The notes: generated by a model not told the origin, from the sequence alone. A stretch of 64,000 bases of DNA from Candidatus Micrarchaeota archaeon (GCA_016212505.1 JACRGB010000039.1:1590-65589); one strand, 5' to 3'; counted from the first letter of the stretch, positions 1 through 64,000 are shown. Made by a program: numbers and translations.

Positions 1-997
1 TTACTCCTCCGACTTCTTCTCCTGCAATTGCCCCAGGCTTTTTTACAAATTCCTCGCAAAGGTATGGCGCTCCAATTGCAGTGAATCTGGTTTTTGCCCC
101 ATATTTTTTTGCAACCTCTTCTGCTGCTTTGCTGGTTGCAACAGTGGTTATGATATCATTGTTTCGCTCGCCATTTGTTTTCTGCGCTGCTAATTTCCAA
201 ATGATTGAAAGTGCAAATACTTTATCTCCAATAACATAATTTCCTGTTTCATCAACAAAAATTACCCGGTCCCCATCCCCATCCCAGGCGATTCCTGCAT
301 CTGCTTTAGCGGTTTTTACTGCTGCAATTAGTTCCTTGACATTTGCTTCGGTCGGCTCCGAAGGCCGCCCTGGAAATCGTCCATCCATATGGGAATTAAT
401 TGTCAGGACATCCAATCCCAATTCGTTAAATAATTTTGGCGCAATTGTGCATGCTGCGCCATTGCCGCAATCAAGAACAATTTTGTTGTTTTTTATTTTC
501 GCTATTTTTTCGCTCGAAAGTACTTTTTTTATTGCATCGATATGATCCCTAACTGCAAGTTCGTATTTGCTAATTTTTCCTACTTTGTTCCACTCTGCGA
601 GTTTTATTTTGCTATCAAGCATTAATTTTTCAATTTCTTCCCCTCGTTCTTTCGAAACAGCAACCCCTTTTCCGTCAACAACTTTTAGTGCGTTCCACTC
701 GGGCGGATTATGCGATGCAGTAATAATTATGCACCCTGCTGCTTTGGTTTTTTCAATCATAAATTCTGCAGTTGGCGCACTAACTATTCCAAGATCAATA
801 ACTTCGCAGCCAACTGAAGAAAGTCCAGAAATTACTGCTGCATTCAGTGTTGGACCAGTTAATCTGCAATCACCTGCAACAAGAATCTTTCCAAATTTAA
901 AATAAGTTCCAATTGCTTGCGCTAGTTTCAATGTGAGGGTTGGATCAAGTTCATTGAATTTTCCTCTAACTCCGTTAGTACCGAAAAACTTAGCCAT
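1..997 (-). CDS. alpha-D-phosphohexomutase (phosphoglucosamine/phosphomannomutase family), C-terminus beyond window start
   Basis: Open minus-strand frame absent from the ORF track because no stop lies in the window. ATG at 997. Translation starts MAKFFGTNGVRGKFNE and contains the phosphoserine loop TASHNPPEWN and the metal loop WDGDGDR. Confidence 0.85.
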   Translation of the reverse strand, partial: MAKFFGTNGVRGKFNELDPTLTLKLAQAIGTYFKFGKILVAGDCRLTGPTLNAAVISGLSSVGCEVIDLGIVSAPTAEFMIEKTKAAGCIIITASHNPPEWNALKVVDGKGVAVSKERGEEIEKLMLDSKIKLAEWNKVGKISKYELAVRDHIDAIKKVLSSEKIAKIKNNKIVLDCGNGAACTIAPKLFNELGLDVLTINSHMDGRFPGRPSEPTEANVKELIAAVKTAKADAGIAWDGDGDRVIFVDETGNYVIGDKVFALSIIWKLAAQKTNGERNNDIITTVATSKAAEEVAKKYGAKTRFTAIGAPYLCEEFVKKPGAIAGEEVGGV

Positions 998-1095
998 AAA
1001 TATGAAATTGCAGATTGCGCCTTTAAAATCATTGCAAAGAAGACAAATTCCCACAACTAAACCATTTAAAATCTCTTCCTAACACTACCTATCAC

Positions 1096-2790
1096 ATGAG
1101 TGAACCTGGTAAAAAAACACCTCCTGGCCCTGCTGGCCGTCCTCTTACCAGTGCGGCAAAGCCAGCGGCAATAAGAGAAGCTGCAAGGCCTCCACTCCCT
1201 TCTGCCCCATATGCTGAAATTCAAGTTCTTGCCGAAGCTGCCAATGGTTCTCCAAGTGGTTCTTCTGCTCAACCTGTTCCTTCTCCAGCTTCTCCTCCTG
1301 TTTTGGCTGCAGGTGCAGGACCACATGACCACTCTCCCCGTGCATTTCAGAGAACTCCTTTTGTTTCAGGAGCTCAATTAGCCGCAATCCTGAGCGCTGA
1401 CCCATCAGTTTCAGTCCAAATTGTTGACTCGCAGCCTGTCCCACCTGACCCTTTAATCGGTCACGTATGCGAAGGGTATACCATAACTGGCATACTTGGA
1501 AGAGGAGGAATGGGAACGGTTTATCTTGGGGAAAATTCCTCCAATCCTACAACTCCTAAAATTGCAATCAAGGTTTATCAGCTTCCCCCGGAACTGGCTG
1601 CCATCCCCGCGGCGCTAAAAGAAGCAGAAGAGCGATTTTTACGCGAAGCGAGCGTTGCCCTCAAGCTTAGCCACCCAAATATTGTTCAAACATATGAAAT
1701 AATCAAGCTCGATGGCAGGCTAGGTTACACCATGGAGTATCTTCCTGGCGAAGATCTCGAAAGTTATTTAGAAAAAAACACCAAATTCCCTGTCGCTAAA
1801 GCAATCCGAATTGCCAAATCTGCAGCTAAAGCACTTGAAGCGATGCACCAGAAGAGCATAGTCCATAGGGATATAAAACCAAGCAATATTTTTTTGGTAT
1901 CAGGCACTGAAGAAGTAAAAGTTCTTGATTTGGGGTTGGCAAAACCTTTTGATAGGGCAATACCAACAAACCAAGCCCTCACCCGGCAAGGGACTGCTCT
2001 GGGTACCCCTGAATATATGTCCCCTGAAGCTGCAGTGGGTGCTGAAATTGACCAGCGGTCAGATGTCTATGCTTTGGGTGCTGTTCTTTACGTCCTTCTT
2101 TCGGGACGCTCGCCTTTCCGTGCTCCTAATGAGGATACTGTGACCTCAGCTGAATTATTGTCCCGTCATGTTAAATTAAAAGCAATCCCGCTAAATGATC
2201 TGGACCCAGCTATCCCAAAAAAGCTAAGTGATCTTGTCCAGCGCACATTGGAAAAACTACCACCCGCCCGGTTCCAGTCAATGGGTGAATTTCACGATGC
2301 ATTAACTGAATGTGAAAGAGCTCTCGGTTTAAGTGGCGATGAACCAATCTCAACACCTTCTGCAGAATCTACAGTTAACGCACCTAAAAGAAAATCTCCT
2401 TCCAGGTTGGTTGTTGGTTTAACCTTCGCTGGAGCATTGGCGACTATTGCAGGTTCATATTATGGTATCACTCACCTTGTGCGTTCCACAACTTCGCCTG
2501 CAGAAATAAACCTCCCGACCCCTTCAGTTGATCAGAATTCATTTCCGCTTTCCATAACCAATATTCAAGAAGGAACTGTTGTTGATTTAATCGATAGGGC
2601 TCCTGATGGAACCATTTTCAGAAGGAAACTGGGAGAATCTCCGCTTGTTAAGGTGGTGTTGTCTTCAGGAAAACACATAGTCCGCTTAAGTGCACCGGGC
2701 CGCATGCCAGTTTATTTGGACGTTTCTCGAGAAAATAGAGATTTTCAGAATCTTCCTCCACTCGAAGAACTCAAAATTTCAAATAAATAA
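1096..2790 (+). CDS. Hanks-type Ser/Thr protein kinase, membrane-anchored, with Pro/Ala-rich N-terminus and PEGA-like C-terminal domain
   Basis: Glycine loop GRGGMGTVYLG, catalytic loop HRDIKPSNIF, DLGLAK, and activation/P+1 segment GTPEYMSPE. One TM helix (LVVGLTFAGALATIAGSYYGI). The C-terminal segment GKHIVRLSAPGRMPVYLDV resembles a PEGA domain. Confidence 0.9.
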   Translation: MSEPGKKTPPGPAGRPLTSAAKPAAIREAARPPLPSAPYAEIQVLAEAANGSPSGSSAQPVPSPASPPVLAAGAGPHDHSPRAFQRTPFVSGAQLAAILSADPSVSVQIVDSQPVPPDPLIGHVCEGYTITGILGRGGMGTVYLGENSSNPTTPKIAIKVYQLPPELAAIPAALKEAEERFLREASVALKLSHPNIVQTYEIIKLDGRLGYTMEYLPGEDLESYLEKNTKFPVAKAIRIAKSAAKALEAMHQKSIVHRDIKPSNIFLVSGTEEVKVLDLGLAKPFDRAIPTNQALTRQGTALGTPEYMSPEAAVGAEIDQRSDVYALGAVLYVLLSGRSPFRAPNEDTVTSAELLSRHVKLKAIPLNDLDPAIPKKLSDLVQRTLEKLPPARFQSMGEFHDALTECERALGLSGDEPISTPSAESTVNAPKRKSPSRLVVGLTFAGALATIAGSYYGITHLVRSTTSPAEINLPTPSVDQNSFPLSITNIQEGTVVDLIDRAPDGTIFRRKLGESPLVKVVLSSGKHIVRLSAPGRMPVYLDVSRENRDFQNLPPLEELKISNK

Positions 2791-2831
2791 GTGTTTTAAT
2801 CTTTGCTTCCTAATACTTCGTTGGCGATTAT

Positions 2832-3194
2832 ATGGCACTTAAAGAAGAAGAAAAAATAACAAAAAAACCATTTGAAGATGCTAGTTTGGCAAAACCTGAT
2901 GTTCTTACTAAACCTTCGGCAGCTGCTCAGGCTGGAAAACCATATGCAGAAGTGCGCCCTAAAGCCGCCCGTGGGGAATCCACAACTACCTTAACCCTTT
3001 CTGGCGCCGCTTCCCAAAAAGGCAATGCTTATCCTGAAGTTACAACCATGCGTGGTGCAACTTCCCAGGCTGGAACTGCTGTGGAAGCTCCTGCCCCTAA
3101 GAGTGCAACCCCAGGAAAAGCTGAGCCCTACTCTGAAGTTACAACAATAGGTGAAAAATCAAAAACCAGAGAAAAAAAACCTCCCGGCGAATAA
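2832..3194 (+). CDS. small repeat protein with three P-Y-x-E-V motifs (hypothetical)
   Basis: 120-aa ORF 41 nt after the kinase. It has about 30-residue repeats centred on KPYAEV (Y38), NAYPEV (Y67) and EPYSEV (Y100). No TM helix, low complexity. Confidence 0.6.
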   Translation: MALKEEEKITKKPFEDASLAKPDVLTKPSAAAQAGKPYAEVRPKAARGESTTTLTLSGAASQKGNAYPEVTTMRGATSQAGTAVEAPAPKSATPGKAEPYSEVTTIGEKSKTREKKPPGE

Positions 3195-3261
3195 CTTCCG
3201 AAAAATACACAAAAAATGACCAGTCCCCACTATATTTATATTTTTTGGTTCTAATATCTTT

Positions 3262-4293
3262 GTGGCAAAAACAGAAAGTTCAAGATCCAGGTTGATTCTA
3301 AGGCGTCTACTCATAGGTGCAGCTGCATTAGTTGTTGGGGGTGCCGCAGCATTTGCTATTGATCAAATAAAAATCTCTGACCAAAAGCCTCCGATAGTTA
3401 AATCCGTAAAACCAGAAAAACGCAGGATCTGGTGTGATTTTGATCCCAAAGCTGATGGCATAATCGTTTCGGTCGAGAAGGCAACCAAAACCAAAGGGGC
3501 ATCGCTCACTGACTCTTACATTATCCCGTCCTCTTCTGTTTTTTCCGGAAGTAAACCGCTGGCCGCGCAATGCCATGAGGATGGGACCCTCTGGTGGCTA
3601 AATGATAAGCAGATCTACAGGCATACGATTACCCCTACCCCGAGCGGTTGTTGTGATGTCGAACTCAATCAGGCATTTCCACATACCTCTTCCTTTCCAG
3701 AATATGCGGCTCCTGGCGCCGGGGTTATTGCGGCTGCAATGTGGTGGCCAGCAAACCAGCCAAGCCCCTCGGTTGCTGAGGTTTCCAAAAACGGGCTTCT
3801 TCAAATATTTAAACCCCCGACCGATCAACCTGATATAGCAGAGCATTTCCTTTTGGAATTATCCGCTATTTTTAAAAACGAGGAAAGTTGGCCCCGCGAC
3901 CTTTCCCGGGTTGTTCTTGGTGTTACCGGCCATGATGGGTTTTCAATTATTCCGTTGGATCATCCTGCTCAAACTGCCGCTCAAAATGCAGATTCATCTT
4001 CGCCTTCTCCACCAAATAATATTGTTTTTAGGTATTACTTCCAATGGTCTGGTGGTTCATATTCTGGCGAGAAGCGAATCCGGCCGTGGGTTCTAAACCT
4101 TAGGGAACTTGAGCCTGACGCCAAGACAACTATAGCTGCTGAAGAAATTGTTTTCAATCCCATACGGGGCGGCTGGGTAACCAACCTGACTTTTTTAACT
4201 AATGATGGCAGGATAAGGCAAAGGGATGTCAATGTTGTTCCGCTTGACGTTTCAACAAAAGGCCAACCAAAAGACATGAGCAGTTCGGATTAG
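3262..4293 (+). CDS. hypothetical exported/anchored protein with twin-arginine-like signal
   Basis: GTG start. The N-terminus SRSRLILRRLLIGAAALVVGGAAAFA-ID has an RR plus hydrophobic core plus AxA pattern. The remainder matches no family I recognise. Confidence 0.55.
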   Translation: MAKTESSRSRLILRRLLIGAAALVVGGAAAFAIDQIKISDQKPPIVKSVKPEKRRIWCDFDPKADGIIVSVEKATKTKGASLTDSYIIPSSSVFSGSKPLAAQCHEDGTLWWLNDKQIYRHTITPTPSGCCDVELNQAFPHTSSFPEYAAPGAGVIAAAMWWPANQPSPSVAEVSKNGLLQIFKPPTDQPDIAEHFLLELSAIFKNEESWPRDLSRVVLGVTGHDGFSIIPLDHPAQTAAQNADSSSPSPPNNIVFRYYFQWSGGSYSGEKRIRPWVLNLRELEPDAKTTIAAEEIVFNPIRGGWVTNLTFLTNDGRIRQRDVNVVPLDVSTKGQPKDMSSSD

Positions 4294-4341
4294 TATTGCA
4301 TCGTTCTCCTCTACAACATTTTTAATTGAGTAATTCGATTT

Positions 4342-4908
4342 ATGTTTATGGAAATAACGATTCTCCGCCTTGGCCACCGCCTTCCTCGCGATGAGCGAAT
4401 CTCAACCCATGTAGCTTTAGTTGCACGGGCGTTTGGTGCAAGTTCATTTGTTTATTCTGGCCAAATTGATCATGGGCTAGAGGAAAGCATCGAGCGGATT
4501 TGTGAAAGTTGGGGCGGATCAGTAAATGGTTCCCTGTTTTCTGTTTGCTATGAAAAAAATCCGCTTTCGGTAATTAAAAAATTCAAAAAGAGCGGATTTG
4601 TAATTCTTCATTTGACTATGTACGGAGTTTCTATAACAAGCGCGCTCGAAAAAATAAAAATTAGCAAGGAAAAAGAAAAACTATTAATCATTGTCGGCTC
4701 GGAAAAAGTCCCTGGCGAAGTCTATCAATTAGCAGATTACAATATTAGCATAACCAACCAACCGCACAGCGAAGTTGCAGCTTTGGCAATCGCGCTCGAC
4801 CGCATCCAGGAAGGGAAAGAACTTAGCGAAAAAGGGTTTGATTTTAAGGGTAAAATAAAAATTGTGCCAACTGAAAAAGGGAAGAAGATTGTTGAAAATC
4901 AATCGTAA
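4342..4908 (+). CDS. trm56: tRNA (cytidine56-2'-O)-methyltransferase aTrm56 (SPOUT)
   Basis: The N-terminus ITILRLGHRLPRDERISTHVALVARAFGA matches the conserved aTrm56 motif. Size is about 185 aa. Confidence 0.8.
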   Translation: MFMEITILRLGHRLPRDERISTHVALVARAFGASSFVYSGQIDHGLEESIERICESWGGSVNGSLFSVCYEKNPLSVIKKFKKSGFVILHLTMYGVSITSALEKIKISKEKEKLLIIVGSEKVPGEVYQLADYNISITNQPHSEVAALAIALDRIQEGKELSEKGFDFKGKIKIVPTEKGKKIVENQS

Positions 4909-5162
4909 ATATTTTCCCTATGTCCTATTTCAAGTATAACTATTACTTTTTCATTTTCAAAAGTTTCATAAGTTACCCTATAATTCCCCATTCGCATTCT
5001 ATATCTGTGATAAGTTCCTTCAAGTTTTTTATATTTACGAACGAAAGGGCCTTCTTTCAATTGCGCTAAAGCTTTTAGTAATTTTTCTAAATCCGTTCTA
5101 AGTTTTAATTTCTTCAGAAACTTCTCAGCATTATTGGATAATCTTATTTCCCAATCACTCAT
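4899..5162 (-). CDS. relE: RelE/ParE-family type II toxin
   Basis: 87 aa. The C-terminal pattern YRMRMGNYRVTYE....VIVILEIGHRENIY is typical of RelE/ParE. It overlaps the upstream small ORF by 8 nt. Confidence 0.8.
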   Translation of the reverse strand: MSDWEIRLSNNAEKFLKKLKLRTDLEKLLKALAQLKEGPFVRKYKKLEGTYHRYRMRMGNYRVTYETFENEKVIVILEIGHRENIYD

Positions 5163-5379
5163 GAAGCTTCACTTCTAATTCCTGTGCGAGTTTATCCAAG
5201 GGCTTATAATTTTTCTTACTTCTTGCACTTATCCTGTTTAGGTTTTCAACTTCTTTTTTAGAAATAGCCTCAAAACCAATAAAATTCTCTATTTTTTGGT
5301 CTACCCTTTGAACTGTTTTTTCTATTTTTTTTAATTCTTCATATAGCATATTTAAAGTTACATTTTCCATAATCTTCAC
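5155..5379 (-). CDS. putative antitoxin of the RelE-type module
   Basis: 74-aa helical ORF directly upstream of the toxin and overlapping it. The call rests on position; no motif was recognised. Confidence 0.55.
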   Translation of the reverse strand: MKIMENVTLNMLYEELKKIEKTVQRVDQKIENFIGFEAISKKEVENLNRISARSKKNYKPLDKLAQELEVKLHE

Positions 5380-5513
5380 AACTAACTTATTTGTTTTTAG
5401 ACATTAAAAAGGTATGTTTTCATTAAACAAAACAGTTATAAACCGTCATAACCTGTGACATACTTTTATAATCTTATCCCGACACTATTTTTATCGAAAA
5501 TCATTGAGTCCTA

Positions 5514-8500
5514 GTGGATAAAATGGCTCTAATCAGAAGAAGGGATAAGGATGGGCAGGGGGCAGTAGGTGATCCCCTTTCTCACTCAACTCCCGTTCCA
5601 TCACCAAGATCTTCAAAATCAGCATTTTCAAGATGGTTTTCAAGTAGGGCTGTTGCGGCAGCAACTGCGATTGTACTTAGCATAACCAATATAAATGCAG
5701 GAATGCCTAATTTGGCATACGGTAAACCTCCTTCCGGAGGGAGTGCAGGAATTATGGCACCAGGTCCAACATTAGTTTCACAAACTGAAGCAGAACTACG
5801 GGCAAAAGCGCAAGAGGCAGTTTCTATTTTAGTTAGCTTTGTCTCTTCTGGTGGCAACGATTCACAGGGAAAATTTTACTCAAGATATTATGCGATATTC
5901 ACTGATCTTGTAACAAAATATAATATGGCAGATCCAATACAAAAAGTTGCATTTTATGATACTTTTAAACATGCATTTGAAAATAACTCTATTCTTTTTG
6001 ATTTTCAAAGCAGATACGCTGCAGATAAAGGACTTCTTGGAGCTGATCCGCTCCTTATCGGCACAATGCTTTTTGATTGTATCCGGATGATTGCACAAGG
6101 AAAAAGAGGGGACGCAGAAGCACAGTTTGGCCCTAATTTTGTTGCTAAAATCAACCAGATAATAGCGGTGCAGTCTTCACCAGTTCTGATTGATATACGT
6201 GCGAAAATGTCTTCTGGTCAACTAAGAGAAATAAACGAATTTTTCCAGAGAATGGGTCTTCCTGCATGTGCCCCTAAAGATAACGTCGCAATGATGCAAC
6301 TGGTGGATGCAACTACTTCGGCATTTGGTTTAACCGATCCAATTCAAGCAACCCAATTCCTAAATGCAGTTGTTTATGCTTATCTTTGGTTAAAAAGCGG
6401 GGAAAAACAAAGTTTTGAATACTGGGTCAGCCAATTAAAGGCCGATAGCAAAAAAGCACAGGAGCTTGCACAGAGGGCTCATTATGCATCAAAAGGTCCC
6501 GGCCAGCAATCATATGAAATTTTCTATTCGGAATATAAAAAATATTATGAAACCCCAGAAGCACAAATACCAAAAAAAGTTGATCAGTTTGAAGAATTAA
6601 AAAAACGCTATCCTCCTCATGTCCAAACTAGTGAGATGCATCTTGCCAAGCTGACAAAAATTTTTGAAACTTCACCTTCAGGTATGGTTTTGCAGGAAAT
6701 AGTAAATCGCTTCAATTTTGCCAGTGAAGCGGTTTTAGTTTTGGGGCAAGATCCATCAAGAAAGGCGGATCTTGCAAAATTTAAGGCAGAGCTTGATCCT
6801 CTTAGCAAATGGCTCGACAAATTTGACCTAAAAAAATTCATGGCAGAAGAGGCGCAGGCCCGAATGGAATTTCTTTCTGCACTTGGTATGGCAAAAATAG
6901 ACCCACGTATAGTATTTGAAGGGTATAAAACAAAACAGTTTGCAGCAATCGATGAATTAAATACACTTATTCAAAATAAGCGTTTTGCTGATGCAAGGGA
7001 AAAATTAACTGAAATTAAACAAGATCTCAATCCCCTTCGTGATATGCTGGCAAAAACCCCTGCAGCGCGCGAATGGGCAGATAAGATTGGCCAGCACCTT
7101 ACAGTTATAAAAACTTCCATTTCTTCTGCTTCGGTAACTAAAAAGGCAACAGATTCTCTATCAAGTTTAAGATCCAATTTCAATGAACTTTCTGCAAATG
7201 CGATAACAATTGTATTATTTGGTGAAAGTCAAAAACCAATATCAGAAAAACTTGCGGCATTTAAATCGTGCTTTATGAAAATCGATTCTGCTTATCTTCT
7301 TCTTGGAGATCCAAAACGATCGCAGATATTTTCATTATTCGGAGAATTAGAGGAAATAGCAGGCCAAAAACAACTTTACAACTTAGTCCTGGCTCATCTT
7401 TTTGCGCTTGATCAGGAAGTGGGCGAAATTTTCACCAACCTTGCAATTGCTGATCCTGATTTAATTGACAAGATGAAAAAACGCGTTGATAAGACTTTCT
7501 CTGCAGATCAAGTCCGAAAAGGCCAGGAAGCCTGGGCAAGAGATTATCATCAAATTGATGTAAGCCCGCTTCTTCTTGATAAAAACGTCCAGGATCTTCA
7601 TACGCGTGTTTCCAGTGCGGTCGCATCAGGAAAAGAATTCAAACCCGGTGATTTAACAACGGATGAAATCGTTATGCTGAAAAAAATGTATGGAGATTTA
7701 CCCCTTGAAGTCCAACTTAGACATTTCAACAATCATTTCAGGCCTCCATCAGAAGTTGACAATCAGCGATATGCAATTGCAGCCGCACTGCCTCCTATAA
7801 CTGCAGCCGCATTTTTCCAGTATGTAAAGACAGTTCAGGAAAATCATGTGGGTTCAGAATATGAGCGAAGGTCTGTTCGCGATACCATAATTTTCCTTAA
7901 TTCGGTAAATCCCATTCTTGTACCAAAATACCTTGCTGCAATAAAAGCAGTGGCAGAATCCTGTGCAAATGCCCCAGACACATATTCGCAGTCGCTCGAT
8001 ATGATACATGCTGGTACAAGAACGGTAGCAGGCCTTGCAGATCCCCTAAACCCAATAAACAGAGGCGCACTAATTGATGTTCGCAGAGTTATTGATGAAC
8101 TTGGTGATGCATTTAATTATATAAGAAGATCAGTTGCTTCAGGAAACCTAATCTATGACCGGCTTGACCTTTTGGATAGGACAATTTATCTTCTTCCGCA
8201 AGAGCCGCATTATATTCTTCATAAGCCATGGGCACTTAAGCCGCCTTTGATAGCCCCAGGTTATGGAGTTCCAGGCGGGTTTTATCCAAGCCCTTTCCCA
8301 AGACTGCTTACTCTTCCGGCACCAATTATTCCAGTAACTTCAGGAAGGGCTAACCTAAGTCCAGGCACAATCTATACTCCTGAAAGCGCAGCAATTGTTC
8401 CAACTACAATTATTCCTTCTTTATATATTAACACTTTTGCAGCTTCAACAGTTGCTAATGCAAGAAGTTGGTTTTATCCGACTCATACTCCAGTAACTAT

Positions 8501-11282
8501 CTCAACTGCTTTCCCAGGTTCAACCATCTGGTTCCCAAGTTTAACTAAATTCGGACTCATAATTCAGGATGCCTTCAGGCCAAAGAGGCCCCTGGAATAC
8601 AGTGCAAAGCCAATTGGCGGCGGCGGGCAATTTGGTTATGCCTGGGGCGATAATATTCCTACTATAGTAGGAGGAGTGGGAAGCTGGGTCACTACTACTG
8701 GTGGTGTTGCTGCTGCACTAAATGCAAGTTCAGAAACAGGTTTTGGAGGGTTAGGCATAGCCGGCCAGCCATTAGGAAGCAAAGGGGGAATAAGAAGTGC
8801 TTCCATAGGCGCTGAAGTAACCCCATCGCAGGCAAATGCGATTGCAAAAACTCTTTTCAGCCAATATGACCCAAAAAATCCAAAAAACATTGCATTCTCT
8901 GCTACTGCAGAAGCTGATCGCCTTCCAGGCGGAACAAAATCCACAGTTACTGGTGTATTTTCTTATACCGATCGTGATATTTATCTAAGGGTTTCCGGAG
9001 GCCATAGCGATTATTATGCTGATCTTAATTCTTTTGTATCTTTCCTCCTTACTGGAAAATATTCTACTGATGAAACTAAAGCAAAAGTTCCATTAACTGC
9101 TGCAGCAAATGTTGAAAATGTTTTGACAGAATCAGAAAAAAGCGGCGGTTCTGCACTGGCAGTAGATCTTGGAAGAACTTCTGTTCTATTGCATTTCCAG
9201 GAACTTTCATCACTTTATCTTTCTGGCTATGCAGCTGGTGGTGCCCAGGGCCAGGCTGCTATGGCGCCAACACAATATTTATGGACTGGTGCATTTGCCC
9301 CAACAGTAAGGGAGGTTGGCAAGACATCGGTTTATGAATTTAAATTCCCCGGGGAGTTGCTACGGTTTGATCGTGGCATGGGTACGGGCACTGGCGCAGG
9401 CCAGAGCGATGATTATTTCATACAGGATGGAGTGTTCACATTAATGCGCAGAAAAACCGATGGCGGAATAACAAGATTGTCCGAGTTTACCATTGGTGCC
9501 GGAGGCGGGTTCTACACCACACTTCCTCCTACTGTTCCTGGCATGCCTCCTCCTACTGAAAGTGTTACGCATGGTGCTGGACGCGGGGGGATACACTACA
9601 AACAAGAAACGATCTGGTCGGATAGGACACATACCAATTGGGGCCTTGGTGCTTCAGTGGAAGCAGGACCTGCAGATGCCCAGGCACTGCAATTTGCCCA
9701 GGCAGCATTCCAAAGAACTTATCTTCAAAACCTCTATAAGATCGGAGTTTATGGCTATGGGAGTAAGAGAGCAAACGAGCTTGTCTATGGTGCTTTGCTC
9801 AGCCTGATCCCACAATTCACTGTGGATCCCCAGAGTGGTGCGAGCTTCGATGCAATGAAATGGCTCTTTATTGGATTTATTGCAGGCGCAAGGGACATTT
9901 ATGGCGAAGATGTTTTCAAAAGAACCCAGGGCGCGCGAGTGGAAATTCAGCGCTACCAGGCAATTGATGTAATTGCAGATAATTTCAATGGTTTAATGTC
10001 TACTTATGGCAACAATCCCCAGCAGATACAGGCATTTATACAAAATTTCAAAAATTATTATGGCGTTATCGACCAGTTCTTTGACCGCTATGCTCTTGCT
10101 GTTAGTGTTTCGGAGAATTTTTCTCTTGATTTTAATATGGTTGCAAGGGAAGTTCCGGTTTCAGGAAAAGGCGGGGATTGGTATAAGCAGGTGCCTGATA
10201 ATGTGAGCGGAAGAGCACTTCTAACATTTAATCGTGGTTTTGCGCGTGCCCAGGCTTTCTTCCCACTTTTTCCGGCCAATCCTCAATTAGGTGGAATGGC
10301 TGGTGCGGTAGGTGCTGATCTTGGGCTTGATTTATTCAATGGGCCGGCATTTAACCGCATGATTGTTGGTGCTGCAGCTATTTTGTCACGCGATCAACTG
10401 GGCGAGCAGTGGAAATACAAAGCAACATTGCTTCAGGGCGGAATAGTTCTTTACAATAATCTGGTTGAAAATTATTCGAGCTACAAATCACTTGTGGCAA
10501 AATATGACCGTGCTGCGCAATATCTTGATAGCCCAAATAAGAAGATCCGGGGATACATAGGAAAAATTGATCCGGAATTAAGGGCCCAGCTTGCTTCTGG
10601 AGCAAATCCATTAATAAAATCCCAAAAAGTACGGGATCTTCTACTTGCTGCAGATGAAAGAACAATAAATCTTGATGAATCAACCTTGCGTGAAATTGGA
10701 GTTGCCTTAGGCCAACTATTTGAGCGGGAAAAATTCGCAATACAGGAAAAATTCAACAAAAGCGTTAAGGAAAATCTTGAAATTTATACTGCTGCCCGTG
10801 TCCTTATAGACGGGGATAAAATGTGGGATGTTGGAATATTTGCACAATATGTTGACCGGATGAAATTATACTTAATTGGAGGGATGCGCGATCAGCCCCA
10901 GTTCTTTGGCGGTTTTGATATCAAGCTGGTTAAGCGCGATAATATAGAATTTAATCTTGGTGCAATCCAGGGTGTAAGAGGAAAAGCAGGAGGCGGGCCA
11001 CCAGACGCTGGCTTTGGAGCTCATTTCCAGCTTAAGTTCCCACAAAGGACTGCTGGCGGCAGGCCAGGGGTTTCGGTTCACTTTGCAGGAGGATATTCAA
11101 CACAAGATAGTCCGACCTATTCAGATATTCTTATGCAAACTTACCAATATGGCGGCTTTGCAGGAGGCTGGGGCTTTATCACTTTATCTATAGGTGATGT
11201 TTATCGCGGTGCAACTCCAATGTTTATCAATCCAGGTCCTACTCCTTACAGCCCAACTCAGGCAAATCCCTACCAGAGATAG
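5514..11282 (+). CDS. giant orphan secreted/anchored protein (1922 aa)
   Basis: Uninterrupted 5.8 kb ORF (GTG 5514 or ATG 5523). Charged N-region followed by the hydrophobic segment AVAAATAIVLSI..AYG. The N-terminal half looks helical, a Pro-rich linker lies near 8221-8560, and the C-terminal half is Gly/aromatic-rich. Confidence 0.8.
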   Translation: MDKMALIRRRDKDGQGAVGDPLSHSTPVPSPRSSKSAFSRWFSSRAVAAATAIVLSITNINAGMPNLAYGKPPSGGSAGIMAPGPTLVSQTEAELRAKAQEAVSILVSFVSSGGNDSQGKFYSRYYAIFTDLVTKYNMADPIQKVAFYDTFKHAFENNSILFDFQSRYAADKGLLGADPLLIGTMLFDCIRMIAQGKRGDAEAQFGPNFVAKINQIIAVQSSPVLIDIRAKMSSGQLREINEFFQRMGLPACAPKDNVAMMQLVDATTSAFGLTDPIQATQFLNAVVYAYLWLKSGEKQSFEYWVSQLKADSKKAQELAQRAHYASKGPGQQSYEIFYSEYKKYYETPEAQIPKKVDQFEELKKRYPPHVQTSEMHLAKLTKIFETSPSGMVLQEIVNRFNFASEAVLVLGQDPSRKADLAKFKAELDPLSKWLDKFDLKKFMAEEAQARMEFLSALGMAKIDPRIVFEGYKTKQFAAIDELNTLIQNKRFADAREKLTEIKQDLNPLRDMLAKTPAAREWADKIGQHLTVIKTSISSASVTKKATDSLSSLRSNFNELSANAITIVLFGESQKPISEKLAAFKSCFMKIDSAYLLLGDPKRSQIFSLFGELEEIAGQKQLYNLVLAHLFALDQEVGEIFTNLAIADPDLIDKMKKRVDKTFSADQVRKGQEAWARDYHQIDVSPLLLDKNVQDLHTRVSSAVASGKEFKPGDLTTDEIVMLKKMYGDLPLEVQLRHFNNHFRPPSEVDNQRYAIAAALPPITAAAFFQYVKTVQENHVGSEYERRSVRDTIIFLNSVNPILVPKYLAAIKAVAESCANAPDTYSQSLDMIHAGTRTVAGLADPLNPINRGALIDVRRVIDELGDAFNYIRRSVASGNLIYDRLDLLDRTIYLLPQEPHYILHKPWALKPPLIAPGYGVPGGFYPSPFPRLLTLPAPIIPVTSGRANLSPGTIYTPESAAIVPTTIIPSLYINTFAASTVANARSWFYPTHTPVTISTAFPGSTIWFPSLTKFGLIIQDAFRPKRPLEYSAKPIGGGGQFGYAWGDNIPTIVGGVGSWVTTTGGVAAALNASSETGFGGLGIAGQPLGSKGGIRSASIGAEVTPSQANAIAKTLFSQYDPKNPKNIAFSATAEADRLPGGTKSTVTGVFSYTDRDIYLRVSGGHSDYYADLNSFVSFLLTGKYSTDETKAKVPLTAAANVENVLTESEKSGGSALAVDLGRTSVLLHFQELSSLYLSGYAAGGAQGQAAMAPTQYLWTGAFAPTVREVGKTSVYEFKFPGELLRFDRGMGTGTGAGQSDDYFIQDGVFTLMRRKTDGGITRLSEFTIGAGGGFYTTLPPTVPGMPPPTESVTHGAGRGGIHYKQETIWSDRTHTNWGLGASVEAGPADAQALQFAQAAFQRTYLQNLYKIGVYGYGSKRANELVYGALLSLIPQFTVDPQSGASFDAMKWLFIGFIAGARDIYGEDVFKRTQGARVEIQRYQAIDVIADNFNGLMSTYGNNPQQIQAFIQNFKNYYGVIDQFFDRYALAVSVSENFSLDFNMVAREVPVSGKGGDWYKQVPDNVSGRALLTFNRGFARAQAFFPLFPANPQLGGMAGAVGADLGLDLFNGPAFNRMIVGAAAILSRDQLGEQWKYKATLLQGGIVLYNNLVENYSSYKSLVAKYDRAAQYLDSPNKKIRGYIGKIDPELRAQLASGANPLIKSQKVRDLLLAADERTINLDESTLREIGVALGQLFEREKFAIQEKFNKSVKENLEIYTAARVLIDGDKMWDVGIFAQYVDRMKLYLIGGMRDQPQFFGGFDIKLVKRDNIEFNLGAIQGVRGKAGGGPPDAGFGAHFQLKFPQRTAGGRPGVSVHFAGGYSTQDSPTYSDILMQTYQYGGFAGGWGFITLSIGDVYRGATPMFINPGPTPYSPTQANPYQR

Positions 11283-11335
11283 CATGGAGTAAGGTTTTAT
11301 AATCCATTTGTGAATGTACTTCAGAGGTCGATAGT

Positions 11336-11740
11336 ATGAGATTAGATTTTATTGATTTTAATTTTTCTGAAACCAGAAAAGTTGGGCCAAATCTTCATCA
11401 AGGAGTTGCAACTAATATTGATGTCAATAATGTAAAAATGGAAGAAAATATGCTTTCAATGGATTTTGTCTTTACTGCAATTTATTCACCGAGCAATAGC
11501 AACATAACAATTGGCGGCAGCGTAAAATTTAGCGGTGATGAAATAAAGGCTGCATATTCAGATTATACAAAAAACAAGAAATTTTCCCCTACCTATGGCG
11601 AGGAAATAGTCAATGCAATAAATTATCATGCTTCTATGAACGCGATATTAATCGGAAGGGCAGTTAATCTTCCTCCTCCAGTAATATTACCAACAATAAA
11701 GTTCCAAAACAACCAAGTTCCTGCAAAAAGCAAAAAATAA
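11336..11740 (+). CDS. small hypothetical protein, possible SecB-like chaperone fold
   Basis: 134 aa with its own TATA (ggttttataatcc) and a GAGG before the ATG. The layout and the C-terminal ...AVNLPPPVILPTIKF resemble the SecB ...[11 protein letters not shown] region. This is a weak by-eye similarity only. Confidence 0.5.
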   Translation: MRLDFIDFNFSETRKVGPNLHQGVATNIDVNNVKMEENMLSMDFVFTAIYSPSNSNITIGGSVKFSGDEIKAAYSDYTKNKKFSPTYGEEIVNAINYHASMNAILIGRAVNLPPPVILPTIKFQNNQVPAKSKK

Positions 11741-11770
11741 TCGAATAATCGCCCAGAAAGTTCGGCAAAA

Positions 11771-13012
11771 TTAGCGCCTTAAAGGCGCAGCCTTTTCCTT
11801 ATTTTTCTCAACAAAATTTGTCCATTCGATTATCAATGCAGATGAATCACGCATTCCTTCTGGAATATTTATTCCCTGGGTTTTTAGAAATGTACTGACA
11901 ACTCCTATTGCCAGTTTTCTTTTTTGTTCATCCATCGGAGCGCTGATCATCATAAGAATAGACCCAGTTCCCTGAGTAACTTTTCCGAACAGATCATTCT
12001 TTACAATTGAACTGAAATATAGTTTTTCAAAAGCACTATCCACAACTTTTTTCTCTGCCTTATCTAATAATGCTTCGACTTCTTTTGCTTTTCCAGCATT
12101 TACGTTTTGGATAATCAATTCTTCTGTAACTTTTGGTTGAGCAACCGCCGGAGCAGCTGCTGGCGCCACTACTCTTGCTGGAGGAGCGGCACTGTCAGTT
12201 TCTTGTCGCGGAGCAGCCGCCTCAACTTTCGGTTCCCATCTCTTTATCCTTTGGTCTTCCTTCCCTTCTGCGTTAAATCGCCTTGCATAAAGTGCAGTCC
12301 CGATCACTGCCCTGCTAATTTCGCCAAAAGACCTAATCGCGTACAGTTCATCCCCAAATGCAGATGATCCATTTTGTGCAAAATATTCATTTAGCCCCTT
12401 GACCAGTGCATCCAAATTTTCTGTACTTACTTTACTTCCTTTTGCTGCTCCCCCCAGAAATAATGCTAGTCGCATATATGCGCCGCTGGTTTGTCCATCA
12501 ACGTATTGTTTGAACTTGTTTCCCTTCTCCGATGATACAAATTCTATGAGTGCTTGGGCGGTTTCATTTTTAGGCATTTTTTCAATATCATCTGCCCGCT
12601 GATAAAGAGCATCGATTTCTCCCTTTTCTATTCTTTTGGTGAGCCATTTTAGGTCTATTTTTTCTAATTTGGCCACTTTTACCCAGGCAAGTTCGCCTTC
12701 CCTTCTTGCAGGAGTTGCATGTATTGTTTCAGAAGGTTCTTTTTCCCCTCCTTCGATTCCGAGTTTTGCTTTGATCAGAAGAATGGCGCGATTTATTTCA
12801 GCATCCTCCCGTTTGAGTTTGCGTATTTCGGCTTTTGATTTCTCATCCCCTCCATCACCAGCGTCCCGGTATGCACTATTTAATGCTTTTATTATTTTTT
12901 CTCTTATTGCTGAATCATCATCTGTTGCATTTACTTTAATTTTAGTTGGAAAATTCTGCGCTGTACAGTTTACCGTAAGGACTCCACTTTTGTCTGCAAC
13001 TATTCCTGTCAT
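11771..13012 (-). CDS. hypothetical protein (413 aa) translationally coupled to the 2700-aa gene
   Basis: Its ATG overlaps the stop of the upstream giant gene (ATGA at 13009-13012). It has the Pro/Ala linker AAPPARVVAPAAAPAVAQP. No recognised domain. Confidence 0.7.
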   Translation of the reverse strand: MTGIVADKSGVLTVNCTAQNFPTKIKVNATDDDSAIREKIIKALNSAYRDAGDGGDEKSKAEIRKLKREDAEINRAILLIKAKLGIEGGEKEPSETIHATPARREGELAWVKVAKLEKIDLKWLTKRIEKGEIDALYQRADDIEKMPKNETAQALIEFVSSEKGNKFKQYVDGQTSGAYMRLALFLGGAAKGSKVSTENLDALVKGLNEYFAQNGSSAFGDELYAIRSFGEISRAVIGTALYARRFNAEGKEDQRIKRWEPKVEAAAPRQETDSAAPPARVVAPAAAPAVAQPKVTEELIIQNVNAGKAKEVEALLDKAEKKVVDSAFEKLYFSSIVKNDLFGKVTQGTGSILMMISAPMDEQKRKLAIGVVSTFLKTQGINIPEGMRDSSALIIEWTNFVEKNKEKAAPLRR

Positions 13013-16000
13013 TTTTTCACCGCGTCTCGTCTTAAATTGTCACCCTTTGTTTTTAGTGCTGACTCGCTCGGTTCAAGGCCATCAATTTTTGCATCTTCTC
13101 CGTGGCCTTCTTTTATATGAATGCCATACCTATCATAAAGCTCTTTCGGGTCCGGATGTTTCAGCACTATTTCGAAGTATATGAGTTTCCTTGCGGTTTT
13201 TCTCTGCTCTCCTTCATCTGCACCAAGGCTATTTTTAAAAGGGGCTTTGGCAAGCAAATTTTCTATACGGAGTCTAACTTTAGAAGATATGTTCTTTTTA
13301 AAAAACGCATCCGCTTCAACCTGTTTCTGCTCCTCGCTTTTGCCGAATGTCGGGGCTGGCGTTGGCGCTTGGGCGGGCGCTGCGCCTTGTGCTGAAGTGC
13401 CTGTTGGCAAGGGCGCAGTAAGAAGCGCTTTTACATGTGCTACCCGGTCGGTTTTCTCCTCCGGAATAGTAAGCTCCAGTTCCAATCCTCCGCCTTCAGT
13501 TGCTTTAACCCTTATTCCAATATCTTTGAGCACTTGCGGGGTATTGTCCTGCTCGCCCTTTTGCGCAGTTTTTGGCACATGGTATTGTCCTGCTCCGCGT
13601 GCTGCGGCTGCATGCCTATATATTGTATCATATATCTGTTGTTCTACTATCCCCGGCGCGATGCTTCCCGCTTTCTCCTTCAGCACCTCTCTTAGCTTAG
13701 TATCTGTTCCGATTGCCTTTAGCAGCCATCCATTTTCTGAAAGTCCGCTATTAAAGTATTCCCTTATGCGCGGGGTTATTGCCGCCCCCTTACTGACTTC
13801 ATAAAGCCCTAAAGAGTCACCTGCCCTTGAAATGGCAAGGCCACCCGGCAATATGTATGTCGGGTTTAATGGGGCCAGCCGGAGCTGCACTGCTTGCGGG
13901 GCGCTTGGTTTTGGTGCTTTAACTTTGAGCTGCTCAATGGAATCAAATATGCGCTTTACCTCTTTTTCAACATTTCCTCTTCCCCAGGTTTCTGTGCCGC
14001 TCCCAAGCAGTTTTAGCAATGCCAAAACCAGTTTTCCAGGGGCATCAAACTTGTCTTTTTCCGCAATTATCGCCTTAACCAGCCCTTGCCCGAACCTTGG
14101 ATCATTTGCCAAAGCCACAAGTTCCGGATGATCAAGCATTTTCGGATCAAGCTCTGCAAGTAAGCTTGGTCCCACCAATCCTTTGGCCTTTGCCTTTTCC
14201 ATTGCTTTGGCAGAATCACTTCCTATTATCTCCGAAGCAAGGTCTCTTGGATTGCCATATACCATTTGTGCATTATTTGGGTCAGCCCCAAGGGCAAAGC
14301 CATCAAGCCCGTTAAGTTTTGCCCAGTTCGCAACTTTTAATTTATAATTTTCCATGAGCCTTGCCGTGTCTGCTTCTGAAACCTTATACTCATCAACAAG
14401 CGCTTTGAACGCGGCCCTAAATTCAGGGTGCTGCGTTGCCCGATTATCCATAGCTGCAAGGAATGAATATGTGTTTGTTGAAGCAAGAGGATTTTCAAGA
14501 TAAAGGCCCGCAACTTCCAGCTGTTTTCTGATTCCATCCGCTGTTTCTGCTGGAGTTGATTTTCTTAGGTTTGCAACAGCATCAGCCATATATGACTGAG
14601 GTATATGGCCTCCAAGCACTCCTTCAGCATATAATATCCTGAATAGCTGTGGGTGGGTGCGTAAGAACTTTATATCTTCTTCCTGCTGCGATCCTACTAC
14701 CGGAACCTTGCCTTGCATTTGCACTATCCCTGTGGAAATACAGAATTTCAGCACCATGCCGTCGTATCCCCTCAAAAGGGCTTGCCTTGCAACCATCTGG
14801 TTGCTGAATGCTGAGAAGTACTTGAGGTCTTCTAAGTCAAATTTCGAATCTGGATTCAGCTTCCGTTTCTGGTTAATGTATTCTGTTAAGGCAGCAGTCA
14901 TAGGATACCCTTTCACCTGCCCATTCATGAGCGGATCTTGCAAATACCCTCTGTAAAATTTTTGTGCAAGCGTTCCACGGACAGTCTGGACATCCAAAGT
15001 TGGTATCTCTCCCTGCGCTCTTATCACTGCCAGTAATGACCCTCTGTCAAATGTCCTGCCGCTTACATCAGCATAATTCAAACCGAATATGCCTAATGTT
15101 TCCTTTACATATCCTTCTGCTTCTGGTTTTGGTAAATTAGCGTACCTGTTTAGTTTTTCCAAATCAATATACGCAATCTGCTGCTCAAGGATAGCACCCA
15201 AATAAGGGAAATCCTTCTGGAGTTTTGCAAATGCATCATCTGATCTTTTTACTGCATCATGAAGTTCTTTTGCCAGTTTTTCAATTTTTGATCCTGATTC
15301 CGGATGTCCGGCCTCTTTCCCTTTTTCTTTCCTCTCTGTTTCTTCCCTGGCTGCTGCTAAAGCTCCTCTTTTTTCTGTTTCTGCCTTTCTGGCTGCATTT
15401 AATTCTTCGATATCATCTTTTACTTCTACAAACCGGACTTCCCTTAGCATAACTGCCTCTGCTTTTCGGTGTGCCGTAGCAAGCAGGACATCATCTTTTG
15501 TTATACTTGCGGCTGTTAGGTCTTTTGTGAAACCAGCCTCAACTTCAGCTTTTTTCTCAGCTTTTACGGCCGGTCCTTGCAACTCCGCAAACTTATCGTT
15601 TATTCCCAATATTTTTCCCGCACCTGTTGCTGCTAAAAATGCCGGCCGCGGATCTATTACATAAATATTTGTATCTCCTATCTGCAAATCAAGCTTACCT
15701 TTATCACTTGGCTGCAACGTCTCCCTTTTGAGAGGTTCTGTAGGCAACATCCAAACATATTTTTCACCTTCTCCCCTATTTGGAAGAGGAATCCGGTAAC
15801 TTCCGAACCTATCGCTAATGCCCCCTTTTTCTTCAAGACCCCATGCTTCTGCCATTTTTTCTTTCCTTTCATACTCTGGGTCCAACCCAAAATGATAAGC
15901 TGGCCAAGCCAAACTCATTGCTGCTGGCAGGAAATATGCATAGGGCCATCCTCCTCCCCTGAAAAATGCCCTTCCCCTGCTCGGGCTTGCTTTAAAGCCC

Positions 16001-19000
16001 CTCCATCCAGCATACCCAATAGCCGCAGGTACTCCTACTGCTGCAATTCCTCCGAGCCCTATGGTGTATAAACCAACACCTAGGGTCGCTACTCCAGCGG
16101 CACCTAGTCCTACTTTTGTTACCCTTTTCCAGGTTAGTTTTCTTGTATAACCCGGCGCAGTTGGGCCAGTGCCACTCGGGCCTTCTGTTGCAGACTTAAG
16201 ATGGCTTGCAGCATTAAATTCTACTGAAAATTGTGCATTTATTTTTATCTGGTTGGACAGCCTTCTTGTATAATCTACAAATCCATTTGCTTCCCCTACC
16301 ACTTCGGACGGGTTCGGGCCGCTGGCTTTTCCGGCCTCATTGATTTTGTTTCCAATCCGCTCGATCTTGGATGGATCTACTACTTGGCCTTTGCCATCAG
16401 CACCAGCTGCTTTATCTCCTGCCGCCAAGCGCAAAGCTTCGCTATGGACCTCATCGAGCAATCTCCCGATGTCCCTTATTGCTCCGCCCCTTTCGCTGTC
16501 TATGAATGAACGTGTTCCCCCTTCGATCACGTTAGTTATTGCTGTTTTATATCTGGCCTTTGCATCTGCAGTTACATCTACCCCATCAACCAGGGCATTT
16601 AATCTTGCTCCAATTATTGCATTTGCTGCCCGATTCGGTTCTCCAAGTGCTTTTGCACAATCTGCTGCTACTGTTCCTTCTCCAACCAATGCCTTAAGTG
16701 CAGTTCTTGCAGGTTTGCCATCTTCGCCAACTTTTACCTTTCCTTCTATGTCTTTTCCTAAGGCTTCACTGCCAAGATACTCGCTAACCGCCCCATTAAA
16801 GCCTCCAGCGCCAATATTTCCGCTGTCTGCTTTTTGCCTAAGGTCGGCAAATAAGTTATCCGGCCTTTGGCCAGTTTCTACCGCCCGTGAGTTATTCAGC
16901 CTGGCTATCTCTCTGGAGTAATGGTCGATAATCGCCCTTCTTTCATTTCCAACCGTCTCACCCGCCTCACCAACGGCCGGAGCGCCCCTTAGTACGGCGG
17001 CATCATTAGGATCCATTCGCGGGAGCATTTGGGCAAGGAGTTCAGGGTTCCGTTCCATTAATGCTTTCACTTGTTCTTCAGTTAGGGGTTTTGCCTGGTA
17101 TTCCTGAGTAACTTCCCTAGGGTTAACTCCTCTTGCGCGGGCTTCATCTTTAATTGTTTTTTCTGCTAATTCCTTGGCTTGAGCAGGAAGGTCTACCCCG
17201 ATCTCTCCTGATTTTGCATAAAGCGCTGCAAGGGTCTCTCCCTCTGCCCTTGTGCTCATGCTTCTCCTTAAATTGCCTACAGCATCATCGTATCTTTGTG
17301 CGATTTCCGCTGGTTTTAGCGCGCCTGCCTTGCCTAACTGCCCATCTACTGCTGCCCTCTCTTCAACCGTAATTGTTTTGAATACGTCTCCGACAAGAGA
17401 CGGCCTGGCTTCTAACAATGCCTTAACCTGGCCTTCGCTTAATGTTTTTGCCCTATACTCATCCTCAATTGCCTTTGCTTCGACTGCCCTGCCTGCACGC
17501 GCTGATCTTTGCTTTGCCGCAGCATTTATTATGTCCCGTGCTTCTCTTGCAGCGTCTAATCCGAAGCCAGCTTTACTTTTTGCATAAAGTGTTGCAAGTA
17601 TTTCCCTGTAGCTGGATGGATCTTTCTCCTGAGGGTCAGTTGCCCTTCTTGCCAATTCTTGCGTTAATTTTTCAAACTCTTGTGGGTTAGCCCTGCGCAT
17701 CTCTTCAAGCGAAGCTACGCATTCTCCCTTATGTTCTTTGAGGAATTTATCTGCAATTTCTTTTGTGGGATCTATTGTTTGTTCTCTTGCTCTGGCTGCC
17801 GCTATTTCAGCTTCTGTTTTTCCAGCTTCAGCAGGCTCTGCGCCTTTAGGTCCCTTACCTTCAGGAATCGAAGCTACTTGTTTTACTTCTGGAGGTGCGG
17901 CGGTACTGTCTTTCATGAACCATCCGCCAACGGTTTTCAATGTCCCTCCAACTGCTCTACCCACTCGTCCTGCCCGTGTTCCTTGCGCTCCAACTTGTTC
18001 TGGGGGTACTTCGCCAGTTCTTGTCGGAATTATCTGGCCCCTAAGGTCTGTAAATTGTCCTTCTGGTGTAGTTCCGCCACCCGCTGCTGCCCGTGCAGCT
18101 TGTTCTGCAGGCTCGTCCACAATTCGTACTTTGCCTCGCAAATCCTTAAGATCATTTTCAAATCTTCTTCCTAAGAAACTATTAGCATCCAATCCTTGTT
18201 CTGAACCTAATGCATCCATTAGTTGTTTATTGTTTGCCCAGATTTCCATTCTTCTTCGCATTTCCGGAACCATTTCTTCCAGACGCCCTTGCGCGGCTTT
18301 TTGTGCATCCGCTCCTTTTCTTCCTGATAATGCGCTAAGATAATCCTGCAAAGTAGCTGTATCATTAAGGATTGCGCCTTTTGTTGGTGCCTCATATGCC
18401 CTTACTTCGGGTTTAACAATTCCAAGGTTCGCCATCTGCTCTTCAAGCAAGCTTGCCCTTACTGCCCGCATTCTCCAGTATCTTGAAATGCGGTTTGCAA
18501 TTGAATGCGCTACGCCCACTCCCGCCATCCCATACTGCAGATATGCCTCCCTTCTAAGTGAATCTGCCTCGTTGATTAATTCCCTCCTCCTCACTTCATC
18601 CACCTCTCCTTCTGCTTTAGCATAAAGTTCATTTGAATTTGCCTGTAGTTCGAGTGCATCCCCAGTCATTTTTAAGGTATATAACCATCCCATTCCTTTT
18701 GCAATTTGCTCTGCTGATACTGTCACATTTTCTGCTGCTTTTAAGGCCTTAAGTGCACCTGCTGTTGCACCTGCCCCAACTAGTGCAGCTGTTATAGCAA
18801 CATTGGCCCACGTTTCATTGCTTACTTTTCCAGTGGCCTCATATTCAGTTACCACATCATCGGTAGTTGTTCCTATTATCAATGCGCCAGATATCCAGGG
18901 GCCAACTACTGGGATGAAACCGCTTCCTATAGTTGCAGCTATTAAAGCCACTTTGCCTGCGAACTTTGCCTTTTCTGCCTCTTTTTCCATCTGCTGGAGT

Positions 19001-21111
19001 ATTTTTGTTGCTTCATTAAGCGTATCTATGCTCGTTTCTTTTCCTCCACTTTCTGCTGCAAGCGTACCTATTTCTGCCCCCTCTATTTTGAATTTTGGAC
19101 CTCCGCCTGATCCCCCACCCCCTTTTGGTGAAAATGGGCCGAAAGTACCTGCGCCTCCCACCCCTGCAAGTACAAGCCAGACTACTGCCTTTTCATGCTC
19201 TGCCATCCCTCCAAGAGGAGTTATTGAATGGGCAGGAGTTGCAAATATTGCAGTTTCAATTAATTTCGTGCCTTTAAATCTTCTTTGAAGGTCTTCCCCA
19301 TCTATAATCCCAAAAAGGATATTGTGCATTGCATCAGTGTGAATTCTTTCATATGCTTCAAGGTCTGGTTTGAAATTATAAAGATATCTTACCCAATCCT
19401 CAGCTTTCATATCAATGCCCAAAGTGGCACTGAGCATCCTGCCTTGCTCTAGAAGCGTTGTTTTTTCCACTGCGCCGCTTTCAAAATTCGGTGCACCATA
19501 TATTTGTAGTGCCTGCCTTCTTGCCTTTATTGCCAAAGAATATAATTTTTCGGCCTCCTCAAATTTACCTGCCCGCAAAAATCCTACTGCAGCATCTAAT
19601 CTGGATTTGCTATCTGCAAGATAATCAAGGGCCTTATAGCTCTGGCCTGCAAAATGTTCTTTATTTAATGCCCGATAATACGCTTCATGCCGGGTCAATT
19701 CCCCATCCATTATCTGGAGCCCTACTGTTTTTCTTTTGAGTTCTACGCTTTGCCGGATAAGTTCCCTATATTCATCATACGGGATTTTTTCATCCGGTTT
19801 AAGCCCTGCTATTTTTGCACTAAACTGGTGAACCTGTTTGAATAAATGTTCCCATTCTGAGCGTAGCATCGGATCCAATTTTTTAAAGTCTGGCGTATCC
19901 TCATAACGTGTGATTTCCCCAAAGCGGTCAACTGAAATTGGGTACGGAAAAGGCAGGGTATCCCCGACAATTTCGAAAGGCGCTGCCAACTGCTTTTTCC
20001 CTTTCCATCCGCTTAAGAGAATGCTGCTCATTTGCCCTAATCCATTATCAATGCCTTTTTTTATGGCTTCAATATCCTGCGCTCTTGCGGCATCGGCAAC
20101 TAAATTACCCCTTAATATGATCCGCTTTCTCTCTTCACTATATCCCCTTAAATCCCCTTTTATTGCAGCAAGATGGGCGTTACGAAGGAGCTCTTTAAGC
20201 GTAGTCCCCCCCTTTAATCGGGAATCGGTCTTATGGATTTTTTCTTCATATCCTGAGGCACCTTCATAAATTTTTTTCATGTTATAGTAATCCGTAAGCG
20301 CATTGCATATGTCTATATTTCTTGAAACGCCCTTATCGAAAGTCTCTTCCTTTGCAGCCCATTTTTCTGCAAGTTTTTCTTCTTTCCTTTCGCCCTCTTT
20401 GCCTTGAGGAATTTCCCAGTTTTCCGAAGCATAATCTGCAAGCATTTCCTCCATTACAGAACCTTTGAACCCTAAGCTTACCGAATCGATTTTATTCCCT
20501 TTCCTGACTCCGAATTCCTCGATACTTGCAACATAGGTGATTGCAAAACCCATCCCATGATCTGCATAGACAAATTCCCCTTTCCTGGCAAGTTCTTCTG
20601 CTGTGCGGAGAACTTTTTCGGCAAGGGCTTTCTGCCTGGTAAGGCCTTTTCCCCAGTTTGAAAGGGATGCGCGCAGGCCAGCAGCCTGCTCGCTGTATTC
20701 CGAATAAGCTACTTCCTTCGAAAATTGAGCCAGCATTTCCGGGGTTAGCGGAGTTCTGTTTTCTACAATTGTCTGGAATCTGGACTGGAATTTTTTCTTC
20801 TCATCCTCGTTCAATAGCGGCAGGAGCATTCCTACGCTGATCGCAAACCCAGCAACATCCAGCCGCCCTTCCTTTATCGCAGATAGCGCCTGCTCGCCGA
20901 ACCATTTTGTTTTTGGGTTTTTTACCTGCACTTTTGCAGCCTTAGACAAAAGCTCGGTATACCCTGTAATTTTTGCCCGGACTTCCGGAGCCTGGGCAAC
21001 TGCTTCTGCGCCCCTGGCCAAGTCAGCTATCTCTGCAAGCACTTTTTTCATGTCCTGCTCATAAGGATTTTCCCTAACTCTTTGTGGACTTTGTGGAGAA
21101 CCGCTCATCAT
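13009..21111 (-). CDS. giant orphan membrane-associated protein (2700 aa)
   Basis: Uninterrupted 8.1 kb ORF with no N-terminal signal. It has two internal clusters of hydrophobic helices (coding about 18745-19200 and 15890-16125), an internal 122-aa tandem repeat and long charged helical stretches. Confidence 0.85.
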   Translation of the reverse strand: MMSGSPQSPQRVRENPYEQDMKKVLAEIADLARGAEAVAQAPEVRAKITGYTELLSKAAKVQVKNPKTKWFGEQALSAIKEGRLDVAGFAISVGMLLPLLNEDEKKKFQSRFQTIVENRTPLTPEMLAQFSKEVAYSEYSEQAAGLRASLSNWGKGLTRQKALAEKVLRTAEELARKGEFVYADHGMGFAITYVASIEEFGVRKGNKIDSVSLGFKGSVMEEMLADYASENWEIPQGKEGERKEEKLAEKWAAKEETFDKGVSRNIDICNALTDYYNMKKIYEGASGYEEKIHKTDSRLKGGTTLKELLRNAHLAAIKGDLRGYSEERKRIILRGNLVADAARAQDIEAIKKGIDNGLGQMSSILLSGWKGKKQLAAPFEIVGDTLPFPYPISVDRFGEITRYEDTPDFKKLDPMLRSEWEHLFKQVHQFSAKIAGLKPDEKIPYDEYRELIRQSVELKRKTVGLQIMDGELTRHEAYYRALNKEHFAGQSYKALDYLADSKSRLDAAVGFLRAGKFEEAEKLYSLAIKARRQALQIYGAPNFESGAVEKTTLLEQGRMLSATLGIDMKAEDWVRYLYNFKPDLEAYERIHTDAMHNILFGIIDGEDLQRRFKGTKLIETAIFATPAHSITPLGGMAEHEKAVVWLVLAGVGGAGTFGPFSPKGGGGSGGGPKFKIEGAEIGTLAAESGGKETSIDTLNEATKILQQMEKEAEKAKFAGKVALIAATIGSGFIPVVGPWISGALIIGTTTDDVVTEYEATGKVSNETWANVAITAALVGAGATAGALKALKAAENVTVSAEQIAKGMGWLYTLKMTGDALELQANSNELYAKAEGEVDEVRRRELINEADSLRREAYLQYGMAGVGVAHSIANRISRYWRMRAVRASLLEEQMANLGIVKPEVRAYEAPTKGAILNDTATLQDYLSALSGRKGADAQKAAQGRLEEMVPEMRRRMEIWANNKQLMDALGSEQGLDANSFLGRRFENDLKDLRGKVRIVDEPAEQAARAAAGGGTTPEGQFTDLRGQIIPTRTGEVPPEQVGAQGTRAGRVGRAVGGTLKTVGGWFMKDSTAAPPEVKQVASIPEGKGPKGAEPAEAGKTEAEIAAARAREQTIDPTKEIADKFLKEHKGECVASLEEMRRANPQEFEKLTQELARRATDPQEKDPSSYREILATLYAKSKAGFGLDAAREARDIINAAAKQRSARAGRAVEAKAIEDEYRAKTLSEGQVKALLEARPSLVGDVFKTITVEERAAVDGQLGKAGALKPAEIAQRYDDAVGNLRRSMSTRAEGETLAALYAKSGEIGVDLPAQAKELAEKTIKDEARARGVNPREVTQEYQAKPLTEEQVKALMERNPELLAQMLPRMDPNDAAVLRGAPAVGEAGETVGNERRAIIDHYSREIARLNNSRAVETGQRPDNLFADLRQKADSGNIGAGGFNGAVSEYLGSEALGKDIEGKVKVGEDGKPARTALKALVGEGTVAADCAKALGEPNRAANAIIGARLNALVDGVDVTADAKARYKTAITNVIEGGTRSFIDSERGGAIRDIGRLLDEVHSEALRLAAGDKAAGADGKGQVVDPSKIERIGNKINEAGKASGPNPSEVVGEANGFVDYTRRLSNQIKINAQFSVEFNAASHLKSATEGPSGTGPTAPGYTRKLTWKRVTKVGLGAAGVATLGVGLYTIGLGGIAAVGVPAAIGYAGWRGFKASPSRGRAFFRGGGWPYAYFLPAAMSLAWPAYHFGLDPEYERKEKMAEAWGLEEKGGISDRFGSYRIPLPNRGEGEKYVWMLPTEPLKRETLQPSDKGKLDLQIGDTNIYVIDPRPAFLAATGAGKILGINDKFAELQGPAVKAEKKAEVEAGFTKDLTAASITKDDVLLATAHRKAEAVMLREVRFVEVKDDIEELNAARKAETEKRGALAAAREETERKEKGKEAGHPESGSKIEKLAKELHDAVKRSDDAFAKLQKDFPYLGAILEQQIAYIDLEKLNRYANLPKPEAEGYVKETLGIFGLNYADVSGRTFDRGSLLAVIRAQGEIPTLDVQTVRGTLAQKFYRGYLQDPLMNGQVKGYPMTAALTEYINQKRKLNPDSKFDLEDLKYFSAFSNQMVARQALLRGYDGMVLKFCISTGIVQMQGKVPVVGSQQEEDIKFLRTHPQLFRILYAEGVLGGHIPQSYMADAVANLRKSTPAETADGIRKQLEVAGLYLENPLASTNTYSFLAAMDNRATQHPEFRAAFKALVDEYKVSEADTARLMENYKLKVANWAKLNGLDGFALGADPNNAQMVYGNPRDLASEIIGSDSAKAMEKAKAKGLVGPSLLAELDPKMLDHPELVALANDPRFGQGLVKAIIAEKDKFDAPGKLVLALLKLLGSGTETWGRGNVEKEVKRIFDSIEQLKVKAPKPSAPQAVQLRLAPLNPTYILPGGLAISRAGDSLGLYEVSKGAAITPRIREYFNSGLSENGWLLKAIGTDTKLREVLKEKAGSIAPGIVEQQIYDTIYRHAAAARGAGQYHVPKTAQKGEQDNTPQVLKDIGIRVKATEGGGLELELTIPEEKTDRVAHVKALLTAPLPTGTSAQGAAPAQAPTPAPTFGKSEEQKQVEADAFFKKNISSKVRLRIENLLAKAPFKNSLGADEGEQRKTARKLIYFEIVLKHPDPKELYDRYGIHIKEGHGEDAKIDGLEPSESALKTKGDNLRRDAVKK
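16990..17600 (-). repeat. in-frame tandem duplication (2 x about 122 aa) inside the 2700-aa gene
   Basis: Copy 1 reads ATLYAKSKAGFGLD...EYRAKTLSEGQVKALLEARPSL and copy 2 reads AALYAKSGEIGVDL...EYQAKPLTEEQVKALMERNPEL. The shared DNA string ttgcataaag recurs 366 nt apart (17215 and 17581). Confidence 0.65.
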
Positions 21112-21155
21112 TTCACCAATTTTTATCAGTAACTTTCACACTCATCATTAACTCT

Positions 21156-21479
21156 TCACCAGTAACTTCTGCAGATTGTTACGAAATTAACCAATCGGGC
21201 TAATCGCTCTTCCCGCTCTTTCTCATCGCCCTCTACGCTCACTTCATCATACCAGACCCGAAGCGTATTATAGAAATTTTTTATCTTATCGACCTGGTTA
21301 ATCATGCCAGATGGCCTGGATTTTGCCTTTTCCCATTTTATTAGGAATTCAGAAATAGAATCTAGTGTGCTTCTTGTGCGCATGAGCGCTTCCTTTTCCA
21401 TCGAATTAAGGTCTGTCCTGACTGGGATTGCAGTTTTTGCCCTCCAGTCCCGCCCTTTTTTAGTGACCATTACTATCAC
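21156..21479 (-). CDS. hypothetical small protein, first gene of the giant minus-strand operon
   Basis: 107-aa ORF 44 nt upstream of the 2700-aa gene. A TATA-like tttataaa lies about 25-30 nt upstream of its ATG. Confidence 0.55.
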   Translation of the reverse strand: MIVMVTKKGRDWRAKTAIPVRTDLNSMEKEALMRTRSTLDSISEFLIKWEKAKSRPSGMINQVDKIKNFYNTLRVWYDEVSVEGDEKEREERLARLVNFVTICRSYW

Positions 21480-21594
21480 TTATCTATGATTCTGCGACTT
21501 TTATAAACGCTTAGCCTGTCAAAACAACTGTGCTGTACTTGACTATAATTAGCACGATTATGTTATTAAAGTCTTGTTTCATGGCCCTTTGTGG

Positions 21595-22032
21595 TTATTT
21601 TGCCCCTTGTTGTGTAAAAACAATTCTTTTTGCAGCACTTAAGAACTTTTTTGCATCTTTTATCGCTTCAACTGCACTAGACTCTGAACATAATGATCCT
21701 TCGTATTGTATCATATGCCTTGTTTCACGATAATTTTGTGATATCTCACCTAACCTGGAAAGTTCGCTGTCTGCTTTGAACTCCACCCTGACAAATTCGA
21801 ATAGGCAAAAATGGCTTCGTTCCTTATAGTTTCTACTATAAAGAAGCGCCCGTGCAGAATGAAAGATGCTTATGTAAGAAGTAAGAAAGGATATGTCATA
21901 TACGTCCTTATCCATTATTTTCTCTGCTTTTTTTATGTACTCCTGCGCTATTTTTATTTGGTTTTCTGTCTCTTCCTTTACGACCGGGATTTTTCTTAGC
22001 AACCCCCTTTCAATGCAATTACGGTAACTCAT
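21595..22032 (-). CDS. HEPN domain protein (toxin of HEPN/MNT pair)
   Basis: Helical protein with the pattern ...YISIFHSARALLYSRNYKERSH.. typical of HEPN. The ATG at 22032 overlaps the MNT stop (ATGA). The ORF track starts it at an upstream GTG (22047). Confidence 0.75.
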   Translation of the reverse strand: MSYRNCIERGLLRKIPVVKEETENQIKIAQEYIKKAEKIMDKDVYDISFLTSYISIFHSARALLYSRNYKERSHFCLFEFVRVEFKADSELSRLGEISQNYRETRHMIQYEGSLCSESSAVEAIKDAKKFLSAAKRIVFTQQGAK

Positions 22033-22589
22033 ATAGGATTCCCCCACACCCTCACATTATTTTTCATTATGGAAATGAAAAAATTATCCTTTTTTCTTTC
22101 TAATTCTCTCCATCTTGGAAAACTTATAGTTGTTACATTCGCAGCTCTTCCAAGTTTTAACTCTATTCTTGAAAAGTCATGCGTATCAGGCTTTTTTTCA
22201 TCACCCGTTAAGATTAGGATGTCTATGTCACTGCTATCTCCGTAGTCTCCTGATGCAAAACTACCGTATAAGGAAATAGAAAGAATATTTTTATTCTTTT
22301 TAAGAAATGGTTTTAGGTATTCCCCATCTGCCAAAATATATGGCCCAATAAATTTTTTGAGCGTTTTTATTCTTGAATCCTCATCATTTAAGGAGAATTG
22401 ATGAACGTTTCCAATTTCTTTCTTAATGAGGATGCCCTCATCAGCGTATTTCGTGCAAAAGCGATGTGCGGTCTGTAAACCTATCTTAAGTTTTTTTGCC
22501 AGTTCATTTACATGAATGTTCGTATTGGGGTAGAGGAGAAAATACTCCAGGACCGTCCATCCCCTGAACTTGTTAAATTCCTCAATCAT
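22029..22589 (-). CDS. minimal nucleotidyltransferase (MNT) with N-terminal winged-helix
   Basis: NTase motif LYGSFASGDYGDSSDIDILIL. The start was chosen at ATG 22589, which has ttttatatag about 30 nt upstream. The ORF track extends to 22688. Confidence 0.8.
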   Translation of the reverse strand: MIEEFNKFRGWTVLEYFLLYPNTNIHVNELAKKLKIGLQTAHRFCTKYADEGILIKKEIGNVHQFSLNDEDSRIKTLKKFIGPYILADGEYLKPFLKKNKNILSISLYGSFASGDYGDSSDIDILILTGDEKKPDTHDFSRIELKLGRAANVTTISFPRWRELERKKDNFFISIMKNNVRVWGNPI

Positions 22590-22724
22590 ACCATATATGG
22601 TACGTTCATACTCTATATAAAATGATCGTTTTATTAATAATATGATAATTTTTATTGTATTGGAATTTGCAAATTCCAATGCGGACAAATTTTTGCGAAA
22701 ATTTGTCCTTGAGTAATGAAAAGC

Positions 22725-24119
22725 TTATTCAATTATCCTATCCACGATTTTTTTCGCATCAAAAAGTTCAAGATCCTCATATTTCTGTCCGGTTCCAATG
22801 TAGACTATCGGGATTCCTGTTGCTTTATTTATCGAAAGAACGGTCCCGCCCTTTGCATCGCAATCTAATTTTGTTAAAATTACCCCGTCTATCCCGATTT
22901 CCCTGTTAAATGTTGAAACCTGCTCAATTATCGCATTTCCTGCAATGCTTTCACCAACATAAATTTTTAGCGTGGGAGAAATGACGCGGTTCATTTTCTT
23001 AATTTCATTGATCAGGCTGATATTTGTGTCCTGCCTTCCTGCCGTGTCAATAAGTACTGCGTCTATGGCGTGGGCTTTTGCATAATTGGCAGCATCATAT
23101 GCAACAGAAGTAGGATCAGACCCATAGTCCCGCTTTATCATTTTTACCCCAAGTCTGGTGGCATGGACATCCATCTGCTCAATTGCTGCTGCCCTAAATG
23201 TATCTGCTGCTGCAAAAACGACCTTATGGCCATTGTTCATAAGCAGCTTTGCGACCTTGGCTATAGTTGTGGTTTTTCCCGCGCCATTAATTCCGATAAA
23301 CATTATTTTTACTGGTTTTTCGGTTTTTTGGACAACTTCAAGAATGTCAAAAGCCCGGTCATTTTGCAAGACCCCTATCAGCGTTTCCCTTATTGCAGAC
23401 CCAATAAACGAATGGAGGTTTTTCTTTTCGATTTTCTTCCCAAGCAGTTTTTCCTTTATCTCTCTCACGATAGCCTCGGAAACAGAAAGCTCAACATCTG
23501 CTTCAAGAAGCTCCAGCTCCAGGTTGTCCAAAAGTTCCTTAAGGTCGCTTTCTTTTACCTCAACCTCACTGGTAATGAAACTTTTGATGACTGTAAATGG
23601 GCTTAACTTTATCCTTTCCTTTTCCGGCTCGGTTTTTTGCTTTGCCGGCTCAACCTTTTCCTTTAACTGTTCGAGTTTTTCTTTTGCTGGCTCGATTTGT
23701 TCTTTTACCGGTTCAATTTTTGGTATGATTTTGTGCCCTACTTTTTCTTTTGGTTGTTCTATTTTAGGCTCTTGTGGTTTTGGTTCTATTTTTTGCTCGA
23801 TCTTAGGTTCGATTTTTCTTTCAATAATTTTTGGTTCAGTGATTTTTGGTTTTTCGATAATTGGTTGTTGAAGTTCTTTTTCTTTTTTCGGCGCTACTAA
23901 TTTTGGCTCCTCAATTTTAGGTTTTGGTTTTTCTTGTTCGATCGGTTTAGTTTGCGGAATAGGCTTTTGTTTTATTTCCGGTTTTTCTTCCTCAATCTTC
24001 GGTTCTTTTATTAGTTCTTTCGGAGGCTTCTGTACTTCTTCAACCTTTTTTTCTGCTTCTTCCTTGCCCTTTATGCCGTCTATAAAATTAGTTATCTTTT
24101 TCTTTAAAAAGTCGAACAT
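22725..24119 (-). CDS. ftsY: signal recognition particle receptor FtsY
   Basis: GTPase motifs GINGAGKTTTIAK, DTAGRQ and TKLDCDAKGG. The N-terminal domain is a Lys/Pro/Glu repeat (EPKIEQKIEPK...). Confidence 0.95.
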   Translation of the reverse strand: MFDFLKKKITNFIDGIKGKEEAEKKVEEVQKPPKELIKEPKIEEEKPEIKQKPIPQTKPIEQEKPKPKIEEPKLVAPKKEKELQQPIIEKPKITEPKIIERKIEPKIEQKIEPKPQEPKIEQPKEKVGHKIIPKIEPVKEQIEPAKEKLEQLKEKVEPAKQKTEPEKERIKLSPFTVIKSFITSEVEVKESDLKELLDNLELELLEADVELSVSEAIVREIKEKLLGKKIEKKNLHSFIGSAIRETLIGVLQNDRAFDILEVVQKTEKPVKIMFIGINGAGKTTTIAKVAKLLMNNGHKVVFAAADTFRAAAIEQMDVHATRLGVKMIKRDYGSDPTSVAYDAANYAKAHAIDAVLIDTAGRQDTNISLINEIKKMNRVISPTLKIYVGESIAGNAIIEQVSTFNREIGIDGVILTKLDCDAKGGTVLSINKATGIPIVYIGTGQKYEDLELFDAKKIVDRIIE

Positions 24120-24152
24120 GATCCCGCCTTCAAACTAGCTTTTTCCGGGGCT

Positions 24153-24599
24153 TTAGAGGTAATCTTCCCTCATGGTCTCTTTACCGCGCTCGCTTATCTT
24201 TGCCTGCGCATCTGTCTGCTGCATCTGCAGTGAAAGTTCCTGGAAGCGGTTCACTATCTTGTTAAATTCCTCATTTAATTTTTCAAGTGCCTTTTTAGTA
24301 GCATCAATCCGGTGGTTCAGTTCTACTGTGGCCTTGGCCTTATCCATTTCAACTGAATATCCGCCGCCAATCGGTATGATGACCATGGTGTCTGTTATTT
24401 TTCCCCTGATCATTGCGCCGCCACCAATTGGCATCATGACTTTTTCTTCCCCTAACTCTTCTACTGTTTTAAGCGCGTTCGTAAGATCGAGAGTTGTAAG
24501 GCTTATCCTTTCGGTTTCCCGCTTGAGCATGGCCATCTGTTCCCTATACACTGCCAGCTCGTAGTTGATCTGGCCCTGTGCTTCTTCTAAGGTCGCCAT
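24153..24599 (-). CDS. pfdA: prefoldin alpha subunit
   Basis: Coiled coil, then two beta-hairpins (MPIGGGAMIRGKI..IIPIGGGYSVEM), then coiled coil. It sits in the conserved position upstream of ftsY. Confidence 0.9.
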   Translation of the reverse strand: MATLEEAQGQINYELAVYREQMAMLKRETERISLTTLDLTNALKTVEELGEEKVMMPIGGGAMIRGKITDTMVIIPIGGGYSVEMDKAKATVELNHRIDATKKALEKLNEEFNKIVNRFQELSLQMQQTDAQAKISERGKETMREDYL

Positions 24600-24600
24600 T

Positions 24601-24777
24601 CTACTGCACCTTTGTGATTTTTTCTATTTTTATCTTGTTCCTGGTTAGCCCATTGTTGGACCCAATAAGCGCATATGTCTTATCTTTTGCAGCATTTTCG
24701 CTTGGTGCACTTACTTTCTTGCTAAATATGCGCTCAACTGGGCCTAAGACCATTTTTCCTTCAACTACAAAATCCAT
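24601..24777 (-). CDS. rplX: ribosomal protein LX (eL20/L18Ae), 58 aa, below the ORF-track cutoff
   Basis: Hand translation gives MDFVVEGKMVLGPVERIFSKKVSAPSENAAKDKTYALIGSNNGLTRNKIKIEKITKVQ*. It lies exactly where rplX sits between eif6 and pfdA in archaea, and the C-terminal pattern Y..IGS......R..IKIE.I fits LX. Confidence 0.7.
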   Translation of the reverse strand: MDFVVEGKMVLGPVERIFSKKVSAPSENAAKDKTYALIGSNNGLTRNKIKIEKITKVQ

Positions 24778-24851
24778 ATTTATCCCTCGCTAGAAATGTT
24801 ATTTTATCCAATATGCTTCTAACTTGTTTATTTGATATTATTTATCATCCA

Positions 24852-25514
24852 TCACTTTATTAAGCCGAACGCTTCCTCGATCCGCCCTAATTCAAATGCG
24901 GTTGTGGCCTCTCCTGCGATGTAGCCCTTGTTATTTACTATTGCGCCATACGAAACAAAACCGGTTCCAGTATTTACTGTGCCGCGCGTTCCTGGAACTT
25001 TGAGTATGCTTTCAATTTCCTTCACTTCGTTCGGGGTCGTTTTGTGATGGACTAAAAACCCGCTGTTATTGGCAAGGCATGCACTACCGACCGTGCTATG
25101 GTTTGCAATCATCTGGGGAACTAATTCAACTCCAAGGACATCCTGGATTTTCGTCATTTCCTCCCGGCTTACTTCCGGATTGATCAGGCCGCCCAAATCA
25201 TTAACTGACAAATTGTTGCCGTGGGCATTATGCCTTTCTTTCGAGACGTAAACATTAAGGCCTGCCTTCCTGATCAGTGCCACTTCATTCTCATTGGCTA
25301 TGTTAGGTAGAATTATCCCATTGGAATTCATGACCGCATATATTCCAAGCAGATTCGAATCCCCAAAACTAGACCTTACTATTTCTGTCCCAAGACATTC
25401 GCTGATTTTCTCAGTGAGCTTGTCCATGGCATCGATCGGAACTATCGTTATTTTGTCGTTAGTTTTTATGAACATTCCAAGCCATGAGTTTCCATAATAA
25501 GTGGATGTTCGCAT
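24852..25514 (-). CDS. eif6: translation initiation factor 6 (aIF6)
   Basis: 220 aa with pentein-like repeats, starting MRTSTYYGNSWLGMFIKTND. Conserved synteny with rpl31e and rplX. Confidence 0.9.
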   Translation of the reverse strand: MRTSTYYGNSWLGMFIKTNDKITIVPIDAMDKLTEKISECLGTEIVRSSFGDSNLLGIYAVMNSNGIILPNIANENEVALIRKAGLNVYVSKERHNAHGNNLSVNDLGGLINPEVSREEMTKIQDVLGVELVPQMIANHSTVGSACLANNSGFLVHHKTTPNEVKEIESILKVPGTRGTVNTGTGFVSYGAIVNNKGYIAGEATTAFELGRIEEAFGLIK

Positions 25515-25525
25515 TATTTTTTCTC

Positions 25526-25972
25526 CTAAGCTTTCTGGCCAGCATTCAGCTTTTCTTTTTTTGCCTCTGTTTTCTCTTCTTTTTTGGCTTCCTCTTTTTT
25601 AGGCTCAGTTTTCTTTTCCCCGCCCTTCCCCTCTTTTTTCTCATCGGCCTTTGTTTCCTTTTTATCGCTTCCCTTCTTCTCTTCAGATGGCAATTCATCG
25701 CTCATATAAACTTTTATCGAGCTGCCATCTTCCTTTATTGCCCTTACCTTGACTCTCCGGGGGGGTTTTTCTATCCCGTATTTAAGAATGTAGCTGTTAA
25801 TTGCCATGCTGATTGTTAATCGCTCATCTTTTGCCTTCATGTGCCTTAAGATGAATGATTTTACTAAATTGACTGCCCTTTTTCCCCTCTTGTTTCTTGG
25901 GACCTCATAAGCATCCCCAAGAGGTATAGTGTAAATTCTTTCTAAGACCATATCATCATCACCATCATTCAA
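25526..25972 (-). CDS. rpl31e: ribosomal protein eL31 with Lys/Glu-rich C-terminal tail
   Basis: The core ERIYTIPLGDAYEVPRNKRGKRAVNLVKSFILRHMK...VKVRA is typical of L31e. It has an extra C-terminal KKE-rich tail of about 50 aa. The start may be the internal MVLERIY. Confidence 0.9.
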   Translation of the reverse strand: MNDGDDDMVLERIYTIPLGDAYEVPRNKRGKRAVNLVKSFILRHMKAKDERLTISMAINSYILKYGIEKPPRRVKVRAIKEDGSSIKVYMSDELPSEEKKGSDKKETKADEKKEGKGGEKKTEPKKEEAKKEEKTEAKKEKLNAGQKA

Positions 25973-25980
25973 GTATATGT

Positions 25981-26166
25981 TTAGTTAATTCCTAACTTAT
26001 CCGTTCTCCAGTCTCTTCTCCTTCTATTGTAACTTACTTTCCTTTTTGTCCTGATCATGACAAATGCAGGTATTCTTTTAATCTGCCTGTTTGCTTTCGA
26101 AAGCTTCATTTTTTTTGTTAGTGTAGTTACGCCCATAAGTTTCCCTCTAATCTTTTTTGCTTCCAA
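25981..26166 (-). CDS. rpl39e: ribosomal protein eL39
   Basis: KLSKANRQIKRIPAFVMIRTKRKVSYNRRRRDWRTDKL matches the L39e pattern. The true start is probably an internal Met, giving about 51 aa. Confidence 0.85.
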   Translation of the reverse strand: MEAKKIRGKLMGVTTLTKKMKLSKANRQIKRIPAFVMIRTKRKVSYNRRRRDWRTDKLGIN

Positions 26167-26195
26167 TAAATTTTGTCCGTTCTTTGTCCCATTAC

Positions 26196-26474
26196 CTATT
26201 TCTTGTGAAACGTTATTCTTGTTTCAACCGGCTCATTTATTTTTTTTAATACCATAATGACTTCTTCTTCTTTTATCTTCCTTCCAATCCTTTGGTATGC
26301 CATGAGCAGCTGTTTTGCGGTATTTGTATATAGCTCCTTATTGGCAATTGCCACGTTCATAAGGCGCTCATACGCCGGCTCTTCAAGTGCGCTGCGCAGA
26401 ACGCTTTTTAATTGTGCTTCGGCGTTTTTTGCCTCAGCCGCCCGTTCTTTTGCATTGCCTTCACGTTCACTCAT
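26196..26474 (-). CDS. PDCD5/TFAR19-like DNA-binding protein (COG2118 family)
   Basis: ...LRSALEEPAYERLMNVAIANKELYTNTAKQLLMAYQRIGRKIKEEEVIMVLKKI... It occupies the conserved slot between rps19e and rpl39e. The start was taken at the Met abutting the rps19e stop. Confidence 0.75.
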   Translation of the reverse strand: MSEREGNAKERAAEAKNAEAQLKSVLRSALEEPAYERLMNVAIANKELYTNTAKQLLMAYQRIGRKIKEEEVIMVLKKINEPVETRITFHKK

Positions 26475-26878
26475 ATCCCGCTCTCTTTTGCACAATGATC
26501 AAGGAACTTCCTTCCTTTGGCTGAAATCTGCCTTCCTTGCTTTGTTTTTGTTAACAAACCTGCCTTTTCAAGTTCCTGCATTGCCTTTCTGATCGTGGAG
26601 CCGCCTGCAGGTACGTGCTTTTCAGGTCTTACCCCCTGTTTTTTTCTTCCGCCGTAATGGCGTCTTAATCTGTTAGTGCCAACGTTTCCCTGGACATATG
26701 CCTGTCTTAATATTGAAGCGCATCTGATGTACCAGAAATCCTGCTGGGATGGTGGTCTCTCTGCATGTGGACCGGTTTTAACTATCCCTACAAAAGCGGG
26801 TTTTTTTACCTCGCTTTTAAGTTTCGCTGCCGCATTTGCGATTAATTTGTTTGCGTCTACATCAAATACTGTAACCAT
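26471..26878 (-). CDS. rps19e: ribosomal protein eS19
   Basis: MVTVFDVDANKLI...PPSQQDFWYIRCASILRQAYV..GTNRLRRHYGGRK is typical of S19e. Confidence 0.9.
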   Translation of the reverse strand: MVTVFDVDANKLIANAAAKLKSEVKKPAFVGIVKTGPHAERPPSQQDFWYIRCASILRQAYVQGNVGTNRLRRHYGGRKKQGVRPEKHVPAGGSTIRKAMQELEKAGLLTKTKQGRQISAKGRKFLDHCAKESGI

Positions 26879-26955
26879 TCAATCACTCCAACTAGAAGTT
26901 GCATAAAAATTTGCAGAGATGAATTAGTTCATAATGCTATTTAAAGTTATGGTTT

Positions 26956-27309
26956 CTACCCAGTTTTCTCTACTAAAGGCACTACAGCGGCAAATTTTTG
27001 GCTTCCTCCCCTGCTTTCTATCTCTCTTCGAAGTGCCACAAGCAGTTCCCCTATCTCTTTGGCTCTATTTTTAAATAAAACCGTAGTTACTGCAACAGGC
27101 AGATCTACTTCCAATTCTTCCTTCAGTCCTCCGCTATTTACTATCCTTGCCCCAAAACGTTTTAATAGTTCTCTGCTCAAGCCGGATAATCTGCAATCAT
27201 GTTCCTTTGCGAGCAAAGTAAAATATGCCTTTACATTTCGAGCATACCCTTCCCTAAGTTGTTGTGATTTGACATTAGGTTTAACAGTCATGATCATCAT
27301 TTGAAACAA
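26956..27309 (-). CDS. hypothetical protein
   Basis: 117-aa ORF divergent from fibrillarin. No recognisable motif. The N-terminus is uncertain. Confidence 0.4.
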   Translation of the reverse strand: MFQMMIMTVKPNVKSQQLREGYARNVKAYFTLLAKEHDCRLSGLSRELLKRFGARIVNSGGLKEELEVDLPVAVTTVLFKNRAKEIGELLVALRREIESRGGSQKFAAVVPLVEKTG

Positions 27310-27345
27310 AATGAATTAAAATACCAAGCGATAAGACATAATTTG

Positions 27346-28014
27346 ATGGTATCTGGTTCCCAATCCTCATTTTATGGCACAGTACAGATAAAAGGCTCTT
27401 TCGCCACCCGTAATGCTGATAAGGGCAGGCGCGTTTATGGCGAGCGCCTGGTAAAAACTGACGACTTTGAATACCGGCTCTGGGATCCGCACCGAAGCAA
27501 GCTCTGCGGGGCGATGAAAAAAGGCCTCAAAACATTCCCGTTCAAATACGGGAGCAAAATCCTTTACCTAGGTGCATCTACCGGAACAACCATCTCGCAC
27601 CTTTCGGATATTATTGGTGATGAAGGCGAACTCTACGCCGTTGAAATTGCCCCACAATGTATGAAGAGCTTGATCAGTCTTTCCGAGCGCCGTAATAATA
27701 TTATACCAATCCATGCCGATGCCCGCCACCCCGAGGAATACGTTGATGTTGGCAAAGTTGAGATAATATATATGGATGTTGCGCAGCCTGATCAGGACGA
27801 GATCCTGATAAAAAATGCAAAAGAATTCCTGCAAAAGGACGGGATCGCGTTCTTTTGCGTAAAGAGTCAGTCCATTGATGTTACAAAAGAGCCTCAGGTC
27901 GTCTTTGACCAGGTGATAAAGAAGCTCGAGCCGCATTTTGAAGTTTTGGAAAAAATAAAACTTGAGCCATTTGATAAGGATCATTTGTTTCTTGCCTTAA
28001 GATTTTTGGCTTAG
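27346..28014 (+). CDS. flpA: fibrillarin (rRNA/tRNA 2'-O-methyltransferase)
   Basis: VYGERLV...EYRLWDPHRSKLCGA, the SAM motif ILYLGASTGTTISHLSD, and DVAQPDQ. The start was taken at ATG 27346; the ORF-track TTG 27301 overlaps the divergent ORF. Confidence 0.9.
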   Translation: MVSGSQSSFYGTVQIKGSFATRNADKGRRVYGERLVKTDDFEYRLWDPHRSKLCGAMKKGLKTFPFKYGSKILYLGASTGTTISHLSDIIGDEGELYAVEIAPQCMKSLISLSERRNNIIPIHADARHPEEYVDVGKVEIIYMDVAQPDQDEILIKNAKEFLQKDGIAFFCVKSQSIDVTKEPQVVFDQVIKKLEPHFEVLEKIKLEPFDKDHLFLALRFLA

Positions 28015-28031
28015 ATAATCCGACATTTTAC

Positions 28032-28451
28032 TCAAAACCTTTGCAAATTCAGCCCTGTTTTTTCATCAAAGCGCCTTTCTATTTTTATGTCGTGCAAATT
28101 AAGCACGATTTCGCAGTTTGGGTAAATTATGCCGCTCATCAAATGGCCTGAAACTGTTGAAAAATCCTCCTTGCTTATCGACATGTGGATGTGGATTGCG
28201 ATTTCGCCATCCTGCATCGCCATGTTCCCGTTTAGCGAGATAATTTCGAGCATCCCTTCGAATCTTTTTGTATTGTATTTCTTTTCGCGGCTGTCATAGT
28301 GCGATAGCTCGGCGAGTTTTGCAGCGCCAAGGCCCATTATGCTCGCGCCAGTTATTTTTTCTTTCCTGCCGATCGCTTTTAATGACCCGATTATCTCATC
28401 GCCATCATCAAGACGGATAGTGATCGTTTGCTTATTTTTTTTGTATTCCAT
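28032..28451 (-). CDS. PPC (DUF296) domain protein
   Basis: 139 aa with the pattern ..IRLDDGDEIIGSLKAI......GASIMGLGAA....L.HYD...K.Y......G.LEI.SL.GN.......IHIHMS... typical of the PCC/DUF296 fold. Confidence 0.6.
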   Translation of the reverse strand: MEYKKNKQTITIRLDDGDEIIGSLKAIGRKEKITGASIMGLGAAKLAELSHYDSREKKYNTKRFEGMLEIISLNGNMAMQDGEIAIHIHMSISKEDFSTVSGHLMSGIIYPNCEIVLNLHDIKIERRFDEKTGLNLQRF

Positions 28452-28480
28452 ATGGGCTGCCCCCCGTCATCCTTACTTTA

Positions 28481-28906
28481 CTAAACCAATTCGTCCGCTC
28501 TAAAAAGCCTTTCACAATAGTAGCACCGGTATTTTTTGTTATCCAGCTTAAAGAATGCGGTTTTTTCCTCATTGCTCATGCAATTGGGATTCGGGCATTT
28601 TTCCATTCCTCCAAGTTCTTTTGGCATAGTTATCGGGTATTTCCTCTCAACTTTGCCGCCCTTAATTATATTTATGGTAACTTCAGGGGCAATTAACCCA
28701 AGTGCATTTGCAGCTTCAGGAGAAACAATTTTTCCTTCGATTTTTACGATATCCTTAGTCCCCATTGCCTTGCTAGGGACATTAAGAACAACCGCGACAC
28801 GATGATTATAATCTTCCCCAATCCCAAGAATTTTCATGACCCGGTATGCCTGGCCCGAGCGGATATGGTCGACAACTGTCCCCATTTCTATCTTATCAAC
28901 TTGCAT
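28481..28906 (-). CDS. pyrI: aspartate carbamoyltransferase regulatory subunit
   Basis: GTVVDHI..G.A..V..IL, plus the C-terminal Zn site CPNPNC....YRCYYCE. It lies immediately downstream of pyrB. Confidence 0.9.
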   Translation of the reverse strand: MQVDKIEMGTVVDHIRSGQAYRVMKILGIGEDYNHRVAVVLNVPSKAMGTKDIVKIEGKIVSPEAANALGLIAPEVTINIIKGGKVERKYPITMPKELGGMEKCPNPNCMSNEEKTAFFKLDNKKYRCYYCERLFRADELV

Positions 28907-28920
28907 AAATTTCTCCTCAT

Positions 28921-29820
28921 CTATGCCCTGAGTACGTATTCGAGCACTGCCTGGCGTACTACCGGGCCGCAGTGGGCCTGCTCAAAATATTTTGCCTCCT
29001 CTAATTCATCCACTTCCTTATCTATCTCATTTAATTTTGGAAGCGGGTTAAGTATGATCATGCCTTCTTTTGCCTTTTTCAGGTCTTCCTTGCCTATTTT
29101 GTATTTTCCCACTGTCTTTGTTGCCTCATAGGGGTCTGCAAAGCGCTCCTGCTGTATCCTGCACATATACAATACGTCTGTTTTTGCAAGATTTGGCTCT
29201 TTTTGCTCCTCGAACTTTACTTTGAATTTGGCTTCTACTTCCTGGGCATAATCCTTATCCATCTCAAGGCTTGATGGTGCAACTAATGTTACCTTTGCAC
29301 CGAACATTGCCAGCCCATATAAGAGTGAACGCATTGTTCTTGCATGTTTTAGGTCACCCATAAGCGTTACATTGAGGTTGGCGAGCCTGCCCTTGTTTTT
29401 TTTCATTACAAAAAGGTCGATTAGGGTTTGCGTCGGGTGCTGGTTTGCCCCATCCCCGCAGTTTATTACCGGTTTATCGCTTATGTCTGCGGCTAACCTT
29501 GCAGACCCTTCCTTTGGGTGCCTTATTGCAAGGACATCTGCGTATCCTGAGATTACTTTTATCGTATCAGTAAACGTTTCGCCTTTTTTTAACGAGCTCA
29601 TTTCCGGATCAAAATCCAAATATCCCATCCCTGCCCTTAATGCAGCAGACTGGAAGGATAGTTTGGTTCTGGTAGATGGTTCAAAAAACAGTGTAGCCAA
29701 TATTTTCCCTTTTAGGCCGACTTTCTCGCTTTTATTATCGCCTTTGCTTATTTTTTCCGCTCGGTCAAGAATGCTTTCAATGTCTTTTTTTTCAAGGTCT
29801 CTAATTGAAACTAGGTCCAT
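28921..29820 (-). CDS. pyrB: aspartate carbamoyltransferase catalytic subunit
   Basis: FFEPSTRTKLSF (STRT motif), HPTQTLIDL, and the carbamoyl-phosphate and aspartate binding halves. Confidence 0.95.
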   Translation of the reverse strand: MDLVSIRDLEKKDIESILDRAEKISKGDNKSEKVGLKGKILATLFFEPSTRTKLSFQSAALRAGMGYLDFDPEMSSLKKGETFTDTIKVISGYADVLAIRHPKEGSARLAADISDKPVINCGDGANQHPTQTLIDLFVMKKNKGRLANLNVTLMGDLKHARTMRSLLYGLAMFGAKVTLVAPSSLEMDKDYAQEVEAKFKVKFEEQKEPNLAKTDVLYMCRIQQERFADPYEATKTVGKYKIGKEDLKKAKEGMIILNPLPKLNEIDKEVDELEEAKYFEQAHCGPVVRQAVLEYVLRA

Positions 29821-29886
29821 ATGTATCTTTATATTAATCTATAGACAAATTTTAAAATTTGTCCTTTGAAGTTTAAACGGTTCATT

Positions 29887-30465
29887 ATGGCTAAAAAAGG
29901 AAAACTCGTAGTTTTTGAAGGCTTAGACGGATCTGGCAAAAGCGCACAGATAGATTTACTTAAGGAGAAATTCCCCGAACTTGTGCTTTTCAAATTCCCA
30001 ACCCGCAACTACCCGATGCTAAACGATTATCTGGAAAAGAAAATTTCCATTGACCCGAAATCCTTATTCCTGCTGTTTCTGGCAGATATTGCAGAGCAAC
30101 AACAAAAAATAAAAGAATCGCTCGATGCTGGGAAACTGGTTGTACTCGACCGCTATGTTTTTTCGACAATCGCATACGAATGTAATGGCATTGATCATCA
30201 GCGAGCGAAAAAAATTGTTGAAAGTGTTGGTTATCTGGTTCCTGATTTGGTAATCCTTTTGGATATTGACGGAAAAACTTCGCAAGAACGAAAGAAGAAA
30301 CAAAAACAGCTCGATCGCTATGAGGAAAATATCATTTATCTGGATAAAGTACGCGAAAATTTCCTAAAACTGGATTCAGAAAAGTTTTTAACCAAAAACT
30401 GGCATAAAATCAATGCTAATAAAGACATATCCCAGATAAATAAAGAAATACTAGCTCTATTGTGA
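29887..30465 (+). CDS. tmk: thymidylate kinase
   Basis: P-loop FEGLDGSGKS and DRY motif LDRYVFSTIAY. ATG at 29887; the ORF track begins at an upstream TTG. Confidence 0.85.
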   Translation: MAKKGKLVVFEGLDGSGKSAQIDLLKEKFPELVLFKFPTRNYPMLNDYLEKKISIDPKSLFLLFLADIAEQQQKIKESLDAGKLVVLDRYVFSTIAYECNGIDHQRAKKIVESVGYLVPDLVILLDIDGKTSQERKKKQKQLDRYEENIIYLDKVRENFLKLDSEKFLTKNWHKINANKDISQINKEILALL

Positions 30466-30479
30466 ACTCATTTTATGTT

Positions 30480-30554
30480 GCTTCGCTCGTCTAGACCGGT
30501 CAAGGATTGTGGACTTTCACTCCACCGACCTGGGTTCAAATCCCAGGCGAAGCA
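30480..30554 (+). tRNA. tRNA-Glu (anticodon UUC)
   Basis: Hand fold gives acceptor GCTTCGC/GCGAAGC, anticodon stem GTGGA/TCCAC with loop CT-TTC-AC, T-arm CTGGG-TTCAAAT-CCCAG and discriminator A. No encoded CCA. 75 nt. Confidence 0.9.
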
Positions 30555-30571
30555 TTTATTTTTCGTTAATC
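30541..30571 (+). repeat. left copy of direct repeat (tRNA-Glu 3-prime end plus 17 nt downstream)
   Basis: tcccaggcgaagcatttatttttcgttaatc aligns with 31326-31356 with 4 mismatches in 31 nt. Confidence 0.65.
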
Positions 30572-30672
30572 GTTTCCTGTTTCGGGTTTTTCGGTTTCGT
30601 TGCTGTATCGATCTCAAAACTGATCTTAAACCTACCCTAACCTTTTTATTTTATGCCAGGGTTTGCCTAAGT

Positions 30673-31242
30673 ATGACTAATATGAAAAGCCTCGCAATTA
30701 TTGCACTCATTTTGCTTTTTGGCTGCCTTGGCCAAAACCCATCATCGCAAAATACGCAAACTTCCACGCAAGAGCCTGCCACAATTTCCCTTCCGAGGGG
30801 TACTGCGGATTATACATATTATTCATCCCCGCTATATCTTTTATATTATCCTCGTGGATGGTATTTGGCAGAACCCCAGAACGGTGTTGTTATTATCGAT
30901 TCACCGGCAGATGGCCCAGATAATTTTTCACAGCAATTTGTGGTTGAAATATGGGCAGGCAACCAGTCAACAGCAGAAGAATTTGAATCCTACGAGCGCT
31001 CGCTACTTACACCGCAAGACAAAATAATCAGCAAGAACCAAACAACTTTTCATAATACGGCCGCCTTTGTGATTGAGTACCAGAGCCCTCTCTCCAGCCC
31101 GCCGCTTCAATATAAGACTATTTTTTTCAGGAACGGCAAATGGGTTTATCGTTTAAGTTATGCTGTGGAACAAAGCAGGCTTGATAAATTCCGGCCAACA
31201 ATGGAATCAATTCTGGAGAAGTTCCAAATTGGTAACGGATAG
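30673..31242 (+). CDS. secreted lipoprotein-like hypothetical protein
   Basis: MTNMKSLAIIALILLFGC is a signal peptide with a lipobox-like LFGC. The longer track ORF (from 30475) would run through the tRNA gene. Confidence 0.6.
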   Translation: MTNMKSLAIIALILLFGCLGQNPSSQNTQTSTQEPATISLPRGTADYTYYSSPLYLLYYPRGWYLAEPQNGVVIIDSPADGPDNFSQQFVVEIWAGNQSTAEEFESYERSLLTPQDKIISKNQTTFHNTAAFVIEYQSPLSSPPLQYKTIFFRNGKWVYRLSYAVEQSRLDKFRPTMESILEKFQIGNG

Positions 31243-31325
31243 ATTCAAAAGAGTTTTCAGTTTTATTCCTCGGGTTTCCCGTTTCGTGCGGGGAACTGGA
31301 AACAGGAAACCGGAAACTTGGAATC

Positions 31326-31356
31326 TCCCAGGTGAAGCAATTATTTTTCTATAATC
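31326..31356 (+). repeat. right copy of the tRNA-Glu 3-prime-end direct repeat
   Basis: tcccaggtgaagcaattatttttctataatc. It is preceded by the GAAAC-rich element ggaactggaaacaggaaaccggaaacttgg. Confidence 0.65.
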
Positions 31357-31432
31357 ATTATTATTTTGAGTTTACACTTTCGTAACCAGATTACCGTGGT
31401 TTTTTAAGGTCATCTGTAGTAATCATTAGGTT

Positions 31433-32362
31433 ATGCCACAATCTGGAAAAACCAAAGCAGCGTGGTCTGCAGTTGCTAGAAATCCGAAATCTCTATTTGA
31501 TTTTGATCGCTACAAGGAAGTAGTTGACTTTGTAGATCGGACGGTTCCATCAAGCTCCAGAACTATTCTTTTGGGTGGTGGTCGAGGCTATCTCGGTCAC
31601 TTGATGAGCAAGGGCCAAAGATCTTTTGTAAATGTAGATCTTGTTTTGTTATCTGAGCCTTTTCTACCAACTATTCAATTGGATATCGAGTTCCCAATCC
31701 CCCCAGAAACTATTACTCGCATTAGAACTGGCTCTTCACTTGCAACCGTAATTACTCCTTTCTCATTAGAATATACTGAAATTGAACTTTCACTCAGAGC
31801 CATTTCTGCTCTTTTAACTAAAGGCGAATTATGGATTTGGCTTTGCCACCATTCTGATGCGGATATTGTTCAAAACTTACGACGTGTGCACACAATGCTC
31901 CCGATAATAAAACAAACAGTAGAACAAATTCAACGAGAATCCCCTTCCAAATGGTTTGGCATAGCAACAGCATTTGAATCATCCATCAGGTCTATTTACC
32001 CTGATATGGAAGACATTACCATCGTTAACGCTTCATCACTGGTGTTTATGGAGCTTTTACGCAATGTATTTCAGAGAAAGCACATTCCAATTGGTCATTT
32101 GCTTTTTTTAGCCGGAACTTTACGCCGTGCATATGAGCATCCTGAACTCAGAGATTCTGCAATAAAGATAATACGACAAGGTGAAGAAAGATTTGAAACT
32201 GATGTATCATACTCCTTACTCATGGTGGGTCGAGATTTGAGGAAACCCGCTGATTTGAACAATTCTGTAGGAAAAGATTTCCACCTTGTTGAAGGAACAA
32301 CCTTTATCAATCCGGATAGCGGAAATCCTGCAGTTTTAGTAGGAATTTTTGAAAAATATTAA
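31433..32362 (+). CDS. hypothetical protein, possibly a class I methyltransferase-like fold
   Basis: 309 aa. ILLGGGRGYLG then VNVDLV then ATVITPFSLEYT loosely resemble SAM-MTase motifs I, II and IV. Weak. Confidence 0.45.
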   Translation: MPQSGKTKAAWSAVARNPKSLFDFDRYKEVVDFVDRTVPSSSRTILLGGGRGYLGHLMSKGQRSFVNVDLVLLSEPFLPTIQLDIEFPIPPETITRIRTGSSLATVITPFSLEYTEIELSLRAISALLTKGELWIWLCHHSDADIVQNLRRVHTMLPIIKQTVEQIQRESPSKWFGIATAFESSIRSIYPDMEDITIVNASSLVFMELLRNVFQRKHIPIGHLLFLAGTLRRAYEHPELRDSAIKIIRQGEERFETDVSYSLLMVGRDLRKPADLNNSVGKDFHLVEGTTFINPDSGNPAVLVGIFEKY

Positions 32363-33975
32363 ATATTTTTCCCCGCCCTTGCATTTTCCGAATAATCCAC
32401 AGGAACATCAACAATAGCAACTTCGCCGCTCTTTGCAGCTAAACTAAGGGTTTCTTCCAGCTCACTCATCCGCTCAACCCGGTATCCCTTTACGCCAAAG
32501 CTTTCAGCAAACTTGACAAAATCAGGATTACCAAATTTAACGCCAAAAACTTTTTTACCTACTTTTTTCTGGCTCCATTCAATCATCCCATAACCAGAGT
32601 CGTTGAAAATTACACCGACAAAAGGAGCATTAACCCTTTTGGCAGTTTCAATTTCCTGAGCGTTCATCATAAATCCGCCATCGCCATTTGCAGAAAATAC
32701 TGTTTTTTCAGGCTTTGCTAATTTTGCGCCGATTGCGCCGGGTATTGCGATTCCCATCGATGCAAGGCCGTTTGATATTACAACTGTATTTGGCTTATAG
32801 GTAGGAAATAACCTCGAAATCCATATTTTGTGCGATCCGACATCGCTTACTAGAATATCCTCCTCTTTCATGGCCTTCCTCATGGCGACCAAAATCTGCT
32901 GTGGCTTAAATGGAACTGAAGGAGTAAATGATTCGCGTTCCTTGTTGAAGTGAGCGCGCAGCTTTTTTATCGCTTCAAGGTCGGTATTCCGCCTATCTAT
33001 CAGGCCTGCGAGCAACTGGAGGTTGTGTGCTATGCTACCGATCAATTCAATATCAAACTGATAATATGAATCGACAAATTCTTCAGGGACCGTATCGATG
33101 CAGATTATTTTCTTGTTCCTGTCCTTGTTCCAATACTCGGGTGAGTATTCAACTAAATCATATCCGATTGTTATTATCAGGTCCGCCTTTCTGACTTCCT
33201 CGACAATATAATCCTCCTTTGTTCCAAGTGTTCCTAGCGAAAGCGGGTGGATTCCTGATATTGTGCCCTTGCTCATGAACGTTTTTGCAACTGGCAGGTT
33301 GGTTTTTTCCACAAACCCAATAAACTCATCCGCGCAGCGAGTCCGCTCGACACTGTTTCCGCAAATGATGATCGGATTTTTTGAATTGTTTATGAGTTCT
33401 GCCGCCTTTCTGATATCGATTTCATTCGCATACTGTTCAGGAACATCAACAACTTTTAGCGGTTTGGCCTCGGTTTGTGCTTTTGCAATGTCATTTGCTA
33501 TTTCGATGTGCGTTGCGCCGAATTTTTCACTGGTACTTATCCGAAATGCTTTTCTTACTACTTCAGGAACGCTATCTGCACTACTAATTCTTGTATTCCA
33601 TTTTGTTATTGGCTTAAACGCCCTTACAATGTCAATGAACTGGTGCTGTTCCTTGTGCATTTCCTTAAAATCCGCCTGCCCTGTTATTGCGACTAATGGC
33701 GAATGGTCCAAATTTGCACTCGCAACCCCGGTTGCCAAATTCAATGCCCCTGGCCCAAGAGTTGCAAGGCATACTCCTGGTTTGTATTTAATCCTGCCAT
33801 AAACATCTGCCATAAATGCAGCGCCCTGCTCCTGGCGCGCTGTTATGAATTTTATTTTATTCGAGCTGGAAAGCGATTCCATTACTTCTAGGTTTTCCTC
33901 GCCAGGTAAACCAAAAATATATTCAACGCCCTCGTTTTCAAGGCATTTTACCATTAAATCGCTTGCTTTCATCAA
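32359..33975 (-). CDS. thiamine-pyrophosphate enzyme, acetolactate synthase large-subunit family
   Basis: N-terminal Pyr domain (VEYIFGLPGEENL) and TPP-binding motif GDGGFMMNAQEIETA..N. 538 aa. Confidence 0.9.
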   Translation of the reverse strand: MMKASDLMVKCLENEGVEYIFGLPGEENLEVMESLSSSNKIKFITARQEQGAAFMADVYGRIKYKPGVCLATLGPGALNLATGVASANLDHSPLVAITGQADFKEMHKEQHQFIDIVRAFKPITKWNTRISSADSVPEVVRKAFRISTSEKFGATHIEIANDIAKAQTEAKPLKVVDVPEQYANEIDIRKAAELINNSKNPIIICGNSVERTRCADEFIGFVEKTNLPVAKTFMSKGTISGIHPLSLGTLGTKEDYIVEEVRKADLIITIGYDLVEYSPEYWNKDRNKKIICIDTVPEEFVDSYYQFDIELIGSIAHNLQLLAGLIDRRNTDLEAIKKLRAHFNKERESFTPSVPFKPQQILVAMRKAMKEEDILVSDVGSHKIWISRLFPTYKPNTVVISNGLASMGIAIPGAIGAKLAKPEKTVFSANGDGGFMMNAQEIETAKRVNAPFVGVIFNDSGYGMIEWSQKKVGKKVFGVKFGNPDFVKFAESFGVKGYRVERMSELEETLSLAAKSGEVAIVDVPVDYSENARAGKNI

Positions 33976-34025
33976 TCTTCTTTTGCTAAAGCCGATTTAA
34001 AAATTGTTTTCTTGAAAAATAGGGT

Positions 34026-34283
34026 ATGGAGATAATGGGCATAAAGGTCAACCAAGCGGGCATCCTTATGGCCGCAGGAGGCGGGGCTGTAGCTGCTTCC
34101 TCATTAGTTAGTGATGCACGAGGAACACCGTTCGAACTTGCTGGCGCATTTGCACCTGCTCCGGCCCGGGCTGTTTTTGGCGGATTAACCGCGGCAGTCG
34201 GAATTGGATTATTTGCAACGACTTTTTTGGCGTTTAGCTTCTTATCCTCAAGACTCGGAAAGAAACCCCGGAAGAAAAAGTAA
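34026..34283 (+). CDS. possible small Gly/Ala-rich tail-anchored membrane protein
   Basis: 85-aa ORF with tttaaaaa upstream and a C-terminal TM (GIGLFATTFLAFSFL) followed by KKPRKKK. An antisense ORF of similar size exists, so coding status is uncertain. Confidence 0.35.
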   Translation: MEIMGIKVNQAGILMAAGGGAVAASSLVSDARGTPFELAGAFAPAPARAVFGGLTAAVGIGLFATTFLAFSFLSSRLGKKPRKKK

Positions 34284-34291
34284 TTCACAAT

Positions 34292-34690
34292 CTAAAACAC
34301 AGACCCGCAAACTGAAAACTCAAAACAGGAAACAAATGAAATTTTGGGCTTCAGTTTGAAAAACTCATTTAATTCGTTTTTCAAAATCGCCCATAAATCT
34401 GAGACACGAAACATGAAACTGACCAATTGAAACCTCTCAGGTTTCAATGGTCCATTGAACGAGTTGTCGTTCAATTGGAGCACTGCAAATAGTTTATGGG
34501 CTTCAGTTTGTCCTGCGGGACAAATCAGCCCAAGTTTCCTGAGGGCAAAACCCAAAACGGAAAACTGGAAACCAACGAAACTTGGGCTTCCGCTTGAACT
34601 GCGGTTCAAGATCGCCCATAAGTCCTGAGTCACAAAACCCGAAACTGAGAACAGAGAACGACTTATGGGCTTCCCGGTTAGCAATGCACA
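34292..34690 (+). repeat. array of 3-4 degenerate hairpin-containing repeats plus a twin hairpin, GAAAC-rich spacers
   Basis: Units start at gggcttc (34346, 34498, 34584, 34667). Same-position stems differ but stay perfect: TTTGAAAAAC/GTTTTTCAAA, TTTGTCC/GGACAAA and CTTGAAC/GTTCAAG. Two of them have C(UGCG)G loops on the plus strand. Confidence 0.7.
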
Positions 34691-34696
34691 AAATAT

Positions 34697-34918
34697 AAGG
34701 AGCCTATACCATCCACTCAATCCTGTATCTTACAAGCACGGATCATTACGCTTATGGTTGCTTCTTTCGATCTGGCCAGGTTCACGAAGTGCTCCGCCAT
34801 ATAAGGCAGGACTTCAACGCTTCAGAGTACAGGGCATGCATTAAATGCAAAACGCCCCGGGCATTCGAGTCATCTAAGGGGACATATGAAGTCGGGACCC
34901 CTAGCCCCGCTCTAGCCC
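34697..34918 (-). ncRNA. ffs: SRP RNA (7S/4.5S family); ends approximate
   Basis: The minus strand reads ...GUGAACCUGGCCAGAUCGAAAGAAGCAACCAUAAGCGUAAUGAUCCGUG... This closely parallels the universally conserved SRP helix-8 region (E. coli ACCAGGUCAGGUCCGGAAGGAAGCAGCCAAGGCAGAUGACGCGUG), with a GNRA loop GAAA. The 5-prime GGGCUAG begins 26 nt after a TATA box, and an oligo-T run lies at about 34697. Confidence 0.75.
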
Positions 34919-34939
34919 AAAATAACTATGTTTCTAAGG

Positions 34940-34947
34940 TAATTTAA
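34940..34947 (-). promoter_or_regulatory. TATA box for the SRP RNA gene
   Basis: TTAAATTA on the minus strand, centred about 26 nt upstream of the GGGC start. Confidence 0.4.
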
Positions 34948-34959
34948 GGCTAATCTAAT

Positions 34960-35646
34960 TCAGAATACCCGCTCGCCAACGTAAACTTTTACTCCGCTCG
35001 GAGTTACCTTAAACGGCACAAGGTCGCGTGAGTGGTCGGTACCACGCATCTTGAAGATTTCAAGAGCGCGAATGCGGCGATCCTCACGGTCAAGATTGTA
35101 CAAGTTGATTATTCCATCCATTACAAAATGCTCAATATCAAATTTCATTTCTTCTTTTTTGGCAGTATTGGCCTCAACCGTAGTCAGTGTGGTTACTTCA
35201 AGATTTCTTAGCAATGAAAGGAATTCGAACAAAGTCTGCCGGTATTCGTTTTCATTTTTGAACGACAGCCGTATCATCGTTGAAGAATCAATTACTGCCC
35301 GTTTCACATTATTCGAAGTAATCCGATCCTCAAGGAGATTCGCAACTTCCTCAAGCTCGAACTTTTCAGGTTTTACTATTTCGAGCTTTTTTGACTTTAT
35401 CAGTTCGCTTACATCTGCGAGCATTGGGAATGTGCTCTTCATGTTTTCTACGATATCATCTTCAGTTTCCTCCAAAGTAATATACAGCCCGTTTTCCCCT
35501 GTTTTTGCTCCATGGTAAAGGAATTCAAATGCAAAAGAAGTCTTACCGGCACCAGGCCCGCCATAAAGGGCTATGTGCCGGCCTTTGGGGATCCCGCCAT
35601 TTAACATCTCATCCAATCCTGCTATGCCGGTTTTAATTCGATCCAT
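34960..35646 (-). CDS. KaiC/RadA-like RecA-superfamily ATPase (single domain)
   Basis: MDRIKTGIAGLDEMLNGGIPKGRHIALYGGPGAGKTSFAFEFLYHG (Walker A), plus Walker B VIDS. The start was taken at ATG 35646; the track ORF extension overlaps rfcS. Confidence 0.8.
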   Translation of the reverse strand: MDRIKTGIAGLDEMLNGGIPKGRHIALYGGPGAGKTSFAFEFLYHGAKTGENGLYITLEETEDDIVENMKSTFPMLADVSELIKSKKLEIVKPEKFELEEVANLLEDRITSNNVKRAVIDSSTMIRLSFKNENEYRQTLFEFLSLLRNLEVTTLTTVEANTAKKEEMKFDIEHFVMDGIINLYNLDREDRRIRALEIFKMRGTDHSRDLVPFKVTPSGVKVYVGERVF

Positions 35647-35734
35647 AAATCTAATCACCGTGACTTTCAAATGAATTTTTCTAATCACTTTAATCCGATA
35701 ATCTTTATATATGTTCATTCCATTTTCTTTTCCA

Positions 35735-36700
35735 ATGAAAAACATTGACATCTTACCCTGGACCGAGAAATACCGCCCTAAAAAGCTTGATGAAGTTGTG
35801 GGCCAGCTAGATGCAGTCTCAACGCTAGTGGCATTTGTAAAATCAAAGAACATGCCGAACTTACTCTTCGCAGGGCCTCCGGGGGTGGGAAAAACAACCT
35901 GCGCCATGGCTTTGGCTCACGAACTTTATGGAGATAGCCTCCAGGGGAATTTCCTCGAGCTCAATGCGAGCGATGAGCGTGGCATCGAAGTTGTTCGTGG
36001 AAGGATTAAGGATTTTGCCCGGGCAGTCTCAATGGGCGAGGCGCCATTCAAATTAATCTTCCTTGATGAAGGCGATGCACTAACTACTGATGCGCAGCAG
36101 GCATTGCGCAGGACAATGGAATCATCATCAATGGTAAGCCGGTTCATCATATCTGCAAATTACTCCTCAAGAATAATCGAACCGATCCAGAGCAGGTGCG
36201 CAGTATTTCGCTTCATGCCACTAAAGGAAAAGGAAGTAATTGCGGCCCTTGAGCATGTAGCAAAAGCAGAAAAGCTCAAAATTGATGAAGAGGCGTACAA
36301 GGCACTGTTCTATGTATGCGAAGGTGATATGCGAAGGGCACTAACAATCTTGCAGAGCTGCGCCATGCAGTCTAATCATATAAAGGCAGAATTGGTTCAT
36401 AAGATAAGTGCTCAGGCAACTCCGAAAGAAGTAAAAGAGATGATGGAGTTTGCCGTAAAGGGAAAATTCAAGGAAGCAAGGGAGCATCTTGACAAGTTAA
36501 TTATTACTTATGGATTAAGCGGGGAAGATATCCTGATGCAGGTTTACCGCGAAGTTCCGAAATTATCAATTGACGAGCGGGAGAAAATCAAACTAATTGC
36601 CCTAGTTGGCGAATATAATTTTAGATTGGTGCAAGGCGCGAACGAGCGAATTCAGATTGAAGCATTGCTTGCGCAATTTGCGTTAAGTTCTGGGAAATAA
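35735..36700 (+). CDS. rfcS: replication factor C small subunit
   Basis: PWTEKYRPKKLDEVVGQ, Walker A GPPGVGKTT, FLDEGDALT, and the SRC motif (IQSRCAVFRF). Confidence 0.9.
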   Translation: MKNIDILPWTEKYRPKKLDEVVGQLDAVSTLVAFVKSKNMPNLLFAGPPGVGKTTCAMALAHELYGDSLQGNFLELNASDERGIEVVRGRIKDFARAVSMGEAPFKLIFLDEGDALTTDAQQALRRTMESSSMVSRFIISANYSSRIIEPIQSRCAVFRFMPLKEKEVIAALEHVAKAEKLKIDEEAYKALFYVCEGDMRRALTILQSCAMQSNHIKAELVHKISAQATPKEVKEMMEFAVKGKFKEAREHLDKLIITYGLSGEDILMQVYREVPKLSIDEREKIKLIALVGEYNFRLVQGANERIQIEALLAQFALSSGK

Positions 36701-36776
36701 TCTAACCTCACTCATAGGCCTTGATAGAAAGAACCTTTATTATTTCTCCGTTCTTAGGTTAACTTGGTTGATTATT

Positions 36777-37154
36777 ATGGATAAGGTAGTGCATTTTGAA
36801 ATCCCTGCAGATGATATGAAGAGGGCAGAAAAATTCTATAAAGAAAATTTCGGATGGAACATCAACCTTGTACCTCAGTTTAATTATGCAATTCTCCATA
36901 CCGGACCAACTGATGAGAAAGGAATGACTAAAGAGCCTGGCTTTATTAATGGCGGAATGCTGAAAAGAACTGATCCAGTGAAATCACCAGTTATAACAAT
37001 AAATGTTGATTCTATTGACAAATCTTTGCTAAAAATAGAAAAAACCGGCGGCAAAACAATAAGAGGCAAACTACCTGTTGGCGATATGGGCTATGCTGCT
37101 TACTTTTTGGATAGCGAAGGAAATGTAATTGGTTTATGGGAAAATAGGAAGTAG
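36777..37154 (+). CDS. VOC (glyoxalase/bleomycin-resistance) family protein
   Basis: VVHFEIPADDMKRAEKFYKENFGW ... GYAAYFLDSEGNVIGLWE is typical of a VOC fold. Confidence 0.75.
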   Translation: MDKVVHFEIPADDMKRAEKFYKENFGWNINLVPQFNYAILHTGPTDEKGMTKEPGFINGGMLKRTDPVKSPVITINVDSIDKSLLKIEKTGGKTIRGKLPVGDMGYAAYFLDSEGNVIGLWENRK

Positions 37155-37162
37155 CGATCTTT

Positions 37163-38593
37163 ATGTCACGTATTGAAGAAGATTTTATTGGCAAAGTCCA
37201 GATTCCCGCTAATGCTTATTACGGTTCATTTACCGCTCGAGCTCATCAGAACTTTAATTTGAGTGATCACAAAGTCGCTCATGAGATAACTTATTCTGTT
37301 GCTTTGATAAAAAAATGCGCAGCACTGGCCAATTCCGATCTTGGAAAGCTTGACCAAAAAGTTGCAAAGGCAATTGTTCATGCAGCTGATGAAGTAATTA
37401 GCGGCAAATTCAACAAAGAATTTATTCTCGATGCCTTCCAGGCCGGTGCAGGTACTCCGCTGCACATGAATGTTAATGAAGTAATTGCAAATCGGGCAGA
37501 AGAACTCCTTGGTGGCAAGGTCGGCCACTACAAATTTGTTCATCCAAACAACCACGTAAATATGTCTCAAAGTTCAAATGATGTCACTCCAACTGCGATC
37601 CGGCTTGCTTCCTTAACTGTTGCAGTCTCATTCAAAAAACAGGCCCACTCGCTGATAAAAATCTTAGATAAAAGAGGTCAAGACTACAAAAATACATTAA
37701 AAATAGGCAGAACTCATCTTCAGGATGCAGTTCCTATGACTTATGGCCAAACATTTTCTGCTTATGCTAGTGCGCTTTCGAAAGATTTGACTGAACTCGA
37801 CAACGCACTTAAGCGAATTGGCGAACTCGGGATTGGTGGAACAGCAACCGGCTCAGGAATAACCACTCACCCAAAATTCCGCGAAAAAATTGTTCATTAT
37901 ATTCGCAAAGAAACCGGTCTCGATGTCCGGTCATCTAATGATTGCATAGAGCTCACCCAAAATATGAATGCCTTTCTTATGCTATCCGCAGCACTTCGTG
38001 CCTATGCCCTAACTCTTAACCGAATTGCAAATGACCTTCGCTTGCTAGCCTCTGGGCCAAAAGGAGGAATAGCGGAAATAATTTTGGAAGAAGTTGAACC
38101 CGGTTCATCCATAATGCCTGGAAAAGTTAACCCATCTGTTCCTGAAGCAGTGAATATGGTTTGCATGCAGGTTATTGCAAATGACCAGGCCATTCTGCTT
38201 GGCGCGCAAGGCGGGCAACTGGAGCTTAACTTTTGTACTCCTTTAATTGGCCATAACCTACTAGAGGCAGAAAAATTACTCACCCGGTGTAGTGCGATGT
38301 TTGAGCATTGTATTACAAATCTAAAAGTTGATGAAAAACGAACAAAAGAAAATTTTGAGCGTTCTTTTGGCTATGCAACTGCATTCAATCCTTATCTCGG
38401 TTACTCAAGAGTATCGAAATTAGTTAGCGAAGCGTACAAAAGAAAAACTTCTTTGCGCGAGTTAATTATTGAAAAAGGTATTCTTAGCGAAAATGATGTT
38501 GATAAAATAATTGCAAGTGCAACCGGCCCCTCAATAGTTGATGAATCGATGAAAAAATCTGTGGAAAGATTTTTTCAGCATCGTAAATTATAA
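37163..38593 (+). CDS. class II fumarate hydratase / aspartate ammonia-lyase family enzyme
   Basis: Signature GSSIMPGKVNP, the SSND loop (SQSSNDVTPTA) and an N-terminal E.D..G...IP...YYG pattern. I cannot separate FumC from AspA by eye. Confidence 0.9.
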   Translation: MSRIEEDFIGKVQIPANAYYGSFTARAHQNFNLSDHKVAHEITYSVALIKKCAALANSDLGKLDQKVAKAIVHAADEVISGKFNKEFILDAFQAGAGTPLHMNVNEVIANRAEELLGGKVGHYKFVHPNNHVNMSQSSNDVTPTAIRLASLTVAVSFKKQAHSLIKILDKRGQDYKNTLKIGRTHLQDAVPMTYGQTFSAYASALSKDLTELDNALKRIGELGIGGTATGSGITTHPKFREKIVHYIRKETGLDVRSSNDCIELTQNMNAFLMLSAALRAYALTLNRIANDLRLLASGPKGGIAEIILEEVEPGSSIMPGKVNPSVPEAVNMVCMQVIANDQAILLGAQGGQLELNFCTPLIGHNLLEAEKLLTRCSAMFEHCITNLKVDEKRTKENFERSFGYATAFNPYLGYSRVSKLVSEAYKRKTSLRELIIEKGILSENDVDKIIASATGPSIVDESMKKSVERFFQHRKL

Positions 38594-38619
38594 AATTTAC
38601 GATACAATCAAAAAACGGG

Positions 38620-39198
38620 TCAAGGATTGACTTGTGGCATAACTAAAGTTGTCCCACCAGAAGATCCAATCAAAAGTACAATAAAGGCCGCAAATATTAT
38701 CACTACAAATAGATAGGCCAAAATGGCAATAACGGCACGTCCTTTATCTAGTCTTTGTACTGCCTTTACACTAAGATATCTTAGATATAAGAGATAGATT
38801 CCCACTAGGATTCCCAATATTCCAATTATGGAAATCGTACCGATAATAAAAGTCAATAGTTGTATCAATATACTAATAGGTAGTATTCCCAACTCGATTA
38901 AACTAAGTGAATACAACTGCTCGACATGCCTCCCTTTTCCTCCAAGTGCTTTTCCTACTTCATAAAGTACTGACCCGAGTATGAAAAAAGATACAAATGA
39001 AAGTATCATTGCTCCTACTAAGGAAGATATTGAGTCTCCTTTTAAATGAATTAAAATTCCTAGCATAACTGTGTTCAGTATAATGGCTATTGACACATTT
39101 ATTGTAGTACTTCTCCAGTTAGCGTTTTTTAACTGGCTAGAAAAAAACTTTTCAGCCTTATTAGGATAAAACAAATCTAGGAGCTCTAAAAAGTTCAT
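38620..39198 (-). CDS. polytopic membrane protein (Yip1-like topology)
   Basis: 192 aa with about 5 hydrophobic helices. No catalytic motif. Confidence 0.5.
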   Translation of the reverse strand: MNFLELLDLFYPNKAEKFFSSQLKNANWRSTTINVSIAIILNTVMLGILIHLKGDSISSLVGAMILSFVSFFILGSVLYEVGKALGGKGRHVEQLYSLSLIELGILPISILIQLLTFIIGTISIIGILGILVGIYLLYLRYLSVKAVQRLDKGRAVIAILAYLFVVIIFAAFIVLLIGSSGGTTLVMPQVNP

Positions 39199-39237
39199 TA
39201 TTTATCCTCTCTGCCGGAGCTTCTTTTGCCCAGTCTT

Positions 39238-39660
39238 CTAATATATATCGCTACTTATAAGGTACTCTTTCAGCAAAGTCGTTGCCCTTTTCGGTTTGTC
39301 CACGCTTAATGAGAGTATTGTCGCATTCCCGTCTCTGGAAAGCGTTTGCGCATTGTTGATGTTTATCCCTTCTTTTGAGAGCATTGTCGTTATCTTGCTA
39401 AGTTCCCCTGGCTGGTCGGTCAATTTCACAATTACTGCATTGACTGCCTCAACTTTATAATTTGCAGATTCAAGGACGGTTTTCCCCTTTTCGGCGTCAC
39501 TAAGGTTCAAGGTGATTATTGCTTTTCCTGCAACTACTTCGACATTAACTGATTCTATGTTTATTTTTGATTTGCTTAGTACGTAAGAGATGTCCGCTAA
39601 AAGTCCAACCTTATCTTCAGATACTATTGTCAGTGTTTTCATTTCCCCCACCTTAAACAA
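39238..39660 (-). CDS. tandem ACT-domain protein
   Basis: Two copies of the pattern L.I...D.vG.La.is..L....iNI (TIVSEDKVGLLADISYVLSKSKINI and VKLTDQPGELSKITTMLSKEGINI). Confidence 0.7.
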   Translation of the reverse strand: MFKVGEMKTLTIVSEDKVGLLADISYVLSKSKINIESVNVEVVAGKAIITLNLSDAEKGKTVLESANYKVEAVNAVIVKLTDQPGELSKITTMLSKEGININNAQTLSRDGNATILSLSVDKPKRATTLLKEYLISSDIY

Positions 39661-39706
39661 TGATTTCCTTATTTTTACTTATATTTACCTATAAATTCTA
39701 CTGATT

Positions 39707-40057
39707 CTACTGTATATTATAGATTTGAATATGAGGGATTCTATTTATATAGATAACCTCTTCCTTGGTGACTAAACTCATATCAAGCGCAACTTTTACT
39801 GAATTTTTTCCCACTAAGTTTACTGATCCAAAATTTTTCAGCGCTTCCTTTACTTTTTCCGCATTTACTTTTTCTCCAATGTAAAAATTCCTGTGCTTAT
39901 CAAGATCCATAAAATGATTCTTGTCCTCAAGAACTTTTCCGATGAGCTCTTCATCGCATACTGCAACAATTTTGCCTCTTGGATTTTCGTGTATTTTCAA
40001 GTATAACAAATACTCACCAAACTTTCTTGATTTACGCTTAGCAACTCCTCTGCTCAC
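39707..40057 (-). CDS. DUF424-like archaeal protein
   Basis: LYLKIHE..GKIVAVCDEELIGKVL......FYIGEKV......SVNLVGKNSV......IPHIQIY fits the DUF424 pattern as I recall it. Confidence 0.5.
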   Translation of the reverse strand: MSRGVAKRKSRKFGEYLLYLKIHENPRGKIVAVCDEELIGKVLEDKNHFMDLDKHRNFYIGEKVNAEKVKEALKNFGSVNLVGKNSVKVALDMSLVTKEEVIYINRIPHIQIYNIQ

Positions 40058-40088
40058 ATATTTAATTACTAACTTGCCTCATTTTTCT

Positions 40089-41135
40089 ATGCGTACAAAA
40101 ATCCTAAAATTAACAAATACAAAAAATCCCCGCTCGCTAAATTCAAAACTAAAATCTTCGGCAAAAATAATCCGTTCCGGAGGACTCGTTGTTTTTCCAA
40201 CTGAAACCGTTTATGGGATTGGTGCTAATGGATTAGATGCAAAAGCAGTAAAGAAAATATTTATTGCAAAAGGAAGACCCTCAGATAACCCGTTGATTGT
40301 CCATATTGCTGATGAAAAAGATCTTTCTCTGCTAGTTCGTTCGATTCCTCAAAAAGCAAAAGTTTTAATGAAAAAATTCTGGCCCGGTCCTCTGACAATT
40401 ATTTTGAAAAAAAAGTCTGGTGTTCCGAGTTCTGTGACTGCTGGACTTGATTCAGTCGCAATAAGGATGCCGTCAAATAAAATTGCAAGGTCGCTCATAA
40501 GACTTGCTAAAACTCCAATTGCAGCACCAAGTGCAAATCTTTCTGGAAGACCAAGTCCGACTTCCGCAGAGCATGTTATTACTGATCTTGCTGGAAGAGT
40601 GGATATGATCATTGATGGCGGGCAAACAAAGATTGGGCTCGAATCTACGGTGATCGACTTGACCACCAAGGTACCGACAATATTAAGGCCCGGAAAAATA
40701 ACTTTAGCGCAAATCAAAAAAGTTATTGGTTCGGTTAAATTGCATAAGCACAAACAAAATAGCAAAATTAGCAAAGCAAGATCTCCCGGAATGAAATATC
40801 GCCATTATGCTCCGAATGCAAAATTGTTCGTCATTAAAGGAAATAAAAACAAAGTCAGAAACGAAATAATTAAATTAGTAAAACAATTCAAAAAACAAAA
40901 ATCTCGCGTTGGAATTATTTCATTTAATTATTCTAATTATAGAGCGGATTTAGTTAAGTTTTTTGGCAAAAATTATTTGTTAGCAGCGAAATCCCTTTAT
41001 TCAACATTGAGAGATTTCGATAAGAAAAAGATTGATATTATTCTTTGCGAATCCATTCCAAAAAAAGATTTTGGTTTAGCGATAATGGATCGGTTGGAAA
41101 GAGCTGCAGGTAAGAATGTTATTGAAATTATTTGA
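40089..41135 (+). CDS. sua5: L-threonylcarbamoyladenylate synthase Sua5/TsaC with C-terminal Sua5 domain
   Basis: GGLVVFPTETVYGIGANGLD..AV.KIF.AKGRPSDNPLIVHI, and SANLSGRPSPT. ATG at 40089; the track ORF N-extension overlaps the opposite-strand gene. Confidence 0.9.
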   Translation: MRTKILKLTNTKNPRSLNSKLKSSAKIIRSGGLVVFPTETVYGIGANGLDAKAVKKIFIAKGRPSDNPLIVHIADEKDLSLLVRSIPQKAKVLMKKFWPGPLTIILKKKSGVPSSVTAGLDSVAIRMPSNKIARSLIRLAKTPIAAPSANLSGRPSPTSAEHVITDLAGRVDMIIDGGQTKIGLESTVIDLTTKVPTILRPGKITLAQIKKVIGSVKLHKHKQNSKISKARSPGMKYRHYAPNAKLFVIKGNKNKVRNEIIKLVKQFKKQKSRVGIISFNYSNYRADLVKFFGKNYLLAAKSLYSTLRDFDKKKIDIILCESIPKKDFGLAIMDRLERAAGKNVIEII

Positions 41136-41142
41136 TTTTTAT

Positions 41143-42231
41143 CTACGCAGTTTCTACACCTATTCGTTCTAATGCTGCAAGTGTTGCTTCTCCTGATCTT
41201 TCTCTAACTCCTAAACACCTTATAGTTATTGGCTGAACCAGAAAACCACCGTCAAATCCGTATCCTTCCAAAGTACTATAGTTGACCGCTTCTCTTGCAG
41301 TACCGGCACTTACTCTTGTTTCTCCAACTTCTGCAGCTACTGAGGCAGGGTCTGAAACAGTTGGTCTCTGGCCATCGCCAGCTATGCTAGTAAGACCTGC
41401 TCTCCTCATTGGCGATGGATCAAGCCCACGACTTGAAATAGTCGGACTAAGACCGCATTCACCACTTCCAAAATCATATATTGTGGCATCAAAAGCTATT
41501 TTTTTCCTTGTTTCGCCTTTTGTTATTCGATATAAGTAAATTTCCAGTTTTCCTGCATTTTCCGGTGTTCTTGCAAGTTCTTCTGCATTCAAATTCATCA
41601 GCATTTCTGATTTGAATAAAGTACTATGATATGGATCAGCAAGAACTATCACTGAGCTTCTATCAGAAGTAACAAATTGAGAAATTATTTTTCCTCCAAC
41701 TCTTACTACTGCTGTAAAATAACTATCTCCACTTCCAAGCTGCTTTGGATCTATTCCTAATGATATATAGAATTCTGGCGCAAACATTTCTTCTACAGGC
41801 GCATCTGCCTTTGGGAATGGTAAAAATGTCACCACCTCTATACCTGGCCGTGGCCGAGGGTTTCCAAGAAATCCGCCTATTTCCAATTTTACCTCGTGAG
41901 GTAATTCCTGAGTCGGATTTAATCTAGTTAAAATTGGCATTGTCCAAGTAAAATTCATATTTTCGTTTGGAACCAAAACATTGGCTGGCGCAACGACACT
42001 AATACTCATAGGTACTGGCATCAAAACATCTACGCCTTCTGGAAATTCTTTTGCAAAGTCGACTCTTCTTGATGGTCCTTTTTCTGTTTGTGCTGGTTCA
42101 ACCCATGCTAGCCCACTAATCTTCGGTCTGTTTCCTTCGTGTTCTTTAGCAACTCTCCATGCACGTTCAACTGCCTGTGCCTTTCTGCTTCCAGCAATTC
42201 TTTCAGTTAGTGAAACTAGTTGTCCTGCCAT
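41143..42231 (-). CDS. hypothetical protein (orphan)
   Basis: Long ORF. The start was taken at MAGQLVS (ATG 42231), with TATA-like ctttataaat upstream. No recognised motif. Ala/Gly/Pro/Arg-rich compared with neighbouring genes. Confidence 0.6.
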   Translation of the reverse strand: MAGQLVSLTERIAGSRKAQAVERAWRVAKEHEGNRPKISGLAWVEPAQTEKGPSRRVDFAKEFPEGVDVLMPVPMSISVVAPANVLVPNENMNFTWTMPILTRLNPTQELPHEVKLEIGGFLGNPRPRPGIEVVTFLPFPKADAPVEEMFAPEFYISLGIDPKQLGSGDSYFTAVVRVGGKIISQFVTSDRSSVIVLADPYHSTLFKSEMLMNLNAEELARTPENAGKLEIYLYRITKGETRKKIAFDATIYDFGSGECGLSPTISSRGLDPSPMRRAGLTSIAGDGQRPTVSDPASVAAEVGETRVSAGTAREAVNYSTLEGYGFDGGFLVQPITIRCLGVRERSGEATLAALERIGVETA

Positions 42232-42377
42232 AGTTTTACTATAAACAAAAATCTTTATAAATCTACTTTTTACACTTTTAGCCACATAAAAATTCAATAT
42301 CATAATTTTTTCCGAATTATTCATAAATGTTACGCTACACCAACAATTCCATAGGGGAAATGGTTGGAGAAATATTT

Positions 42378-43100
42378 ATGTCCGTTTTAGCAGCTAGGGC
42401 AACATTAATGCCAGCAGGAAGCAAAAGAACCGCTGAATCTGGTCTTTCGTTATTTATCTCCTCTTCAGAAAGAGTTCCAGTTCACGAAGGTTTGGCTCGT
42501 GCAGATGCGCAAGGTTTAATTGTTGCTTCCAGATTCGATTGGGCCACAAAAAAGGGCGCTGAAGATGCTTTGCCCGCCATAACTGGAACTGCATATGCTT
42601 ATGCTGAGCCTGGAAAAACCTTTAGAGAAGCAGCAAAGAGAATCGCTTCGCTTGGCGGTGGTTATTTTGTTGACGCTGTTTTTGATCAAGGCGGAGAATT
42701 TCAAAAATCCAGATTCTTTCCAGTTCCAGAAGAACATCTAGACCACAGCGGACTTTTGGTCATGAATCATCCTGATTATACTATACATATTGATATTTCT
42801 GGCGAACAAACTTACGTTCCAAGGCCGGGTGCAGTTATTGATCTGCTTGATCTTCCAACAACTTCTGGTCTCTATCATATTCCTGACCCGAAATACGGAA
42901 TCGGTCAGGGAAAAGCAGTTCCAGGTCATGTAAAAGGAGTGGTTATGCTCGTAAGAATTGCCCGGGCGGTTGGCAACATCACAGTTGGAAAACTGAATTT
43001 TGATCATTTTGGCAGTGCGACAATTCTTTATGATTGGGTTTCCGGTCCGTATGGCATGGCTACTTCCGGCTCGGTTGGTCCGGCTGCTCCGATCGTGTAA
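42378..43100 (+). CDS. hypothetical protein (orphan), divergent from 41143-42231
   Basis: ORF with GGAG about 10 nt before ATG 42378. No recognised motif. Confidence 0.6.
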   Translation: MSVLAARATLMPAGSKRTAESGLSLFISSSERVPVHEGLARADAQGLIVASRFDWATKKGAEDALPAITGTAYAYAEPGKTFREAAKRIASLGGGYFVDAVFDQGGEFQKSRFFPVPEEHLDHSGLLVMNHPDYTIHIDISGEQTYVPRPGAVIDLLDLPTTSGLYHIPDPKYGIGQGKAVPGHVKGVVMLVRIARAVGNITVGKLNFDHFGSATILYDWVSGPYGMATSGSVGPAAPIV

Positions 43101-43181
43101 TTATACACACTTTAAAAAACGCTTCGTGTCCTTGTTTATGTACACTTGTTAATAACTGCTAATTAGTTGGTGAACTATTTT

Positions 43182-46055
43182 ATGTATGATCACAAGAAGA
43201 GCGAAAAGGAAATTTTGGAATATTGGGAAAAGAACAAAATATTCGAAAAAGTCAAAAAGAAAAATTCCGGCAACCCGACATTTTATTTCTGCGATGGCCC
43301 ACCGTACGCGACTGGCCAAATACATCCGGGTACCGGCTGGAACAAAACCATCAAGGACTCGCTTTGCCGATATTATCGTGCGATAGGTCGCGATGTAAGA
43401 GCTCAGCCAGGTTATGATACTCACGGCTTGCCAATAGAAGTAAAGGTCGAGCAGGAATTAAAATTCAAGCACAAAAGCGACATAGAAGAATACGGGATTG
43501 ATAAATTTATAGAAAAATGCAAGGCATTTGCAACAAAATATATCGGCATAATGAACGGCCAATTCCAATCCTTGGGCGTATGGATGAATTTTGATGATCC
43601 TTATATCACCTATCATGATTCTTACATCAATTCCTCTTGGTCAACATTGAAAATGGCTCATGAAAAAGGCCTGATGTATGAAGATGTTTATGTTTTGCCA
43701 TATTGTTATCGGTGCGAAACTACAATAGCAAACTATGAGCTCGAATACGGGGATGAAACTGACCCGAGCATATTTGTTAAATTTAAATTAAAAACAAATG
43801 AGGGAAAAAGCGAGCGAAAAGGTGAGGGGAAAAGCGAAAGCGAGAACGAATTTCTTGTTATTTGGACAACCACTCCATGGACTTTGCCTGCAAATCTGGC
43901 AGTAATGGTTCATCCGACTTTGCCTTATGTAAAGGCCAAGGTGGGCGATGAAGTCTGGATAGTTGCAAAAGACCGATTGGACTATTTGATGAACTTGGTT
44001 GATAAGAGCGCCACTGTTTTGGAAGAAATTCCAGGAAGAAAATTAAATGGTCTTGAATACCACCATCCGTTCCAGGACAAAATCCACAAATTTTATAATC
44101 GAAAAGTAGTTTTGAGCGATGAATTTGTAACCCTTGAAGAAGGTACTGGGTTAGTCCATACCTCGCCGGGACATGGGCCAGCGGACTTCATAATCGGAAA
44201 GCGGTTTGGCATTGAAGCATTTTGTCCTGTTGATGGGACAGGCAGCTACACTCAGGATGCAGGGATATTTGCAGGAAAGAATGTCCGTGCATGCAATCCC
44301 GAAATAATCGCCTTGATAAGAAGCAATGGCTCATTAGTCCATGAGCAAAGGATAAAGCACCGCTACCCGCATTGCTGGAGATGCAAGACGCCGTTGATTT
44401 TCCTCACAACCAAACAATGGTTCATATCAATTTCAAAAATAAAGGACCAGATGATCAGTGAAATCGAAAAAACCGAGTGGCATCCTGATTTTGCAAAAGA
44501 ACGTTTCAAGGAATTCGTATCCGGCGCGCCGGATTGGTGCATATCAAGGCAAAGATATTGGGGAATCCCATTGCCGATCTGGAAATGCACTTGTGGCGAA
44601 GTTCAGGTCATAGGTTCATCGAAGGACTTGCCAAAAATGAAAGAACTTCATAAACCATATATTGATGAAATCGAGCTTCCATGCAAAAAATGCAAAAAGA
44701 AAACAAAGCGAATCCCGGATGTTTTAGATGTCTGGTTCGATTCAGGTAATGCAATATGGGCATCACTAAGTGAAAATGATGCAGAAAAATATTCCGAACG
44801 TGCTGATCTTATCCTTGAAGGCCAGGACCAAATCCGTGGATGGTTCTATTCCTTACTAGGTTCAGGTGTAATCCGATACAACCAGTGCCCTTACAAAAAA
44901 ATCCTTATGCACGGATTTTTCGTGGATGAAAAAGGGGAAAAAATGAGCAAGTCAGTTGGAAATTTTGTTCCACTTGAGCAGATCCTGGAAAAATACGGTG
45001 CAGACAGCTTCAGAATGTGGGGATTAAGCAGCACGGTTTGGGATGAACTTAAGTTCAGCTGGGATGAAATGAAAAAATGCAGCTCCGACCTTAATATAAT
45101 TCTGAACATGATTGTTTTCCTTGACCGCTTTTATCCAAAGAAGAAACTTATAAAGGCAAATCTTAATTCCACTGATGAATGGATCTTAAGCAGGTTGAAT
45201 TCCACACTTAAGACATTCAGATCTGCAATGGAAAACTGCGAGCTTAACAATGCAGTAAAGGCCCTCCGGTCATTTATCGTTGATGATGTGAGCCGCTTCT
45301 ATATGAAAATAGCTAAAGACCGGATTTCGGGCGGCGGGGAAGATTCTGAAGGCGCGTTATTTGCACTTTACGAAGTCATGCTAACCTCGCTAAAAATGCT
45401 TGGTTGCGTTTGTCCGTTAATCAGTGAACATCTTTATCAGTTCTTCTTCAAGAAATATGAAAATGAAGATTCTCTGTTTTTACTATCTTTGCCAGGAGAA
45501 AATTCTAACCTGATAAATACTCAATCAGAAAAACAAATGAGGGCAATAAATCAAATATTTTCTGCTGCAATGGTAGGAAGGCAGGCTGCAAACATAAAAG
45601 TGCGCTGGCCAATACGTACATTGCACCTTGAAACTACTTCACATGAAGTTTCTGAAGCAGCAAAAGCTTTTGAAGATGTTTTGCTTTTGCTGATAAATGC
45701 AAAATCCCTATCAGTTGCAAATGTAAAGCCAACTGGCGATCTTGCACTAGCTGCATTTGAGTCAGGGAACGTTTATGTTGATAAGAAAATCGATGAGAGC
45801 CTTTACGAAGAAGGAATGATGAACGAAGTAAAGCGCCGTGTGCAGATGCTCAGGAAAGAGGCACAGCTGGTTGAAAGTGATAAGATCGAGATCAGCTTCA
45901 ATTCCGAAAAGGAACTTGAAGAAATAGTAAAAAGAAATGAGAAAATGCTAAAAGACGGTGTCAATGCTTCGAAGGTAAATTACGAAATCGAAAAGAAAAT
46001 GACCGAGTACACGCTTGATGGCAGGCTGGTAAAGATCGCAATAAAAAAACTATAA
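43182..46055 (+). CDS. ileS: isoleucyl-tRNA synthetase
   Basis: FCDGPPYATGQIHPGTGWNK (HIGH region), KMSKSVGN, Zn-knuckle CxxC pairs and an editing-domain insertion. Confidence 0.95.
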   Translation: MYDHKKSEKEILEYWEKNKIFEKVKKKNSGNPTFYFCDGPPYATGQIHPGTGWNKTIKDSLCRYYRAIGRDVRAQPGYDTHGLPIEVKVEQELKFKHKSDIEEYGIDKFIEKCKAFATKYIGIMNGQFQSLGVWMNFDDPYITYHDSYINSSWSTLKMAHEKGLMYEDVYVLPYCYRCETTIANYELEYGDETDPSIFVKFKLKTNEGKSERKGEGKSESENEFLVIWTTTPWTLPANLAVMVHPTLPYVKAKVGDEVWIVAKDRLDYLMNLVDKSATVLEEIPGRKLNGLEYHHPFQDKIHKFYNRKVVLSDEFVTLEEGTGLVHTSPGHGPADFIIGKRFGIEAFCPVDGTGSYTQDAGIFAGKNVRACNPEIIALIRSNGSLVHEQRIKHRYPHCWRCKTPLIFLTTKQWFISISKIKDQMISEIEKTEWHPDFAKERFKEFVSGAPDWCISRQRYWGIPLPIWKCTCGEVQVIGSSKDLPKMKELHKPYIDEIELPCKKCKKKTKRIPDVLDVWFDSGNAIWASLSENDAEKYSERADLILEGQDQIRGWFYSLLGSGVIRYNQCPYKKILMHGFFVDEKGEKMSKSVGNFVPLEQILEKYGADSFRMWGLSSTVWDELKFSWDEMKKCSSDLNIILNMIVFLDRFYPKKKLIKANLNSTDEWILSRLNSTLKTFRSAMENCELNNAVKALRSFIVDDVSRFYMKIAKDRISGGGEDSEGALFALYEVMLTSLKMLGCVCPLISEHLYQFFFKKYENEDSLFLLSLPGENSNLINTQSEKQMRAINQIFSAAMVGRQAANIKVRWPIRTLHLETTSHEVSEAAKAFEDVLLLLINAKSLSVANVKPTGDLALAAFESGNVYVDKKIDESLYEEGMMNEVKRRVQMLRKEAQLVESDKIEISFNSEKELEEIVKRNEKMLKDGVNASKVNYEIEKKMTEYTLDGRLVKIAIKKL

Positions 46056-46089
46056 AAGAAAGTTCGATAAAGCTTGCTGGATCGAAAAG

Positions 46090-46953
46090 TTATTTGAATA
46101 TTCCATTTCTCATTTGGTCTGCTTCCTGGTCGGTTACCAGTTTGCCTAAACTAGGATATCTTTTGAGTGCCATGTATAAATCGCACCACATTCGTATTCT
46201 CGTCCTGACTCTATCATCAGATAATGCGGGCATTCCCCTCCTATCTTTGATTCCCATTGTTTCTAGAATAGCTGGCTCTAATCCTGCCTTTATGATTATT
46301 TCGTCTTCCAACATTCTCTGAACGCTAACTTTTGGATATGGTGAAAATACACATGCACTTAAAAATTTCACTACTCCCTCGCTTCTACCTGCGCCATTTT
46401 CTATTGATCTTCCATTAGCCAACTGACCCATCGCCATATCAAAAGCAGCAATGTTGAGCAACAAATCCCTGTCCAATCCAGATAAAACTGAAGTTGCACT
46501 TAAGTTTATACTAAGTTTATCTACAAAAATTGCCATCAGCGCTGGATACAAAGTACCTTCTCTGTCCATGAATAAAGTAGTATTCGCTTGCCTTATTATC
46601 GAATCATTGCAATCATTTTCTTCGTCTATAACTGCATTTATATTTACTCGGCCGACATTAAATTTATGAACTGTGTTTCCTACAATGTATGATGGTGCTA
46701 TGCCTTCTCTATGGTCCAAAATCATCCCATAAGTATCTTCTGAGGCTACTGATATACTCCCTAAAACAATCATTAGTTGTTGTACGGTTGTAACTATTTT
46801 TCTTTCTGGTTCTTGACCTGCTCTTTGGACTAAAAAAGTAGTTCTTCCCCTTTCTCCAAATTCTAAGACCCTCTCTTTTAGATGATCTCGCAATGTTCTA
46901 GGCAAAGGTAATGCGCCTGATTTTGCAGCTTTCACACTAAGTGCTAAACTCAT
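46090..46953 (-). CDS. hypothetical protein (orphan)
   Basis: 287-aa ORF with no motif recognised. Confidence 0.6.
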   Translation of the reverse strand: MSLALSVKAAKSGALPLPRTLRDHLKERVLEFGERGRTTFLVQRAGQEPERKIVTTVQQLMIVLGSISVASEDTYGMILDHREGIAPSYIVGNTVHKFNVGRVNINAVIDEENDCNDSIIRQANTTLFMDREGTLYPALMAIFVDKLSINLSATSVLSGLDRDLLLNIAAFDMAMGQLANGRSIENGAGRSEGVVKFLSACVFSPYPKVSVQRMLEDEIIIKAGLEPAILETMGIKDRRGMPALSDDRVRTRIRMWCDLYMALKRYPSLGKLVTDQEADQMRNGIFK

Positions 46954-47116
46954 AAGGATTTATTGTTTAAATGTGTTTATTAATGTTATTATTTGTTCAC
47001 TTACAAAATCCAACTCTGTAAACCAATGAAATGAAAAAGTGTCATAAAGATCCAAAGGCCACACTTACTTTAACTCTTTCTATAACTTTAAAAATCCTTT
47101 GTGCTATCATATTCCC

Positions 47117-48259
47117 ATGACCAATCGTAGAATTACTCCAACTCAAGCTTTGCCTGCAGCTAGTACTGCCTCAAGACCCTCTGAATTAGTACTTGCAGGT
47201 GAAAGTGGAAGGGCAGTTTTGGTTCGAACAAGAATGGAGCTAAGCATAAGTTTGCCATTGCTCAAAGACCGGGCAGAAGCTTTAGGCAGAGATGCTGAAG
47301 ATGCCAGAAAGGCATTGTCTGAAGAAAGAGAAAAAATGAGGCTATTGAGAAATAAAAGAGACATTGAAGCAAAGTTTGCAAGACTTAGTGGAGAGCAAAA
47401 AGCTCTTGAAGAACAGATGGCAGTAATCGAGCAAAAAGAAAATGAAATTTTGAATCCAGCATTTAGATATAATGTTAGGGATCTTTTAATTTGGAACAGA
47501 ATCGACAGAATAATCGGAACTCAGGATTTTCTGGTAATTAAAAAAGCGTCTTCACAAGCGAGAGCACTTTTTAGTCAAGGTTCCGATGATGCTACTTGTC
47601 TTCATCTTCAGGATTCTAATGGCGAATGGCATGTAGTCTGGGCAGCTACGCTAGAAACTGCTATCAAGTTGTTAGAAGAAGAGCTGCCAAACGTTAAGCA
47701 ACAACCCGTTGAGCAAAAAGAAACCCTTACAGAACGCTTAGACAAAAACGAAGTTTATCAACAACTAAGGTCCAAACGTGACCAGTTACTTGCAAAAGTT
47801 GCAGAAGCTAGTGCAGAACTCGCCAGCCTGCAGGTTTATATGAAAGATTGGAGAGCGTTAATAACCTCCAATCTCGAAGGTAATCTAAACAAAGAAGCTG
47901 ATCGACATGATGCCAAATACAAAGTTCCACGGACTGCACTTGTATTAAGCGGTGGCGCAGCAGGAGTAGCAGGAACAATAATAATGGTTATTGCAGATGC
48001 AATAACTACGGGTGGCATGGCAACTATAGGGGTAGGTGTAGCCGCATTATTATTTTCTGACAAGCTTAAAAAGTCCCGTTCTTTGCCAACTTTATCAGAA
48101 CAAGAATTAGAAGCATACGCAAAAGTTTTATGCGAAACAAGAATAACCGAACTCGAAGAAAGATTTGCTGAACTAAATAGATCGCATGCTGAAGCGCTTG
48201 AGCATATTCAAGCAGAAGAAGCAGAACTTCGTGCACTTAGTCCTGGAGATGCCCGCTAA
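47117..48259 (+). CDS. hypothetical coiled-coil membrane protein (orphan)
   Basis: Heptad-like region EEREKMRLLRNKRDIEAKFARLSGEQKALEEQMAVIEQKENEI and the TM pair ALVLSGGAAGVAGTIIMVIADAITTGGMATIGVGVAALLF. Confidence 0.6.
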   Translation: MTNRRITPTQALPAASTASRPSELVLAGESGRAVLVRTRMELSISLPLLKDRAEALGRDAEDARKALSEEREKMRLLRNKRDIEAKFARLSGEQKALEEQMAVIEQKENEILNPAFRYNVRDLLIWNRIDRIIGTQDFLVIKKASSQARALFSQGSDDATCLHLQDSNGEWHVVWAATLETAIKLLEEELPNVKQQPVEQKETLTERLDKNEVYQQLRSKRDQLLAKVAEASAELASLQVYMKDWRALITSNLEGNLNKEADRHDAKYKVPRTALVLSGGAAGVAGTIIMVIADAITTGGMATIGVGVAALLFSDKLKKSRSLPTLSEQELEAYAKVLCETRITELEERFAELNRSHAEALEHIQAEEAELRALSPGDAR

Positions 48260-48284
48260 ATAAATAGAAAAATATTAATAAAAT

Positions 48285-48482
48285 TTAGTTCGCACTCTTA
48301 TACATGCTTCGCTTTGTGATGCTGCCCCAGCATCCTTTGCAAATGTAGCGATGACCGATTTTTCTTCGTTTTTGACTTTTTAAGCAAGGGTTGCAAACCA
48401 ACCGATTGCAATAATCGCACTTCTGCAACTTTGCACTTTGGCTGCCGCATCTTGCGCATGTTTCAATAGCCATTATAATCAC
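48285..48482 (-). CDS. small zinc-ribbon protein
   Basis: CxxC..CxxC..CxxC..CxxC pattern: CARCGS...CDYCNRLVCNPC...CKGCW. Confidence 0.5.
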   Translation of the reverse strand: MIIMAIETCARCGSQSAKLQKCDYCNRLVCNPCLKSQKRRKIGHRYICKGCWGSITKRSMYKSAN

Positions 48483-48521
48483 TCCAATTAAGGTTTCATT
48501 AAGATTTAGCAGAAATATACT

Positions 48522-48544
48522 GTGCCAAATTAGTTATTTGGCAC
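48522..48544. promoter_or_regulatory. perfect 9-bp inverted repeat in a divergent promoter region
   Basis: GTGCCAAAT-tagtt-ATTTGGCAC, between the Zn-ribbon gene and the pilin-like gene. Confidence 0.4.
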
Positions 48545-48658
48545 AACTATCCTCAACCAACTGAGGTAAAACTTCTGAAACGAAGTCCAGAAAACTTCCT
48601 TGCTTGAGTATAAGATGGATAGAAAGCTATTTAATATATGTTTAGAGAAGGTTTTCTC

Positions 48659-49147
48659 ATGAAGCGCGGGCAGGCTACAATAGAATTTTTGATGACTTAT
48701 GGCTGGGCAATTCTGGTTTTGCTAATTGTTATCGGAGTTATCCTATCGAGCGGCATACTTTCACCAACCTTTGTCCTTTCTGAGCAATGCGGATTTGGGA
48801 ATAATATGCCCTGTAATGTGGCAATTTACAATCAAAATGGCGTTTCTCATGTTTCTTTAAGCCTCTACAATTCCTTGCCCTACAAAATAGATGTAACTAA
48901 AGCAGTACTAACTTCTGAAAATGGCCAAGGTACCTTTGTCCTAGATGGAGGATTGGGCCCGATCGAGAGCGCCTCTTCCATAAATGTCTCTTTCACAGTG
49001 CAGGGAGACCCGCTAACTGCCAAAAGCGTGAAAAAACTTATCGGATCTATTACCTACCGATCCTGTGCGCCTGAACTTGCTAATGGCTGTAACAATCCAG
49101 AGCACACGGTTACAGGAACGGTTGTTGCAAGAGTTATTGGGGAGTAG
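48659..49147 (+). CDS. archaeal type IV pilin-like protein (class III signal peptide)
   Basis: MKRGQATIEFLMTYGWAILVLLIVIGVIL has a short charged N-terminus, a G/Q cleavage context, and an E at +5-like position followed by a hydrophobic helix. Confidence 0.65.
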   Translation: MKRGQATIEFLMTYGWAILVLLIVIGVILSSGILSPTFVLSEQCGFGNNMPCNVAIYNQNGVSHVSLSLYNSLPYKIDVTKAVLTSENGQGTFVLDGGLGPIESASSINVSFTVQGDPLTAKSVKKLIGSITYRSCAPELANGCNNPEHTVTGTVVARVIGE

Positions 49148-49185
49148 ATCTTGCTTTGGAAGCTAAAATTTCCTGTAAATTCAAA

Positions 49186-50259
49186 TTATTTACCCAATTT
49201 CCTAAGCAGCTCTATTGCTTCTCTTTGCCCGTACCCTGCAGATGCCTCAAATTTTTTTAATGCATCACCTTGCTTTCCTAAACTATGTAGATACGCTCCC
49301 CAATTATAATAAAGAAATCCGTACTCTTTCGTTGTTTCTTGTTCGCTCATCAATGGCTTAGCTTGTTTAAGGTGAGAAAGTGCTTTTTCAAAATCATTAT
49401 TTGTACTTGCTACGTTTGCAGCATTTGTCAATGCTACCATATAATTTCTTTTATAGACTTCATCATTTGGCCGTAATTTGTATGCGGCTTCGGCATGAAC
49501 AATTGCCATTCCAATATTCTTTTTATTATACATGACATTTAGCATGTGATGGGCATTGAAATTATTTGGGTCCATTTTTACTGCCTTGATTAGGAGCTTT
49601 TCTGCAAATTTTTCATCATTACTTTTCTTTGCAAAAGCGCCTTGCTCCTGATAATATGCTGAATAAACTCCGGTCAGTCGTACTGGATAGTATTCATCAA
49701 TATCTACACTCATTTTCCCTAAAACTCCAATTTGTGGATCTGCTAGCACTACTTGCCAGTCTGGTCTGAATCCAACTTTTTTTAGTGCATCCTGAAATTT
49801 TTGGTCATCATTTAAACCTGATTTCATTTCTTGAGGGATATCTGTAGCAACAATAATAGGGGTTAGGTGCCAAAGTTCCGGAGGATCACCCCTAAAATGA
49901 ATTTTTATTGCACCTATTTCGATATCTTTTGAATCATATGCGCGTAAAAGTTCTTTGAGCCCAGAAATCATAAAATATCCCAAATCGCTGCAGTCTCCTC
50001 CTTTCTGTTCCAATACTTCTTGCGCCGTTCTTGGTTCTCTGTTGTTTTCTTCCCATTTAATTCTGAATTTTCCACCTACTGAAAGAGAAGCATAAATCTC
50101 CCTTATCCCATCCCATTCGGGTTTTTTAGCCACTTCTTTTACAAGGCCAGTTATCTCTTTGGGTGGCTTCAAAGGATCATTTTTAGGCGTCACTATCACC
50201 ATTAGCTTCGGTTCTGACGGTTTTTCTTCTTCTCTTAGAACCGGTTTAAATTGAAACAA
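49186..50259 (-). CDS. transglutaminase-like domain plus TPR repeat protein
   Basis: GGDCSDLGYF, a downstream WH, and D are a candidate Cys-His-Asp core. The C-terminal half has TPR-like A..Y.KA....P.N repeats. Confidence 0.5.
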   Translation of the reverse strand: MFQFKPVLREEEKPSEPKLMVIVTPKNDPLKPPKEITGLVKEVAKKPEWDGIREIYASLSVGGKFRIKWEENNREPRTAQEVLEQKGGDCSDLGYFMISGLKELLRAYDSKDIEIGAIKIHFRGDPPELWHLTPIIVATDIPQEMKSGLNDDQKFQDALKKVGFRPDWQVVLADPQIGVLGKMSVDIDEYYPVRLTGVYSAYYQEQGAFAKKSNDEKFAEKLLIKAVKMDPNNFNAHHMLNVMYNKKNIGMAIVHAEAAYKLRPNDEVYKRNYMVALTNAANVASTNNDFEKALSHLKQAKPLMSEQETTKEYGFLYYNWGAYLHSLGKQGDALKKFEASAGYGQREAIELLRKLGK

Positions 50260-50281
50260 TAGCAGAAAATCATCCTCTAAA

Positions 50282-52618
50282 TTATTGCACCATTACCGCA
50301 AATTCGCCTTTTGTAATTTCCACTTCTTTTATTTTGCTGATTTTCTTCAGTTCCTCTATGAGTAGTGGATCTATTTCCTCAGGAAGCGAGAGCCTCACTT
50401 TGCCGAGTTCAGCATTTTGCGCCATACGGTTCTTGGATTTGTGTTGCCTAAGCTCAGAAACAATTTGGACCAAAACTTCAACCTTTGTTACTTCTTCAGA
50501 AAACTTTTCGCCAGCTGTTGGCCAACTCAATTTGTGGATGCTTTGATTTTTGCCATAAAGTTCTCCATGGATTTCTTCAGATACATGAGGCATTATTGGT
50601 GCAAATAACAACATCGTCTCGCTCAATACCTTATTCAAGGCATAAAGTGCCGCGTCCTTATCTTCTGATTCAGAATAAACTCTATGTTTTACAAATTCAA
50701 TATAATTATCGCAAAAATCGTTCCAGAAGAATTTTTGCAGTTTGCTCATTGCATAATGGAACTCGAATTTTTCCATATGGTCTGTGCAATCTGCTATTAA
50801 TGAATTTAATTTGCCCAAAATCCACTTATCAATCATGCTGAGATTTGGTGCTTTATTTCCAGGCTTGGGCAAACCCACAATGAACTTTGCTGCATTCCAA
50901 ACCTTACTTAGGAAGCTTTTGGCATGTTTAATATCTTCATAACTAAATGGTCGGTCCTTTGCCATTGCGCCACTTAGTGCAGCCCATTGCCTGATTGCAT
51001 CAGCAGGATATTCACAAAGTAAATCGGTTGGCGAAATTATGTTTCCTGCACTTTTGCTCATCTTCTTTCCATCAGGAGCAAGGACGTTTCCATTAAGGAG
51101 TATCGATTTGAAAGGTGGCATTCCGGTTAGTGCCACTCCGCTTCTGTAAATTGTATAAAACGCCCATGTACGAACTATTTCCACTCCTTGCGGCCGCAAA
51201 GATGCCGGATACAACCGTTCCATTTTCTTTTCATCCGGCCAACCCGCGATAATAAGTGGGGTGATACTTGAATCAACCCAACAATCACAAGTGCTTGTTT
51301 CAGCGATCATGTGTTTTCCGCATTTGCAGATTTTTCCCTTTGCTTTTTCAGCATAAAATGGTAATTCAGAATGATCGGCTGCAGCAGTTAATCCGCATTC
51401 ACAATGATAAAATGGCAGAGGCGTTCCGAAAACTCTTTGTCTTGAAATAACCCAGTCCCATTCTGCCCCTTCCACCCAGTCAATAAGGTAGCTGATCCCA
51501 AATTCAGGAACCCACTTTATTTTTTCTGCGAGCGCCTTGATGTGTTTTCCAGTTGTTCGGATATCAGCAAACCACTGTAGCGAAGGAATAAGTTCAACTG
51601 GAGTTTTGCATCGATCATGAACCTTTACTGTTTGCTTTAGCGGCGTTTTTTTGACAACCTTATCTCCGAGCAACTCAACCATTTTCTTTTTTGCATCCTC
51701 GACCTTAAGTCCGTTTAATTCGCCAGAGTTCTGCATTTTTCCGTATTGATTAATTACTTCGATTAATGGCAATTTGTACCTATTCATCCAGACGATATCG
51801 CCCTTATCACCAAAGGTACAGACCATAACTAGTCCGGTACCGAATTCAATATCAACATCTTTATCTGGTAAAAGTGGAACTGATTTTCCTAGTGGAGTTG
51901 TGACTTTTGCGATTGTTTTACCATCTAAACTTTTGTATCGCTCATCTTGTGGATTGAACAAAACTGCACCGCATGCGTGGAGCATTTCCGGCCGAGTGGT
52001 TCCAATAACTAGTTCTTCTCCGCTTGGCCCAACAAATTTCACATGATACATGTTACCGTCTTTTGGTTCATCCTCAAGTTCTGCTTTTGCAACTGCAGAA
52101 ACGCATCTTGGACAGAAATAAACAGGATATTTGTCTCGATAAACTAATTTATCATTAAACATTTTTATTAACGAAGATTGAACTTTTTTATGATATTCTG
52201 GATCCATTGTGCGATATTCATATTTCCAGTCCGGTGAAAGGCCGATCTGGTTCATCTGGTTTTTCATTTTTCCAATCATTTCAATGGTCCATTCAATACA
52301 TTTTGCCCGAAACTCAAGTGGTGGCAGCCTCCCATATTTCTTTTCCACTTTAACTTCGGTAGGAAAACCTTGTGTATCCCAGCCTTGCGGATAATAAACG
52401 TTGAACCCACGCATCCGCATAAACCGCGCGACAAAATCAATGTAACTATAGGATAGAACATGGCCCATGTGCAGTTCGCCGCTTGTAAATGGCGGAGGAG
52501 TATCTATCGAATATATTGGCCTAACTGTATCATTTTCATCAAAAGCGTAACGGTTGGCCTCTTGCCATGCTTTCTGTATTTTTTCTTCGACTGCTCGGTC
52601 GTATCTTTCTTGCAACAT
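50282..52618 (-). CDS. valS: valyl-tRNA synthetase
   Basis: IDTPPPFTSGELHMGHV (HIGH), WDTQGFPTEVKVEK, and KMSKSAGN. Short at 778 aa. Confidence 0.9.
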   Translation of the reverse strand: MLQERYDRAVEEKIQKAWQEANRYAFDENDTVRPIYSIDTPPPFTSGELHMGHVLSYSYIDFVARFMRMRGFNVYYPQGWDTQGFPTEVKVEKKYGRLPPLEFRAKCIEWTIEMIGKMKNQMNQIGLSPDWKYEYRTMDPEYHKKVQSSLIKMFNDKLVYRDKYPVYFCPRCVSAVAKAELEDEPKDGNMYHVKFVGPSGEELVIGTTRPEMLHACGAVLFNPQDERYKSLDGKTIAKVTTPLGKSVPLLPDKDVDIEFGTGLVMVCTFGDKGDIVWMNRYKLPLIEVINQYGKMQNSGELNGLKVEDAKKKMVELLGDKVVKKTPLKQTVKVHDRCKTPVELIPSLQWFADIRTTGKHIKALAEKIKWVPEFGISYLIDWVEGAEWDWVISRQRVFGTPLPFYHCECGLTAAADHSELPFYAEKAKGKICKCGKHMIAETSTCDCWVDSSITPLIIAGWPDEKKMERLYPASLRPQGVEIVRTWAFYTIYRSGVALTGMPPFKSILLNGNVLAPDGKKMSKSAGNIISPTDLLCEYPADAIRQWAALSGAMAKDRPFSYEDIKHAKSFLSKVWNAAKFIVGLPKPGNKAPNLSMIDKWILGKLNSLIADCTDHMEKFEFHYAMSKLQKFFWNDFCDNYIEFVKHRVYSESEDKDAALYALNKVLSETMLLFAPIMPHVSEEIHGELYGKNQSIHKLSWPTAGEKFSEEVTKVEVLVQIVSELRQHKSKNRMAQNAELGKVRLSLPEEIDPLLIEELKKISKIKEVEITKGEFAVMVQ

Positions 52619-52739
52619 AAGTATCAGAAGAAATTATCAGTAGAATTGTTTAAAAGAAGCTGTATCGTTGGCTCATTCTCGACATTGTATGAAAGAGCCA
52701 TAATTTCCGCAGTAATGGGTATTTTCAATAGAGTGATTT

Positions 52740-52755
52740 CATTTCCGCGGAAATG
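52740..52755. promoter_or_regulatory. perfect 16-bp palindrome just upstream of a TATA box
   Basis: CATTTCCGCGGAAATG, with a half-site copy (aatttccgc) 40 nt upstream. tttataa lies at about 52773, and the GTG start of the DUF3800 gene follows about 25 nt later. Confidence 0.5.
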
Positions 52756-52803
52756 ATGTGTGTCACCTCTTCTTTATAACCGACCTTTCAAACAAACTAT
52801 GTT

Positions 52804-53454
52804 GTGATATTTCAACTCTACCGAAACAACAAACACGTTGAATATATATTCATTGATGAAAGCGGAGATCTAGGACAACTTGGGTCAAAGTTTTTTTCCA
52901 TTGTAGCACTTTCAACTCACGAACCAATAAAGATAGGGAGAATAATTAAGCGTCTAAGGGAAAGAAAAATCAAGAAAAAACTCAAGGAATTAGCTGAAAT
53001 AAAGGCAAATAATTCTACTGAGGAAATACGAAAATTCGTTCTACGAAGACTTTTATCCATCGAATGTTCGATTTCTGCAATAGCTATTCCAAAAGAAAAA
53101 ATCAGTTCTGTTCTATTCTCGGAAAAAAATAAATTATACAATATAATTTGTGGCACTCTTTTTGAGCATATAAGCATCAGTACTGACAAAATAATAATTA
53201 CAATTGATAAGAAAGACAGTAACCAGTTGATCCGGAAAGATTTTGATAATTATATTTCCAATAAAATTATCGAGAAACAAAAGAATATCATTTTAGAGAT
53301 AAAACATCTCGAATCCCATGTGTGTCAAGAGCTACAGGTTGTTGATTTCATTGCTTGGACTATAAATCGTAAATTTACTCATGGGGATAATTCCTATTAT
53401 GACCTGATAAAAATCCGAATCAAAAATTGTGGTAAGGAAGAAATTAGTTTATGA
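52804..53454 (+). CDS. DUF3800-like protein
   Basis: N-terminal YIFIDESGDLG and C-terminal QVVDFIAW match the DUF3800 pattern as I recall it. Confidence 0.6.
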   Translation: MIFQLYRNNKHVEYIFIDESGDLGQLGSKFFSIVALSTHEPIKIGRIIKRLRERKIKKKLKELAEIKANNSTEEIRKFVLRRLLSIECSISAIAIPKEKISSVLFSEKNKLYNIICGTLFEHISISTDKIIITIDKKDSNQLIRKDFDNYISNKIIEKQKNIILEIKHLESHVCQELQVVDFIAWTINRKFTHGDNSYYDLIKIRIKNCGKEEISL

Positions 53455-53724
53455 TGATAAAGCGGCCCCACAGATAAGCAAAACGTGCACCATCCGGTAC
53501 ACAGTTATCCGTGGACTTACCCGCATTCAAGATAGTATATCAAACTGTTTATAAAATGGGTTGATGAGAGCAAAAGCAGACTTATAATTGGTAAGCTCTT
53601 CATTCTGCTCGTGTACTCTAGTTCGGAGCCCTTACATACCGGCTAGGCCGGATTCCGTTTCTCAACGGCACGCAGATACAAGGTCAGCTTACCAGATAAT
53701 GTTATCACTTAACTGCTTAAAAAG

Positions 53725-54486
53725 CTACCGAAATGGTTTTGACCGTTTCCAAAACTCAAGAAAATATGCCTTAAACGAATCTGCAATGTCCTGGCTGACT
53801 ATTTCTATTGCAATGGGTTCTTTTGATGCAATCGCTATCATTACTGTATCTTTATAGATCAGAAAATATGCAGGTGTTTTGATATCTGTAGGCATATATC
53901 TTGCTTCGCATCTGGGTTGGCTATTCCTGTGCTGCAGTACTTCTTTTTGCGTATCTTTATTGAACAAAAGCCTGCACTTTATTCCCTCCTCTGCCCTCCT
54001 CAAGTGATCTTTTCTCCAGTAATTGTGGATGCCCTCTGCCTGGTAGGACGGTATCCCCAAATAATAATACTCATCGCCTTTTTTCAATTTCAAATAAGTG
54101 TGTTCATGTGCAACAGCAAGACCTTTCGTTCCCTGATAAAAACTGACATTCTGGACTTTCTCTGCATTTTGATAGTAACCTTGCAACTGAGGCAAGAATT
54201 TATCAAAGTCTTCTTCTAGTTTTCTTAAAGAATTTTCCTTTTCTTTTAAATAATCCTTGATTTTGGATGGTTCAACTGCCTGAAAATATATCACTCCGCT
54301 TTTTTCTATGTGAGAGGCAAGTCCTTTCTTTTCTAACTTATCAAGAATTGAGTACAACTTAGATCGCGATACTTGAGATTGTTTTGCAATTGGGCCTGTG
54401 GAGCTGGAACCTAGCTTTAACAATGCAAGATAGGTCTTTATCTCGCCATTTGTAAGGCCAATTTCTTCCAGAATTTTTACGTTCAT
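53725..54486 (-). CDS. TrmB-family transcriptional regulator
   Basis: ILEEIGLTNGEIKTYLALLKLGSSSTGPIAKQSQVSRSKLYSILDKLEKKGL is the TrmB wHTH. The start was taken at ATG 54486; the track ORF extends further. Confidence 0.8.
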   Translation of the reverse strand: MNVKILEEIGLTNGEIKTYLALLKLGSSSTGPIAKQSQVSRSKLYSILDKLEKKGLASHIEKSGVIYFQAVEPSKIKDYLKEKENSLRKLEEDFDKFLPQLQGYYQNAEKVQNVSFYQGTKGLAVAHEHTYLKLKKGDEYYYLGIPSYQAEGIHNYWRKDHLRRAEEGIKCRLLFNKDTQKEVLQHRNSQPRCEARYMPTDIKTPAYFLIYKDTVMIAIASKEPIAIEIVSQDIADSFKAYFLEFWKRSKPFR

Positions 54487-54579
54487 GTTGTATCCCACTA
54501 AGGGGAACACATTCTTTAAATATAAGGTTGTCGTGGTTAGTTTAGGAAAGTGGATTAGGAAGAGAGTGGAGTTGGTTAG

Positions 54580-55230
54580 ATGAGAAAAAACGCAACCGAA
54601 TATCATATTCATGTCAATTGCTACCAAACAAATCGAGCGCTAGGCAGGCGATTAATTGGGCTTGGTCTTTTTGAAGATCCGATAACTCCAGATCCAAAAG
54701 TAAATCATTCTTGCCCTACCCATCATTTTACTTTCAAGGGAGATGAAAAACACAAAGTCGATGAGGTATGGACTAAAGTAGCGCTGGCATTAAAAAAAGA
54801 CCGCTCGTTCAGAGGATACGTTGAAGAGGAAGCAATAGCAACCGATCGAAGAATCCATTTTCCAATAACACAATTTAAATCTGTGATTCCATTTCCATTT
54901 AGGATAACTGGACTCGTTTCAGTTCCTTCTGGAAAAAGTAAAGCAACAGATATTCATCTTGAAGCTCCGCTAGAACTAGAGCTTGGATTTCTTCAAGAAC
55001 AACTTATAGAAAACGGATTTTTCAAAATTCTTACTCCCAAAGAACAGATATTTACCCTACAGCTAGCACACGTGGGAGATGCAAAAGCAATTGTTGAAGC
55101 TCTTAGGAAATATTTCGAAATATGCGGTGGAATAACCACTATTGAAATGGAAATCACCAGTAGATTTCTTCGATTCCCAGCTGACTTTGAAGTTGCACCA
55201 ATTGTTCCCTTTGGAGGGTTGATATTCTGA
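54580..55230 (+). CDS. hypothetical protein (orphan)
   Basis: 216-aa ORF divergent from the TrmB gene. No recognised motif. Confidence 0.5.
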   Translation: MRKNATEYHIHVNCYQTNRALGRRLIGLGLFEDPITPDPKVNHSCPTHHFTFKGDEKHKVDEVWTKVALALKKDRSFRGYVEEEAIATDRRIHFPITQFKSVIPFPFRITGLVSVPSGKSKATDIHLEAPLELELGFLQEQLIENGFFKILTPKEQIFTLQLAHVGDAKAIVEALRKYFEICGGITTIEMEITSRFLRFPADFEVAPIVPFGGLIF

Positions 55231-55313
55231 CTGTTTCTAAGCAGAAATCAACTTCCATTTTCATACTTACTCCAATTACTGGAGCGTTAGGTGACTCCAA
55301 AGCAATTACTAGA

Positions 55314-55694
55314 GTGAGAAATCTTGTAGAAGCGATCGATAGAGCCGCAGAAGCAAGAGGCGTAGCAACCTGGTGCGCATTTAGAGAAGAAAAATGGGGC
55401 AAAGAGATTGATCCAAATATTTTTATGAAAAGGGATTTGGAATGGTGCAGAACTTGTGATGGTGCAATACTGATTCCACAGGATTCATATGGAGTAAGAA
55501 TCGAATTAGGATTGCTTACTGCTTTTACAAAACCAATTTTGCGTCTCCATGAAGGAAAAATTAGCCATAAAACGCCTTTTGAGGAACATTTAGGATTACT
55601 TGCCACGATCTTTGATCATGCGTTTCAATCTTTAGGCGATGTAAGAAGGCAAGTGGACGAGTTTATATCTTTCTTGGAAAACATCAAAAGTTGA
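55314..55694 (+). CDS. nucleoside 2-deoxyribosyltransferase-like domain protein (N-terminus unresolved)
   Basis: ...CDGAILIPQDSYGVRIELGLLTAFTKPIL resembles the NDT-family D..v...d....dsGT.fElG.a.a.gKPi pattern. The frame is open back to 55191 and encodes SIFILTPITG without a canonical start. Confidence 0.5.
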   Translation: MRNLVEAIDRAAEARGVATWCAFREEKWGKEIDPNIFMKRDLEWCRTCDGAILIPQDSYGVRIELGLLTAFTKPILRLHEGKISHKTPFEEHLGLLATIFDHAFQSLGDVRRQVDEFISFLENIKS

Positions 55695-55864
55695 TTAGTG
55701 GGTTATGCTCCAATAGTTTTTACAGTTCCCTTAAGCTTAGTTTTCTGCACTTTTCAAATTGAGAGCAGGTTTTTTATTGCGCCTATGGAATTAGGGTTAA
55801 GGCTGCATTGCTTTCCATAAGAAGTAGGATGTAAAAGGATTTAGGTTAATAATTAGTTTAAGTG

Positions 55865-56143
55865 ATGAAAATGATGGAAGATTTATTTAACAACAATGCA
55901 TTGTCGAAGGTTCTTGATTTTCTTTTAGATGAACCAAGTTTTGATTTTTCCCAAGCCGACATAGCTAGGGAAACCGGTCTTAGCTGGAAGACCGTTCATG
56001 AAATTTTTCCAACCCTTGAAAAATTCCAAATCATCAGTCCGACTAGGACAATAAACCGTGCAAAATTGTATAAAATTAACCTTGACTCAAAAGTACTTAA
56101 ATTTTTTGCAACAATTAGATCTGGAAGTTTCTGCGATAATTAA
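55865..56143 (+). CDS. small winged-helix DNA-binding protein
   Basis: LSKVLDFLLDEP..DFSQADIARETGLSWKTVHEIFPTLEKFQII is a wHTH pattern. Confidence 0.6.
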   Translation: MKMMEDLFNNNALSKVLDFLLDEPSFDFSQADIARETGLSWKTVHEIFPTLEKFQIISPTRTINRAKLYKINLDSKVLKFFATIRSGSFCDN

Positions 56144-56243
56144 TGAGAAAATTGCTGCAGATGAAATTGCTAAAATACAAGTTGCAAAGGCAGTTGCCAA
56201 TTAATTTGCAACGTTTTATTACCGGTAAACTATTTCATTTTAA

Positions 56244-56912
56244 CTATTTTTCTTGAGCCAACAGATTTCCAATCGTAGAATATGCATCAACAAGTACTTC
56301 CTCTTTGAATAGCAACATCATCTCCGCGCCAATAGTATGCATCGCTTGAATTGAAATATTTTTTAGTGCAAGTTCTCGTGTAATCCGATAGTAAACTCCT
56401 GGAATATCCTTGGTTATTTTTGCCCAGTTTACCGTTACATACGCCAGATTGTCCAACTCCGAAGTTATAATCTGGCCTTTAATGGCCTCTAGGACATATT
56501 TCTTATTCGTCTGATTAGTAAATATTGCAATTTCATAAGTGCCTTCAATAACTGATAAGACCTCTCCTTTCTGCCTTTTTATGTGCTTGTAAAGATGGTC
56601 CAGTATTTTGGGTATGTCTGGAGTCTTCTCAATTGCAACTTCATAAATTTTTGATTTTGTTGAAACTTCAAGATCCTTTGGAAAATTCCACTGGAATATT
56701 GCTTTGCCTAAATACTCCTCCATAAATCTTCTGATTGCCATGCCGATGGCAGGCAATTCTACTTTCTTACCGCGTTTTTTCTCTATTTTAGTATGAAGCT
56801 TAGTTGCTACCGCATTAACATTGACAAGTTCCTGCTGAAGCATGTCTACAAGTATTGGGCTTTTTCTAAGTTCTTCATTAACTAATTCCTGTATGGTGAC
56901 CATATTGCTCAT
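56244..56912 (-). CDS. hypothetical protein, possibly with C-terminal ACT-like segment
   Basis: 222-aa ORF. The weak pattern VTVNWAKITKDIPGVYYRITRELALKNISIQAMH resembles an ACT beta-alpha-beta unit. Confidence 0.45.
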   Translation of the reverse strand: MSNMVTIQELVNEELRKSPILVDMLQQELVNVNAVATKLHTKIEKKRGKKVELPAIGMAIRRFMEEYLGKAIFQWNFPKDLEVSTKSKIYEVAIEKTPDIPKILDHLYKHIKRQKGEVLSVIEGTYEIAIFTNQTNKKYVLEAIKGQIITSELDNLAYVTVNWAKITKDIPGVYYRITRELALKNISIQAMHTIGAEMMLLFKEEVLVDAYSTIGNLLAQEK

Positions 56913-57006
56913 TGGTTTTAGTGTTTGTTAGAATTTAAAAACATTTCTAAAATATTGTTAAGAAAATAACAGAACGTATAAATATTAACATTGATTATAA
57001 CTTATT

Positions 57007-57402
57007 ATGAAAATTGCCATCGTATTAAATGAAAATTTGGGCCCGGGCTTTTTGGCAAATGCGGCAGCTTGCATTGCTTCAGGCTTGTTCAACAAGGAAG
57101 AAAATCTCTTAGGCGAGCAGATTGAAGGAAAAGATATTACTTATATTCCAATCACAAAAATTCCCATCCTTATTCTCAAGCAAAATAAGAATAACTGGAA
57201 AAATCTTCTTGAGCGTGCTAAGAAGAACAATCTGAAATATATGTTGTTTACTCGAGAAGCGCAGTCAACAACGTACTATGCGGATTATACGAACAGAGTT
57301 GCAGGCAAACCCATTGATCAAGTTGACATCATTGGCTTAGGTGTTCTTGGTGATGATGAGCGCATAACCAAATTTAGCGGAAATATTGCTTTGCTAAGGT
57401 GA
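57007..57402 (+). CDS. DUF2000-like protein (PTH2-like fold)
   Basis: KIAIVLNENLGPGFLANAAACIASGL...IPILILK...FTREAQSTTYYADY...IGLGVLGDDERITKFSGNIALL fits my recollection of DUF2000. Confidence 0.55.
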   Translation: MKIAIVLNENLGPGFLANAAACIASGLFNKEENLLGEQIEGKDITYIPITKIPILILKQNKNNWKNLLERAKKNNLKYMLFTREAQSTTYYADYTNRVAGKPIDQVDIIGLGVLGDDERITKFSGNIALLR

Positions 57403-58268
57403 TTGTACTGACTGCCGACCGTTCACTAAAACTTCGTTTCCGTGAAAGAATTGTTCCAGTAAATCATCAGACTAACTGGATTCGTGCGCGCAATGCTGCT
57501 CATACGCAAGGAGGATTGCCGCCCCTGCGTACTTTATATAAGCATTTTTCCAATCCTGAATATAGGTCTACTTTCAGTTCATACGAAATTAAAATTGTAG
57601 ATGAGGTTGCACCTTTTTGGGCTCGCGAGGTTCTTGCTTGGTCCGGAACCCGTACTTACTCATTTTTCGAGCGGGGAAAGCAACACGATGTCCTATCTGG
57701 GCGTTTTGCTTTGAGATTGGACGATTTGCTCGATCATATACCCGCTGAAGAACTGCCTCTTCTTTCCCAGTCCCACACTGCACTGTTAATCGATCCTCTT
57801 CCAGGGCGTTTCCCGAGCTATGGGCCAACTGATAAAAAAAGAAAACTTATCTCCCCATCATCTATCTTTGTTTCTGGCGGCGTTCCTGATATAGCTAATG
57901 TCGATCCAAAAACCGGGTTTTTCTCTAAAAATGCTTCAGGATCACTTTATTCTTTTGGGTTCGATGTTTACCCATTCATTGGTGGCATATGGCATTCAGG
58001 TACTGCCCGGCATAGATATCCTACTCTCCCTGATCTGTCCGGCCTCGTTTCCCTTCCCTGGATTAATCTAAATCGGCAGCGTGTTTCTTATGTTGTTTAT
58101 GATTTATTGCAGCCTGATAATCGCTTAGTAGTAGGTGGAATCTCAAGCCCAGAAGTGAGAAAATTTGCTCTTGATCCTACCTGTATACCGGATAAGATGC
58201 TAGGACTGAATCTTCCTCCAATTCTTTTGAAAGATCTTTCTGAAAATGCACGAGAATTAGAATTCTAA
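57399..58268 (+). CDS. hypothetical protein (orphan), start overlaps the upstream stop
   Basis: GTG start within GTGA at 57399-57402. 289 aa. No recognised motif. Confidence 0.55.
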   Translation: MIVLTADRSLKLRFRERIVPVNHQTNWIRARNAAHTQGGLPPLRTLYKHFSNPEYRSTFSSYEIKIVDEVAPFWAREVLAWSGTRTYSFFERGKQHDVLSGRFALRLDDLLDHIPAEELPLLSQSHTALLIDPLPGRFPSYGPTDKKRKLISPSSIFVSGGVPDIANVDPKTGFFSKNASGSLYSFGFDVYPFIGGIWHSGTARHRYPTLPDLSGLVSLPWINLNRQRVSYVVYDLLQPDNRLVVGGISSPEVRKFALDPTCIPDKMLGLNLPPILLKDLSENARELEF

Positions 58269-58270
58269 TC

Positions 58271-59041
58271 TCAAACAACCAATTTCATCCCATCTTCTGC
58301 TGCAATAGTTTTTACCCCGCTTTCCTTTTCTATTTTCTTTGCTTCCTTTTCGCCAATGCCAATCATTTTCATCCCTAAATGTGTTATGACACACTGTTTT
58401 GGTTTTGCTCCTTTGAGAATTTTGATTGTATCGCCAGTTGTCAAATGGCCATGATACTTATCTCCTGATGGTTTGAGGCAATTTACAATTAGTAAATCAC
58501 AACCTGAAAACGCTTCCCCAAAGCTTTCCTTATATTCTGTATCAGTTATGTATCCAATCATTTTACCATCCATCTCGAGCTTAAACCCTACCGCAGTTTT
58601 CTCATCGTGGATCATTCCAATAAATTCCATTTCAAAAGATCCCTTTGCAGTCTGGAAAGTTTTCCTATCCCCCGGAGCTGCAGCGTAAACTTCTGCAACC
58701 CGATTTTGATAATAAAGATGAACTGCCCGATCTCCCTTATCTGTACCTTCAATCGCCTGCTTGCTTCCAATAAGTATTCCTCTTTTATTTGAACCAAAGC
58801 CGCTCATTCCTTCCATAAGTACCATTGCATCTGAAAAATGGTCAACATGGCCATGGCTAATGACTATTGCATCAAGTTTAGCAGGATCTTGCTTTGTCTT
58901 TATCGAAGCTAATAATGCACCTGGGCCTGGATCAACATGAATTTTGGCAGAATCAGAACTTATCCTAAATCCTCCTGTGCCGCGTATTTGCTTTACGAGA
59001 TTTACTCGGCCTCCACCACTGCCGAGAAAGATGATTTCCAT
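58271..59041 (-). CDS. metallo-beta-lactamase fold hydrolase
   Basis: MEIIFLGSGGG... and the HxHxDH motif SHGHVDHFSD. Confidence 0.85.
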   Translation of the reverse strand: MEIIFLGSGGGRVNLVKQIRGTGGFRISSDSAKIHVDPGPGALLASIKTKQDPAKLDAIVISHGHVDHFSDAMVLMEGMSGFGSNKRGILIGSKQAIEGTDKGDRAVHLYYQNRVAEVYAAAPGDRKTFQTAKGSFEMEFIGMIHDEKTAVGFKLEMDGKMIGYITDTEYKESFGEAFSGCDLLIVNCLKPSGDKYHGHLTTGDTIKILKGAKPKQCVITHLGMKMIGIGEKEAKKIEKESGVKTIAAEDGMKLVV

Positions 59042-59077
59042 AACTTAAATTAGAAATCAAGATATATATTTGCTGCT

Positions 59078-59998
59078 TTAGACTAATTTTCTGTTCACGA
59101 ACTTAACTGTTTTGCAGTACATGCACAAATTGCTTGAAGATGGTTCTCCACACTTTTCACATGCAGAAAGCACTGCTCCTTTGGAATATTTTGCACGTAA
59201 AGCATCTTCCATTTCCAGCAAAGAATTAACTATTTTGAATTTTGTTCCTGGATATTTCTCTTCTGCTTCATTGATCATCTTTCTAATATGTCCGCGAAAC
59301 GCAAAACGTGCGTAGGGGCATTCCATCCTTTCTAATTCAATATCTTTCATGATGGCATAAATTGCAACTTCGCGCTCTGGTGTAACCATTAATGGTCTAA
59401 TCCGCTGAACAAACTTTGCGTCCTTGAGCATTGGTTCATTTAATCTTGCTAATCTAGCTGGTTCATTGCGCATGATATTCATCATTATTGTTTGGGCCAT
59501 ATCATCCAGGTTATGGCCAGTTGCCATTTTTGTTGCATTGACTTCCCTTGCGCTTCGGTTCAGCAAATATCTTCTCATTACTCCACAATGGCTGCATGGA
59601 ATATCTTCAGAATTGTCACTAACTATTTCATCCATTGTTTTTCCTGCTTCTTTTTCATAAGAGAAAACAAAGTGCTCGACGCCAAGCTTAACACATTCAG
59701 CTTTCGCAACCTTTATGGTTTTTTCCCGATATCCCTTGATCCCTTCATCAATTGTAATTGCAACAAGTTCGAATGGCAAATCTTTTTTTAGTTCGGCTAA
59801 AGAATGCAGCAAAACCATGCTGTCTTTTCCGCCTGATAAACCAATTGCAACCCTATCATTTTTCTTTATCATTTGGTTATTCCTGACCGTAGCACGGAAC
59901 CTTTTGTCAAACATATGAATGAAATGCTGCTGGCAAAGGTGTGCATTTGAATAATTAAGAAAAACAGACGGCTCAGCACCGCAATGGCATTTATCCAC
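59078..59998 (-). CDS. ncsA: tRNA 2-thiolation PP-loop ATPase (NcsA/Ncs6/TtcA family)
   Basis: PP-loop VAIGLSGGKDSMVLL, an N-terminal CxxxxxxxxxxxxxC/H Zn finger and a C-terminal CEKCG...CMYC. GTG start overlaps the upstream beta-grasp gene by 8 nt. Confidence 0.85.
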   Translation of the reverse strand: MDKCHCGAEPSVFLNYSNAHLCQQHFIHMFDKRFRATVRNNQMIKKNDRVAIGLSGGKDSMVLLHSLAELKKDLPFELVAITIDEGIKGYREKTIKVAKAECVKLGVEHFVFSYEKEAGKTMDEIVSDNSEDIPCSHCGVMRRYLLNRSAREVNATKMATGHNLDDMAQTIMMNIMRNEPARLARLNEPMLKDAKFVQRIRPLMVTPEREVAIYAIMKDIELERMECPYARFAFRGHIRKMINEAEEKYPGTKFKIVNSLLEMEDALRAKYSKGAVLSACEKCGEPSSSNLCMYCKTVKFVNRKLV

Positions 59999-60179
59999 CG
60001 AAAACTACCTTGATTATTTCAACAGAATCGTTTTTTCCTACCTTCAATGTTTCAGGAGCTAACTTTCCATTAACTTTTACGACTACCTCTTCGCGCATCA
60101 CTTTCAGTTCGCGCAAAAGCGAACTTATAGGGCCAACGAATTCTTTATCCATCTTCTGATTGTCAAATACTAGTTCCAT
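59991..60179 (-). CDS. ubiquitin-like beta-grasp sulfur carrier (SAMP/ThiS/MoaD-like) ending in Gly-Gly
   Basis: 62 aa ending ...VEIIKVVFGG*. It lies directly upstream of ncsA and overlaps it. Confidence 0.7.
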   Translation of the reverse strand: MELVFDNQKMDKEFVGPISSLLRELKVMREEVVVKVNGKLAPETLKVGKNDSVEIIKVVFGG

Positions 60180-60288
60180 TATTTGTCCTCTCCGTCTAAT
60201 TTCTATTGATTAAATGAAAATAAATAATTATAGTTGTGGTAAATTACATAAAGAAAGTGTTAAAAAGCATTCATAGCACATCAAACTT

Positions 60289-60915
60289 ATGTCTGATCAA
60301 AGTTTAAAGGATGCTTCAATTTCCAGAGTCAATCCATTTGTCAGATGGCGAACTTATCGGCAAGGAGTTCGGGAAAGACGAGCAGAACTAGCTAGACTTC
60401 AAGAAAACTTAGCTCCGTATGATTATCTTTTACAAAAAGATCGAAAAGGAAATCCTGTTTTTGCACTTAAGCCTGGAGTTGTAAGTATGAGCAAGGAAGC
60501 AGCGGATTCCACTCCTCTGAAAATACACTTGTTCCAGATCTTATCATCTGATGGTGAGTTATCCGGCTTTATAGAAACTCGAATAATTCCACCAGAAGAA
60601 AGATTAATTCTTGCAAATGAGGCAATTGATAGTATTAATCTTTTTAAGCGCGGTTTAGAATTTTTTAAATATGTATTTATTGCACTTGGCCCTCTTTCTT
60701 TACTCGCTCCAACAACTCAGTTATTTGATTATATCTACGCTGCTGTGGCAGTTGCAGCTACGATAAAAGCTCATTTAGTAAAAAACACTCATCTTATGAA
60801 ACTTGAAGTTCGAGCTAAAACCGGATTCTTAGCCTCTCTTGAACTTTATATCAAAGCCCCTGCAGCTTCTGAGCAAGAAGATCCAGATCAGGTTGCAGGT
60901 CGAACGTTACACTAG
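60289..60915 (+). CDS. hypothetical membrane protein (orphan)
   Basis: 208 aa with the hydrophobic stretch YVFIALGPLSLLAPTTQLFDYIYAAVAVAATI. Confidence 0.5.
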   Translation: MSDQSLKDASISRVNPFVRWRTYRQGVRERRAELARLQENLAPYDYLLQKDRKGNPVFALKPGVVSMSKEAADSTPLKIHLFQILSSDGELSGFIETRIIPPEERLILANEAIDSINLFKRGLEFFKYVFIALGPLSLLAPTTQLFDYIYAAVAVAATIKAHLVKNTHLMKLEVRAKTGFLASLELYIKAPAASEQEDPDQVAGRTLH

Positions 60916-60969
60916 TCGAACCCTACAATAAATACTAATTATTAACTTTATCTTCGTTTAGTATTTTCT

Positions 60970-62211
60970 ATGAAAATTACTGCTATCTGGGCCCGGGAGA
61001 TATTAGATTCACGCGGAAATCCTACTGTTGAAGTTGAAGTATTTTCCGAAGATGGTTTTGGAAGTGCAGCAGCACCAAGCGGAGCTTCAACTGGAAAATA
61101 CGAGGCATATGAACTTCGTGACGGCGAGCCGAGATATTTAGGCAAAGGGGTTCTGCGGGCAGTTGAAAATGTTAATTCAATAATTGCACCCGCCTTAATA
61201 GGGATGGATATTTCCAACCAGCAGGAGCTGGATAAGAAGATGATAGCACTAGACGGGACCCCGAATAAAAGTAACCTTGGTGCCAATGCAATTGTCGCAA
61301 CCTCGATGGCCCTGCTGAGGGCAGCCGCCGGATCAAACAAAAAACTCCTTCATGATTATTTGGGAGGAAAAACTCTTCCACATGCAATGTTCAATGTCAT
61401 AAATGGAGGAAAACATGCCGGAGGAAAACTGGCAGTTCAGGAATTTATGATTATTCCAGAATCCGACTCATTTTCCGAGCGCCTGGCCATGGCCTCGGAG
61501 ATTTACCACGTTCTTGGCAAACAGCTTGCAAAGAATTACGGGGTAACTGCAAGAAACGTTGGCGATGAAGGTGGTTATGCCCCTCCAATTGACAATACCT
61601 ATAAGGCACTCGATTCGCTTGTTGCTGCAGCAGATGAGGCAGGATATAGCAAGGAATGCTCATTTGCATTAGATTGCGCTGCATCATCTTTTTTTTCCAA
61701 TGACCGCTATATGATAGATTCGAAAACGCTTCGGGATAGCGAATTGCTCGATTATTATGTTGATTTGGCAAAAGCATACCCGATAAAAAGCATCGAGGAC
61801 CCTTTTGATGAGGAGAATTTTTCCGCATTTTCTGCTCTAGCTAAAGCTATTCGCGGAGTGCAGATTGTTGGAGATGATTTAGTCGTTACAAATCCGGTTC
61901 GTATAAAGAAAGCAATAGAAGAGGGCTCGATGACCGCACTTCTATTGAAAATAAACCAGATCGGAACGGTTACTGAGGCATTAAGTGCTGCAAAAATGTG
62001 TAAAGATAACCGCATTAATATAATCGTAAGCCACCGCTCAGGTGAGACCGAAGATTGTTTCATCAGTGATTTTGCAGTGGGAATTAATGCCAGTTATATT
62101 AAGGCCGGAGCACCCGCCCGGGGCGAGCGAACTGCAAAATACAACCAGTTGCTAAGGATCGAAGAGCAGATTACCCTGCAGGCACTTGCGCAATCGGAGC
62201 AAGGAAATTGA
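60970..62211 (+). CDS. eno: enolase
   Basis: MKITAIWAREILDSRGNPTVEVEV, and the SHRSGETED signature (VSHRSGETEDCFISD). Confidence 0.95.
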   Translation: MKITAIWAREILDSRGNPTVEVEVFSEDGFGSAAAPSGASTGKYEAYELRDGEPRYLGKGVLRAVENVNSIIAPALIGMDISNQQELDKKMIALDGTPNKSNLGANAIVATSMALLRAAAGSNKKLLHDYLGGKTLPHAMFNVINGGKHAGGKLAVQEFMIIPESDSFSERLAMASEIYHVLGKQLAKNYGVTARNVGDEGGYAPPIDNTYKALDSLVAAADEAGYSKECSFALDCAASSFFSNDRYMIDSKTLRDSELLDYYVDLAKAYPIKSIEDPFDEENFSAFSALAKAIRGVQIVGDDLVVTNPVRIKKAIEEGSMTALLLKINQIGTVTEALSAAKMCKDNRINIIVSHRSGETEDCFISDFAVGINASYIKAGAPARGERTAKYNQLLRIEEQITLQALAQSEQGN

Positions 62212-62367
62212 AGTAAGGGAAAATTTATACAAACCACAGGAGATAAAATATTAACTGCAAGAGTAGTAACTCTCAGGTTGGTTTTGTATAAGCTTAAAAA
62301 GATAGTTGTGCATCTGTAATAACGCGAATAATGCGAGCATAAATTAGCAAACTCAAAGTGATTGCAG

Positions 62368-64000
62368 ATGGTAGAGCGAAAACCAAACCCGACTGACGCA
62401 AAAACATACTACCAGATGGGTAACGATTATTATGAAAAGTCAGATTACGAGAAAGGAATAGAAAACTATAACATGGCTATCCTTCTGAATCCGGTTTTCT
62501 CAGAAGCCTACTTTAATCGGGCCCTATCGTACTACCAACTAAAGAATTTCGACAAATCAACCGCAGATTACACCAAGTCGATGGAATTGGACCCCCAAAA
62601 CCCGATAATATACAATAACCGGGGGGATGCATTCTACCGAAAGCAGGATTTCCAGAGCGCGATAAAAGATTATGATAAGGCAATCAACCTAAATCCGAAT
62701 TATCTTAAGGCATTTTACAACCGCGGGCTTTCTTATGCGAGTATAGAGGAATATGAGAAAGCAATTGATGATTTTACAAAAGTTATCTCACTTAAGGCTG
62801 ATTTTGCAGAAGCATATCATCTAAGGGGGCTTGCATACGAATATGCGGGCGGCATTGCAAGCGCAATAACCGATTACACAAAAGCTTTGGAACTAAACCC
62901 CGATCTTACTGAAGCGAAAACCCACTTAGAGAGTGCCAAGGCCAAAAAAGATCAGGAAGGAAAAGGCGGCGGTGGCGAAGGAGGCACTGCAGATGTAAAG
63001 ATGCTTACCAAGCCGAATATGACTTTCAATGATGTTGCCGGCATGACCAAAATGAAGGAAGAAATCCGCAAGTCCATTGTTTACCCTATGATGAATCCCG
63101 AACTTGCACGCAAATACGGCAAATTGGGCGGCGGCGGGATTTTGATGTACGGTCCTCCCGGATGCGGGAAAACATTTATTGTAAAAGCAGCAGCGGGCGA
63201 ATGCCAGGCCGGCTTTATCAACGCAAAATTATCCGACTTACTCGACATGTACGTGGGTAATACCGAAAAAAATATCCACAAAGTTTTCGAGCTCGCTAGA
63301 AAAAACACCCCCTGCTTATTGTTCTTTGATGAAGTCGATGCCATTGGTGGCCGAAGGGACCAGCAGGAAGGTCAGCAATACATGCGCATGGCAGTAAATC
63401 AGATGCTTTATGAAATAGATGGTGTTGAAGCCAACAATGCCAATGTGCTTATTATTGCAGCAACCAACGCTCCCTGGGATGTTGATCCTGCATTAAGGCG
63501 ATCGGGCCGTTTCAGCAAAACCATACTTATTCCGGAACCAGATTACGAATCACGCGTTGCAATCCTGAAAATGCATGCAAAGAAGAGACCGGTTTCGTCA
63601 TTTATCCCATTCAACTTGCTTGCAATGGCAACCCTCAGTTACGCTTCAGCAGACCACAAGGCCATAGTAGATGATGCAGCAACTTTGCCCTGGATGGAGG
63701 CATTCAGTTCCATTCAAAAAAGGACAAATGAACTTATGAAAGGCGGCATGCCAAAAGACCAGGCAGAAGAGCTTGCAAAGAAACAGGTCAGCCAACGGGT
63801 ACTTACCCTTGGTGATTTTGTCTTTGCGATTGCAAAGAAGCGTTCATCCCTTCCTCCTTGGTATGAGCAGGCAAAGAAACAAATAGGAAAACAGGAAGAA
63901 GTCACGATAATTGATGGCAAAGAGCACAAGAAAGTAACTGAAAGCAAGATGGGCCCTGGTGAAAAAGAGGCGTTCAAGGACCTCCTAAGCACCATCAACC
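62368..64000 (+). CDS. TPR-repeat plus AAA+ ATPase protein, C-terminus beyond window end
   Basis: Open frame not in the ORF track because no stop lies in the window. About five TPR units (YYQMGNDYYEKSDYEKGIENYNMAILLNP...), a Gly-rich linker, Walker A GPPGCGKT, Walker B LLFFDEVD, and second region of homology ATNAPWDVDPALRRSGRF. Confidence 0.85.
   Translation, partial: MVERKPNPTDAKTYYQMGNDYYEKSDYEKGIENYNMAILLNPVFSEAYFNRALSYYQLKNFDKSTADYTKSMELDPQNPIIYNNRGDAFYRKQDFQSAIKDYDKAINLNPNYLKAFYNRGLSYASIEEYEKAIDDFTKVISLKADFAEAYHLRGLAYEYAGGIASAITDYTKALELNPDLTEAKTHLESAKAKKDQEGKGGGGEGGTADVKMLTKPNMTFNDVAGMTKMKEEIRKSIVYPMMNPELARKYGKLGGGGILMYGPPGCGKTFIVKAAAGECQAGFINAKLSDLLDMYVGNTEKNIHKVFELARKNTPCLLFFDEVDAIGGRRDQQEGQQYMRMAVNQMLYEIDGVEANNANVLIIAATNAPWDVDPALRRSGRFSKTILIPEPDYESRVAILKMHAKKRPVSSFIPFNLLAMATLSYASADHKAIVDDAATLPWMEAFSSIQKRTNELMKGGMPKDQAEELAKKQVSQRVLTLGDFVFAIAKKRSSLPPWYEQAKKQIGKQEEVTIIDGKEHKKVTESKMGPGEKEAFKDLLSTIN

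Follow-up and report, generated by a model that had tools for sequence, protein, structure and literature searches.

Hairpin units behind the SRP RNA gene of a Candidatus Micrarchaeota archaeon are probably gene-less insertion cassettes that regenerate stable-RNA gene ends

We find that an array of hairpins directly 3' of an SRP RNA gene is best explained as three gene-less hairpin DNA units acting as non-autonomous insertion cassettes, which recombine at, and regenerate, the ends of stable-RNA genes, a reading to which we assign a probability of about 0.6. The array lies at 34292-34690 of a 64,000-nt stretch of DNA from a Candidatus Micrarchaeota archaeon, referred to here as the window. The units are dispensable insertions at stable-RNA 3' ends that carry sense and antisense copies of the end together with a maintained hairpin and have no promoter, and within one family of Micrarchaeota these cassettes turn over fast. 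As part of the same reading, the array probably grew stepwise, with three cassettes inserted one after another at the SRP 3' end.

Sequence reading together with a repeat finder resolved the region into three hairpin units of about 47–59 nt, one twin hairpin and GAAAC-rich spacers, with the units sharing the orientation of the SRP RNA gene on the minus strand. Read on the plus strand, each unit runs TGGGCTTC[A/C]G, hairpin, ATC(A/G)CCCA, 6 nt and CTGAG, the three stems being TTTGAAAAAC/GTTTTTCAAA, TTTGTCC/GGACAAA and CTTGAAC/GTTCAAG, and two loops in the array read TGCG. The unit layout, the hairpins and the twin hairpin of the original prediction, which had been made from the sequence alone, were thereby all recovered, and the neighbouring SRP RNA it had named proved to be real, but on the minus strand and scoring 60.7 bits against an Rfam gathering score of 96.5. 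Where three to four units had been counted, three are full units (34345-34403, 34497-34543 and 34583-34629), whereas the partial fourth, at 34660-34680, corresponds to the 3' terminus of the SRP RNA gene, the apparent GGGCTTCC at 34666-34674 being the antisense of the RNA's own 3' end. The features, ordered from the SRP promoter outwards, are as follows.

34940-34947, read on the plus strand: TATA-like box TTAAATTA of the SRP RNA gene, about 25 nt upstream of the SRP RNA
34663..34922, minus strand: SRP RNA gene, host of the array (Rfam Archaea_SRP, full-length, 60.7 bits, E 1e-12), with 5' end UGGGCUAGAGC and 3' end CCGGGAAGCCCA(UAA)
34630..34665, minus strand: spacer 1, consisting of the 6-nt trailer TAAGTC (34660-34665) and a T-rich loop, in gene sense GTTCTCTGTTCTCAGTTTCGGGTTTTGTGA
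Across spacer 1: helix GCCCAUAAGUC/GACUUAUGGGC, 11 bp (inverted repeat I5, 100% complementary)
34583..34629, minus strand: cassette 1, gene-proximal (covariance-model match of 58.5 bits, E 2e-13, and direct reading), in gene sense CTCAG-GACTTA-TGGGC-GAT-CTTGAAC-CGCA-GTTCAAG-CGGAA-GCCCA
34544..34582, minus strand: spacer 2, consisting of the trailer AGTTTC and a T-rich heptad tract (GTTGGTTTCCAGTTTTCCGTTTTGGGTTTTGCC)
Across spacer 2: helix between the gene-end copy plus trailer, AGCCCAAGUUUC, and the leader of cassette 2, GAAACUUGGGCU, pairing at 12/12 bases (inverted repeat I3, 12 nt, 100% complementary, arms 38 nt apart)
34497..34543, minus strand: cassette 2 (covariance-model match of 56.3 bits), in gene sense CTCAG-GAAACT-TGGGC-TGAT-TTGTCC-CGCA-GGACAA-ACTGAA-GCCCA
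34424..34480, strand unassigned: twin hairpin, a separate double-hairpin module of about 55 nt within spacer 3
34345..34403, minus strand: cassette 3, distal (covariance-model match of 50.8 bits), in gene sense CTCAG-ATTTA-TGGGC-GAT-TTTGAAAAAC-(12-nt loop)-GTTTTTCAAA-CTGAA-GCCCA
34292..34344, minus strand: final T-rich tail (AAATTTCATTTGTTTCCTGTTTTGAGTTTTCAGTTTGCGGGTCTGTGTTTTAG), from direct reading
34026-34283, plus strand: convergent 85-aa ORF, whose stop codon is reached by the final T-rich tail

The 35-nt gap between the I5 arms comprises the parts of spacer 1 and the CTCAG that opens cassette 1, and the same helix is also present in the minus-strand MFE. The twin hairpin stretches the gap between elements from about 48 to 103 nt, and a third leader/trailer helix, GCCCAUAAA/UUUAUGGGC, bridges the gap thus enlarged. 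The region as a whole folds better than shuffled sequences on both strands (z −4.5 for the minus and −6.8 for the plus strand), which is the behaviour of DNA palindromes.

In gene sense, a unit reads CTCAG, a 6-nt leader, TGGGC, a linker of 3–4 nt, the hairpin, a linker of 5–6 nt, GCCCA and a GTTTC- or GTTTTC-rich tract. The TGGGC is an inverted copy of the last bases of the SRP gene, a direct copy of the gene's 3' end (GGAAGCCCA) closes the hairpin part of each unit, and the hairpin itself consists of a conserved foot (YTTG..CAAR) and a variable top. The SRP RNA starts with UGGGC and ends with CGGGAAGCCCA, followed by a tract of the same kind as those of the units, whose 3' ends read CGGAAGCCCA or CTGAAGCCCA. 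What had been presented as a covarying hairpin with conserved flanks is thus more aptly viewed as a shared core enclosed by a sense and an antisense copy of the end of the preceding gene. Counted from the trailer, a cassette starts with 6 nt (t) and a T-rich loop, usually of about 36 nt and ending in CTCAG; then come t'H' (...TGGGC), in which the trailer and the final bases of the gene are repeated in inverted form, linker, hairpin, linker and the direct copy H.

It was also clear that the 3' end of each element, with its 6-nt trailer, complements the leader and TGGGC of the next. Among 38 units, the helix between leader n+1 and trailer n extends on average 4.3 nt past the 5-bp core (6–7 nt in 23 of them), the corresponding extensions being 0.9 nt for a leader set against the trailer of its own unit and 0.5 nt for shuffled upstream sequence. 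This pairing with the previous element, as well as the copying of the neighbouring gene's end by the terminal helix, goes beyond what the original prediction had noticed. The gap between elements is near-constant at 45–52 nt, being about 100–112 nt with a twin hairpin and 11–15 nt in compact forms. In gene sense the GAAAC spacers are T-rich tracts, with T3–T5 tracts in every spacer. Their motif, which had been taken for a dispersed element, does recur at 31293-31321 and, inverted, at 30571-30603, 3' of tRNA-Glu, but as T-rich tracts the spacers seem to fit archaeal oligo-T termination signals better. Because a regular expression for the heptad tract, set against ORF ends, was too strict to inform (34 hits), we only infer that such spacers serve as general terminators.

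Close relatives of the same genus provide both filled and empty sites. The pair G004/G007 is distinguished by a precise indel of 50 nt, the pair G002/G013 by one, likewise precise, of 87 nt. G007 reads ...CCGGGAAGCCCA followed directly by CCCATGATCC, while G004 reads ...CCGGGAAGCCCA, then the 50 extra nucleotides TCTCAAACAGATGGGCGGTCTTGAAAGCCGGGCTTTCAAGCGGAAGCCCA, then CCTATAATCC. The flanks of both indels are 92–100% identical, the boundaries fall within the repeated gene end, and the original trailer remains with the distal copy in both pairs. Both indels are gains, because the outgroups are empty, and in both the insert supplies the new end of the gene. The direct repeats of the gene end that bound the indels are of no fixed length (5–12 nt) and so could represent att-type identity, not target-site duplication. 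In the recent insert of G002 the inverted copy is already imperfect (TGTGC), suggesting that this cassette derives from a donor copy instead of having been templated locally. The G028 leader, GGAAGA, complements the trailer TCTTCC of its relative G005 and not its own trailer TTTTCC, a pattern that agrees with a helix initially fully paired and later eroded, not with one preserved by selection. The first units of G022 and G062 are identical (43/43) while spacers and SRP RNAs have diverged (the SRP RNAs by about 10%), a pattern compatible with either recent spread or constraint.

Over the genus, SRP RNA orthologues were located in 31 of 40 genomes, and downstream sequence was read at 32 SRP loci, one of them located separately from this survey. 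Units, one to three per locus, follow 15 of the 32, and 17 lack them. On the SRP RNA tree, the presence of units needs at least 6 changes on well-supported branches and 11 by parsimony, and it clusters on that tree no more than shuffled labels do. Copy number ranges from 0 to 3 at SRP loci and up to 4 behind a tRNA. A first model matched 14 of the 36 other species of the genus but had no match in 24 genomes representing other families of the order; a second (R2, built from 38 units) matched 14 of 301 genomes across the phylum, all of one family and spread over five genera.

The family is also found elsewhere in the present genome (a 1.48-Mb assembly in 46 contigs with 41% G+C). The original prediction had proposed a genome-wide search for the unit and a comparison with Rfam. 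BLAST of the region against the whole assembly revealed similar arrays, and a covariance model made from nine units recovered such arrays systematically; a strict regular expression for the units matched this locus only, and a looser version was noisy. All convincing members lie just 3' of a stable-RNA gene and on its strand, with at least eight tRNA genes followed by cassettes in addition to the SRP RNA gene, which bears out the proposed association of the repeat family with stable-RNA genes. The tRNA hosts were these.

Contig C17, 5933-6080: intron-bearing tRNA, four units
Contig C3, 754-825: tRNA-Ala, three units, termini GTCCA/TGGAC
Contigs C43 (26950-27217), C18, C34, C36 (7796-7938), C38 (39825-40053) and C3 (22881): tRNAs with one or more units each
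Contig C36, tRNA-Ser: terminus CCCCCCTAGCGA, identical at 12/12 positions to the tRNA's last 12 nt
Contig C38, tRNA-Arg: terminus GCGCGGCA
Contig C34, tRNA: terminus GCCCGA

The terminal helix thus varies with the host gene, being GGAAGCCCA behind the SRP RNA and GTCCA/TGGAC at both tRNA-Ala-type genes, and the interior can be recognised whatever the host, with linkers GAT or TGA ... CGGAA or CTGAA, the foot YTTG..CAAR and CTCAG. An identical nested 21-mer is common to units behind different tRNAs (C17 and C3). The twin hairpin has 8–9 copies in the genome according to nhmmer, some of them inside tRNA introns (C38, C43) and some in other arrays (C3, C14). The possibility that H' derives from the 5' end of the gene was rejected, as the units behind tRNA-Ala carry TGGAC, which complements GTCCA exactly, where a 5' copy would give GGGC as in the tRNA (G3.U70). 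In the tRNA-Ser unit on C36, the origin of H' is ambiguous between a copy of the 5' end and an inverted 3' end.

Pairing within the hairpins was evaluated over 38 distinct units from 16 species (alignment A3). Although the alignment was fitted to the model and its pairing figures therefore lean towards structure, the margin is large, with 93.4% of the stem cells forming standard pairs as compared with 79% in shuffles, 69 cells changed on both sides as compared with 22, at most 53% of cells pairing when the partners were slid by one column, and 0 of 500 shuffles reaching the observed covariation score. The claimed covariation of the stems is thereby upheld; the further claim that the stems differ completely in sequence goes too far, as they have the conserved foot in common and differ through compensatory changes above it. 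A DNA palindrome would, in any case, yield an equal covariation signal. Wobbles show no strand bias, with 11 G.U-type and 13 A.C-type cells among modelled pairs, and 18 sense against 17 antisense wobble pairs in MFE structures. The sense strand was the more stable in 25 of the 38 units (Wilcoxon p = 0.02), a preference that is weak at best. Other members have C(GAA)G, C(GTA)G or C(GCA)G triloops in gene sense, and the identity of the loop does not settle the question of strand. Regarding promoters, a TATA-like A/T octamer at −36..−18 precedes 1 of 38 units, compared with 27 of 31 SRP RNA genes.

These results bear directly on the initial view of the region as a structured ncRNA array transcribed from the plus strand, with UNCG-type tetraloops. 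The two C(UGCG)G loops on that strand and its folding z of −6.8 would agree with such an array, but any DNA palindrome folds on both strands, the hint drawn from the loops is offset by the GNA triloops in gene sense of other members and by the balanced wobbles, and no promoter lies on either side. Moreover, a plus-strand RNA of the array would run antisense to the host gene, at every locus and in every species; each array found follows the orientation of the upstream gene, which here means the minus strand. We therefore consider a plus-strand RNA barely credible. An array of independent ncRNA genes is not supported either, despite the covariation, as all but one of the 38 units have no TATA-like box and presence is not conserved, about half of the congeneric SRP loci being without units. 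Only slightly better placed, and still very improbable, is a double-stranded array of palindromic sites for a protein, either a regulator or a nucleoid protein near stable-RNA genes. The palindromic half-sites TTGAA..TTCAA are indeed conserved and recurrent, but compensatory changes of the stems to unrelated sequences (TTTGTCC, TTTGGCGC, GTGAAATTT) keep the pairing and not a consensus, and the termini follow the host gene.

Two further alternatives concern how the units arise and persist. The units could be functional cis-RNA modules, co-transcribed by read-through with the SRP RNA or tRNA and serving 3'-end formation, termination back-up or protection, either through the 11-bp helix that the gene's 3' end and trailer form with the next leader, or by imitating the terminal helix of the RNA and thereby engaging the enzymes of end processing. 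Such a role would agree with an orientation that is always that of the gene, with T3–T5 tracts in all spacers, with trailers and leaders that remain complementary despite their species-specific sequences (TAAGTC, TTTCTC, TTTTCC, CAACTC), with the covarying stems and slightly better sense-strand folding, and with G022 and G062 units that are identical while their spacers diverge. It is nonetheless unlikely in our view, as 17 of 32 congeneric SRP loci do without units, at least 6 gains or losses have occurred, copy number is variable (0–3 for the SRP genes, 4 behind one tRNA), the wobble pairs have no strand bias, and the G028 leader, matching the trailer of G005 and not its own mutated one, points to decay and not selection; hairpins are not known to be required for termination in archaea. 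Local replication artefacts, with template switching or slippage at palindromes and quasi-palindrome correction keeping the arms paired, would require neither a mobile intermediate nor a function, and template switching does yield inverted and direct copies of adjacent sequence; arms that stay paired without strand bias and the lack of a transposase linked to the units also agree with this. Such an origin must be judged quite doubtful, however, considering that the same core (linkers, foot YTTG..CAAR and CTCAG) occurs behind unrelated genes and in five genera, that interior modules are common to different loci, and that the recent G002 insertion brought along an already imperfect inverted copy.

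Several known classes could be set aside. At gathering thresholds, Rfam gave tRNA-Glu only in the whole window, so that nothing in the array region reached a gathering score, and a permissive scan of 33500-35500 gave nothing better than chance-level matches inside the array (snoR97, E 3.4; HCV_5BSL1, E 0.55). C/D box sRNAs were rejected, as CUGA occurs in some units (the CTGAA linker) but RUGAUGA on neither strand, and other units have CACTT or TGTGT in place of CUGAA. Likewise, a K-turn or C/D reading of the GAU/CUGAA internal loop finds a tandem G.A register that suits one unit only, other linkers being unrelated (UAU/CACUU). H/ACA RNAs were likewise dismissed, the motif being unconserved and the pocket too small, even though two units have an ACA after their plus-strand hairpin. 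The bulge-helix-bulge (BHB) motif of archaeal introns has two 3-nt bulges on opposite strands with a 4-bp helix between them, or a relaxed hBH form. By inspection, the linkers of the units (3–4 nt on the 5' side, 5–6 nt on the 3' side) instead face each other as one internal loop, with the terminal helix on one side and the hairpin foot on the other, which is the wrong geometry. Scars of repeated integration of large islands were dismissed because the interior common to the units is conserved and distinct, and does not consist of fragments of the gene body. Finally, a 142-aa ORF on the minus strand (34292-34720) was rejected as protein-coding, since it runs across the hairpins and into the SRP RNA and has a translation driven by the repeats.

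According to the preferred reading, that of insertion cassettes, a cassette would enter by recombination inside the short identity H that it has in common with the gene end. In analogy with tRNA-integrating islands, the gene end would be regenerated and the old end displaced downstream, and repeated entry at the regenerated end would produce a tandem array in the gene's orientation; the double-hairpin module would have been inserted later into one spacer. The T-rich loop may constitute a new oligo-T termination region, which, placed before the antisense segment, would keep the insertion harmless. Since a double-stranded circle of 50–90 bp is physically implausible, a single-stranded or other intermediate must be assumed; given the sense and antisense target copies and the maintained hairpin, it may be a folded single strand mimicking the target duplex. 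It counts against the cassette reading that both the inverted and the direct copy of the target need to be re-tailored when the host gene changes. The constant orientation, the T-rich loops and the identical unit of G022 and G062 could equally reflect a role at the RNA level, and the mobile-element and cis-RNA readings are not mutually exclusive: any element residing behind an essential RNA gene has to leave the 3' end formation of that gene intact.

As candidate enzymes, the two tyrosine recombinases of about 410 aa (PF00589) encoded by this genome may be considered. Their genes lie on other contigs (C14, 8239-9459, and C38, around 31100-32330), each directly behind an intron-bearing tRNA gene, in the way of conventional integrase islands at tRNA 3' ends, and one reverse-transcriptase (RT) fragment lies near one of the two. 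The transposase survey, which covered Y1 (IS200/RAYT-type, PF01797) only, gave no match in this genome; elsewhere in the genus, matches in 9 of 40 genomes bore no obvious relation to the presence of units. Over these 40 genomes there was no clear association between the presence of cassettes and that of integrase, Y1 or RT, a comparison weakened by the incompleteness of the MAGs.

Comparison with known systems places the cassettes between several of them. REP, BIME and REPIN sequences are bacterial and mobilised by RAYT Y1 transposases. Like these and MITEs, the cassettes are short, gene-less, hairpin-forming and clustered, with maintained stems and a presence that varies among relatives. They differ from REP and REPIN sequences in that this genome has no Y1 or RAYT gene, and from REP sequences and MITEs in having no fixed terminal inverted repeats, their ends being copied from the host gene, and in lying only behind stable-RNA genes and always in the gene's orientation. 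The MITE-like element first suggested was hence the closest of the options then named, except for the missing fixed terminal inverted repeats and the missing Y1 transposase. Integron attC sites and the attP(+) hairpin of CTX phage are folded single-stranded sites, the latter used by Xer recombinases. As in these, structure is conserved above sequence, and by analogy the sense and antisense copies of a cassette could fold as a mimic of the chromosomal target; unlike them, the cassettes have no associated integron integrase and no ORFs. Genomic islands and proviruses enter the 3' ends of tRNA and tmRNA genes via tyrosine integrases, as outlined for Islander (PMC4383910). The cassettes have in common with such islands the stable-RNA 3' end as target, an insert that regenerates the end, a displaced copy that marks the far boundary and tandem stacking. 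Regenerated end and displaced direct copy are both seen in G004/G007 and G002/G013, and a copy of the gene end closes every unit. Here, in contrast, the elements are 50–90 nt long without integrase or any other gene, the identity is 5–12 nt only, the SRP RNA is among the targets, and an inverted target copy, 6 nt and a conserved hairpin are added. By these analogies, the cassettes would act like miniature tRNA-integrating islands and resemble REP or MITE repeats while falling outside the definition of each, since they contain no integrase, have neither a RAYT nor a parent IS, lack fixed terminal repeats and do not use dispersed targets. A full-text literature search found no published description of such cassettes, and they match no Rfam family.

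A bolder version, which we put forward tentatively as having some chance of proving right, is that the cassettes represent a novel class of homing elements, lacking an integrase, in ultra-small archaea, with insertion guided by an antisense copy of the target. That copy, consisting of the last bases of the stable-RNA gene and the trailer and carried inside the cassette, would recreate or base-pair with the target when folded as single-stranded DNA or RNA, leading to precise insertion at the gene end; the T-rich loop would act as replacement terminator, and the tRNA introns of these genomes would grow from the same pool of modules.

If the cassette reading is true, these are among the smallest known site-specific insertion elements, at 50–90 nt and without a gene, with the target seemingly specified by the element itself, through the sense and antisense copies that it carries, and they are confined to positions behind the most conserved genes of a reduced genome. 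The filled and empty sites in close relatives then offer a concrete system for studying the recombination mechanism. For annotation, such arrays should not be called ncRNA genes or ORFs, the spurious 142-aa ORF covering this array being an example. The cassettes may also help to explain the poor performance of tRNA and SRP finders in this group, with only 6–9 tRNAs found by Rfam or ARAGORN in this genome and no SRP RNA of the genus meeting the Rfam threshold, as well as the inflation of Micrarchaeota stable-RNA loci by hairpin modules, including their unusually intron-rich tRNA genes.

Gain of introns via mobile elements has been proposed for archaeal tRNA introns (PMC3293823). The tRNA genes that we read in this genome have one to three long introns, made of the same kinds of modules as here, namely T-rich/A-rich palindromes and twin hairpins like that at 34424-34480. 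The units differ from introns in lying outside the mature RNA, and their 3-nt/5-nt internal loop is not a bulge-helix-bulge, so that the cassettes imply no splicing. The small genome and heavily disrupted tRNA genes fit the published picture of ARMAN-2, another of the Micrarchaeota, which combines heavily disrupted tRNA genes with a broad-specificity epsilon-2 splicing endonuclease (PMC3239211).

None of the SRP RNAs of the genus (31 genomes) reached the Rfam gathering score of the Archaea_SRP model (96.5 bits), the highest score being 95.6 bits and that of the SRP RNA in the window (34663-34922) 60.7 bits, and for one relative the bacterial large-SRP model even outscored Archaea_SRP; the gene would therefore be overlooked by standard annotation. 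Two ORFs lie at the array of hairpin units behind this gene:
34292-34720, minus strand: ORF of 142 aa, covering the entire array together with the SRP RNA 3' end
34026-34283, plus strand: putative convergent ORF of 85 aa, hydrophobic in appearance
The 142-aa ORF is almost certainly spurious, and the 85-aa putative ORF gave no Pfam match.

Units with nested hairpins were found in the source genome (G000) behind two different tRNAs, and an identical first unit behind the SRP RNA in two other species:
G000 C17:6290-6415 and C3:22560-22885: units with nested hairpins
G022 C19:294-352 and G062 C16 (locus L063:410-468): first units, 43/43 identical
The extra hairpins of the C17 and C3 units lie in the loop at the tip of the core hairpin and share an identical 21-mer, TCTTCAACTGCGAAGCAGTTG. 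Since those of the C3 unit amount to ~110 nt, the cassettes seem able to take in further modules. The first units of G022 and G062 are identical, yet their spacers and SRP RNAs have diverged between the species, which suggests that the unit was transferred recently, underwent gene conversion or is under constraint.

Only 6-12 tRNAs were found in G000 (Rfam, ARAGORN) at a genome completeness of 90%, and the majority of its tRNA genes were thus missed by standard finders. Intron-bearing genes were located as follows:
C18:15850-16330, minus strand: tRNA gene region
C34:12880-13330, minus strand: tRNA gene region
C17:5933-6080, plus strand: tRNA gene
C43:26950-27217, minus strand: tRNA gene
C38:39825-40053, plus strand: tRNA gene
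These carry one to three long introns each (50-190 nt). Introns of G000 tRNA genes are made up of twin hairpins and of heptad tracts that form T-rich/A-rich palindromes, and a number of these introns are placed in the D-loop or T-loop. The same palindrome layout occurs at 31250-31330 of the window, 3' of a PsbP-like ORF, where a T-rich heptad tract (GTTTTCAGTTTTATTCCTCGGGTTTCCCGTTTCG) precedes an A-rich one (GGAACTGGAAACAGGAAACCGGAAACTTGG) that is its inverted counterpart.

Genes for mobility-type proteins were also seen in G000:
C14:8138-9459: tyrosine recombinase locus (~410 aa)
C38:31100-32560: tyrosine recombinase locus (~410 aa)
C38:26512-27009, minus strand: reverse-transcriptase domain matching PF00078 at 69 bits, its reading frame containing a TAG codon
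Each recombinase gene follows an intron-bearing tRNA gene at a distance of ~100 nt; both tRNA genes end in ...CCCTGCA, with the conserved junction TTCTAATC.GACCAGAGG...AATTTGACAGAATTCTGTCAAATTTCGC common to the two loci. The tRNA end GCTCCCTGCA occurs a second time on C14, 21-24 kb downstream, and this far copy may mark the distal boundary of an island. The reverse-transcriptase domain is 4.5 kb from the C38 integrase, and in three other genomes of the genus (G010, G014 and G027) an RT gene likewise neighbours an integrase gene.
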